From Sinorhizobium meliloti (GTDB taxonomy: Bacteria; Pseudomonadota; Alphaproteobacteria; Rhizobiales; Rhizobiaceae), in contig NZ_JAGIOS010000001.1 in NCBI RefSeq assembly GCF_017876815.1, positions 2,940,001-2,972,000 of the forward strand: a stretch of 32,000 nucleotides of DNA, written 5' to 3'. The notes below the pieces were generated by a model. That model had not been told where the DNA came from and did no database searches. It was given only the letters and a program-made list of their open reading frames with translations. The stretch's first letter is position 1. Each line of letters opens with the position of its first letter. Below, piece after piece: positions 1-32,000 of this stretch. The translations under genes were made by a program, and so were the position numbers.

Positions 1-30
1 CTTGTGGATCAATCCGATATAGTTGCGCAT
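1..30 (-). CDS. hicB: HicB-family antitoxin, first 10 codons only (gene runs off the left edge)
   Basis: Minus-strand ATG at 30 (cat 28-30), 4 nt after the hicA stop (tta 35-37). It reads MRNYIGLIHK, which matches the usual HicB N-terminus as I recall it. Only 30 nt are visible. Confidence 0.45.
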   Translation of the reverse strand, partial: MRNYIGLIHK

Positions 31-34
31 GGCC

Positions 35-223
35 TTACCTCAATTTCAAACCGGACTGCTTTTCAATGCTCCTGAGGGTACCGATTGGTAGATCCCTCTT
101 CGGGTGAGGAACGGTAACCCGGCCGTGCTTTTTCGGATGTTTGAATTGAACGTGGCTGCCCTTGGTCGCAACCTCGTACCATCCGTCCTTCTGCAATGCT
201 GCAATAATGTCGCCGCTCTTCAT
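35..223 (-). CDS. hicA: HicA-family toxin (mRNA interferase, YcfA/HicA fold)
   Basis: The track ORF 35..235 starts at TTG. The ATG at 223 gives MKSGDIIAALQKDGWYEVATKGSHVQFKHPKK..., with the typical HicA size (62 aa) and the GSH.QFKHP motif. hicB follows immediately. Confidence 0.85.
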   Translation of the reverse strand: MKSGDIIAALQKDGWYEVATKGSHVQFKHPKKHGRVTVPHPKRDLPIGTLRSIEKQSGLKLR

Positions 224-233
224 CTGATACGAC

Positions 234-253
234 AATACACACGCATGTGTATT
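234..253. promoter_or_regulatory. Perfect 8-bp inverted repeat (AATACACA-N4-TGTGTATT) just upstream of hicA; candidate HicB operator
   Basis: Read directly: aatacaca (234-241), cgca, tgtgtatt (246-253), lying 11-30 nt upstream of the hicA ATG. Type II TA operons are usually autoregulated at such palindromes. Confidence 0.35.
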
Positions 254-399
254 CGTCCAATGAATTTGTCAAGCCAATCTAAGGCGGCTTTCTCGGATGG
301 TCTCGAACCGTCGGATCATCAGCTTGTGCTAAAAAAGCCAATATTCATCTCTAACGACCGCCTGGCTGGGACTTCGAAGCGAGTTCGGACGGAGAGTTC

Positions 400-1170
400 A
401 TGCGAGGTTATCTGCTCCTGACGGAGGCGAGAAGCGGGTCGAACTGGCTGGGTTCGCTCGTCAATGGCGCCGGTAATATGGGGCGCTCGAGCGAGTGGCT
501 CTCGCCCAAGATCCATCGGCTGGATACCGGCGCCTTGTCATGGGACGCATTCTTTCAGGAACTCCTCAGGAAGTGCTCTACGCCGAACGGCGTCTTCGGC
601 TCGAAGATATTCCCGAACCAGCTTTTCGTGACGCATGAGGTCTATGGAAGGGATTTCATTCAGCATTGCCTCGCCATGCATGACGTTGCGCTCGTATTCC
701 TGCGGCGCAGGGATACGCTGAGGCAGGCGATATCCTATGCGCGGGCGAGGCAAACACGTAGTTTTGCCGCTCACGTCGAGGGAAGGGCCAATCCCCAATA
801 CGACTTCGAGCAGATCGCCCGATGCTTTTTCTACATTCGCGACAGCTATGCCTTTTGGCAAAGCTATCTGGAACTCACCGGCGTTGAATTTGCCGAATTC
901 GTCTACGAGGAGCTCGCCGCCGATCCGATTCCATTCGTCAGCCACTTGGCGGAGCACTTGCAGGTGCCGCTACCGGCGCAGCTGCAGACATCAATGGCAG
1001 TCCAGCGCGACGATCTGACGGAAGAGTGGATCGCCCGCTTCCACGAGGATCGCAGATCTGCGAACCTCCTGGAGGCCTATGACCGGCGCGAACATATTCC
1101 GGGAAAACTCAAGAACTTCGTCAAGTTGGGGACCCGGAGCCTGCGACCGCGGTATCCGTTTGCGTTCTAG
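400..1170 (+). CDS. Stf0-family (trehalose-2-sulfotransferase-like) sulfotransferase
   Basis: ATG at 400 preceded by GGAGAG. N-terminal LLTEARSGSNWL (PAPS 5'-phosphosulfate loop RSGS), TPNGVFGSKIFPNQL, and FLRRRDTLRQAISYARARQT all parallel the mycobacterial Stf0 layout as recalled. Confidence 0.85.
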   Translation: MRGYLLLTEARSGSNWLGSLVNGAGNMGRSSEWLSPKIHRLDTGALSWDAFFQELLRKCSTPNGVFGSKIFPNQLFVTHEVYGRDFIQHCLAMHDVALVFLRRRDTLRQAISYARARQTRSFAAHVEGRANPQYDFEQIARCFFYIRDSYAFWQSYLELTGVEFAEFVYEELAADPIPFVSHLAEHLQVPLPAQLQTSMAVQRDDLTEEWIARFHEDRRSANLLEAYDRREHIPGKLKNFVKLGTRSLRPRYPFAF

Positions 1171-1230
1171 CGCATTGGCCCGAAGTCTTGCGGCGGCAAG
1201 CGCCTCGAGTTGCGGCGGAGTTGAATTCCC

Positions 1231-2322
1231 GTGGCGATGCCGATAAACGCATCCTCCTGCAGCGGCCGATCGGAGCGAACCTTGAAAGATCTTCACTATC
1301 CTTCTCGCCAAGCTGAGAATGAGCGGGATCGGAGAGGGATATTCGATCGCGTGCTTACCCGGTACGAGACCTACAAGCTCACGGCGCGTGTTCGCAAGCG
1401 GAGGCGACCGATCGAAATGTCATGCCTGACCGAGGGCGGCCAGAGGCCTCTCGGCAAAGGCGACATTCCCGTCGTGTTCAATACGCATAACGATCGCAAG
1501 TTGATGCCGTCGTTTCTGGCGCACTACAGAGGGCTCGGCGTTACCCGCTTCATCTGCGTCGACGACGTATCGTCGGACGGGACGCGGGACTATCTGCTTG
1601 CGCAGGCCGATGTGGACCTTTGGAGTTCGCCGGTGCGGTATCGCGATGCCCGCAGGGGGCGTGAATGGCGCGAGGCTCTCTTCGAGCGCTATGGCTGGGA
1701 CCGGTGGTATCTCAATGTCGATTCCGACGAGTTCCTGATTTACGAGGACTGCGAGAACCGGCCGCTCGGTGCGCTTCTGCAGGCATTGGAGAGCAGAGGG
1801 GAAAAGCGCCTCGCAGCCCCCATGCTCGACATGTATCCGACCGGACGGCTCGGGGCTGCCACGCTCGACAGCGACGACGGCCGCATGCCGTGGGAAATCG
1901 CCGATCATTTCGACGGCTCCGGATACGAGATCAGCTATACGAAGCGGGCGATCAGCATCACGGGCGGCCCGCGCAAGCGCAAATTCGCCCATCTGCTCGA
2001 ACTCATCAAATATCCTGTCATCTTCTGGGACAAGGAATGCAGCCTGGGCGTCAGCATTCACCAGCCCTTGCCCTGCGAAAGGAATTTCCCCGCCGTCTCC
2101 GGCGTGCTGCTGCATTTCAAGTTCTTCTCCGACTACAAAGAGAAGATCGAGCAGGCAGTCGCCGACGGGCAGTACTTCGACGCTGCGGCCGTCTACCGCA
2201 AGATGCTGGAGGGTCTTCAGGAGACGGGTGAATTCGACTTTTCCGATGCATGCTCGACGCGATTCTCGGGTTCCAGGCAGCTGCTCGAACTCGGCTTTAT
2301 CGCGCCCATCCGCTATCCCTAA
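1231..2322 (+). CDS. Glycosyltransferase family 2-like protein (Glyco_tranf_2_4 type)
   Basis: VVFNTHNDRKLMPSFLAHYRGLGVTRFICVDDVSSDGTRDYL and WYLNVDSDEFLIY (DxD-like) motifs. The start is uncertain: GTG 1231, ATG 1237 or ATG 1417 (MSCLTEG...). Confidence 0.8.
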   Translation: MAMPINASSCSGRSERTLKDLHYPSRQAENERDRRGIFDRVLTRYETYKLTARVRKRRRPIEMSCLTEGGQRPLGKGDIPVVFNTHNDRKLMPSFLAHYRGLGVTRFICVDDVSSDGTRDYLLAQADVDLWSSPVRYRDARRGREWREALFERYGWDRWYLNVDSDEFLIYEDCENRPLGALLQALESRGEKRLAAPMLDMYPTGRLGAATLDSDDGRMPWEIADHFDGSGYEISYTKRAISITGGPRKRKFAHLLELIKYPVIFWDKECSLGVSIHQPLPCERNFPAVSGVLLHFKFFSDYKEKIEQAVADGQYFDAAAVYRKMLEGLQETGEFDFSDACSTRFSGSRQLLELGFIAPIRYP

Positions 2323-2346
2323 AAGCGGCTGCGTTCTTTCCGGCTT

Positions 2347-3657
2347 CTATTCTTCCCGAAATGCGCGGCTGATCTGGTCCGACAGGGGCTTGATCAGATA
2401 GGAAAGCGCCGTTCTTTGGCCCGTTTGTATGAAGGCTTCAGCCGGCATGCCCGGGAGCGGCTCAAGGGAGCCCAACCGGGCCAATTCCGCTCCGGGTACG
2501 GCAACGCGCACGACGTAATAGGAGAGGCCGCTTCGGGGATCTTCCGTAAGATCGGCGGCGATCCGGGATACGGAGCCGCCGAGCTCGGGCGTGGTTCGCT
2601 GATTGAAAGCCGATAGCCGCAGCACCACGTCCTGGCCGAGCTGGATCTGGTCGATGTCCTGTGGCCGTATGCGGGCTTCGATCGCCAGCCTGTCGCTGTC
2701 GGGGACGATGGACATGACGACGTCGGCCGGCGATATCACGCCTCCAACAGTATGGACGTTGAGCTGATGCACAATGCCGCCCTGCGGGGCGAGCATATCG
2801 ATGCGTCTCAGCTGATCCTCGGCGGCGATCTTGCGTTCGGTGAATTCGCCGAGCTGCGCCTGCACCTCCCGCAGCTCGCGGCCGACCTCTGTCTTGAGAT
2901 CCTCGTCGATCTGAAGGATCTGCAATCTTGTCTCGGCAATCCTGCCAGCCGCCTGGGCCTGTTGAGCGATTTTTTCGCCTCGAAGGCCCTCAAAGGTTGC
3001 CGCCCTCGTTTCCAGTTCGTTCAATCGCTGCACCGACACGATACCTCTCTCATGCAGGCTCCGAAGAGACGCGATTTCGGCATCGAGTATCGAAAGGCCC
3101 CGGTCGTAAGCCTGCTGCTGGGCATCGAGGCCGGCGATTTCATGCTGGAGCTGGACGATACGTTCGAGCAGCTGCGATCTGCGCCCCTCCCGCGACCGTC
3201 TGCGGTATTCGAAGAGCTTGCTCTCACCATTGATGGCGGAGGCGACGGCCCTTTCCTTCGCGCGGACTTTGAGTTCCGTGGGAAATTCCAGCTCGCCGCG
3301 GTCGTCCCTTTCCGCCTCCAGACGCGCGAGGCGTGCCATGAGTTCATCCAGGCGCTTCGTCACGATGCGGAGATTCGCCTTGGTCTGTGTCGGATCGAGA
3401 CGCATCAGCACCTGGCCCGCTTTTACCCAGTCGCCTTCCTCCACCAGGATCTCACCGATGACGCCGCCGGTCGGGTGCTGGACCTTCTTGACATGGGAGT
3501 CGACGACGAAATTTCCCGACGCAACCACGGCCCCGGCCAATTGCGTGGTCGTTGCCCAGGCGCCGGCAGCTCCTATTAGTGCCAGGCCGACGGCCATGCC
3601 GATCGCGAGGTGCCGGCGGATGGACCGGGTAACGGCCTCAGCTTCAGTGCTTGACAT
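2347..3657 (-). CDS. HlyD-family type I secretion membrane-fusion (periplasmic adaptor) protein, HasE/PrtE-like
   Basis: 436 aa. It has an N-terminal TM (LAIGMAVGLALIGAAGAW), a long coiled-coil centre, and the C-terminal GMPAEAFIQTGQRTALSYLIKPL signature of T1SS adaptors. Its ATG at 3657 overlaps the ABC gene stop by 14 nt. Confidence 0.92.
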   Translation of the reverse strand: MSSTEAEAVTRSIRRHLAIGMAVGLALIGAAGAWATTTQLAGAVVASGNFVVDSHVKKVQHPTGGVIGEILVEEGDWVKAGQVLMRLDPTQTKANLRIVTKRLDELMARLARLEAERDDRGELEFPTELKVRAKERAVASAINGESKLFEYRRRSREGRRSQLLERIVQLQHEIAGLDAQQQAYDRGLSILDAEIASLRSLHERGIVSVQRLNELETRAATFEGLRGEKIAQQAQAAGRIAETRLQILQIDEDLKTEVGRELREVQAQLGEFTERKIAAEDQLRRIDMLAPQGGIVHQLNVHTVGGVISPADVVMSIVPDSDRLAIEARIRPQDIDQIQLGQDVVLRLSAFNQRTTPELGGSVSRIAADLTEDPRSGLSYYVVRVAVPGAELARLGSLEPLPGMPAEAFIQTGQRTALSYLIKPLSDQISRAFREE

Positions 3658-5497
3658 CGGCGTTCTCCGTATCGCCCGCTTCGGCTATCGTTGGTTCGGT
3701 GCCGGTGTTCGCAACCACCTTGAGTGGCGCAAGAGTCCGCCCGGAAACGGAAAAGGAACGGGCTGCCGCAGGGGTTGCGTCGCCGTTCTGGCGAGGCGGC
3801 AGCTTCAGAACCTGGGAGAGGACCTCGTCCCTTGGGCCGAATGCCTTGACCTGGCCGCTGTCGACGACAAGGACGAGGTCTGCCGCCCCGATGGCGCTCC
3901 GCCGATGGGCCACCACGACCGCGATGCCTTCCCGGTTCCTCACCGACAGAATTGCGTCGATCACCGCTTTCTCACCGTCCGCATCGAGATTGGCGTTGGG
4001 TTCGTCCAGAACGACGAGGAAGGGATCATTATAGAGCGCCCGGGCAAGACCGATACGCTGGCGCTGTCCGGCGGACAAAGCGGAGCCGGCCTCGCCGATG
4101 CGCGTCTCATACCCCTGTTCGAACCTCACGATGAGATCGTGAACTCCCGCGGCCTGCGCCGCCTTGACGATGGCCGTCGGGTCGGGACTGTTTTCGAAAC
4201 GCGATATGTTCTCGGCGATGGTCCCGTCGAAGAGCTCGACTCCTTGCGGAAGATAGCCGATGTGCCGGCCGAGTTCCTCACGGTCCCATTGCTCGTAGCT
4301 GGCGCCGTCAAGACGCACCTTGCCGCTGGCAGGGGTCCAGGCGCCGACCAGCGCGCGGGTGATCGTCGATTTTCCGGAGCCGCTTGGCCCGATGATCCCG
4401 ATGGCCCCGCCGGCCGGGACGGAAAAGCTTACGCCGGCCACTGTAGGCTTCCCGCCGGAGCCGGGCGGAATGACGGTGAGGCCCTCGACGGCCAGTATCG
4501 ATTTGGGGGCGGGAAGGGGCATTGGCGGATGTGCGGGCGGGATAAGTTGCAACAGGTTCCGGAGCCGGTCCCAGCTCTGCCGTGCCATCAGGAAAGGCTT
4601 CCAGGAGCCGATAGCGAGATCGACGGGAGCAAGGGCTCTTCCCATCATGATCGAGCTTGCCACCATGACGCCTGCGGATACCTGCTGTTCGATGACGAGC
4701 CATGCGCCGACGCCGAGGATTGCCGATTGCAGGATCATCCGCAGCATCCTCGACACCGAACCGAAGGCACCGGCTACGTCGGCCGCACGGCGGTTCGCCT
4801 CGAGGTACAGATGATTTGCGGAGAGCCAGCGTTGCTGCAGGTGCCTCTCAAGGCCAAGCGCCCTCACGGTTTCCGCATTGCGGCGGGCGGCTTCCATCAA
4901 GGCGTTGCGGTCGGTGCCGTATCGCGTCGCGTCTCTGGTCGGCTGCACTGACAAACGATCGGTCAGCAAGGTCATTGCCACGAGAACGAGTGCCCCGACG
5001 AGCGCCGTCATCCCGATCCAGAAATGGAAGAGGAAGCATATTGCAAGGTAAAGCGGCATCCAGGGCAGGTCGAACAGGGCTGTCGGCCCGGCACCGGCGA
5101 GGAAGCCCCTGACATTGTCCAGGTCGCGAAGCGGCTGCAGCCCGTCGCCGGGCATGCGCGTTTCGAGCGGCAGACGGACGATCGCCGCATGCACGCGCCC
5201 CGAAAGCCGATGGTCGAAGCTTTCTCCGATCCGGAGCAGAGCGCGCGAGCGCACGATCTCCAGCATCGCCTGGAAACCGTACATGAGCGTGGCCAGGACG
5301 GCGAGCCCGACAAGGGTCGGAAGGCTGCGGCTTGCCAGGACCCGATCGTAGACCTGCAGCATGAACAAGGGAGACGTCAGCGCCAGCAGATTTACAATGC
5401 CGCTGATGATTGCTAGCCCGGTAAAGGCTGTCCTGGCTGCCGGAATCACCGCCGCAGCCTTAAGCTGCGGCGGCGTCCGTTTGGAGTTTCCAAACAT
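3644..5497 (-). CDS. Type I secretion system permease/ATPase (PrtD/HasD class, no C39 or CLD domain)
   Basis: 617 aa. SPLFMLQVYDRVL N-terminal T1SS motif, Walker A GPSGSGKST, signature LSAGQRQRIGLARAL, Walker B FLVVLDEPNANLD. Confidence 0.92.
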   Translation of the reverse strand: MFGNSKRTPPQLKAAAVIPAARTAFTGLAIISGIVNLLALTSPLFMLQVYDRVLASRSLPTLVGLAVLATLMYGFQAMLEIVRSRALLRIGESFDHRLSGRVHAAIVRLPLETRMPGDGLQPLRDLDNVRGFLAGAGPTALFDLPWMPLYLAICFLFHFWIGMTALVGALVLVAMTLLTDRLSVQPTRDATRYGTDRNALMEAARRNAETVRALGLERHLQQRWLSANHLYLEANRRAADVAGAFGSVSRMLRMILQSAILGVGAWLVIEQQVSAGVMVASSIMMGRALAPVDLAIGSWKPFLMARQSWDRLRNLLQLIPPAHPPMPLPAPKSILAVEGLTVIPPGSGGKPTVAGVSFSVPAGGAIGIIGPSGSGKSTITRALVGAWTPASGKVRLDGASYEQWDREELGRHIGYLPQGVELFDGTIAENISRFENSPDPTAIVKAAQAAGVHDLIVRFEQGYETRIGEAGSALSAGQRQRIGLARALYNDPFLVVLDEPNANLDADGEKAVIDAILSVRNREGIAVVVAHRRSAIGAADLVLVVDSGQVKAFGPRDEVLSQVLKLPPRQNGDATPAAARSFSVSGRTLAPLKVVANTGTEPTIAEAGDTENADVKH

Positions 5498-5518
5498 GCT
5501 GATTTCGAGTCCGCGGGA

Positions 5519-6331
5519 TCAAGCGACGAATTCGAAATTGCCGGCGACCAGGGCAGTCTTGGTCACACCGTTCAAGGTGATGTCGCCGAGCGCGCCGAGG
5601 TTGATGACCGTGTTGGCGCCGGCCTGGGATGAGGCGGCATAGACCTCGGCGAAGCTGTCGAAGGCCGTGCTCTGCAGCGCGAGGCGCACGATGTCGCCCT
5701 TGGCACCGGCGGTAAAGCCGTTGACCGCGTCGTTGCCGATCGTCGACGACAGCGCACCGTCGATGTCCCGGTCGAAGACGAACCGGTCGCGGCCTGCGCC
5801 GCCGTTCAGCGTGTCGTTGCCGTCGAAGCTGTAGAGCCAATCATTGCCGGAGGTACCGTTCTGGACGGTGCCGACCTCTCCCAGATAGTCGAAAAGGCCG
5901 TCCTGTTGCTTTCCGCTTTTCGAGGTAACCCCGGTGAAGTTCGCCAGCGGGTCCGAGTCGACGTTGCTGTTGTGGGTCAGCGAATAGATAGCGCCGGTAA
6001 AGGTTTTGGACGGGCTCACGCCGCCGAGATCGATGCTCAGGTCGGTGTTCGCCAGATCGAAGCCCGATGAGGACGAGCTGGTGAGGCCCCTGCCGAATTC
6101 GAGGCTGTCGACCGTTCCCGTAAAGCCGGCAGGGATGATATAAGAGAAATTGCCTTCGAGAATGACGCCGCGGCTCCCGGCGATATCAACTTGGCCACCC
6201 GCCCATTCATCGTAGGGTGGAAGCGTCGAGTCGAACTGGCCGTTGCCCTCGTAATTCAGATTGGTGGCCCAGCCCTTAAGATAGTTGAGAAGGTTGGCGC
6301 TTGCTGCTGTCAGATTGATGGTTGCAACCAT
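5519..6331 (-). CDS. Secreted T1SS substrate: HasA-hemophore-like N-terminal domain fused to three RTX nonapeptides and a C-terminal secretion signal
   Basis: ATG at 6331 with AAGGAA RBS. There is no Sec signal peptide. Residues 1-130 align by eye with Serratia HasA (YLKGWAT / YLGQWAS; GNFSYII / GNLTYTL; GTVDSLEFGRGL / GQLDSLSFGDGL). RTX repeats GTSGNDWLY-SFDGNDTLN-GGAGRDRFV lie at 5774-5857. The C-terminus ...AGNFEFVA has an acidic-then-hydrophobic tail. The gene ends 21 nt upstream of the ABC gene. Confidence 0.75.
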   Translation of the reverse strand: MVATINLTAASANLLNYLKGWATNLNYEGNGQFDSTLPPYDEWAGGQVDIAGSRGVILEGNFSYIIPAGFTGTVDSLEFGRGLTSSSSSGFDLANTDLSIDLGGVSPSKTFTGAIYSLTHNSNVDSDPLANFTGVTSKSGKQQDGLFDYLGEVGTVQNGTSGNDWLYSFDGNDTLNGGAGRDRFVFDRDIDGALSSTIGNDAVNGFTAGAKGDIVRLALQSTAFDSFAEVYAASSQAGANTVINLGALGDITLNGVTKTALVAGNFEFVA

Positions 6332-6485
6332 GGTGAGTTTTCCTTGGTTCTGAACGATGGCCGCAGGTTGATCCTGCGACAGTGTGCTGTGAGCAATTGT
6401 TCCATGTCTTGTCTCCCGAAGTGGCTTTTCGTTTCGATTGAACGGGAGCGATAGATGCGCCCCACGTTACGCATGTCGAACGGAA

Positions 6486-6655
6486 CTTCGCCCCTCATCC
6501 GCCTGCCGGCACCTTCTCCCCGCGAGCGGGGCGAAGGGGACTCGCGGCGCCGCTCTACCCTCAGCCCCTCAAGAGCGAGCGGTGAGGCCGAGGCTTGTCC
6601 CTTCTCCCCGTCAGAAAAGGGGAGAAGGTCGCGGCAGCGGGATGAGGGGCATCCG
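6486..6655. repeat. Rhizobial palindromic intergenic repeat (RIME / REP-like mosaic element)
   Basis: Outer inverted repeat gcccctcatcc (6490-6500) / ggatgaggggc (6640-6650). Two inner hairpins: ccttctcccc-N6-ggggcgaagg (6512-6537) and ccttctcccc-N9-ggggagaagg (6600-6628). It translates to the spurious PAPSPRERGEG peptide common in Rhizobiaceae intergenic repeats. Confidence 0.7.
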
Positions 6656-6705
6656 CTTCGCTCGAAGAACCGACAATCGGGCGCGGCCGCTTCACTCGAA
6701 CCACT

Positions 6706-9363
6706 CTAGAACTTGAAGTTCAGCGATACCGTCGCGGTCCGCCCCGGAGCGGGATAGTAAAAGGCACCCAATGCCGGCGCATATTGCTCGTCGGTAACGT
6801 TGTTGATGGCGAGCCGCAGCTTGGCGCTGTCCGAGAAGCTGTAGGAGCCGTAGATATCGAATACCTTGTAGCCGGCGGTGTTGAACAGGCCCGCCAGCTG
6901 GCCCACCGTGGGCTTTGAATCGCTGACATAGGTCGCGCGTCCGCCGAGAACCAGCTTCCGCTCGAACAGGCGGATGCCGGCATCGAGCGTGAACTTGTTT
7001 TCCGGCGGGACGAACAGAACCGATGGCACCGGCGTGTTGCCACTTGCTGCAAGCGGGGTCCCGGACGCGGTCGGCCCGGAGTAACTGTAGGTGTCGGCGT
7101 AATCGGTTTTCAGGTAGGTATAGGAGGCGCCGACATAGGCTGATCCCATGTCGTAGCTCGCCTCGATCTCGACCCCGTTCATCGTGGTATCGCCGTCGAG
7201 ATTGACATGCTGGAAGAGGTTTTTGTCGAAGGTGGCGAAGTAACCATTTCCAAGCGTGATATAGTCCTGAATGGTCCTGTCGAAGTAGACCGTCTTGAGG
7301 CGCAGGCTGTCGCCGGCCGTGAACAGCCCGTCCCGTGCGATGTTGATCCCGAGCTCCCATGTCCGGCCCCGTTCCGGCTTGAGGTACGGGTTGGGGATAT
7401 AGGTGGCGATGGCATCACCGGGATGTCCGCCCGACGTCAGCGCTTCCATCACGGATGGCGGCCGGTAGGTATGCGCATAGGTAACGAAGGGTTGAATTCC
7501 TTCGAAGGGCATGACGGCGATCCGCGCCGACGGAAGAAGCGCGCCTCCGGACTTGTCGATATCGACCCGTTCCAAGACCGCCTCACCGCCGCCGTAAACG
7601 GGGTCCTCGTCGTAATAGGCGCACTCGCCGTCGTCATAAAAATAGCCGCACACTCCAGGGACCACGATGTAGCGCGGCTTCCTCCCTCCGACTTCCGTGA
7701 ACCCCTTCAGGCGGTAGCGGTCGTAGCGAAGGCCGGCACCGACCTCCAGCCAATCGTCATGCTCCAGGGTGGCGTTGAGGAACGCGCTCGTCATCGACCG
7801 GCGGCCGACCGGGTTCAATCCCTTGTAGCCGTAGGCCTCGTCGAAGCCTTGGTCGTCGACGAGAGGCGGCGTGGTCGTCTTGCCGTTGTCGGAATAGGCC
7901 TCGCCGCCGTAATTCAGCGAGAGGTCGCCCAGCGCCGTTTCGAAACGGCTCGTATTGTCGAGGCTGCCGCCGAAGCTCGTCATCGCATAGGTGATCGGAA
8001 GCCTCGGGGTATAATCGCGCAGTTCGTCATTGACCACGCGGTTGTACCAGAGGCGCCCCTTGAGATCGATCAGTTCGCTGTCGGGATCCCATTCGAAGGA
8101 TGAGCTGACGGTGTTGTTGAGGTAGTTCTGCGGGTCGTCGCGCAGGTCGCCGAAGACGAGTCCGCCCTGTATCGCCTCCGAGTCGTTGCGAAGCCAGCTG
8201 AGGTCGAAGGTGAAATCGTCCGACGGCGAGCCCTCGACTTTCAGAAGCGTGCCGAAGGTTTCGAGACGCGAGAACAGGAAAGAATCGTCGACTGCGGTCG
8301 TGACCGCAAGATCGAGCAGCGGGGACTTGCCGTTCTGGCCGAAGTCGTAGTCGCCGACCCGCTTGCGGCTGATGCCGCCGAGAACCGAGAAGTCCTCCGA
8401 GAATCTGGCAGCTCCGATCAGCGAGCCGTTGAAGTAGTAGGCATTGGTGCCGGTCTCGGCATTGAGTTCGACGCCCCGATCCCGGTCCGGCTTTATGATG
8501 TCGTCGGCCGTCACCGTGCGGAAATTCACCGCGCCGCCCAGCGAGCCTGCACCGCCGACGCCGGCGACTGCGCCTTTCTCGACCTCCACCGATCGAAGGA
8601 ATGCCGTGTCCACATAAACCCGCTGGCTGGCGCCGTGGCCGGCCCGCTGGAAATCCTGCCGCGCGCCGTCGATCATGGTGGTGACCCGGTTCTGATCCTG
8701 GAGGCCGCGCACATTGATTGCGATGCCGGGGTTCTGCGCTTCCGAGCGGTTACTGGTGACGCCGGCAACCGAGTCGAGCACGTCGTTGGCGTTGCGCGCC
8801 GCCCGGCTCTGCACAGCGTCACGCGAGACGACGCTGACGGAAGCCGGTTCCTCGTAGACCCAGTCGGGTGTCCCCTGAAAGCCGGCGCCCGAATTGGCAT
8901 TTCGCCCGGTTTTGCCGGTCACGACAATCCGCTTCAGAACGGTCGCGCCTTCCTCCGAGCCAGGCGCGCCAGCGTCTCCTGCGGGGCCGATGACCGCAGC
9001 GCGATTGGCCGTGAACTGATAGTGCACACCGGTGCCGTCCAGCAGTTGCGCCAGCGCCTGCTCCGGCGTCATCCTTCCGCGCACCGCACGGGTGGTGACG
9101 TTCGAGGTCCTGCCCGCTGCAGCCTGGCTGATCTGGATGCCTGACTGGCGGTTGAACAGGGCGAGGGCCGAGGCCAGCGGCTGCGACGGGATATCGAAGT
9201 TGCGGACCGCCTGCGACTGCTGCGGTGTGGCCGCGATTTCCTGGGCCGCCAGTTGCGGCGCAGTGCAGACCACGGCGATTGCTGCCGAGGTAGATAGAAG
9301 GAAACCGCGAAGGTACCTTGTGGTGAATTGTGTGTCGCGCTTTGACGCTGCCCCGTATGCCAT
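6706..9363 (-). CDS. TonB-dependent outer-membrane receptor/transducer with N-terminal STN signalling domain (HasR-like; heme-receptor-type FRAP/NPNL-like boxes)
   Basis: Signal peptide ...AVVCTAPQLAAQE. STN domain FDIPSQPLASALALFNRQSGIQIS...ALAQLLDGTGVHYQF (8998-9207). Plug LKRIVVTG. YRPPS...GGH...NPYLKPE lies at 7372-7467. The C-terminus ends in F (SLNFKF). The track ORF starts at GTG 9447; ATG 9363 is more plausible. Confidence 0.9.
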   Translation of the reverse strand: MAYGAASKRDTQFTTRYLRGFLLSTSAAIAVVCTAPQLAAQEIAATPQQSQAVRNFDIPSQPLASALALFNRQSGIQISQAAAGRTSNVTTRAVRGRMTPEQALAQLLDGTGVHYQFTANRAAVIGPAGDAGAPGSEEGATVLKRIVVTGKTGRNANSGAGFQGTPDWVYEEPASVSVVSRDAVQSRAARNANDVLDSVAGVTSNRSEAQNPGIAINVRGLQDQNRVTTMIDGARQDFQRAGHGASQRVYVDTAFLRSVEVEKGAVAGVGGAGSLGGAVNFRTVTADDIIKPDRDRGVELNAETGTNAYYFNGSLIGAARFSEDFSVLGGISRKRVGDYDFGQNGKSPLLDLAVTTAVDDSFLFSRLETFGTLLKVEGSPSDDFTFDLSWLRNDSEAIQGGLVFGDLRDDPQNYLNNTVSSSFEWDPDSELIDLKGRLWYNRVVNDELRDYTPRLPITYAMTSFGGSLDNTSRFETALGDLSLNYGGEAYSDNGKTTTPPLVDDQGFDEAYGYKGLNPVGRRSMTSAFLNATLEHDDWLEVGAGLRYDRYRLKGFTEVGGRKPRYIVVPGVCGYFYDDGECAYYDEDPVYGGGEAVLERVDIDKSGGALLPSARIAVMPFEGIQPFVTYAHTYRPPSVMEALTSGGHPGDAIATYIPNPYLKPERGRTWELGINIARDGLFTAGDSLRLKTVYFDRTIQDYITLGNGYFATFDKNLFQHVNLDGDTTMNGVEIEASYDMGSAYVGASYTYLKTDYADTYSYSGPTASGTPLAASGNTPVPSVLFVPPENKFTLDAGIRLFERKLVLGGRATYVSDSKPTVGQLAGLFNTAGYKVFDIYGSYSFSDSAKLRLAINNVTDEQYAPALGAFYYPAPGRTATVSLNFKF

Positions 9364-9484
9364 GAAATGCCCACTCTTCTGCTTGTCACAGGCACCGCCC
9401 CCGGTGCCGTCGACCAAATAGACAAAGCGGCAGATCGGTTTTTTCACGGGGTCATGGAAAAAACTTGAAAACGGATGTCATATT

Positions 9485-10549
9485 TTAGAAGCGAGAGATG
9501 ACGCGGGCGAAGCTCGAGATTCTCCTCACCTTGCCTCCATAAGGGTCGACCAGAGCGCCGAGCGCTTCGTCCGGCGCCGTGAGGTCGTAGATGCCCGTTA
9601 CCCGCTGGCTGCCGAGCACGGGATCCGGCAGGGATATCCAGGCTGGATGGTAACGTTGAATCCGTTCCACGACGGAGGAGATGGTGGCATTAACGACGTG
9701 AAGGCGTCCCTGTCGCCAGGCGCCGATAGACGCCGCGTCGATGTCGGAGGTCGTCATATCCTGCGCATCGCGGTCGAAGACGAGCGCTTTCCCGGGCGTG
9801 AGACGCCGCTCAGCAGATGCCTCCTTCCCGGACGGAGAGGCCGTGACCAGTCCCCGTTCAAGACTTACCCGGGTGCTTTCACTATCGACCATGACGTCGA
9901 ATGCCGTGCCGAGAACTTCGATTTCGAGACCGCCGGCATCGACGACGAATGGGCGCGCGGGATCGTGCGCCACATCGAAGTACGCTTCGCCCTGGAGCAG
10001 CCTGAGGCTGCGTCGGCTCTGACCGAAGTCCATGGCGATCGCGCTCCCGGGCGCCAAAGTCACGGTGCTGCCGTCCTCGAGCTCGAGGGAGCGGGTCTCC
10101 GCGGTCCCAGTGTGGTAATCCGATTGCAGGACGATCAGCAAGCCGGGAACCCACGCTACGAGAAGACAGATGGCCATCGCACAAGCTGCGATCGCCAAGG
10201 AAGCTCGGCCGCCGCGCCGGCCGGGCTTGAAGTTGTGCGCCGAGGGCTTGTCCCGAGCGGCTGGCAACGCTCCGACGGACAACCAGAGCCGACAGGTCTT
10301 CTCCCATTCCCGCCTGTGGTCTCGGGAAGTGGTGACCCATCGTTCGAAGTGCAAACGCATTTCGGGATCATCGGGCGCTTCGCGAATGCGAATGAGCCAG
10401 TCCGTCGCCTCTTTCGAGAGTTCCGCTGCATTATCGTCAGGCGTCATGGTTCCATCATCCAGCTGCGCGTAGTCCGCGTCTCGCTCACTTTGAAGATAGA
10501 CAGGCGAGAGATCGGCTTTTTTCAGATGTACCGAACGTTCATTCGTCAT
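9485..10549 (-). CDS. FecR-family anti-sigma factor / transmembrane sensor (HasS-like)
   Basis: N-terminal anti-sigma helix region (ATDWLIRIREAPDDPEMRLHFERWV), a single TM (LAIAACAMAICLLVAWVPGLLIV), and a periplasmic FecR domain (GEAYFDVAHDPARPFVV). Its ATG at 10549 overlaps the sigma gene stop by 11 nt. Confidence 0.9.
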   Translation of the reverse strand: MTNERSVHLKKADLSPVYLQSERDADYAQLDDGTMTPDDNAAELSKEATDWLIRIREAPDDPEMRLHFERWVTTSRDHRREWEKTCRLWLSVGALPAARDKPSAHNFKPGRRGGRASLAIAACAMAICLLVAWVPGLLIVLQSDYHTGTAETRSLELEDGSTVTLAPGSAIAMDFGQSRRSLRLLQGEAYFDVAHDPARPFVVDAGGLEIEVLGTAFDVMVDSESTRVSLERGLVTASPSGKEASAERRLTPGKALVFDRDAQDMTTSDIDAASIGAWRQGRLHVVNATISSVVERIQRYHPAWISLPDPVLGSQRVTGIYDLTAPDEALGALVDPYGGKVRRISSFARVISRF

Positions 10550-11096
10550 GGTCGAGGCCTGCCTTCAAGTGCTCCATGGCGTCCCTGACGAGGCGATGGG
10601 CCGTCGGTATCGAGATACTCAGTTCTTCGGCGATGTCCTTCAAAGTCGACCCCTCGAAGCGGTACAGTTCGAATGCCCGTCTCATGCGATCCGGAAGAGC
10701 TCCGAGCGCCTGGGCGACCCGGTCTGCGGCCTCGGACATCAGGAATTGGGCTTCCGGCGTCTCGACGGCCTGTGGCAGCGCCCACCACGGTATATCCGCG
10801 GACTCGACGACGTTGTTCTCAAGCTTTCGCCGCGACCGCTTGTTGAACGAAAGGTTGCGCACGATGCGAAACAGGTAGGTCTTCGGCGGCATGTGCTCGT
10901 CTGCCGTTTCCCGCACGAAGCGAAGATAGGCATCCTGCACGATATCCTCGGCATCGTCCTTCGATCCCAGCAGCGGCGCGGCATAGTCGATCAGGGACCT
11001 GCGGTGCCGCAGGTACATGTGAAAGCGGTCGCCCTTTTTTTCGATAGTCATTGTCCAGCCAGATATTCCGAGATCGCCGCGCTGGCCGTCGGCCAT
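10539..11096 (-). CDS. ECF (FecI-type) RNA polymerase sigma-70 factor (HasI-like)
   Basis: Region 2 DAEDIVQDAYLRFV and region 4 HTH LKDIAEELSISIPTAHRLVRDAM. The track ORF begins at TTG 11252. ATG 11096 (MADGQ...) or ATG 11051 (MTIEKK...) gives a normal ECF length of 170-185 aa. Confidence 0.88.
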   Translation of the reverse strand: MADGQRGDLGISGWTMTIEKKGDRFHMYLRHRRSLIDYAAPLLGSKDDAEDIVQDAYLRFVRETADEHMPPKTYLFRIVRNLSFNKRSRRKLENNVVESADIPWWALPQAVETPEAQFLMSEAADRVAQALGALPDRMRRAFELYRFEGSTLKDIAEELSISIPTAHRLVRDAMEHLKAGLDHDE

Positions 11097-11172
11097 TCTG
11101 GAAAGGACACCGGACGAACGCGCTAAACGAGCGGCTATGCTTATTCTGTCGCCCAGAATGCCGCAACAAAGT

Positions 11173-11187
11173 TGATTGAGATAATCA
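11173..11187. promoter_or_regulatory. TGA-N9-TCA palindrome (RirA iron-responsive-operator-like; also Fur-box-like GATAATCAT) upstream of the ECF sigma gene
   Basis: Read directly: tgattgagataatca in an AT-rich patch, about 80-120 nt upstream of the candidate sigma starts. The motif has low information content, so this is tentative. Confidence 0.3.
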
Positions 11188-11356
11188 TGTTTAAAGGCTG
11201 TTTTTCGTGGAAACGCCCCTCCAAAGCGAACTTTAAAAGCGAGGATCCTCAAACTGCTCCGAATTCTGCGAAAGACGCAGCGGCAGACTTAAATTCCGGC
11301 ACTTCCGGCTCTATATGGCGTTCTATGACCTCTTTGCGGTCACGAAATAGGGAAGG

Positions 11357-12376
11357 ATGGAAATGCAGCGTTTCGGACGAGTTATGGCCATTGCGGCGAT
11401 TGGTTTGGCATCTGTACTGACACTAGCCGATGTCGCCGATGCAAGGCGGGCGGGGGGTGGCTTCGGCTCACGCGGCAGCCGGACCTTTTCCACCCCGCCT
11501 GTAACCCGGACGGCGCCCGCGCCGGCCGCGCCGATCGACCGGACGATGACGCCGCGTCAGAACGCGCAGCCTTCGACCTCCACCAACCCCGCTGCGCAGA
11601 ATCGCACGACCAATGCGCGCCCGGGCTTCTTCAGTGGTTTCGGCGGATCGATGATCGGCGGTCTGATGATGGGCGGCTTGATCGGCATGCTGCTCGGCCA
11701 CGGTATCGGCGGCGGCATCGGCTTCCTCGGACTGCTGCTGCAGGTCGGCCTCGGCGTTCTGCTGATCTCCCTTGCGATGCGTTTCTTCGGCCGCAATCAG
11801 CGTCCTGCCTATTCGGCGCCCTCGGCATCCGGCCGCTCTTCGGCGGCGACTGCGGGCTCGCCATCCTTCCGCATTCCTCGAATCGGTGAAGGTACGGGCG
11901 GTGCCGGCGCGGCGTCGCTCGCGACGCGATCGTCCGCTGCCGCACCGGCTTCCGGAAATGGCGATGAAATCACAGTCGGCCAGGAGGATCTCGATCGCTT
12001 CGAGGCGATGCTCAGAGATGTGCAGGCTGCCTACGGAGCGGAAGATTATGCGGCATTGCGCCGGCTGACGACGCCGGAAGCCATGTCCTACCTCGCGGAA
12101 GAGCTCAGCGACAACGCAACGAAGGGCCTGAAGAACGAGGTCCGTGACGTCCACCTCGTCCAGGGCGACCTCGCCGAGGCATGGAAGGAAAACGGTAGCG
12201 ATTACGCGACCGTTGCCATGCGCTACGAGAGCGTCGACGTGGTGCGCGACCGAGCCACCGGCCGCGTCGTCAGCGGCGATGCGGGTCGGCCGACCGAAGC
12301 GGTCGAAATATGGACGTTTCAGCGCAAGCCCGGCGCCGACTGGCAGGTATCCGCCATCCAGGGCGTCGAGGCTTGA
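11357..12376 (+). CDS. Tim44-like domain membrane protein
   Basis: Signal/TM N-terminus, Gly-rich TM block (GGSMIGGLMMGGLIGMLLGHGIGGGIGFLGLLL), and a C-terminal Tim44-like domain (EDLDRFEAMLRDVQAAY...EIWTFQRKPGADWQVSAIQ). The start may be the second ATG at 11363, which has better spacing to GGAAGGA. Confidence 0.85.
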   Translation: MEMQRFGRVMAIAAIGLASVLTLADVADARRAGGGFGSRGSRTFSTPPVTRTAPAPAAPIDRTMTPRQNAQPSTSTNPAAQNRTTNARPGFFSGFGGSMIGGLMMGGLIGMLLGHGIGGGIGFLGLLLQVGLGVLLISLAMRFFGRNQRPAYSAPSASGRSSAATAGSPSFRIPRIGEGTGGAGAASLATRSSAAAPASGNGDEITVGQEDLDRFEAMLRDVQAAYGAEDYAALRRLTTPEAMSYLAEELSDNATKGLKNEVRDVHLVQGDLAEAWKENGSDYATVAMRYESVDVVRDRATGRVVSGDAGRPTEAVEIWTFQRKPGADWQVSAIQGVEA

Positions 12377-12600
12377 CCTCGAGGCCATGGCGGCCCGGTT
12401 CCGTCGGGGGGAGGCTCTTGGTCATACAGGCGTTGCGACCCTCGACGGGGAAGGGCGAAGATCGGCTATTGACGGCGCCGCTCTTTGCCGCTCTTTTCTG
12501 ACATGCGAGCTCGCCGTAACCTATTGATTCCAGGGCTTCGTTGCGGCGGTTCGGTGCAGTGGCTGTTTTTTTGACTGCAGCCCGGTCCAGGAGCAGCGAT

Positions 12601-13326
12601 ATGAAGAAGCTTGGCATGACAACGAACAGCTCGGGCGGGGCAGCGTTCTTCGCCGTGGCAATCACGGTGTCGGCTTTGGCCTCCAGCGCTGCCGTGGCGG
12701 CGGATTGCAAGAGCTCAGCCAGAGCCGGGATCGACTGGCAAGACTGCAACAAAAAGCAGATCATGCTTGGCGGCAGCGACCTTCCGGGGAGCAATCTGTT
12801 CAACACCGACTTCACGATGACCGACTTGCGCGGGGCCAATCTCACTTCCGCAAATCTCGAAAAGGCGACGCTCGTTCGCGCTTCGCTTGCCGGGGCGAGG
12901 GCGGACAAGGCGAATTTCAGCAGGGTCGAGGCCTATCGGGGCAATTTTTCAGCGATTTCTGCGGAAAACGCCTCCTTTGCGAGTGCGGAACTGCAGCGCA
13001 CCGATTTTACCGGAGCGCGTCTAACAGGCGCCGACTTCGAGAAGGCGGAACTCGGGCGCGCCAATTTCGACAAGGCTGTGCTGACCGGCACGCGTTTTTC
13101 CATGGCCAATCTTTCGCGCGCCAAGCTGAGCGGTGCGGTGCTCGAAGGGCCGATCGATCTGGATCGGGCCTTTCTCTTTCTGACCAGGATAGAGGGCGTC
13201 GACCTTTCCAGCGCGTCCGGGCTCACACAGGAGCAGGTCGATCTCACCTGCGGTGACGGCGCGACCAAACTGCCATCGGGTCTGGCCGCGCCCGGCAAAT
13301 GGCCGTGCCCTCCCGACGACGATTGA
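12601..13326 (+). CDS. Secreted pentapeptide-repeat protein
   Basis: ATG 12601 after AGGAG (the track ORF starts at TTG 12541). Signal peptide ...ALASSAAVAADC, followed by a long run of A(D/N)LxX pentapeptides (NLTSANLEKATLVRASLAGARADKANFSRV...). Confidence 0.85.
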   Translation: MKKLGMTTNSSGGAAFFAVAITVSALASSAAVAADCKSSARAGIDWQDCNKKQIMLGGSDLPGSNLFNTDFTMTDLRGANLTSANLEKATLVRASLAGARADKANFSRVEAYRGNFSAISAENASFASAELQRTDFTGARLTGADFEKAELGRANFDKAVLTGTRFSMANLSRAKLSGAVLEGPIDLDRAFLFLTRIEGVDLSSASGLTQEQVDLTCGDGATKLPSGLAAPGKWPCPPDDD

Positions 13327-13341
13327 ATGGTCCAGGGCGGT

Positions 13342-13629
13342 TCAACGGTCAGCGTTCGGTGCTGCAAGCCCGGCGGATACAAGCCTGAGACCGGGTAGGG
13401 CGGCCGGTGACGACTCCGCGCCGGATCTCCGTTCCTGCCGACTGTCGTGCGCCGCCGCTTCGGCCAGCTCATAGCCGAGAGCCAAGGCAATTTTCTTCAG
13501 CATTTCGCGGGCGCGAAACTCGTGACGGGTGATGGCCTGGCTCTCGGTGACGTAGTAGGCGGCACTGACCGCCTCGATGAGATTGAGGGCCGCGAGATTG
13601 ACGACGGCGTATGTCTCGGCGCGGATCAC
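13342..13629 (-). CDS. Hypothetical protein, second gene of a translationally coupled pair
   Basis: GTG at 13629 overlaps the upstream gene's stop (GTGA). No family recognised. The C-terminal third is low-complexity and may be read-through. Confidence 0.4.
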   Translation of the reverse strand: MIRAETYAVVNLAALNLIEAVSAAYYVTESQAITRHEFRAREMLKKIALALGYELAEAAAHDSRQERRSGAESSPAALPGLRLVSAGLAAPNADR

Positions 13630-13955
13630 AGGGCGCCTCCGAACTGCTGGCGGGAATTGTACGTACCGAGCTGCCGCTGCACCTGGTTCGCATCGGCGCC
13701 GCTGCCGAACTCGCGCTCGCGATTGAGTGCGAAGAAGGCATCGTCGACGAGGTCCGTCGCGGGCTGAGCTTCACGCTGGAAAACATGTCCATCTGCACCA
13801 AGGTGCCAGGCGAGCGAAGCCAGGCTGGAATAGGCGGAGGAGAGAAAGCACTTGAGCGCCATCTGGTTCTGCGCGTCGCTTGAACGGAGGAAATCGGCGG
13901 CGAAGAGTTCGTCGACCTGGCCATGAAGATCGGATCTGATTCGGGGGAGGGACAT
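13626..13955 (-). CDS. Hypothetical protein, first gene downstream of the repressor's operator-like sites
   Basis: ATG 13955 (MSLPRIRSDLHG...) with GAGGAG about 12 nt upstream. The track ORF starts at GTG 14021, inside the operator-like region. No family recognised. Confidence 0.45.
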   Translation of the reverse strand: MSLPRIRSDLHGQVDELFAADFLRSSDAQNQMALKCFLSSAYSSLASLAWHLGADGHVFQREAQPATDLVDDAFFALNREREFGSGADANQVQRQLGTYNSRQQFGGAL

Positions 13956-14012
13956 GTGGGTCTTATTCTCCTCGATTGACTGCCGGCGTTTCTCCGCCGC
14001 GCAATTTTTCCC

Positions 14013-14070
14013 TGTGTTCACTCAACATTGCACCTGACACGATACATGTCAACACGTTTTGTGTTGAGCT
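14013..14070. promoter_or_regulatory. Operator-like cluster of (A/G)TGTTGA / TCAACA(C/T) half-sites
   Basis: gtgttcactcaacat (14014-28) and the palindrome tcaacac-gtttt-gtgttga (14049-67), lying between the repressor stop and the 13955 start. They are related to the repeats at 14846-14876. Confidence 0.35.
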
Positions 14071-14140
14071 GACCGCCGCATCGAGGATGTCGTCGAGGTG
14101 CCGTCCAAACGAAAGGAGATCGTAACGGAGTTCGTATCGC

Positions 14141-14830
14141 TCAGGCGTTGCCGGCGAGCGCGATATAATGGACCGAGTGAACGGTATTGGCTTCGAAGCG
14201 CAGCTCCTTGTGAGGGTTGAACTGCTCGAGAACCAGTTCGGAGCTGTTGTGGCGCACGAATTTCTTGACATAGGCCAGCAGGGCGCCGCCTTCCTCCAGC
14301 CGAATCTGGGCGATCACATAGTCTCCCTTCCGGACGCGCCGGCTCGGATCGACGAAGCAGACCTCGCCGTCTTCGTAGCGCGGATACATCGAATCGCCTG
14401 AGACCGAGACCGCATAGGCGCCCGAGATATCCGAGAGTATCGGCGGCGCCATGACTTCGTACAACACATTGCCGTTCATTATGAATTCACCATCAACCCC
14501 GCCGACTGCCTGACCGAAGACCGGGATCTTTTCCCCCTGGCCGATGACCTTGGCGCCGATCCGGGCGTTCGGTACGTCGATTTCGGTCATTGTCGAGCCA
14601 AGCGCCGAGCCTGTAGGGATTCGGCGGTCGGTGCCGGTCAGCAGCCAAAGCGGGTCGACGTTGAACTTGCGTCCGTAAACTTCGGCTTCGCTGAGTTCGA
14701 ACTCATTCTGCCCATTCTCGTGGGCGCGATAGGTCGAGGCGACGATGCCCAAGGCATTCGCCGCGTCGGAGGCGAACCGATAGCCCGCTTTGACGCGCGC
14801 CTCGCGCAATCTTTCAGCTCTTTCGCTCAT
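14141..14830 (-). CDS. Phage CI/LexA-like repressor (XRE HTH plus S24 peptidase domain)
   Basis: ATG 14830 (MSERAERLREARVKAGY...). HTH SDAANALGIVASTYRAHENGQ, and an S24 catalytic region YAVSVSGDSMYPRYEDGEVCFVD...KGDYVIAQI.. (Ser/Lys dyad context). Confidence 0.9.
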   Translation of the reverse strand: MSERAERLREARVKAGYRFASDAANALGIVASTYRAHENGQNEFELSEAEVYGRKFNVDPLWLLTGTDRRIPTGSALGSTMTEIDVPNARIGAKVIGQGEKIPVFGQAVGGVDGEFIMNGNVLYEVMAPPILSDISGAYAVSVSGDSMYPRYEDGEVCFVDPSRRVRKGDYVIAQIRLEEGGALLAYVKKFVRHNSSELVLEQFNPHKELRFEANTVHSVHYIALAGNA

Positions 14831-14845
14831 GACACGGACATAGCA

Positions 14846-14876
14846 ATGTTGAGAACACAAATCATGTTGACAACAC
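14846..14876. promoter_or_regulatory. Two direct operator-like repeats ATGTTGA(G/C)AACAC in the divergent promoter region
   Basis: atgttgagaacac (14846-58) and atgttgacaacac (14864-76), spaced 18 bp apart, between the repressor start (14830) and the divergent gene start (14965). Confidence 0.4.
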
Positions 14877-14964
14877 GACATTATAGATGTCATGGATAAA
14901 GTCAAGTCGCGGCTGCGCTTGCTCCGTGACTGCTGGGAGCGCCGGAAAGGGAGTAGGAGAAGCG

Positions 14965-15483
14965 ATGGTGGAGAATTCTGAACTGGCAAGGCAGACGCGG
15001 CACTATCTGGCCGTGCGGGAGCGGTTGGCCCGCCCGGGCGACGCGGCGGGCCGATCTGCTCGCATCAAAGAACTCGAAGGGCAGTTGGCCGACCTTGCTT
15101 CTGACAATGAAGCGAAAGGGCGGCGGATCGCGAGACTGGAAGCCGATCTTGCCGATGCGGGAGCCCGGCTGCTCGCGCAGGCCCGAATCCTGCTTGGCGG
15201 CCGCGATACCGGTGCGTCGAACGAGGACGGCGGCGACAGAGCGCCGATCGAGGAGATCGTTGCCGCCGTGCTCGAGGATTTTCCCGGTGTGAGCTGGGAC
15301 GACATCATCAGCGTGCGCCGGGAGCGCCGGCTGGTGAAGCCGAGGCATGCCTGCATGCGCGCGGTCTATGAGCGCCGCCGGGATCTCTCGCTGGCGGGGA
15401 TCGGCCGCATCTTCCATCGAGACCACACGACCGTGCTTGCGGTCGTGAACGATGGCGGTGCCGGAAGCGGAACAGCTTCCTGA
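14965..15483 (+). CDS. DnaA-domain-IV-like (Bac_DnaA_C) helix-turn-helix protein with N-terminal coiled coil, phage-associated
   Basis: ATG 14965 after GGAGTAGGAG. The C-terminus ISVRRERRLVKPRHACMRAVYERRRDLSLAGIGRIFHRDHTTVLAVV parallels the DnaA C-terminal DNA-binding domain (..R....PRQ.AMYL......S...IG..FG.RDHTTV). Confidence 0.75.
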   Translation: MVENSELARQTRHYLAVRERLARPGDAAGRSARIKELEGQLADLASDNEAKGRRIARLEADLADAGARLLAQARILLGGRDTGASNEDGGDRAPIEEIVAAVLEDFPGVSWDDIISVRRERRLVKPRHACMRAVYERRRDLSLAGIGRIFHRDHTTVLAVVNDGGAGSGTAS

Positions 15484-15624
15484 GATGACACCTTCAGCCG
15501 GGCCTGGTGGCGGGCTCGCGTTCCATATCCACCCTCAGTTCACCTCGGATACCGTCCCGTCCCGCTGCTTCACGGCTGGTCGTCCGCGACGGATGTCTCA
15601 ATCACCACGCTCGAAAGGATTCCC

Positions 15625-16245
15625 ATGTTGACCAAGGCCCAGAAATTGCGTGCAAAGCGCAAGGCACAACTCGGACGGCCGCGGAAGGCCAATGCCGAGC
15701 GCTTTGCCTGCGGCAAGATAAAGCCGGAGTGGTCCAAACAGGAAAGCGAAAAGGAAGCGATGGCGGTGGCGCTTGCAGCGCGCAAGCGCATGCATGGCCT
15801 CGAGGCCAGAGGCGCCCTTGCCGGCTACACGCTCGGCCGGTTGTTTCTCGATGGTCGGATCACCGAGCAGCAGCGGGAGGCGGGCGACGACTACGCGGCG
15901 ACGATGGTGCGCTATTATCATTTGACGGGCATTCCCTTTCCGAGCGTCAGGGCCCAGCAGATCGATCACGTAAGAGGGCACTCGGGCGAGCCAAGCGAGG
16001 CTCGCGCGTTGAAAGCGAAGAACGCGGCGGAGAGGATGATGCGGCTTGAAGGCCTGTTGCTCGGATGCGAGGAGGGGCGGCAGGTGAAAACCACCGTCTT
16101 CAATGTCTGCGTGATGGATTACGAAGGGTTAAGAATGATGCCGGAAGCCCAATTGGATTGGCTGAAGCGGGGCCTGAATGTCCTGCTCTTTGAAAAGGGC
16201 TTGCGTCAATATGGGAAGAAGGATAATTCGTTTACTCCATTATAG
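15625..16245 (+). CDS. Hypothetical phage-associated protein
   Basis: ATG 15625 after AAAGGA. 206 aa with a basic N-terminus (KAQKLRAKRKAQLGRPRK). No family recognised. Confidence 0.6.
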   Translation: MLTKAQKLRAKRKAQLGRPRKANAERFACGKIKPEWSKQESEKEAMAVALAARKRMHGLEARGALAGYTLGRLFLDGRITEQQREAGDDYAATMVRYYHLTGIPFPSVRAQQIDHVRGHSGEPSEARALKAKNAAERMMRLEGLLLGCEEGRQVKTTVFNVCVMDYEGLRMMPEAQLDWLKRGLNVLLFEKGLRQYGKKDNSFTPL

Positions 16246-16343
16246 GAATATTATCCTTATCATGCGCCGCGCAAGAATGCCGGGCATGCCGTTGTCCCAA
16301 AACCGCTGCACTTTTGGGCGATTGAGGTTAAATGCTTTCAATG

Positions 16344-16385
16344 GATCCGCCTCGAACGAGCATGTCGAGGCGGATCGTTTTCTCC
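16344..16385 (+). terminator. Rho-independent-terminator-like hairpin
   Basis: Perfect 12-bp stem gatccgcctcga (16344-55) / tcgaggcggatc (16365-76), a 9-nt loop, then gttttctcc. It sits 100 nt after the 16245 stop and just before the BA14K RBS. Confidence 0.45.
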
Positions 16386-16398
16386 GAGCAGAAAGAAG

Positions 16399-16824
16399 GT
16401 GAGGTCCGTGAAAGCTTCAGCAACGCTCGCCTTAGCGGTGATTGCCGCAGCGATAGGTATGATACCGGTACAAGCCCAGACGTGCAGCACGGGAATTTGC
16501 GCCGGTCGTCCCGCGGGCAGCAGCAACCACAATCTCTTCATCGAGAGGGAATACCGCGACTTCCTGCAACAGCGATATCCGAACTACGGCTCCCGCTATC
16601 GCGGCAGGGCTCCTGATATCGGCATAGGCCCCGGTGCGACGGTAGGTGGCCCTTCGCCCGGAGCGGTGGACAGATCGCGCCTGCGCCAGAGGCAAAGGGT
16701 GCAGTTCGACGCCAATGCGCATCTTCGCTGGTGCCAGGAGCGCTACGCCTCGTATCGCTTGTCGGACGATACGTTTCAGCCCTTTGATGGCGCACGCCGG
16801 CGGTGCAACTCACCTTACAATTGA
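16399..16824 (+). CDS. BA14K-family secreted protein
   Basis: Signal peptide ATLALAVIAAAIGMIPVQAQ. C-terminal HLRWCQERYASYRLSDDTFQPFDGARRRCNSPY is the BA14K domain signature. The start is GTG 16399 or GTG 16408. Confidence 0.85.
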   Translation: MRSVKASATLALAVIAAAIGMIPVQAQTCSTGICAGRPAGSSNHNLFIEREYRDFLQQRYPNYGSRYRGRAPDIGIGPGATVGGPSPGAVDRSRLRQRQRVQFDANAHLRWCQERYASYRLSDDTFQPFDGARRRCNSPYN

Positions 16825-16855
16825 CGTGCTGGACAATTGCCGTGCTGGGAATGCC

Positions 16856-17095
16856 TCAGCGTGTGTTCCGCAGAAGCTTCATGGCGACGTAAGCCGCGGA
16901 CTGTGCCAGAAGCTGGGTACTGAACTGACCCTCCGCCGGATAAGTGACGCCGCGATAGCTGAGCACGAAGGCCCAGCGCCCGTTCGTCCGCTTCTCGACC
17001 TTAATTTCGCCGTCAGGTTTGTTATCTGAGTTCAACGCAGGCTTCCTCGATCGTCGTGCCGTGCCGGAAACCGCCGGCGCGAGTAACTTGCGCAT
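16856..17095 (-). CDS. Hypothetical small protein
   Basis: 79-aa ORF with no convincing RBS and no family recognised. Confidence 0.3.
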   Translation of the reverse strand: MRKLLAPAVSGTARRSRKPALNSDNKPDGEIKVEKRTNGRWAFVLSYRGVTYPAEGQFSTQLLAQSAAYVAMKLLRNTR

Positions 17096-17176
17096 CCGGC
17101 GGCGAAAGGCAAGGGCTCACGTCGACCCGGCAGCTAGCCCAGGCCAGTGCTGGTGAACGCCCTGTTTTGACGACTG

Positions 17177-17374
17177 TCATTCAACCGCTTGCGCAGGGCC
17201 GAAACGCTCCATGACGAACGAAGTCTGGATGCCGCCCTGGAGGCGGTCGGTCTTCTCGAGTTTTACGGTGGCGAACTGGTTGGACGATTCAGGTGTGCGC
17301 TGCCAGGCGGTTGTGACAAATAGGCCTGCACCGACGATAAAGCCGATGGCGACATAGATCCAATGATTGCGCAT
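17177..17374 (-). CDS. Hypothetical small single-TM membrane protein
   Basis: ATG 17374 (MRNHWIYVAIGFIVGAGLFVTTAW...). Its stop codon is TGA. Confidence 0.45.
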   Translation of the reverse strand: MRNHWIYVAIGFIVGAGLFVTTAWQRTPESSNQFATVKLEKTDRLQGGIQTSFVMERFGPAQAVE

Positions 17375-17902
17375 GGACAAAGCTCCTTCTCTCGGGAAGG
17401 CAAAATGCATCGCGGGCAGCTGTGGTTCCCCGGAACGACCGGAATGCGGGACTAAAATTCAGTCTTTAAAAATAAGCGTTCAAAGCAATGTGTTCTCGCC
17501 TCGGCACGCAGCGCCACCCGACATCGAGCACCGATGGCGAATTTGTTGCTGCCTTTCCTGCGAGGCATTATTAGTATCGGAGTATATACCCTAGCCCTTG
17601 AGCATCAGCCTGGTTGGATTGAAGCAGAGGCCAATGTCTTATGCAAGGAAATTATAATATACATTTGTACAACAAAATTTGAGCAGCCTCTTTCGGGCTG
17701 CGCGGCCGCAGCAGACGAACTCACCTTCTGCGGTCCGCTGTAGGACATAGAAATGATTTCCCGTGGGTAATTCGAAAAACGACCGCGGTTCACGTGACGA
17801 AGGCTTGCGCACCGAGGGGCAGTTGCGCTATTCCATAAATCAAGGATAGGAATTTTATCCTCTTCCGGCTTCAGCAGCGTGACTTGTGAGATTTCGGAGT
17901 AC

Positions 17903-18050
17903 CCGCCGCGGCTTGTTTGATCTCCTCATCACTGTGCTCGTCATAGGATCCAGCGAGACCAAGTCCTTGGGCTGGAAGAACTCTTCCCGCGCCGCAGACG
18001 CGGCGCTGCTGGATCTCTGTGACAAGCACAGAGATGAGGGATTGCAGTCC
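17903..18050 (+). repeat. MITE-like palindromic intergenic repeat, copy A
   Basis: About 30-bp terminal inverted arms cctcatcactgtgctcgtcataggatccag (17924-53) / ctggatctctgtgacaagcacagagatgagg (18009-39), with a central hairpin gcgccgc-agac-gcggcgc. It is nearly identical, in inverted orientation, to 24378-24538. Confidence 0.7.
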
Positions 18051-18315
18051 TGCTCTGATCCTCCAGAGGCGATCTCGAAGCGTCCGGCGCTCCCCCCGGC
18101 GCGGCGTGCTCCCTCACTTCCGATTCATGGTTCACGGCGATGCTGCGCGTTCCAAACGCCGCGGCGCCGTGTACGGCCGGCGATGCGCCTTCCGCGTCTC
18201 CCGAATCCGCGAGGCGGATTCGGCGTGACGACGCGTCGATCCCAAACTCGCATGATCCAGACGCCGCAATCGGCACTGAGCGAGTGGCGGCATCGCCGGC
18301 CGGAACAAGAACGCA

Positions 18316-18728
18316 TCAGCGCAGATCTTCGAGTGCGATGTAGAGCGTTCCGAATTCGACGGGGCCTTTGTCGGCCAGCTGCGCCGGGAGCCTGTAGTAG
18401 AGAATCTCGGCATGCGGCGTTCCGTCTCCGATGAATGCTTCTTCCGTTCCGTCGGCGAAGACGCAACAGGGGGCGGGAGCGTCAGGATCGGTGTGGACGC
18501 GGAGGCGATAGCTGTTTCCGGTAAGGAAAAGTTCAGCCGCAGCTCGTGACTGGCGAGTTCCAGGGTGCAGAGATCATTGCCGTCGCACCAGCCTGTCACA
18601 TGTTCGAAGCTGTTGTCGAACTTCTGGACCCAGGCCTTGACGAGAAAGCGGGAGTCGCCGGTTCGCCCGGCCGCAGACGCGGAGACTGCAGCGGTGGCGA
18701 AAAGCATGAAGACGAGTGCACGCAGCAT
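18316..18728 (-). pseudogene. Frameshifted paralogue of the 18748..19188 secreted protein (or a homopolymer sequencing error)
   Basis: Good RBS (GAGGAAAAC-ATG 18728) and signal peptide. The sequence is homologous to the neighbour up to ...ASHELRL. Homology then continues in another frame (LFLTGNSYRLRVHTDPDAPAPCCV...FGTLYIALEDLR, stop at 18316-18). The break lies near the aaaa run at 18527-18535. The span is 413 nt, which is not a multiple of 3. Confidence 0.5.
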
Positions 18729-18747
18729 GTTTTCCTCGCGGAGACGC

Positions 18748-19188
18748 TTACAGTCGCGGAGGCTCGGGCGCCGAGTTGGGCTTGCCGAGATACTCGACGG
18801 CTATGACGAGTTTGCCGAAGGGTGTTCGCCCGGGATCGCCCGATATTCTCGGGGTGTAGTAAAGAGGAACGACGCGGGGACGCCCGCTCCAGAGGCGCAG
18901 CGCGGGAAAACCGGTGCGGGTCACACAGCAGGCATCCTGCTGCGAGGGGTCGGTCCAAAAGCTGAGCGAATACGAGGAGGCCGTCATCTCCCGCAACCGG
19001 ATCACGTGCTCACCGATCGGCACGAAACAATCATCTTCTCCACCGCACCAGCCGGTCGTGTGCTCGAAGCTCCTGTTGGCCATTTGAAGCCAGGCTTTCA
19101 CGAAGTAGCGCGGTTCGCGCGGCTCCCCCGCAAAGGCGGAGACCGTCGAGGCGGCAATGATAAAGGCGGTGGCAAAGTTTCGGCGCAT
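18748..19188 (-). CDS. Hypothetical secreted Cys-containing protein (unrecognised family; paralogue of 18316..18728)
   Basis: ATG 19188 after GGGAGGGAAC. Signal peptide MRRNFATAFIIAASTVSAFA. Conserved FVKAWLQ...SFEHTTGWCGGEDDC...DACCV...FGKLVIAVEYL is shared with the neighbouring copy. Confidence 0.65.
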   Translation of the reverse strand: MRRNFATAFIIAASTVSAFAGEPREPRYFVKAWLQMANRSFEHTTGWCGGEDDCFVPIGEHVIRLREMTASSYSLSFWTDPSQQDACCVTRTGFPALRLWSGRPRVVPLYYTPRISGDPGRTPFGKLVIAVEYLGKPNSAPEPPRL

Positions 19189-19363
19189 GTTCCCTCCCGG
19201 TGTGGCGGTTAACTTTTCGATAATCGCGGTGGTGCAGTCCCGTTGCACCTCATCTGATCCGCGATTCTGGCGCAATTACGGATTGTATACGATGGAAATA
19301 ATTTGCAGAAGTTGCGGGCGTATGTTGCCGGCTCCGGGATAACGACGAGCGGAGAAGTTCTTA

Positions 19364-19726
19364 ATGAATGATCAAAGCGCCACGCCGGGAGCGGAAGCGC
19401 CGGACGACGCGGCGGGAACGCCGGCTGCGAGAGGTGAGGGCAGTCCGTTGGGAGGCAGCTTTCTGGGAGCCGTGCAGGCGGACTTCGCCCGGCATGGTGT
19501 CAACGTAATCGCTCGTATTCGCGAGGAGAAGCCGGAAGCCTATCTGAAGCTCGTCGCATCGGTTCTGCCGAAGGACCTGAGTGCCGCAACCGGCGGGGTT
19601 GACGATTTGTCGGACGAACAGATCATCGACCGGATCCGCGCGCTGGACGCTGCGATTCGGCCGTTGCTTTCACTAAGGAAGAGGGCAGGCGGCCTGCGAA
19701 AGCGCGTGCCGCCTGCGAAAAGGTAA
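19364..19726 (+). CDS. Hypothetical phage-associated protein (possible small-terminase-like; unproven)
   Basis: ATG 19364 after GGAGAAG. The IARIREEKPEAYLKLVASVLPKD...LSDEQIIDRIRAL pattern resembles small proteins that I recall finding next to terminases in Rhizobiales phages. Confidence 0.55.
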   Translation: MNDQSATPGAEAPDDAAGTPAARGEGSPLGGSFLGAVQADFARHGVNVIARIREEKPEAYLKLVASVLPKDLSAATGGVDDLSDEQIIDRIRALDAAIRPLLSLRKRAGGLRKRVPPAKR

Positions 19727-19863
19727 CTTTATAGGGCATATACACATCTGATCCTCTCGCGGGACCATTGCCTTGAGGCACGCGATAGACGGTTTGACCT
19801 TCGCATGCCCAAAACGATGCCGCGGACGAACGCAGAAGCGGAGGCGAGGGCCGCCGCATATAT

Positions 19864-19884
19864 TCTCCCCCACAAGGGGGGAGA
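19864..19884. terminator. GC hairpin tctccccc-acaa-ggggggaga between convergent genes
   Basis: Read directly. It lies 47 nt after the minus-strand 19931 stop and 138 nt after the plus-strand 19726 stop. There is no clean U-tract, so it may instead be part of a repeat. Confidence 0.3.
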
Positions 19885-19930
19885 CGACAAGCGGCTTGAC
19901 CTTCACCTATGAATCTCAACAGGCCTTAGT

Positions 19931-20335
19931 TTAGTGAGTCGGCGCCACTCTTGCCGAGACAGACGCTTCGCTGCTCGAGAAGATGATGACGGCAAAGAGC
20001 AGAACGCCGGCGAAGGCGATGAGCGACGATATGGCGACGATCGGCTCCACGGCGGTGTTTCCGGAGAGCAGCAGGTAAAGCGATGGGATAAGCATTGTCA
20101 CGCCGAAGGTGTAGACGGCGTACTGGATCATGGCCAGCCGTCTTGCCGCCTTTTGAGGATTGAGCGCGTGATAGCCGCCGAAAATCGCCATGGTTACCCA
20201 ACCGAGCAGATTAGCGTGGGCATGGGCCCCCGTTGCGGCATGGTTGCCTGTGATCGACATGTGCAGGCCGATCGAAATGCCGAGGATCAAAAAAACAATC
20301 GCCGTTCTGAAATAAAGATTTGCAATACGTGGCAT
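19931..20335 (-). CDS. Hypothetical 4-TM membrane protein with GAHAHANLLGW motif
   Basis: ATG 20335 after GGAGGGGAAACC. Four hydrophobic helices. No family confidently recognised. Confidence 0.7.
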   Translation of the reverse strand: MPRIANLYFRTAIVFLILGISIGLHMSITGNHAATGAHAHANLLGWVTMAIFGGYHALNPQKAARRLAMIQYAVYTFGVTMLIPSLYLLLSGNTAVEPIVAISSLIAFAGVLLFAVIIFSSSEASVSARVAPTH

Positions 20336-20519
20336 CGGTTTCCCCTCCGAGAAACGAGAAAATTAGCATGATCTCACCCATATGAGAACATCTAGATAAA
20401 AGCGCCTTTCACGCGGCCTCGCTGTTCCGGATGTGACAACTCGGAAAATGAAGACCGGGCTTCGAAGGAAACTGCGCCTTCTGATTGAGTGTTGCCCATA
20501 TATGGGTCGCGAGGGGCGT

Positions 20520-20544
20520 GGAACATATTCTGCCTTTTCGCATT
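20520..20544 (+). promoter_or_regulatory. EcfG/RpoE2-like general-stress promoter candidate (GGAAC-N16-CATT)
   Basis: ggaac at 20520-24, a 16-nt spacer, then catt at 20541-44 (consensus GGAAC-N16/17-CGTT, one mismatch). It sits 130 nt upstream of the DUF3309 ATG. Confidence 0.25.
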
Positions 20545-20673
20545 CGGTAGAATGAACGATGTGCTTTGTAGCGCACCCACGACTTTGGAGGCGCGCAAAA
20601 GTCGCTGCAGAAACTCGGTTTGGCGCGTGATTTCGTTCGCGGAAATTTCGATTGTGCAAGGGAGAACCGCAAT

Positions 20674-20829
20674 ATGCTTGGCACCGTCCTCCTCATTATT
20701 CTGATCTTGCTTTTGATCGGCGCCTTTCCGGCCTGGCCCTACTCGTCCGGCTGGGGTTACGGCCCTTCGGGAATTCTCGGCGTTCTGGTCGTGGTCCTGT
20801 TGATCTTGCTCTTGATGGGCAGAATCTGA
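20674..20829 (+). CDS. DUF3309-family small membrane protein
   Basis: ATG 20674 after AGGGAGAA. The product MLGTVLLIILILLLIGAFPAWPYSSGWGYGPSGILGVLVVVLLILLLMGRI is the typical DUF3309 sequence. Confidence 0.8.
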   Translation: MLGTVLLIILILLLIGAFPAWPYSSGWGYGPSGILGVLVVVLLILLLMGRI

Positions 20830-20854
20830 AGGCCCGAGACAAACAGAGCCGATT

Positions 20855-21196
20855 TCACCAACTCGCGCCGTCGATGAGGCGGTGCGGGATATCTTCCCAG
20901 ACCGAACGCTCGAAGACGCGCATGTTGACCCCCATGCGCGGTGAGCTGCGGCCGACCGGCGACCAGTGGGTTATGCAGCCGCAAACGCCGCAGTGATGCA
21001 TGGTCAGGGTCCTGTCGCCTTGGACATATCCGACGAGCTTTTTCTCAGGATCGGTGATGCTGACCTCGCTGGAAGGATAATAGCCCCAAAGCGTTCCGAG
21101 CCTGCTGCAGAGCGAGCAGTTGCAATCGCCGAGCGTTTCGGGGCGGACGGGGACCGCGACGCGGACCGCCCTGCAATGGCAATGGCCTTCGATCAT
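20855..21196 (-). CDS. GFA-family (CENP-V / glutathione-dependent formaldehyde-activating-like) Zn-binding protein
   Basis: GHCHCRAVRV...CNCSLCSRLG...HHCGVCGC Cys pattern. ATG 21196 after GGGAGAAAATC. Confidence 0.85.
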   Translation of the reverse strand: MIEGHCHCRAVRVAVPVRPETLGDCNCSLCSRLGTLWGYYPSSEVSITDPEKKLVGYVQGDRTLTMHHCGVCGCITHWSPVGRSSPRMGVNMRVFERSVWEDIPHRLIDGASW

Positions 21197-21335
21197 GATT
21201 TTCTCCCATCGGCGCTACGTATGTCAGCGGCAATGCGGACATTATTGATCTTATTCCGGCGCAGTCCAGCAAAGACGAAGCTAAGCTTACGCCGGCTACG
21301 ACGGCAATTCGCAGCATATAGAGGCATGATCACGG

Positions 21336-22769
21336 ATGAGCGTATCCAACCCATCCGAGGGGACCATTGCGTCCGGCCTTTCCGCGATGCTCAGGGAACA
21401 GATGCTGCTGATGGCGGAGCTCCACAGGCGGCAACGAACGAATATCCTCGCCGGTTACCGGCCCTATGCCAAGCAGCGGGAGTTCCATGCGGCGGGCGCG
21501 GCCTTTCGCGAGAGGCTGTTCATGGCCGGCAACCAGCTCGGCAAGACGCTGGCCGGCGCAGCGGAGGCGGCGATGCATCTGACCGGGCGCTATCCCGACT
21601 GGTGGCAGGGCCGGCGGTTCGACCGGCCGATCGTCATGCTGGCGGGCTCGGAATCCTATGAATTGACCCGCGACGGCGTGCAACGGCTGCTGATCGGTCC
21701 GCCGCTGAATGAGGAGGAGTGGGGCACCGGATTTCTCCCGAAGGCGGCGATCAAGGCGACGACACGCCGCGCCGGTGCTTCCGGTGCTCTCGACAGCGTG
21801 ACGGTGCGGCATGTTTCCGGCAGAGCCTCGACCCTTCTCTTCAAGGCCTACGAACAGGGGCGCGCCAAATGGCAGGCCAATACGGTGGATTATGTCTGGT
21901 TCGACGAGGAGCCGCCCGAAGACGTCTATTTCGAGGGGATCACCCGCACCAATGCGACGCGCGGCGCGATCGCGGTCACCTTTACGCCGCTCAGGGGCCT
22001 GAGCGCGGTCGTGGCCAGGTACCTCATGGAAAAATCGCCGGACCGCGCGGTCATCACCATGACGATCGAGGATGCGGAGCACTACACGCCGCAGGAGCGA
22101 CAAAGGGTGATCGACAGCTATCCCGCCCATGAGCGGGAGGCGCGCACCAGGGGCGTGCCGGCGCTCGGATCCGGCAGGATCTTTCCTGTGACGGAGGAGA
22201 GCATTCGTATCGATCCCTTCGAAATCCCGAAGCATTGGGTGCAGATCGGCGGGCTCGACTTCGGCTGGGATCATCCTTTCGCGGCGGTCGGCTGCGCCTG
22301 GGACCGGGACGCGGACGTTTTCCACGTGACGAAGATCTATCGCGAGCGGGAGGCGACGCCGATCATCCATGCGGCGGCACTGAAACCCTGGGGAGCGGCG
22401 ATGCCCTGGGCTTGGCCGCATGACGGATTGCAGCACGACAAGGGCAGCGGCGAGCAACTGGCGGCGCAATACCGCGCACAGGGGCTGGCCCTTCTACCGG
22501 AGCGCGCGACCTTCGACGACGGCACCAACGGCGTGGAAGCGGGGCTCTCCGACATGCTGCAGCGGATGCAGAGCGGGCGCTGGAAGGTGTTTTCCACCTG
22601 CACGGAATGGTTCGAGGAGTTCCGCCTCTATCACCGCAAGGACGGCAGGATCGTCAAGGAACGCGACGATCTGATCTCCGCCTCACGCTACGCCTTGATG
22701 ATGAAGCGCCACGCACGGGCGAACAACGGCTACGCAAACTGGAACTTCACCGCCAGAAAGGTTCTCTGA
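21336..22769 (+). CDS. Phage terminase large subunit
   Basis: 477 aa. Walker A-like FMAGNQLGKT, Walker B VDYVWFDEEP, and a C-terminal RNase-H-like nuclease region (GGLDFGWDHPFA ... DDLISASRYALM). Confidence 0.9.
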   Translation: MSVSNPSEGTIASGLSAMLREQMLLMAELHRRQRTNILAGYRPYAKQREFHAAGAAFRERLFMAGNQLGKTLAGAAEAAMHLTGRYPDWWQGRRFDRPIVMLAGSESYELTRDGVQRLLIGPPLNEEEWGTGFLPKAAIKATTRRAGASGALDSVTVRHVSGRASTLLFKAYEQGRAKWQANTVDYVWFDEEPPEDVYFEGITRTNATRGAIAVTFTPLRGLSAVVARYLMEKSPDRAVITMTIEDAEHYTPQERQRVIDSYPAHEREARTRGVPALGSGRIFPVTEESIRIDPFEIPKHWVQIGGLDFGWDHPFAAVGCAWDRDADVFHVTKIYREREATPIIHAAALKPWGAAMPWAWPHDGLQHDKGSGEQLAAQYRAQGLALLPERATFDDGTNGVEAGLSDMLQRMQSGRWKVFSTCTEWFEEFRLYHRKDGRIVKERDDLISASRYALMMKRHARANNGYANWNFTARKVL

Positions 22770-23233
22770 TGGCCGCAATGACCGATGACGCCTGTCCGCC
22801 TACGTCAGGCGTCTACGATCTCGATCTCACGTTGAAGGTCAACAGCGTGGAGGAACGTTTCGAACACTACGTTTCCACGCCTGACGACTCGATTGGTGCG
22901 AACCCTGCAATCCGTATGTGGATGAAGCAGCATCCGGACTTCCCGGTTCAAAATTATGTACCGCCGACGAAGGAGCAAATCCGTGCGTCGCTTCCGTCAC
23001 TGACCACCCGCCGGCTTCGTCTGGGCCTCCTCAACAACGGTTTTACTCCGTCTCAGGTCACGGCCGCCATTGAGGCAATGCAGGAAGGTCCTGAGAAGGA
23101 GGTTGCGAAAATCGAGTGGGAATACGCGACCACATTCAACCGCATGCATCCGATGATTGGGGCCATTGCCGCCGCCCTGGGAGTCTCCGACGACCAGATT
23201 GACGCAATGTGGTCCACATCTGCCGACCTCTAG
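22769..23233 (+). CDS. Hypothetical phage protein
   Basis: ATG 22769 overlaps the terminase stop (TGATG), with AGAAAGG upstream. It is not portal-like (154 aa). No family recognised. Confidence 0.55.
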   Translation: MAAMTDDACPPTSGVYDLDLTLKVNSVEERFEHYVSTPDDSIGANPAIRMWMKQHPDFPVQNYVPPTKEQIRASLPSLTTRRLRLGLLNNGFTPSQVTAAIEAMQEGPEKEVAKIEWEYATTFNRMHPMIGAIAAALGVSDDQIDAMWSTSADL

Positions 23234-23322
23234 ACTTCCTATCAGGGATCGACCAACATAGAACTGAGTGGAAGTCGGCAAGGTGCGCCGTGGAAACGAA
23301 AGACCTTGCAGTCAAATGGATA

Positions 23323-24165
23323 CTAGAAAACCCAGAACAGCTTGTATCGAGTCTTTCGTCGCGCATCGTTCCAACACATTCTAAAGAACTTCATCCGCGT
23401 CGACCAGCTGACGTCTGGAAGCTTTTTTACCAAAGCGTAGCACCCTGTAGTATATTTCAGCCTCTGAGTTAGACGATCCCGAAAACTCTTGGCACGATAA
23501 CGCGCCTCAGATCCAGATCCCTCTGTAAAGTCAAGTGTCGCTCCGTCCACGTACGCTACCAAATCGAGGACGACAAACTCCGACACGACGTAGGATGCGA
23601 AACACCACGGATTTCCAAGTTCGAACCAGCGTGACATGAGCAGTTCTTTTGCGTCGGCTCTGTACAGACCGTAAATCCACTCAGCGGGGAAGGTGAGGTT
23701 TCTTGGCACCTGACCGGCCACATACTTTCCGGTGAAATTGAAGGCCGAGTCGTTCGGGGCTTTGATTCTGCTTCCGCTTGATCCCACCAGCTTTGTCGGA
23801 CATGCGGCAAGAAGCTTTCCGGGATTGGTATCAAGTGCTTCCACGAGCCGGGCCAAAAAATCCGGGGAAGAATGGTCATCGCATGCACGCAGGCAAAAAT
23901 ATTCACCGCGTTCTGCGCCGAGCTGTACTGCTCTCGCGAAGTTCGCTATCGCGCCTACATGTTCTTCGCATTTGACGAGCGAAAAGCGGTCGTCCGACCG
24001 GCAAAATTGCTCGGCTATGTCGACCGTCTTATCAGTCGATTTATTGTCGAGAATGATTGCTTCGAAGCCTTCGAACGTCTGTTCGGCAATGCACCGTAGA
24101 CTGCTGGCGAGTGTCTTTTCGCCATTGTAGACGGGGAAAACGACGACGACCTTCGGCTTGGGCAC
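23323..24165 (-). CDS. Glycosyltransferase family 2 protein in a visibly lower-GC segment
   Basis: GTG 24165. VVVVFPVYNGEKTLASSLRCIAEQTFEGFEAIILDNKSTDKT...ACDDH (DxD-like) is the GT2 N-terminal Rossmann signature. Confidence 0.88.
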   Translation of the reverse strand: MPKPKVVVVFPVYNGEKTLASSLRCIAEQTFEGFEAIILDNKSTDKTVDIAEQFCRSDDRFSLVKCEEHVGAIANFARAVQLGAERGEYFCLRACDDHSSPDFLARLVEALDTNPGKLLAACPTKLVGSSGSRIKAPNDSAFNFTGKYVAGQVPRNLTFPAEWIYGLYRADAKELLMSRWFELGNPWCFASYVVSEFVVLDLVAYVDGATLDFTEGSGSEARYRAKSFRDRLTQRLKYTTGCYALVKKLPDVSWSTRMKFFRMCWNDARRKTRYKLFWVF

Positions 24166-24377
24166 TGATTTTCTCTATCGTTGAATTGACCTTGCACATA
24201 CCGAATGCCGCAGCGATCCGCAACGGGCCTCCATGGCGTGAGCGCCAAGCGCCTCTTCGGCGGCAGCAAGGTCGCAACGGATTAAGGCTGTTGAGATTCA
24301 TCTCGAGTTTATGACGGCTGCTGCGAGATGGATAATGGCGTTGAAGCTCTGGTCAGTCTTGTCGGCACGCACGCCGG

Positions 24378-24538
24378 GGGACTGCAATCTCTCCTCTTCC
24401 GTCATCTCTGTGCTTGTCACAGAGATCCAGCAGCGCCGCGTCTGCGGCGCGGGAAATGTTTCTTCAGCCCAAGGACTTGGTCTGGCTGGATCCCTGTGAC
24501 GAGCACAGGGATGAGGTAATCAAACAAGCCGCCGCGGC
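24378..24538 (-). repeat. MITE-like palindromic intergenic repeat, copy B (inverted relative to copy A)
   Basis: Its reverse complement aligns almost base-for-base with 17903-18050 over about 140 bp, apart from one ~11-nt insertion near 24390-24400. Confidence 0.7.
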
Positions 24539-24610
24539 ATTCCCGAATCTCAAAAAGGCCTGTCCGCCTGTCTTCAGTACGACCTGCAATCTTCAGCAAA
24601 AAGGTAACCC

Positions 24611-25423
24611 ATGACCAAAACCGTGCCTCAAGGCGCGGCGATGCTGCTCGACTTTATCCGGGAGGCGGAAGTCGGCAGCAAGGGCCGCGCGTCTTACGAC
24701 GTGATCTACGGACATAACCAGGGGAAGCTTACAAAGCCGCTTACGGAGATGACGATCGCCGAGGTGATCCGTGCGCAGAAGGGATGGGCGAGGGCGCACG
24801 GATCGAGTGCGGCGGGGGGCTATCAGTTCATGCGGGCCACGCTCACCGGGCTTTTGAAGGAAGTACCGGGACTGCGCGGAGAACAGCGCTTCGATCCCGC
24901 GCTTCAGGACCGGCTCGCCCTTCACCTTCTGAACCGCCGTGGCTTCGCCGGCTTTGTCTCCGGCGAAATCAGCCCTGTTGAATTCGCGAGGCGGTTGGCG
25001 ATGGAATGGGCGTCCCTGCCGGTTCTCGCCGAAAGCCAGGGCGACCGGCAGCGGATAAGGCGCGGGCAGTCCTATTATGCCGGCGACGGGCTCAACCGAG
25101 CGCTGGTACGGCCGGAAAAGCTGGAGGCCGTGCTTGGCGCGGTGCTGGCAGCCGGTTCACGAGAGGATGAGGCGGACCGCGTGGGCGAGGAGGCGGCGCT
25201 TGTGGTTCCGGCACGCCCGCGCAGGCCGGTTTCCCGGTCCGGCCGCTTCTGGACCTGGCTGCTGACGGCCGGCGGCACGCTCGTCACGGCGCTGAAGGAG
25301 TTGAACCTTGTCGCGCTGGATTGGCGGGTGCAGCTTGCGATCCTCGCCGTAATCGTCGGTTTTGCCGTCTACGCCATCTCGTCGATGCCGGCGGTTCGCG
25401 ATGCATTGGGTCTCACGCGATGA
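24611..25423 (+). CDS. Phage lambda-R-like lytic transglycosylase / lysozyme (GH104-like) with C-terminal hydrophobic segments
   Basis: LDFIREAEVG (catalytic Glu context), YDVIYGH, SSAAGGYQFMRATL, and EWASLP all parallel lambda R (LAWSEGTD, YDVIVGG, TGAGRYQLL, IWASLP). Two hydrophobic stretches lie at residues ~213-228 and ~240-258 (25247-25384). Confidence 0.85.
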   Translation: MTKTVPQGAAMLLDFIREAEVGSKGRASYDVIYGHNQGKLTKPLTEMTIAEVIRAQKGWARAHGSSAAGGYQFMRATLTGLLKEVPGLRGEQRFDPALQDRLALHLLNRRGFAGFVSGEISPVEFARRLAMEWASLPVLAESQGDRQRIRRGQSYYAGDGLNRALVRPEKLEAVLGAVLAAGSREDEADRVGEEAALVVPARPRRPVSRSGRFWTWLLTAGGTLVTALKELNLVALDWRVQLAILAVIVGFAVYAISSMPAVRDALGLTR

Positions 25424-25665
25424 CGTTGCCGTGGAGCAATCTGGTCATCGGTGCCCTGATTCTGGCCGGAATTTCGTGGGCCATACTCGAAATCCGTTCG
25501 AATGCCGCCCAGGCGGTCCGCAATTCAATCGAAAGGCAGAACAATGAAGCAGCAAAGAGCGCTGACGCGAAGCGCTTTGACTATGACGTCTGTTCTTCTT
25601 CTGGCGGGCTGTGGAACTTCGGGACCGGCCGATGTGAGCGGCCTTCGCGGCATCTCGGGAAGTGA
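25420..25665 (+). CDS. i-spanin (Rz-like) candidate
   Basis: ATGA overlap with the endolysin stop. N-terminal TM (LVIGALILAGISWAILEI) followed by a charged helical periplasmic part. Its position in the lysis cassette also fits. Confidence 0.55.
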   Translation: MTLPWSNLVIGALILAGISWAILEIRSNAAQAVRNSIERQNNEAAKSADAKRFDYDVCSSSGGLWNFGTGRCERPSRHLGK

Positions 25666-25795
25666 GCTTGCCGGCGCACGCGGCGCGACGCAGGCCGACC
25701 AGCGCAAGATCGACCGCACGGTGGTCGGCCTCTGTGCGGCATCCGTCTGGACTCGGGCGGAATGCGCGAAACACGGGGAGGGCGGAGATGATTGA
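25544..25795 (+). CDS. o-spanin (Rz1-like) lipoprotein candidate, overlapping the i-spanin gene in another frame
   Basis: ATG 25544 after AAAGG. Lipobox LLLAGC. The small mature part contains Cys residues. It starts inside 25420..25665 and extends beyond it, giving the 'overlapped' spanin architecture. Confidence 0.6.
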   Translation: MKQQRALTRSALTMTSVLLLAGCGTSGPADVSGLRGISGSELAGARGATQADQRKIDRTVVGLCAASVWTRAECAKHGEGGDD

Positions 25796-26126
25796 TGCCG
25801 GCGTTCACCAGCAGCTCGGGACCTTGGTAGCCGAGGTGAAGAACCTGAGGGAGGACCTGCGCCGATCGGAGGATAGATCGGATGTGGGCCGCGTATCCAT
25901 GACGCGCCGGATGGACGAACTGGTCGAGCGCATGCGGACGCTCGAGGGCTCGATGATGCTCGTCAAGGACGATATTGCCGCGATGAAGCCCGTGACCGAG
26001 GATGTGCGCAAATGGAAGCTGATGGGGATGGGCGCTCTCGGCGTTATCGGCATCGGCGGGGCAGCGCTCGGCGTGACATTTGCCGATGTGGCAAAACGCG
26101 TGCTGATGCTGACGAGAGCTGGGTAG
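25788..26126 (+). CDS. DUF1515-family protein (coiled coil plus C-terminal TM; phage lysis-cassette associated)
   Basis: ATG 25788 after GGGGAGGG. MIDAGVHQQLGTLVAEVKNLREDLRRSEDRS...GMGALGVIGIGGAALGV matches my recollection of rhizobial/agrobacterial DUF1515 proteins. Confidence 0.7.
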   Translation: MIDAGVHQQLGTLVAEVKNLREDLRRSEDRSDVGRVSMTRRMDELVERMRTLEGSMMLVKDDIAAMKPVTEDVRKWKLMGMGALGVIGIGGAALGVTFADVAKRVLMLTRAG

Positions 26127-26315
26127 AGGTCCTCTTTCGCTATCGTAACCGCGTAACCGGAAGCGGTGGATGCGGTAGCCCGCCAACACAATGCAGACGG
26201 TGCGCGAATAGCGGCCGCGCCGCTCTTCGATGCCTGATCATTGAATTGCGCAATCCAAGCAAATCGCTCGCGCTCTTCCGGTGAAGTGCTCCAGCGCAGG
26301 GACCGACGCGCCCAT

Positions 26316-26600
26316 TCAATCGTCGTCGAAAAGGGGTAGGTCGCGGTAGCGGCGGCTTACCAGCCGCAGCGACCGGTCCGGTTCGATGACATAGGTTTCG
26401 TAGACCCGGCGGCCGAACCGGTCGATGAACTGATGCGGCACAATGCTGCCGACCGGCGCCTTGGTAAGCCTGGTGCGTGGCTGGCCCCCGTAGGTGATGC
26501 TGCCGGGAATCGGCTCCAAATAAGGCGAATAGCCCATCGAGGTCGCCTCGCAGCCGGTCAGAAGTGTGAGCACGCACAGGACAGGAAGAACATATTTCAT
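26316..26600 (-). CDS. Hypothetical lipoprotein (paralogue of 26637..26969)
   Basis: ATG 26600 after GAGGA. Lipobox LTLLTGC. Shares GY.P.LEP.PGSITYGGQPRT.LTKAP.GS.VPHQF.D..G.RVYETYVI.PDRSLRL.SRR with its neighbour. Confidence 0.7.
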   Translation of the reverse strand: MKYVLPVLCVLTLLTGCEATSMGYSPYLEPIPGSITYGGQPRTRLTKAPVGSIVPHQFIDRFGRRVYETYVIEPDRSLRLVSRRYRDLPLFDDD

Positions 26601-26636
26601 GACGATCCTCGCCACTTGCATGATTCTCGCCGGCAT

Positions 26637-26969
26637 TCAGTCGCTGAATATGTCGTAATCTATGCGGCGGCTGGTCAGTCGCAACGAGCGGTCCGGATTA
26701 ATGACATAGGTCTCGTAGACCCGGTGACCATAGGTGTCGAAGAACTGGTGCGGCACCATGCTGCCAATCGGGGCCTTCGTCAGTTTCGTTCGCGGCTGAC
26801 CGCCATAGGTGATGCTGCCGGGCATGGGTTCCAGTCTGGGGCCGTAGCCAACCGTTTGCGTCGATGTACAGGCGCTGAGCGCGACGGCGGCGCAGAGGGT
26901 GAAGAGAGCTGTGCTCACGGCGCCGCGCCTCCCGATGGACACGTGGCGATGTCCTGCCGGGGCCCGCAT
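26637..26969 (-). CDS. Hypothetical lipoprotein (paralogue of 26316..26600)
   Basis: Lipobox AVALSAC. The start is uncertain (ATG 26969 with GGAGA upstream, or ATG 26993). The stop lies 1 nt from the end of the neighbour's track ORF. Confidence 0.65.
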   Translation of the reverse strand: MRAPAGHRHVSIGRRGAVSTALFTLCAAVALSACTSTQTVGYGPRLEPMPGSITYGGQPRTKLTKAPIGSMVPHQFFDTYGHRVYETYVINPDRSLRLTSRRIDYDIFSD

Positions 26970-27340
26970 TGTTGTGCGGTTCTCCAGCTTCATTCCGGTT
27001 TCAGGGAAGATGCAGTAGGCTGCGGCGGATTGCATCGCGTGACGGTTCATGTACATGCTTCGCCCCATATGAGTTGCACCAGCTTATTCCTTATTCGACA
27101 ACGTGCAAAGAAAGCAGGAAGTTCGGCGTGTCGCGGGCATCACGCGCGTTTCGTGGGGGATTTCGCGATATTTCGATTGCATAGGCAGGAATCTTTGAAG
27201 GATGTAATGGCCGAGGCCCGCCGATGCATGAGGAACCCCGTGCGAACCTTCCAGTGGGATCGCGCGTTTGATTCGGTGTCGGCGAATGGGCCTGCAAACA
27301 GAACCCCGGTTTCCGACGAGTCGCTGCTCAGGTACTGCCC

Positions 27341-29116
27341 ATGACCGCCGAACAGACCCTTTCGTTTCTCGTGCTCGGCGCCATGATGATCTTCTTCATT
27401 TGGGGTCGCTTTCGCTACGACATCGTCGCCTGCTCGGCGTTGATGCTTTCGGTTGCGGTCGGTATCGTTCCTTTCGATAACGCCTTTGACGGCTTCAGCG
27501 ACGACATCGTCATCATCGTCGGCAGCGCACTGATCGTCAGCGCGGGCGTTGCACGTTCGGGTGTGGTCGATGCCGCCATCCAGCGATTTCTTCCGGATCT
27601 GCAATCGGTGAGGGCGCAGCTTGCTCTGCTCGTCGTCACGGTCACGGTACTTTCGGCCTTCATAAAGAATATCGGCGCGCTGGCGATCATGATCCCGGTG
27701 GCGTTCCAGTTCGCGCGCCGCTCGAACGTGCAGCCCTCCGTCTTCCTGATGCCGATGGCTTTCGGCTCGCTGATCGGTGGCCTGATGACGCAGGTCGGCA
27801 CCTCGCCCAACGTGGTCGTGTCCCGGGTGCGTGCGGATCTGACGGGCGAGAGTTTCACCATGTTCGACTTCACGCCCGTCGGCGCTTCTCTGGCACTGGT
27901 CGGCGCGGTGTTCCTGCTGTTCGGCTATCGCCTGGTGCCGGAGCGGAAAAGTCAGCAGGTCGGCATGCATCAGGCGATCGAGATCACCGACTACACGTCC
28001 GAGGCAATGGTCCCGGCCGGGTCGCCGGTGATCGGCAAGCCGCTCAGCAACCTGGTCAAGATCGGCGATGGCGGAGCCGTAGTGATCGCCGTCTTCCGTC
28101 GCGGCACGCATCTGGCGCCGCTGCCCGATGTCGTTATCGAACTGGACGATATCCTTCTGCTCGAAGGCGGTCCCGCTGCGCTCGACCGCATCGTCTCCCA
28201 GGCAAAGCTCAAGATCTCCGGCGATCGTGCGCCGATGCCGAACGACAAGGAGAAAGCCGAGACCGAAGCCATCGAGGCGGTGATCGCCACCGGCTCACCG
28301 CTGATCGGCATGTCGGCTCAGCGCCTGGCGCTCTTCAACAATCACAACATCAACCTGCTGGCCGTCAGCCGCCAAGGCGAACGATTGAAACAGAGGCTTG
28401 GCAGCATAAGACTGCGGGCCGGCGACATCGTCGTGCTTCAGGGTACCCGCAGGGAATTGCCGTCTTTCCTGCAGGACTTCGGCTGCCTGCCGCTCGCGCA
28501 ACGGGAAATCCTGCTCGGCACCATTCGCCGTGCCACCGTTCCGTTGCTTGTTCTGGCGACCGCGATGGGGGCGACCGCGGTTGGCGTCGTGCCTGTGCAA
28601 ATCGCCTTTTTTGCTGCGGCGCTTGCCATGGTGGTGTTTCGCGTCATCCCTCTGCGTGACGTTTATCGCGCCGTGGACGGACCGATCCTGGTCATGCTTG
28701 CAGCGCTGATCCCCGTCAGCGACACTTTGCGCACGACGGGCGGCTCGGACCTGATCGCGGGCTGGCTGAGCGGAATGGCGGCGAGTCTGCCGCCTGCGGG
28801 GGCGCTTGCCATCATGGTCGTTGCGGCCATGGCGGTGACACCCTTTCTGAACAATGCCGCCACGGTCCTCGTCATGGCGCCGATTGCCGCCAGTTTTGCA
28901 ACGGCGCTCGATTACAGGCCAGACGCGTTCCTGATGGCGGTGGCCATCGGCGCCGGCTCCGACTTCCTCACGCCGATCGGCCACCAATGCAACACGCTGG
29001 TTATGGGACCCGGCGGTTACCGGTTCAGCGACTACCCACGACTGGGTCTGCCGCTTTCCGTCGTCATCGTGATCGTCGCGGTGCCGATGCTGATGTGGGT
29101 CTGGCCGCTGCGTTAG
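27341..29116 (+). CDS. SLC13/DASS-family permease with two central TrkA-C (RCK-C) domains
   Basis: 591 aa. Multi-TM N- and C-halves. Two soluble repeats (EAMVPAGSPVIGKPLSNL...VIAVFRRG and EAVIATGSPLIGMSAQRL...LLAVSRQGE). C-terminal GHQCNTLVMGPGGY motif. Confidence 0.9.
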   Translation: MTAEQTLSFLVLGAMMIFFIWGRFRYDIVACSALMLSVAVGIVPFDNAFDGFSDDIVIIVGSALIVSAGVARSGVVDAAIQRFLPDLQSVRAQLALLVVTVTVLSAFIKNIGALAIMIPVAFQFARRSNVQPSVFLMPMAFGSLIGGLMTQVGTSPNVVVSRVRADLTGESFTMFDFTPVGASLALVGAVFLLFGYRLVPERKSQQVGMHQAIEITDYTSEAMVPAGSPVIGKPLSNLVKIGDGGAVVIAVFRRGTHLAPLPDVVIELDDILLLEGGPAALDRIVSQAKLKISGDRAPMPNDKEKAETEAIEAVIATGSPLIGMSAQRLALFNNHNINLLAVSRQGERLKQRLGSIRLRAGDIVVLQGTRRELPSFLQDFGCLPLAQREILLGTIRRATVPLLVLATAMGATAVGVVPVQIAFFAAALAMVVFRVIPLRDVYRAVDGPILVMLAALIPVSDTLRTTGGSDLIAGWLSGMAASLPPAGALAIMVVAAMAVTPFLNNAATVLVMAPIAASFATALDYRPDAFLMAVAIGAGSDFLTPIGHQCNTLVMGPGGYRFSDYPRLGLPLSVVIVIVAVPMLMWVWPLR

Positions 29117-29276
29117 AATGCCGGGGAGAATTGGAACCGCGCGCGAATACGGATTGCCTGCCAAATTGCAGGCATTCGGTGGAAACGGCCTGATCGCCGC
29201 CTATCTTGCGGCGGAAGCGTATCTTTTGTGGAAGTGCTCTGGAATTGCTCTGGCAGTAGGGAGGCATGTGGGCGTC

Positions 29277-29837
29277 ATGACTGGCGATATCGAGATCTGT
29301 ACGCCGGAAGAGGTGCTGAAATTCTGGTTCACGGAACTTTCTTATGACCACTGGTTCACGCCGGATCCAGGGCTCGACGAGCAATGTGCGCAGCGCTTTC
29401 AGGCGTCGCACCTGGCCCTGTCCAGAAACTTCGACAATGTCTGGCGCGAGACCCCGCAGAACTGGCTGGCGGCCGTCATCCTTTTCGACCAGATGCCGCG
29501 CAACATGTATCGCGGGTCGCCGTTGGCCTTTGCCACGGATTGCCTTGCGTTGCGGGAGGCGAAGCTCGCCATCGGCGCGAGCGCCGACATGGCGGTGCCG
29601 AGGGAATGGCGCGCGTTTTTCTATATGCCGTTCGAGCACTCCGAAAACCTGACCGACCAGACCATGTCGGTCAAGCTGTTCACCGAACTCGGAGACGCCA
29701 GCTACCTCGACTATGCGATCCGGCATCGCGACGTGATCGAGCGGTTCGGGCGCTTCCCGCACCGCAATGGCATTTTGGCCCGCATGTCGTCAGCGGCCGA
29801 GGAAGAGTACCTCGCGCAGCCCGGCGCCGGGTTCTAG
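29277..29837 (+). CDS. DUF924-family protein
   Basis: ATG 29277 (GGGAGG upstream). VLKFWF...WF..D...D...RF...H, ILFDQMPRNMYRG, and HRDVIERFGRFPHRN are the DUF924 hallmarks. The track ORF starts earlier, at 29118. Confidence 0.85.
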   Translation: MTGDIEICTPEEVLKFWFTELSYDHWFTPDPGLDEQCAQRFQASHLALSRNFDNVWRETPQNWLAAVILFDQMPRNMYRGSPLAFATDCLALREAKLAIGASADMAVPREWRAFFYMPFEHSENLTDQTMSVKLFTELGDASYLDYAIRHRDVIERFGRFPHRNGILARMSSAAEEEYLAQPGAGF

Positions 29838-29875
29838 GCATGAACCATGGCGGAGAACGAAATCAGGAGGAAACC

Positions 29876-30337
29876 ATGAGTGCCGGAGAACTGCCCTGGC
29901 AAGGGGGATGCCGCTGCGGACAGGTGCGCATCAAGGTGAGCGCGCAACCGCTTCTTACGATGGCATGCCATTGTACCGGCTGCCAGCGAATGACCGGCAG
30001 CGCGTTCTCGTTGAGCGTCGCCATTCCGAGCGAAGGCTTCGAGGTCACACGCGGCGAGCCTGTCATCGGCGGCCTTCACGGCGCAACGCGCCACTATTTC
30101 TGTCCTCATTGCATGAGCTGGATGTTCACGCGCCCGGAAGGCATGGACTGGTTCGTCAATCTCCGCGCGACCATGCTCGACGATCCCAGTTGGTGCAGGC
30201 CGTTCATAGAAACCTGGACCAGTGAAAAGCTGCCGTGGGTGAGCACATCCGCCGTTCATAGCTACGCGGCGTTGCCACCGCTGGAGAGTTACGAGCAGTT
30301 GCTGGCGGACTATGCCAGGCATTCCGAAGAGGATTGA
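29876..30337 (+). CDS. GFA-family (CENP-V/GFA domain) Zn-binding protein
   Basis: ATG 29876 after AGGAGGAAACC. GGCRCGQVR...CHCTGCQRMTGSAF...YFCPHCMSWM Cys pattern. The 317-aa track ORF (29384..) is an in-frame upstream extension overlapping DUF924. Confidence 0.88.
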   Translation: MSAGELPWQGGCRCGQVRIKVSAQPLLTMACHCTGCQRMTGSAFSLSVAIPSEGFEVTRGEPVIGGLHGATRHYFCPHCMSWMFTRPEGMDWFVNLRATMLDDPSWCRPFIETWTSEKLPWVSTSAVHSYAALPPLESYEQLLADYARHSEED

Positions 30338-30469
30338 GCCGCGAGACGATTCAGATCAGCCTGGATCTCAGAGGATTTGCATCTTTTTGCCGTTATGCAT
30401 GTGCAGACCGGCAACTGGCAAAGCTCGGAGCGGTTCTGCGCGGCGCAGGGATTATCGAAGGGTAGGAAA

Positions 30470-32000
30470 TTGCATCTCCTGGAAAAACTGAGGGCGCTTT
30501 CGATCGCCCTGTCTTTCGGTGCGCTGACGCTCGCTGCCGGCGGATCCGCAGTTGCGCAGGAGCCCGAGCCGAGCGTTGAGCAAACCCGGCCGGCCCAACA
30601 GGCGGCGCCTGCCCAGCCTCTCCAGCCTGCCCAATCCGTCCAGCCCGCGCCGCAGGCCGAACCGGCACAGCCGGCGACGCAGACCGGGACGGGTCAGGCG
30701 CCGGATGCCGCATCGCCGGTATTGCAGCAGGCGGAGGATCAGCTTGCCCAGGCCGACCGGGAGCTGAAGCGTCTCATCGAGCGTACCAATGCCGTCGAGG
30801 ACGACGACGCCATGCTCGCCGAACTCAGGGTGCAGGTCGACGAGCTTTCGAAGCAGATCATCGCCGCCTCCGTCCCCACCCGTCCGAGGCTCGACGAAAT
30901 CAAGGCGAGGCTCACGGAGCTCGGCGATCCTCCCGGTGAGGGGCAGCCGCCCGAAGACGCGGTCATCACCGATGAGCGCAAACGCCTCCTGGCGGAACGC
31001 GGGGCGATCAATGCTCTGACGGGCAGGGCGGAGAACCTCTCGGTCGAGGCGAGGAAACTTGCCAACCGGATCACCGCGACGCGCCGGGCGATCTTCTCCA
31101 ACACCCTGCTGAGACATACGGATGTCTCGGCGGCGATGTTGAGCGAAGCCGTCACTGCAACGATGCACGAAGCGATGGCACTGTCGCGCAGCATCGGCGG
31201 TTGGCTGACATTCGCCTGGAATTACAAGCGCGTGCCGCTGCTGAGCGCGATCTTCCTTTCGCTCTGCGCCGCGCTGCTCTTCCTGGTCGGCGGTTACAGG
31301 CTTTTTTCGCCGGTCCTCATGCGCCACGAGGAAGACGACGAGCCCACCTATTTCCGGCAGCTTTCGCTTGCGTTCTGGTCGACACTCATCCCGACTCTGG
31401 CGCTCGCCGCCTTCGCTATGTCGAGCTACTTCTTCCTCAGTAGTTTCAACGTCTTGCGGCCGGATATTGCTCCCATAGTTGCGATCACGCTCGCCATGGG
31501 CGTCGTGCTGTTCTTCATAGCCAGGCTGGCAGGCGCGGTGCTATCGCCGAACCGATCGAGCTGGCGGCTCGTGCGCGTTTCGGATCGCGGCGCGAAAATG
31601 CTGATGGTGCCGATCTTCGCGATGGCGCTCGTCAACGGGCTCGACTATCTGCTCGGCAGCATCAGCGAGTCTCTCGGTTCTCCGGTGGTGCTGACGATCG
31701 CCAAAAGCTTCGTGGCATCGATCATCATCGGTCTCATTCTCATGTCGATGGCGTGGATCCGGCCTGTGCTGAGGGCCGATGAACCTTACGATGCACCGGG
31801 ACGTCCCTGGCCGCGGGTTATTTCGCTCTCGTTTCTCCTGCTGGGCGCGGCGCTCATCGCGACTGCATTGTCGGGCTATGTCGGCCTGGCGCGCTTCATC
31901 GCCACGCAGATCACGGTAACGAGCGCGATCCTGGTGACGGTCTATATCGGCCTCCTTACGGGGAAGTCCGTGTCCAAGCAGGGCGCCTTTGCCGAAACGG
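30470..32000 (+). CDS. DUF3772-domain / MscS-family mechanosensitive channel, 5' part (runs off the right edge)
   Basis: This gene is absent from the ORF track because no stop is reached. I read it directly. TTG 30470 follows AGGAAA, with ATG 30395 as an alternative start. The product has a signal peptide (LRALSIALSFGALTLAAGGSAVAQE) and a Pro/Gln-rich linker. It continues with a coiled coil (LKRLIERTN...LAELRVQVDEL...RPRLDEIKARL) and then many TM helices, open to 32000. Confidence 0.8.
   Translation, partial: MHLLEKLRALSIALSFGALTLAAGGSAVAQEPEPSVEQTRPAQQAAPAQPLQPAQSVQPAPQAEPAQPATQTGTGQAPDAASPVLQQAEDQLAQADRELKRLIERTNAVEDDDAMLAELRVQVDELSKQIIAASVPTRPRLDEIKARLTELGDPPGEGQPPEDAVITDERKRLLAERGAINALTGRAENLSVEARKLANRITATRRAIFSNTLLRHTDVSAAMLSEAVTATMHEAMALSRSIGGWLTFAWNYKRVPLLSAIFLSLCAALLFLVGGYRLFSPVLMRHEEDDEPTYFRQLSLAFWSTLIPTLALAAFAMSSYFFLSSFNVLRPDIAPIVAITLAMGVVLFFIARLAGAVLSPNRSSWRLVRVSDRGAKMLMVPIFAMALVNGLDYLLGSISESLGSPVVLTIAKSFVASIIIGLILMSMAWIRPVLRADEPYDAPGRPWPRVISLSFLLLGAALIATALSGYVGLARFIATQITVTSAILVTVYIGLLTGKSVSKQGAFAET

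Follow-up and report, generated by a model that had tools for sequence, protein, structure and literature searches.

The six-gene locus SMc04203-SMc04208 (strain 1021 numbering) of Sinorhizobium meliloti is genuinely related to the Has heme-scavenging systems of Serratia and Pseudomonas, and it probably forms a complete system, homologous to Has, that takes up heme by way of a hemophore and signals at the cell surface. The locus has already been named (fecI, fecR, SMc04205-08) and partly studied, but neither in the literature nor among the database names did we find it recognised as a hemophore system. The 270-aa protein at its centre is listed as 'hemolysin', 'Ca2+-binding RTX toxin-like protein' or 'hypothetical protein' in databases, and has been termed a "no predicted function" protein (PMC6180224).

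The window is the whole stretch of 32,000 nt that was analysed on S. meliloti contig NZ_JAGIOS010000001.1. The sequence-only reading had described six co-oriented genes in it, and all six ORFs were found, unbroken, on the minus strand (Table 1). The spacings it gave proved exact, with an 11-nt sigma/anti-sigma overlap, gaps of 121 nt before the receptor gene, 374 nt before the secreted-protein gene and 21 nt before the ABC gene, and a 14-nt ABC/adaptor overlap; every domain call for the six products was upheld by Pfam and NCBIfam. Its start for the sigma gene, at 11187, needs revision. The ORF is open up to 11252, and the start is most likely the ATG at 11051, in line with the Ak57 annotation of a 170-aa sigma factor (99% identical). 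For the receptor, the ATG at 9363 encodes a methionine that is followed by a signal peptide, and a longer GTG ORF extends to 9447.

Table 1. Features of the Has-like locus; coordinates are positions in the window.
Feature	Coordinates	Strand	Basis
HlyD/HasE-type periplasmic adaptor (SMc04208)	2347..3657	-	TIGR01843, Pfam HlyD_3
Type I secretion ABC exporter, PrtD/HasD type (SMc04207)	3644..5497	-	TIGR01842, Pfam ABC_membrane + ABC_tran
Secreted protein, 270 aa (SMc04206)	5519..6331	-	ORF
RTX beta-roll and C-terminal type I secretion signal, residues 154-270, stop codon included	5519..5872	-	Pfam HemolysinCabind
Predicted HasA-fold N-terminal domain, residues 1-153 of SMc04206	5873..6331	-	Foldseek, family profile
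Leader hairpin GTCGCAGG-ATCAA-CCTGCGGC upstream of hemophore gene	6360..6380	-	comparison across loci
Dispersed rhizobial intergenic repeat (RIME-like)	6475..6651	.	arms 6490-6521 and 6619-6650
HasR-like TonB-dependent heme receptor with STN (SMc04205), 885 aa	6706..9363	-	HasR match, TIGR01785
Second TGA-N9-TCA motif, anti-sigma-to-receptor gap; weaker evidence	9466..9480	.	motif match
FecR-type anti-sigma/signal transducer (fecR/SMc04204; HasS counterpart)	9485..10549	-	Pfam DUF4880 + FecR
ECF sigma factor (fecI/SMc04203; HasI counterpart)	10539..11051	-	Pfam Sigma70_r2, Sigma70_r4_2, Sigma70_ECF
Predicted RirA box TGATTATCTCAATCA, fits TGA-N9-TCA	11173..11187	.	motif, conserved across loci

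The secreted protein SMc04206, which has no signal peptide, stays below the Pfam cut-off for HasA (PF06438, 12.7 bits and E 0.1 against 26.3 bits), and its placement depends on profile and structure comparisons. A 39-sequence family profile searched against the PDB returned 24 matches, all of them HasA (best E 6.3e-11), and an AlphaFold (AF2) model with a pLDDT of 95.7 gave only HasA structures among its top 40 Foldseek matches in the PDB (E ~1e-7, probability 1.00; TM 0.5-0.58, normalised to target). Pfam HasA is touched by 13 of the 39 relatives, and no second family recurs. Profile and model both place the N-terminal domain in the HasA alpha/beta fold. The Has-type reading proposed from the sequence is supported: of the grounds it had named for its own refutation, the two open to computation, an N-terminal fold unrelated to HasA and a receptor that clusters with siderophore receptors, both failed to appear. 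Tyr64 (codon 6140-6142) aligns with Tyr75 of Y. pestis and S. marcescens HasA and is the candidate axial ligand; it is one of three residues invariant across the 39 family members and is invariant in 15 rhizobial sequences as well. The other two residues of the canonical ligand set are missing. At the His32 position, a loop shortened by 2-8 residues holds Glu28/Asn30, with a histidine at position 30 in 10 of 39 relatives, where the loop alignment is ambiguous. The His83 position is occupied by Ala68 (Gly in relatives), four residues before Gly72 of a conserved G-x-V-D-x-L-x-F-G strand, and among the 39 members only P0051 and P0052 have a histidine there. Since both equivalents are absent and 11 of the 39 N-domains are wholly without histidine, any heme ligation would be by tyrosine only, without the usual hydrogen-bond partner. 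The closest solved relatives of the N-domain are the HasA proteins of Y. pestis and Y. pseudotuberculosis (4JER, 4JET, 4XZD; E 6e-11 with the family profile), which lack His32 and ligate heme by Tyr75 only; unlike SMc04206, they retain the Tyr-hydrogen-bonding His81 and carry no RTX domain, and their His32-position loop is longer. From fold and tyrosine together, we infer that SMc04206 binds heme.

The proposal that the secreted protein is a chimera was borne out, as a HasA-type domain is joined to an RTX beta-roll that ends in NFEFVA. This C-terminal half matches the C-terminal domain of the Pseudomonas MIS38 lipase 2Z8X with an rmsd of 2.2 A over 118 columns (phmmer, Foldseek), and it is the main architectural departure from canonical HasA, whose C-terminal export signal comes without RTX repeats. 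The last 115 residues correspond to the beta-roll module of MIS38 lipase and of serralysin proteases, and the ABC exporter belongs to the same PrtD class (TIGR01842, 735 bits, cut-off 510; no N-terminal peptidase domain), whereas the passenger of SMc04206 would, on the model, be a HasA-fold ligand binder and not an enzyme. As in Has systems, the dedicated exporter and adaptor genes (adaptor: TIGR01843, 383 bits against 209) lie 3' of the hemophore gene.

The receptor SMc04205 falls on the heme side of the division between heme and siderophore receptors. Its best solved relative in the PDB is Serratia HasR (3CSL/5C58, E 2e-93), with a colinear, full-length match over residues 73-908, and all other solved receptors score E 1e-23 or weaker. 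It passes the TonB-hemin model TIGR01785 (502 bits, cut-off 317) and fails the siderophore model TIGR01783 (118 bits, cut-off 223.5). Pfam identifies STN, Plug and barrel domains, and the HasR signalling domain 2M5J is matched at E 6.5e-6. In the alignment, His243 and His647 correspond to the HasR heme ligands His189 and His603, so that SMc04205 has both the signalling domain and the ligand pair of a HasR-type receptor. The 12 other rhizobial receptors in the alignment all keep equivalents of both histidines, and their loop-7 histidine has a conserved (Y/F/W)RP motif on one side and a motif containing NP on the other.

Regulation also follows the Has pattern, with an ECF sigma gene next to a FecR-type anti-sigma gene. 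In all 14 rhizobial loci compared (13 of the 15 six-gene loci described below and one Shinella locus), as in the window, the sigma gene is preceded at a distance of 84-150 nt by a single TGA-N9-TCA motif, against a background frequency of 0.14 per 380 nt; in the window its distance from the sigma start is 122-136 nt. The consensus of the RirA motif and its mutagenesis have been published, together with a predicted box at S. meliloti fecIR (PMC1698941). The sigma gene would thus be under iron-responsive repression, as suggested by the conserved predicted box. The corresponding motif in the anti-sigma-to-receptor gap recurs in only 6 of 13 related loci. Iron limitation and FecI overexpression each raise SMc04206, and neither induces the receptor gene SMc04205 (Lang et al. 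2018, PMC6180224). The three genes SMc04206-04208 act as a single operon that has a separate transcription start (PMC10880074).

The palindromic repeat reported in the gap between receptor and hemophore genes is present, with arms that are 88% complementary. It recurs in most of 146 plasmid records matching the query and probably does not belong to the system. This element inflates the gap, which is about 100 nt in related loci. Related loci share a leader with two hairpins, in which 8 of the 14 consensus pairs show compensatory changes across 12 loci; a match to hairpin 1 of this leader lies between the repeat and the hemophore gene, and the other hairpin is missing.

The same six genes occur in the same order in 15 related loci, namely 13 species genomes (all other Hyphomicrobiales), one further genome contig and one metagenomic contig. 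The flanks of these loci are unrelated. Because the order is shared by 15 loci, the arrangement is not due to chance. Further loci hold four or five of the six genes, and in more distant relatives, marine and metagenomic, the anti-sigma, receptor and hemophore genes stay together, joined by the sigma gene wherever the assembly includes it. The linkage of a HasR-like receptor to the hemophore is kept in nearly every relative examined.

Taken together, the domain and motif homologies allow a model of the system. Under iron-replete conditions, RirA would bind the box 5' of the sigma/anti-sigma pair, and iron limitation would relieve this repression. The 270-aa protein would be exported by the ABC exporter (PrtD/HasD type) and HlyD adaptor encoded next to it, through an unlinked TolC-type channel, and its RTX beta-roll would fold on calcium outside the cell. 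The HasA-fold domain would then bind heme, its axial ligand being Tyr64, as the tyrosine-only Y. pestis HasA does through Tyr75, and the loaded hemophore would dock on the HasR-like receptor and pass heme to the His243/His647 pair, for import via TonB and then presumably HmuTUV. Receptor occupancy would signal through STN and FecR to the sigma factor and so increase transcription of the hemophore, ABC and adaptor genes, a step supported by the response of SMc04206 to FecI overexpression (PMC6180224).

Three other readings of the locus were weighed. The machinery may work as proposed on a cargo other than iron-protoporphyrin IX, such as another metalloporphyrin, a tetrapyrrole or a planar metal complex from soil or plants. 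We regard this as unlikely, although a shuttle that lacks both canonical histidines, and has none at all in over a quarter of its relatives (the 11 noted above), would suit such a cargo, and HasA itself accepts many synthetic planar metal complexes, as PDB entries among the Foldseek matches show. The receptors beside the marine relatives L003 and L008 lack the plug histidine, and that of L008 also the loop-7 histidine, so HasR-style heme ligation is not open to every family member; genes for heme degradation or transport are not linked to the cassette in any of the loci. Against these points, the rhizobial receptors retain both HasR heme histidines and pass the TonB-hemin model, the invariant tyrosine of the shuttle falls exactly at the Tyr75 position, and Y. 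pestis HasA shows that tyrosine-only heme binding occurs. That the 270-aa protein is instead an RTX hemolysin, calcium-binding toxin or adhesin with its own type I system, adjoined by an iron receptor through coincidence, is highly improbable. Its database names and the Pfam HemolysinCabind match suggest it, but the nonapeptide repeats number about three, all within the C-terminal export and folding module, and do not form the long array of such toxins. The N-domain has the predicted HasA fold in place of a pore-forming or enzymatic passenger, a domain search of the locus found no HlyC-type acyltransferase gene or pore-forming region, and nearly all relatives examined have a HasR-like receptor linked to the protein.

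It is also conceivable, though distinctly unlikely, that the S. meliloti locus is a cryptic or decaying Has remnant with low transcription and no consequence for the cell. Strain Ak57 no longer has the adaptor and ABC genes, and its hemophore gene, without the 3' part, is down to about 130 N-terminal codons; ISRm16 has inserted, and only 414 codons of the receptor remain annotated. The repeat inserted between receptor and hemophore genes and the loss of one leader hairpin fit such erosion, as do the listing of fecI, fecR and SMc04205 for S. meliloti and their absence from the S. medicae list, the uninduced receptor gene, and the normal growth and nodulation of a strain lacking every ECF sigma factor (Lang et al. 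2018, PMC6180224). However, the six reading frames in the window are unbroken, hundreds of S. meliloti contigs carry the SMc04206 protein cluster, at least 13 other species conserve the cassette along with its functional residues and RirA box, and SMc04206 responds to iron limitation and FecI (PMC6180224).

The reading we favour, a hemophore system homologous to Has, can be set against known examples. From sigma factor to adaptor, the gene order is identical to that of Serratia marcescens (hasI-hasS-hasR-hasA-hasD-hasE-hasB) and P. aeruginosa. Shared with these systems are a receptor homologous to HasR over its full length, which combines both heme histidines with a signalling domain, a secreted protein with the modelled HasA fold and a Tyr75 equivalent, a PrtD/HasD-type exporter with an HlyD-type adaptor, an iron-repressor site 5' of the sigma gene (predicted for RirA here, Fur there) and sigma-driven hemophore expression. 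By contrast, the S. meliloti hemophore adds a beta-roll of ~115 aa, lacks His32 and His83 equivalents, has a shorter Tyr hairpin and His32 loop and resembles HasA in sequence only below the Pfam cut-off; in the one published experiment, the hemophore gene was induced by the sigma factor and the receptor gene was not, and the host is an alphaproteobacterial plant symbiont. The window holds no hasB or TolC-like gene, as the sequence-only reading had stated, but its treatment of this as a difference from canonical Has carries little weight because Serratia has an unlinked hasF and Pseudomonas lacks hasB. Within S. meliloti, ShmR/HmuPSTUV serves the same presumed substrate. ShmR takes up free heme, has no hemophore, signalling domain or dedicated sigma factor, and is encoded elsewhere in the genome. 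In work by Amarelle et al. from 2008, strain 1021 reportedly could not use heme without ShmR; if that holds, the Has-like system gives no growth on free hemin under laboratory conditions. For heme arriving through the HasR-like receptor, HmuTUV is the likely inner-membrane route.

The locus as a whole is homologous to hasISRADE, an assignment that we regard as secure. The six open reading frames on the minus strand lie in one orientation where the sequence-only reading had placed them, and the five spacings it had given are all exact (11-nt overlap, 121-nt gap, 374-nt gap, 21-nt gap and 14-nt overlap). Domain searches also bear out its gene-by-gene assignments to an ECF sigma factor, a FecR anti-sigma factor, a receptor, a 270-aa secreted protein, an ABC exporter and an adaptor. 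The receptor start that it had chosen, an ATG with a signal peptide next to it, remains the most plausible one, but the sigma gene most plausibly begins at 11051 instead of 11187, in agreement with the annotation of strain Ak57, to which the region is 96% identical. The window is part of the S. meliloti chromosome. Its 270-aa protein shares 99% identity with the database entry "hemolysin [Sinorhizobium meliloti]", and in strain 1021 the genes are named fecI (SMc04203), fecR (SMc04204) and SMc04205-SMc04208 (PMC6180224, PMC10880074).

Features of the Has-like locus and its surroundings
Feature	Position	Strand	Domain match or remark
Sulfotransferase gene	400-1170		Stf0-type
Glycosyltransferase gene	1231-2322		family 2
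Adaptor gene		minus	HlyD-type, TIGR01843, 383 bits
ABC exporter gene		minus	PrtD-type, TIGR01842, 735 bits
Gene of 270-aa secreted protein		minus	single RTX match
First conserved hairpin	6360-6380	minus	
Dispersed repeat	6475-6651		32-nt inverted arms
Receptor gene	probable start 9363	minus	STN + Plug + barrel; ATG start, GTG ORF extends to 9447
Second TGA-N9-TCA motif	9466-9480		in the anti-sigma-to-receptor gap
Anti-sigma gene		minus	DUF4880 + FecR
ECF sigma gene	probable start 11051	minus	Sigma70_r2 / r4_2
First TGA-N9-TCA motif	11173-11187		TGATTATCTCAATCA; 122-136 nt upstream of sigma start
Phage-type gene	14141-14989		S24 LexA-like repressor
Phage-type gene	21336-22769		T4-type terminase large subunit

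The receptor had been read as a partner of a hemophore, and it proves to be a HasR-type heme receptor. In a search against all solved structures its best match is Serratia HasR (E 2e-93), in a colinear alignment over residues 73-908, followed at a distance by ShuA and another TonB-dependent receptor (about 1e-23) and by the pyoverdine receptor (1e-17). With the curated TonB-hemin model it scores 502 bits, above the cut-off of 317, and with the siderophore-receptor model 118 bits, below the cut-off of 223.5; at its N-terminus it matches 2M5J, the signalling domain of HasR (E 6.5e-6). Both HasR heme ligands have counterparts in the 885-aa numbering: the plug-apex His189 ("SGHGQ") aligns to "AGHGA", that is His243, and His603, which lies between WRPP and NPFL of HasR, is one trivial gap shift from "GGHPG", that is His647. 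Both histidines are kept in 12 of 12 aligned rhizobial receptors and in two more distant ones.

The secreted protein had been described as a chimera, and its relatives reveal which one: a HasA-fold domain followed by an RTX export and folding module. Single-sequence searches were dropped as a test of family, as they returned only RTX proteins from the PDB and a sub-threshold match to Pfam HasA (E 0.1, 12.7 bits), and profiles were required. A word-indexed search yielded seven relatives, and HMMER, run exhaustively over 1.84 billion cluster representatives, gave only 44 matches with E no higher than 0.001, of which about 38 are true relatives; nearly all share the layout of an N-domain followed by an RTX or similar C-terminal module. 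With the 7-sequence profile, HasA of Yersinia pestis is matched at E 4.8e-7, and all 24 PDB matches of the 39-sequence profile at E up to 1 are HasA, the best at E 6.3e-11. Of the 39 members, 13 have a Pfam HasA match with E no higher than 1 (the lowest 7e-5), and no other Pfam family recurs. An AlphaFold2 model from the 39 sequences reached a pLDDT of 95.7 and a pTM of 0.91; this alignment was needed, the seven close homologues alone giving an unusable model (pLDDT 29.5). The top 40 Foldseek matches of the model in the PDB are HasA of Pseudomonas, Yersinia and Serratia (E about 1e-7, probability 1.00), and after these comes the C-terminal beta-roll of Pseudomonas MIS38 lipase, over residues ~154-270 with an rmsd of 2.2 A. 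Canonical HasA is a classic type I substrate without RTX repeats, whereas the S. meliloti protein is RTX-fused and ends in NFEFVA, resembling protease and lipase type I substrates. Two outlying metagenomic members with longer RTX arrays (P0051 and P0052; locus L005) may stand midway between the canonical HasA proteins and the RTX-fused family; the receptor gene of L005 is in divergent orientation.

Only three residues are invariant in the 39 sequences, Tyr64, Gly31 and Gly80. In the profile alignment the family motif G-(N/D)-F-x-Y falls on "GDLKY" in the HasA of Yersinia and "GNLTY" in that of Serratia, and therefore Tyr64 is the equivalent of Tyr75. Counting from the conserved downstream strand, the equivalent of His83 is Ala68, a glycine in relatives, and relative to solved HasAs the hairpin following Tyr64 lacks 2-4 residues; P0051 and P0052 have a histidine equivalent to His83 (Y-x5-H, seven residues before the conserved Asp). 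The loop of His32 is shorter by 2-8 residues, and the S. meliloti protein has no histidine there. In ten relatives a histidine occupies position 30, where the loop alignment is ambiguous, and His120, invariant within the rhizobial subgroup, is a candidate substitute; a complementary substitution of His30 and His120 for His32 and His83 did not reach significance (2x2 table 2/8/14/15, Fisher p = 0.15) and was rejected as evidence. In 11 members the N-domain lacks any histidine. Since no histidine is universal across the family, the tyrosine is the sole universal candidate ligand. Tyr-only heme ligation works in Yersinia HasA, which keeps a histidine hydrogen-bonded to the tyrosine. Heme binding by the S. 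meliloti protein is plausible.

A scan of one genome per species with the 7-sequence alignment found full-length homologues in 13 species, belonging to Rhizobium, Neorhizobium, Agrobacterium, Ensifer, Aureimonas and one unclassified Rhizobiales isolate; cluster look-ups added Bradyrhizobium, Pseudorhodoplanes and Mesorhizobium, and hundreds of S. meliloti contigs carry the protein cluster. By tblastn, the 13 species loci and one further related locus (L002) have five or more of the cassette genes in the order and orientation of the window, and 13 of these 14 have all six; the Aureimonas locus has five, its sigma gene falling below the 1e-10 threshold. Another related locus (L023) has every cassette gene except a hemophore match. 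In more distant relatives, from marine and metagenomic sources, the genes for anti-sigma factor, receptor and hemophore stay side by side, joined by the sigma gene where it is assembled. The flanks are unrelated from genus to genus, which marks the cassette as a self-contained module. Around it in 15 loci, no heme oxygenase, TonB/ExbBD, TolC or hmu gene is conserved beyond generic ABC transporter matches, and none of these genes was found in the window.

Upstream of the sigma gene lies a TGA-N9-TCA motif, present once at 84-150 nt in all 14 related rhizobial loci against a background rate of 0.14 per 380 nt. This motif is the mutagenesis-verified RirA box, and S. meliloti fecIR is among the predicted RirA targets (Rodionov et al., PMC1698941). 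A predicted RirA box before the sigma gene parallels the Fur control of hasI. The second motif, which has counterparts in the same gap of 6 of 13 related loci, may be another RirA site, serving the receptor promoter. No Irr ICE-box-like motifs were found in three intergenic regions. SMc04206 is one of only two putative FecI targets, left uninterpreted by Lang et al.; its expression went up on FecI overexpression and on iron limitation, and SMc04205 responded neither to iron limitation nor to FecI overexpression; these authors suggested that an extracellular signal is needed, and growth and symbiosis were essentially normal when all ECF sigma factors were deleted (PMC6180224). SMc04206-04208 have been treated as a single operon with its own start site (PMC10880074).

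We consider it probable that the locus works as a heme hemophore system. The conserved heme ligands of the receptor and the invariant tyrosine count for this function; the lack of both histidines, a receptor gene that does not respond, the dependence of heme use on ShmR reported by Amarelle et al. in 2008 and decay at strain level count against it. A cryptic remnant in S. meliloti is improbable in our estimation, and the signs of decay bear on it. The locus is lost in some strains; in Ak57 a deletion up to the glycosyltransferase gene has removed the adaptor and ABC genes together with the 3' part of the hemophore gene, the locus carries an ISRm16 insertion, and the annotated receptor is a fragment of 414 aa. 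The Ak57 record (CP090106.1, 3.7 Mb) is labelled as the plasmid pSymB but appears to be a chromosome. In a study of 48 genomes, fecI, fecR and SMc04205 are listed for S. meliloti and absent from S. medicae. The locus is probably an accessory trait and not a core symbiotic one. A true RTX toxin is very unlikely: databases name the family "hemolysin", "RTX toxin-like" or "hypothetical" without exception, while profile and model lead to HasA.

That the system carries a different planar cargo is unlikely, if somewhat less so than a remnant; the heme histidines of the rhizobial receptors speak for heme. In the receptor alignment the plug histidine is absent from the receptors of L003 (a TARA ocean metagenome) and L008, and the loop-7 histidine is also missing from the latter, a hint that not all family members carry heme. 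The receptors of L003, L004 (TARA ocean metagenome) and L008 (MAG GCA_037189345.1) are of the STN type, with RGY(I/A)GN replacing (A/S)GHG. Judged from these residues, the marine branch suggests a different ligand or binding mode. It is a tentative, minority view that the HasA fold is a general secreted ligand-shuttle platform, of which the His/Tyr hemophores of gammaproteobacteria are only one branch. The Hyphomicrobiales and marine branch, RTX-fused, with one invariant tyrosine, often no histidine and some receptors without heme histidines in its marine part, would then differ in binding chemistry or in cargo; in rhizobia, such a shuttle could be the extracellular step that is still missing from the capture of heme bound in leghemoglobin or soil hemoproteins.

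Has-type hemophore uptake of heme is textbook biology of gammaproteobacterial pathogens, and to our knowledge rhizobial heme uptake has been described as ShmR/Hmu without a secreted hemophore. We found no description in the open-access papers searched of a HasA-type hemophore in rhizobia or alphaproteobacteria, or of an RTX-fused HasA. The S. meliloti locus has the components and logic of the known Has system and thus constitutes no new category of system; what is new is the host lineage, the RTX fusion and the histidine-less ligand set. A full Has-homologous cassette, hidden in annotation, is present in S. meliloti and in no fewer than 13 further species of Hyphomicrobiales, SMc04206 gains a predicted function, and an RTX-fused HasA with neither histidine offers a natural experiment for hemophore and secretion biochemistry.

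The palindrome noted in the 374-nt gap is real, but it belongs to a dispersed rhizobial intergenic repeat (most of 146 matching plasmid records) that is inserted between the receptor and hemophore genes and has copies on many Sinorhizobium, Rhizobium and Shinella replicons; in related loci this gap is only ~100 nt. At gathering thresholds Rfam has no match in the window, the repeat included. In L002 and L009-L021 the same region holds two conserved hairpins, ~100 nt upstream of the hemophore start and ending ~20 nt ahead of the AAGGAG ribosome-binding site, with compensatory changes in 8 of 14 consensus pairs; S. meliloti keeps the first alone. Such an element may stabilise or process the mRNA or act as an attenuator, thereby setting the ratio of hemophore to receptor expression. 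On the sigma-gene side of the locus, the phage-type genes may be prophage remnants. On the other side, the sulfotransferase and glycosyltransferase genes run convergently towards the adaptor gene. The two possibly form a small pair for glycan sulfation and seem to have no connection with the Has-like locus.

Follow-up and report, generated by a model that had tools for sequence, protein, structure and literature searches.

We consider it likely that the Sinorhizobium meliloti gene SMc04206 codes for a secreted, HasA-fold hemophore and that the six genes of its locus form a Has-type system for acquiring heme and for signalling. The gene lies within a 32,000-nucleotide stretch of S. meliloti DNA, referred to here as the window, and its product is read as a HasA-fold domain with altered heme-ligand positions, joined to RTX repeats and to a type I secretion system (T1SS) C-terminus of the protease type, an interpretation supported by profile comparison, fold comparison, and genomic context. 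A heme-capture cluster seems to have been overlooked in rhizobia.

Results

Gene and database identity

The gene occupies positions 5519 to 6331 on the minus strand as an uninterrupted reading frame of 270 amino acid codons, comprising the N-terminal HasA-fold domain, the RTX repeats, and the T1SS C-terminal domain. It starts with ATG, which an AAGGAA ribosome-binding site precedes by 8 nt, and the N-terminal residues MVATINLT are kept among orthologues. The window ORF is S. meliloti SMc04206, which bears the database name "hemolysin": the protein is 100% identical to NCBI WP_164833511.1 ('hemolysin [S. meliloti]'), and the strain 1021 counterpart matches it exactly from Met5 onward. The full-length AlphaFold2 (AF2) model had a pLDDT of 94.7 and a pTM of 0.91, and dN/dS ranged from 0.15 to 0.35 in the N-domain, indicating purifying selection there, and from 0.08 to 0.25 in the C-terminal part. 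A one-genome-per-species locus scan returned no S. meliloti locus, which was the origin of the idea that the gene is merely accessory in this species; that idea was rejected, as the 90% cluster includes strains 1021, SM11, GR4, and BL225C, on hundreds of contigs.

The N-terminal domain

Residues 1–152 (5876–6331, minus strand) were delimited as a HasA-fold domain using profile, Foldseek, hhalign, and dN/dS results. Pfam and NCBIfam scans of the window protein returned RTX and no HasA, the Pfam HasA model (PF06438) giving no match even at E ≤ 1 and relatives scoring 18–25 bits, below the cut-off of 26.3; profile and fold searches were therefore required. Homology to HasA becomes visible at the profile level only, where a profile of 24 family members matched Yersinia pestis HasA (HasAyp; 4jer) over residues 1–101 at E = 3.1e-11 and also matched HasAp and Serratia marcescens HasA (HasAsm) at 1e-4 to 1e-5, and where hhalign joined the window protein's class to a sister class of HasA/RTX proteins with 99.3% probability. 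The AF2 model of the N-domain (pLDDT 92.2) matched the alpha+beta fold of HasA, a curved antiparallel sheet with helices behind it: every Foldseek match in the PDB at E < 1e-3 was a HasA (44/44), the next match standing at E = 0.35; the best was 4jet_H (TMq 0.62, TMt 0.54). Residues 1 to about 150 are thus predicted to adopt the HasA hemophore fold. The preliminary description of this DNA had proposed a HasA-like N-terminus from collinear sequence blocks, a likeness now seen to be far above chance, and had named assignment to a different fold as grounds for abandoning it; the profile and structure comparisons both point to HasA and to no other fold.

Heme-ligand positions and pocket

Conservation was counted over 36 clusters of the window protein's class at the 50%-identity level, and the pocket residues used for comparison were taken from PMC9627568. 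Tyr64 (codon 6140–6142, minus strand) aligns with the axial ligand Tyr75 of HasAyp, as the preliminary description had stated with the correct codon, and is invariant in 24/24 family members and in 64/64 sequences that include the canonical HasAs. Tyr27 had been proposed as the equivalent of the second ligand, His32; its codon was correctly located (6251–6253), but multiple alignment places Asn30 (6242–6244, minus strand) at that position instead. His32 pairs with Asn30 even in the ungapped block on which the proposal was built, because Y17 pairs there with Y19, an offset of 2. HMMER places its gaps differently, so that Asn30 faces Arg40 of HasAyp, and Tyr27 does not fall at His32 there either. 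Conservation of both tyrosines among homologues, which had been taken as a test of the proposal, holds for Tyr64 and not for Tyr27, which is found in 20 of 36 clusters. Residue 30 varies within the class (N in 14, H in 9, and Y in 6, giving His in 9/36); it is His in two close relatives and in 4/4 canonical HasAs, and the distal loop that follows it, which is long and mobile in canonical HasA, is about 13–16 residues shorter here according to the multiple alignment.

The earlier finding of no counterpart to His83, the hydrogen-bond partner of Tyr75, also stands: the aligned residue is Ala68 (6128–6130, minus strand), which hhalign sets opposite His84 of the sister class. This column is Gly in 34/36 clusters of the window protein's class and His in 24/24 sister-class members and 4/4 canonical HasAs, and a search of the class alignment for a substitute found no His or other residue that was consistently conserved. 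The sole His of the N-domain, His120, alternates with Asn among relatives. Judged from these alignments, two of the three canonical pocket residues are missing, namely His32 and, above all, His83. In HasAsm, the H83A substitution lowers heme affinity by about two orders of magnitude. The pocket aromatics Phe33 (34/36), Trp43 (32/36), and Tyr116 (32/36), which correspond to Phe45, Tyr55, and Tyr137 of HasAsm, are conserved in the window protein's class, and conservation specific to this class is seen at Trp43, Phe111, and Tyr149.

RTX repeats and secretion domain

The HasA-like domain is followed by three Ca-binding RTX nonapeptides (GTSGNDWLY, SFDGNDTLN, and GGAGRDRFV; residues 159–185, 5777–5857, minus strand), in agreement with the preliminary description. 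Pfam PF00353 scored 27.2 bits over residues 158–183, above its cut-off of 23, and the AF2 model places short beta-strands at residues 155–158, 165–168, 173–176, and 183–187. The remainder, including the stop codon (5519–5776, minus strand), encodes a serralysin/lipase-type T1SS domain ending in NFEFVA. Foldseek superposed the C-terminal half on the Pseudomonas MIS38 lipase (2z8z) with an rmsd of 2.1 Å over 118 columns, an HMM match laid residues 142–259 onto 341–456 of serralysin (1srp), and NCBIfam matched the module to the C-termini of EglC, serralysin, and PueAB, bearing out the earlier assignment of this module to the T1SS type. Nonapeptides of the GGxGxDxUx type, a hydrophobic C-terminus, and adjoining ABC and membrane fusion protein (MFP) genes, the marks of an RTX substrate of PrtD-type systems, are thus all present. 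Canonical HasA, at about 190–205 aa, lacks RTX repeats and requires SecB (PMC8277102), whereas the window protein has 270 aa and carries both RTX repeats and a serralysin-type C-domain.

Neighbouring genes and synteny

The six genes run in the order ECF sigma factor, FecR, HasR orthologue, hemophore, PrtD/HasD-type ABC exporter, and HlyD/HasE-type MFP, all on the minus strand, and this order is common to 13 Rhizobiaceae/Aureimonas genomes. Adjoining the hemophore gene, as in Has loci, is the gene for a HasR-type TonB-dependent heme/hemophore receptor (SMc04205; 6706–9447) with an N-terminal STN domain and Pfam matches to STN, Plug, and barrel. It scored 502.6 bits with the TonB-hemin model TIGR01785, and its top PDB match was S. 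marcescens HasR at 317 bits (ShuA, 85 bits); it retains His189 and another His between FRAP-like and NPNL-like boxes, while Ile671 is replaced by Leu. Upstream lie the equivalents of the HasI/HasS pair, a FecR/HasS-type anti-sigma factor (SMc04204; 9485–10549; Pfam FecR and DUF4880) and a FecI/HasI-type ECF sigma factor (SMc04203; 10539–11252; Pfam Sigma70_r2 and r4). The annotated strain Ak57 orthologue of the latter has 170 aa, and the true start of SMc04203 is probably at 11051 (MTIEKK..., 170 aa). On the 3′ side of the hemophore gene are the HasD/HasE equivalents, kept in the 13 genomes: the ABC exporter (SMc04207; 3644–5497), which scored 735 bits with TIGR01842 and has its ABC_membrane domain from residue 34 with no N-terminal C39/CLD, and the MFP (SMc04208; 2347–3657; Pfam HlyD_3, HlyD_D23, and Biotin_lipoyl_2).

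Genes for heme handling accompany several orthologous loci. Aureimonas loci carry heme oxygenase and TonB downstream, a metagenomic locus (L023) has heme oxygenase, ExbB, and a heme ABC importer, and heme oxygenase also occurs in the Endobacterium locus and beside a distant relative (P0036). The S. meliloti locus has no heme oxygenase such as that of Aureimonas, and a search of the window for a TonB paralogue (HasB) gave no TonB match. In strain Ak57, ISRm16 disrupts the locus.

Regulation and intergenic elements

According to published expression data, iron limitation induces SMc04206, and FecI has just two targets, of which this gene, entered with "no predicted function", is one (PMC6180224); both results agree with a hemophore reading. 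Neither iron limitation nor FecI overexpression induced SMc04205, the receptor gene, in strain 1021 (PMC6180224). An ECF-type transcription start site lies upstream of SMc04206-08, which behave as a single operon (PMC10880074), and Rodionov et al. (2006; PMC1698941) predicted a RirA box 5′ of the S. meliloti fecIR genes. Our motif scan found a palindromic TGA-N9-TCA (RirA/IRO-like) box 5′ of the sigma-factor gene (11173–11187) and a second, a consensus match only, in the 35 nt that separate fecR from the receptor gene (9466–9480); these are the two of the window's 8 such motifs that lie in promoter regions of the Has-like locus.

Between the receptor and hemophore genes lies a RIME-like repeat, of a kind found in multiple copies between rhizobial genes (6490–6650), whose inverted arms of 32 nt (6490–6521 and 6619–6650) are 88% complementary and which has 1979 matching places across 266 rhizobial plasmid records; in other species the receptor–hemophore gap is only about 95–170 nt. 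When the 130 nt upstream of the hemophore gene were aligned for 12 loci to look for an ECF-type promoter, the common features were only the ribosome-binding site and a short hairpin-like element (AGGTTCGCC...GGCGAAC), and the S. meliloti sequence diverges. Rfam gave no match over the whole window, a sigma-70 promoter scan of the locus gave no promoter-like site, and terminator-like sites in the locus were rarer than in shuffled sequences.

Discussion

Comparison with known systems

The HasA proteins of Y. pestis and Y. pseudotuberculosis (4jer, 4jet, 4xzd) are the closest known counterparts of the window protein, giving both the best profile match (E = 3e-11) and the best fold match. They have in common with it the N-terminal start, the Tyr75-type ligand, and a distal side without His, occupied by Gln32 in Yersinia and Asn30 here, and heme is therefore expected to be held on Tyr alone in both. 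HasAyp differs in having a full-length distal loop, a His81/83 partner for the Tyr, no RTX, and a short HasA-type C-terminal signal. In the window protein the loop is about 13 aa shorter, Ala takes the place of His83, and there are a 28-aa insertion (residues 120–147) and an additional 115 aa of RTX and serralysin-type C-terminal domain. In those 115 aa it shares a beta-roll and C-terminal sandwich with serralysin and family I.3 lipases (1srp, 2z8z) and with rhizobial EglC, as well as a hydrophobic C-terminal end and PrtD-type ABC exporters, but the passenger here is a ligand-binding HasA fold rather than an enzyme, and there are three repeats only.

At the level of the locus, the Has systems of S. 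marcescens and P. aeruginosa (hasI-hasS-hasR-hasA-hasD-hasE-hasB) match S. meliloti in the order from sigma factor to MFP, in the STN-bearing HasR orthologue, in a HasD-type ABC protein with no N-terminal domain, and in placing the hemophore gene under ECF-sigma and iron control. The S. meliloti locus departs from them in missing a hasB/TonB paralogue, present in Aureimonas, and hasF, in the RTX repeats of its hemophore, which canonical, SecB-dependent HasA does not have (PMC8277102), and in the action of FecI in strain 1021 on the hemophore operon only and not on the receptor gene (PMC6180224). The sister class, known from databases only and represented by proteins of Pseudovibrio sp. JE062 (P0078) and Shinella sp. 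H4-D48 (P0138), likewise combines a short distal loop with a HasA domain, then RTX, and a hydrophobic C-terminus, encoded beside a sigma/FecR/TonB-receptor set. It keeps the Tyr-x4-His dyad in 24/24 members and is reached by the Pfam HasA model; the window protein's class has Gly or Ala in place of this His and escapes the model, and is therefore annotated as 'hemolysin'.

Proposed mechanism and alternative explanations

Under the hemophore reading, iron limitation would turn on the SMc04206-08 operon through FecI/HasI, a control already shown in the literature. The unfolded protein would leave the cell through the PrtD/HasD ABC exporter, HlyD/HasE, and a TolC encoded elsewhere, directed by its serralysin-type C-terminal signal. 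It would fold only outside, driven by the binding of Ca2+ in its beta-roll of three repeats, a mechanism that would take the place of the SecB-dependent anti-folding needed by RTX-less HasA. The N-domain would then take heme on Tyr64, with Phe33, Trp43, and Tyr116 as aromatic contacts. Since Asn30, on a truncated loop, stands in for the distal His32, five-coordinate heme is probable, as in Y. pestis HasA, and lower affinity with easier hand-off is probable because Ala68 replaces His83, leaving the Tyr unactivated. By homology, the holo-hemophore would dock on the HasR orthologue, heme would move to the two conserved His of the receptor, and the STN domain of HasR would pass a signal on to FecR and FecI. 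Amarelle et al. reportedly found in 2008 that heme use in laboratory assays depends on ShmR, and the Has-like route may therefore be silent or conditional.

That reported dependence on ShmR would also suit an unlikely alternative, in which the protein is a degenerate or repurposed hemophore that has kept the fold and lost high-affinity heme binding, acting mainly as a ligand for HasR-FecR-FecI signalling or persisting as a relic that contributes little to heme nutrition. The loss of His83 and His32, the truncated distal loop, the repeat element between the receptor and hemophore genes, the IS disruption in Ak57, and the absence of heme oxygenase and TonB from the S. meliloti locus all lean towards degeneration, as does a receptor gene unresponsive to low iron or FecI (PMC6180224). 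Against this alternative stand purifying selection on the N-domain, the retention of Tyr64 and pocket aromatics across the 36 clusters of the class at 50% identity, and six-gene synteny in 13 species with heme oxygenase linked in several; the gene is, moreover, iron-regulated (PMC6180224), and Y. pestis HasA functions with Tyr as its sole ligand (PMC9627568). Recruitment of the HasA fold for another ligand, such as a tetrapyrrole, metallophore, or plant compound delivered to the TonB-dependent receptor, had been raised in the preliminary description and is in our judgement highly improbable. The altered axial-ligand set and shortened distal loop would accommodate it, and titles of PDB entries indicate that HasA pockets accept many non-heme macrocycles, but Tyr64 does not vary, the receptor belongs to the TonB-hemin family and is orthologous to HasR with its two heme-ligating His, and orthologous loci link heme oxygenase and ABC importers of the heme type. 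The database annotation, the RTX repeats, and the adjoining T1SS would suggest an RTX hemolysin or cytolysin, a reading effectively refuted by the presence of three repeats only in 270 aa, a score of 14.9 bits with NF033943 RTX_toxin against a cut-off of 1000, the absence of a hydrophobic pore-forming domain and of an HlyC-type acyltransferase gene at the locus, and the HasA fold in the N-terminal half, and we reject the name 'hemolysin' for SMc04206.

Significance and novelty

With the hemophore reading preferred, fecI-fecR-SMc04205-08 can be reread as a locus of the Has type, serving heme acquisition and signalling, in a nitrogen-fixing symbiont that lives amid leghemoglobin. A natural HasA scaffold lacking both His would make it possible to examine how much of heme capture and hand-off a lone Tyr can sustain, and type I secretion would present one passenger fold in two forms, with an RTX/Ca2+ module here and with SecB dependence and no RTX in canonical HasA.

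We give roughly even chances to the broader proposition that a large clade of RTX-fused hemophores, folded by Ca2+ and binding heme by a lone Tyr in the absence of His83 and a distal His, has gone unrecognised and that SMc04206 represents it. If true, this would imply affinity and release chemistry unlike those of the textbook Tyr-His dyad, a secretion route independent of SecB, and the first rhizobial Has-type hemophore system, perhaps directed at heme from leghemoglobin or soil. Our survey yielded 36 clusters of the window protein's class at the 50%-identity level against 4 of canonical HasA, both recovered with one and the same profile, which is biased. Present Pfam and NCBIfam models miss the window protein's class. 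The preliminary description had called a HasA-RTX fusion an undescribed architecture; this holds for the literature, in which searches on HasA-RTX fusions or rhizobial hemophores found no paper describing the window protein's class or the sister class, but not for the databases, where NCBI automatically annotates sister-class proteins, such as that of Pseudovibrio sp. JE062, as 'heme acquisition protein HasA'.

Gene identity and domain architecture

The open reading frame at 5519-6331 on the minus strand (270 open codons, an ATG start, and AAGGAA ahead of it) encodes a protein 100% identical to NCBI WP_164833511.1, "hemolysin [Sinorhizobium meliloti]", and its 90%-identity cluster includes the proteins of strains 1021, SM11, GR4, and BL225C, on hundreds of contigs, which places the window on the S. 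meliloti chromosome. Because the strain 1021 protein is identical from Met5 on and the published gene order is fecI-fecR-SMc04205-SMc04206-07-08, we infer that this gene corresponds to SMc04206. The annotated start of the 1021 protein (P0121, 266 aa; MNLT...) lies four codons too late (window 6320-6331); MVATINLT is the conserved start in all orthologues and matches the N-termini of canonical HasAs.

Pfam and NCBIfam scans of the protein returned no HasA match, only RTX repeats and weak C-terminal similarity, the latter to serralysin, EglC, and PueAB C-termini in NCBIfam. The preliminary description had called the N-terminal half HasA-like, and profile searches, predicted structure, fold search, and profile-profile comparison, as several independent lines, bear this prediction out. 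Against the PDB sequence set, a 24-member family profile matched Y. pestis and Y. pseudotuberculosis HasA chains (E=3e-11, residues 1-101 onto 1-117) and HasAp and S. marcescens HasA (1e-4 to 1e-6). AlphaFold2 with the family alignment modeled the whole protein at pLDDT 94.7 and pTM 0.91, and residues 1-152 alone at pLDDT 92.2. In a Foldseek search of the PDB, the N-domain had 44 significant matches, HasA structures only (next match E=0.35), with holo-HasAyp 4jet_H on top (TM 0.62 query-normalised, 0.54 target-normalised).

The three RTX nonapeptides noted earlier after this domain, GTSGNDWLY, SFDGNDTLN, and GGAGRDRFV, were found at aa 159-185 (nt 5777-5857, minus strand; PF00353, 27.2 bits, residues 158-183), and the last 85 residues, previously described as a T1SS module with an NFEFVA end, matched serralysin/lipase-type C-terminal domains. 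The RTX half of the family profile likewise matched serralysins and one Pseudomonas lipase in the PDB sequence set, and for the C-terminal half, superposition on MIS38 lipase of Pseudomonas (its RTX C-domain) gave 2.1 A across 118 columns. Canonical HasA is without an RTX domain and SecB-dependent (PMC8277102). Most orthologues in the family alignment (A1) terminate in NFEFVA or NFVF, and in P0010 and P0019-P0022 (Agrobacterium larrymoorei, Endobacterium cereale, and others) the C-terminus is extended to ...ALAEAA, resembling the ...LLAA terminus of canonical HasA; two kinds of T1SS end motif thus occur within one family.

Classes of HasA-like proteins and the predicted heme site

With the N-domain profile, exhaustive HMMER searching yielded 75 cluster representatives (50%-identity level, E<=1e-3), 61 of which were aligned with the window protein and two relatives (64 sequences, 42 of them reaching Pfam RTX). 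Three classes emerged, in counts biased toward the query class: canonical HasA (n=4; 187-205 aa, a long distal loop with His32, His83 present, no RTX), a sister class (n=24; a short distal loop, a Tyr-His dyad kept through His83, usually 2-11 RTX repeats), and the window's class (n=36; a short distal loop, no His83, RTX present). The window's class and the sister class, which reaches Pfam HasA, matched in profile-profile comparison at 99.3% probability (E=7e-21).

Tyr64 lies opposite the HasA ligand Tyr75 in HMMER, MAFFT, and hhalign alignments, as first proposed, and is invariant in 64/64 sequences, canonical HasAs among them. The His83 column, for which no counterpart had been seen, is occupied by Ala68; it holds Gly in 34/36 of the window's class and His in 24/24 sister-class and 4/4 canonical sequences, cleanly splitting the window's class from the others. 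The distal loop is approximately 13-16 residues shorter than that of canonical HasA. Here the earlier placement of Tyr27 at His32 fails, as Tyr27 is opposite His32 in neither alignment: MAFFT pairs His32 with Asn30, the same pairing as in the preliminary description's own ungapped block, and HMMER sets the gap earlier, with Asn30 opposite Arg40 of HasAyp. Tyr27 is kept in only 20/36 class members. At position 30, 14 of the 36 have Asn, 9 have His, and 6 have Tyr; two close relatives (81% and about 60% identity) have His there. The aromatics Phe33, Trp43, and Tyr116 are conserved and equivalent to Phe45, Tyr55, and Tyr137, which are among the heme contacts of HasAsm (PMC9627568). His120, the sole histidine of the N-domain, is replaced by Asn in some relatives. 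With Tyr64 kept, Ala68 at His83, and Asn30 at the His32 position, the predicted pocket looks like a pared-down Yersinia-type site, Tyr only and with no distal His, in which His83 is missing as well.

Gene neighborhood and receptor

Six genes lie in order on the minus strand: an ECF sigma factor (10539-11252, probable start 11051), a FecR anti-sigma factor (9485-10549), a TonB-dependent receptor with an STN domain (6706-9447), the putative hemophore gene (5519-6331), an ABC exporter (3644-5497), and an HlyD-type MFP (2347-3657). The receptor is by sequence comparison a HasR orthologue, scoring 317 bits against S. marcescens HasR versus about 85 bits against ShuA; it keeps His189 within a GHG motif and a His between FRAP-like and NPNL-like boxes, and has Leu at the Ile671 position. 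The ABC protein is of PrtD/HasD type (TIGR01842, 735 bits) and starts directly at the membrane domain, in likeness to HasD, which has no N-terminal domain (PMC8277102).

This order is kept in 13 genomes of Rhizobium, Neorhizobium, Agrobacterium, Ensifer adhaerens, and Aureimonas. Heme oxygenase genes are linked in Aureimonas (with a TonB gene), in Endobacterium, and in a metagenomic relative (with ExbB and a FecCD/periplasmic-binding-protein importer). For P0036, a distant relative (29% identity; 25.2 bits against Pfam HasA), the gene is flanked by a TonB receptor gene on one side and a heme oxygenase gene on the other. Against orthologues, dN/dS was 0.15-0.35 in the N-domain and 0.08-0.25 in the C part, rough values since dS is near saturation. 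A Shinella MAG (L021, 9001-9495) keeps the frame of sigma, FecR, HasR, ABC, and MFP genes, but the protein filling its hemophore slot is far more divergent, with 32% identity over aa 72-254. In Pseudovibrio JE062 (L024) the HasA/RTX gene lacks adjoining ABC/MFP genes and is followed by the nos (N2O reductase) cluster.

Regulation

FecI overexpression raised only two genes, one of them SMc04206, and left SMc04205 unresponsive (Lang et al. 2018, PMC6180224); a 2024 study (PMC10880074) handles SMc04206-08 as one operon, whose ECF-type transcription start site lies ahead of SMc04206. A RirA box was predicted upstream of S. meliloti fecIR (Rodionov et al. 2006, PMC1698941), and we found two RirA/IRO-like boxes (TGA-N9-TCA), by consensus match only: TGATTGAGATAATCA at 11173-11187, upstream of the sigma-factor gene, and a second at 9466-9480 in the 35-nt gap ahead of the receptor gene. 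The whole 32 kb window contains only 8 such motifs. In a comparison with S. medicae (PMC4053727), fecI, fecR, and SMc04205 are counted among the genes specific to S. meliloti.

Functional interpretation

We regard the fold, the ligand Tyr, the HasR orthologue, the T1SS genes, the synteny, and the linked heme oxygenase as established, along with iron- and FecI-dependent expression, and the protein is probably a secreted heme-binding hemophore within a Has-like system; apart from Tyr27, this upholds the preliminary interpretation. Ca2+ would drive folding after export, heme would be five-coordinate and held by Tyr alone, the missing His83 would lower affinity and ease heme hand-off, and surface signalling would run through STN, FecR, and FecI. 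Three caveats weigh against the hemophore reading: SMc04205 was not induced in strain 1021, ShmR is needed for heme use under laboratory conditions, and the locus of one strain is IS-disrupted.

In that strain, S. meliloti Ak57 (L001; CP090106.1, labelled pSymB, 3.7 Mb), ISRm16 (IS4-like) lies inside the locus (coordinates 8000-12800), neither an ABC nor an MFP gene is present, and only approximately 130 hemophore codons (78% identity) and the receptor's first 431 codons survive; some strains, therefore, either can dispense with the system or are losing it. A degenerate or signalling-only protein, which such gutting would fit, is rather unlikely beside a Tyr64 invariant across the alignment and a gene order kept in other genera. 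Recruitment of the HasA fold for a different ligand, conceivable where both histidines are gone, is less probable still next to the invariant Tyr64 and the HasR-type receptor. A true hemolysin, as the database name has it, is scarcely credible for a protein whose N-terminal half has the HasA fold.

The claim that a HasA-RTX fusion is undescribed holds for the literature, where our search for such a fusion or a rhizobial hemophore found no describing paper, but not for databases: sister-class members (Pseudovibrio sp. JE062, Shinella sp. H4-D48) with Pfam HasA and RTX already carry the NCBI automatic name "heme acquisition protein HasA". What has gone unrecognized is the His83-less class, which escapes the Pfam HasA model and is labelled "hemolysin", and likewise a Has-type system in S. 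meliloti. The system type is known; the RTX-fused HasA hemophore class without the histidines is new and would be a clear, and directly testable, surprise for workers on rhizobial iron and HasA chemistry, and SMc04203-08 can be re-annotated as a has locus.

Intergenic elements and flanking genes

The 374-nt receptor-hemophore gap, which measures only some 95-170 nt at orthologous loci, holds a multi-copy, RIME-like rhizobial intergenic repeat (within window 6420-6705) with inverted arms at 6490-6521 and 6619-6650 (32 nt, 88% complementary) and 1979 matching places in 266 plasmid records of Rhizobium, Sinorhizobium, and Shinella; it could act as an insulator or weaken transcriptional read-through out of the receptor gene. 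Immediately ahead of the ribosome-binding site of the hemophore gene, a short hairpin (CGCAGG-ATCAA-CCTGCG, 6362-6378, minus strand) has AGGTTCGCC...GGCGAAC at its position in most orthologues (L008-L019). Its structure seems conserved despite differing sequence, and a role in mRNA processing or stability is possible. An S24 LexA-like peptidase/repressor gene (14141-14989, minus strand) and a lone T4-type terminase large-subunit gene (21336-22769, plus strand; Terminase_6N/6C, E=1e-46), about 3-10 kb beyond the locus, suggest a prophage remnant adjoining the has-like cluster.
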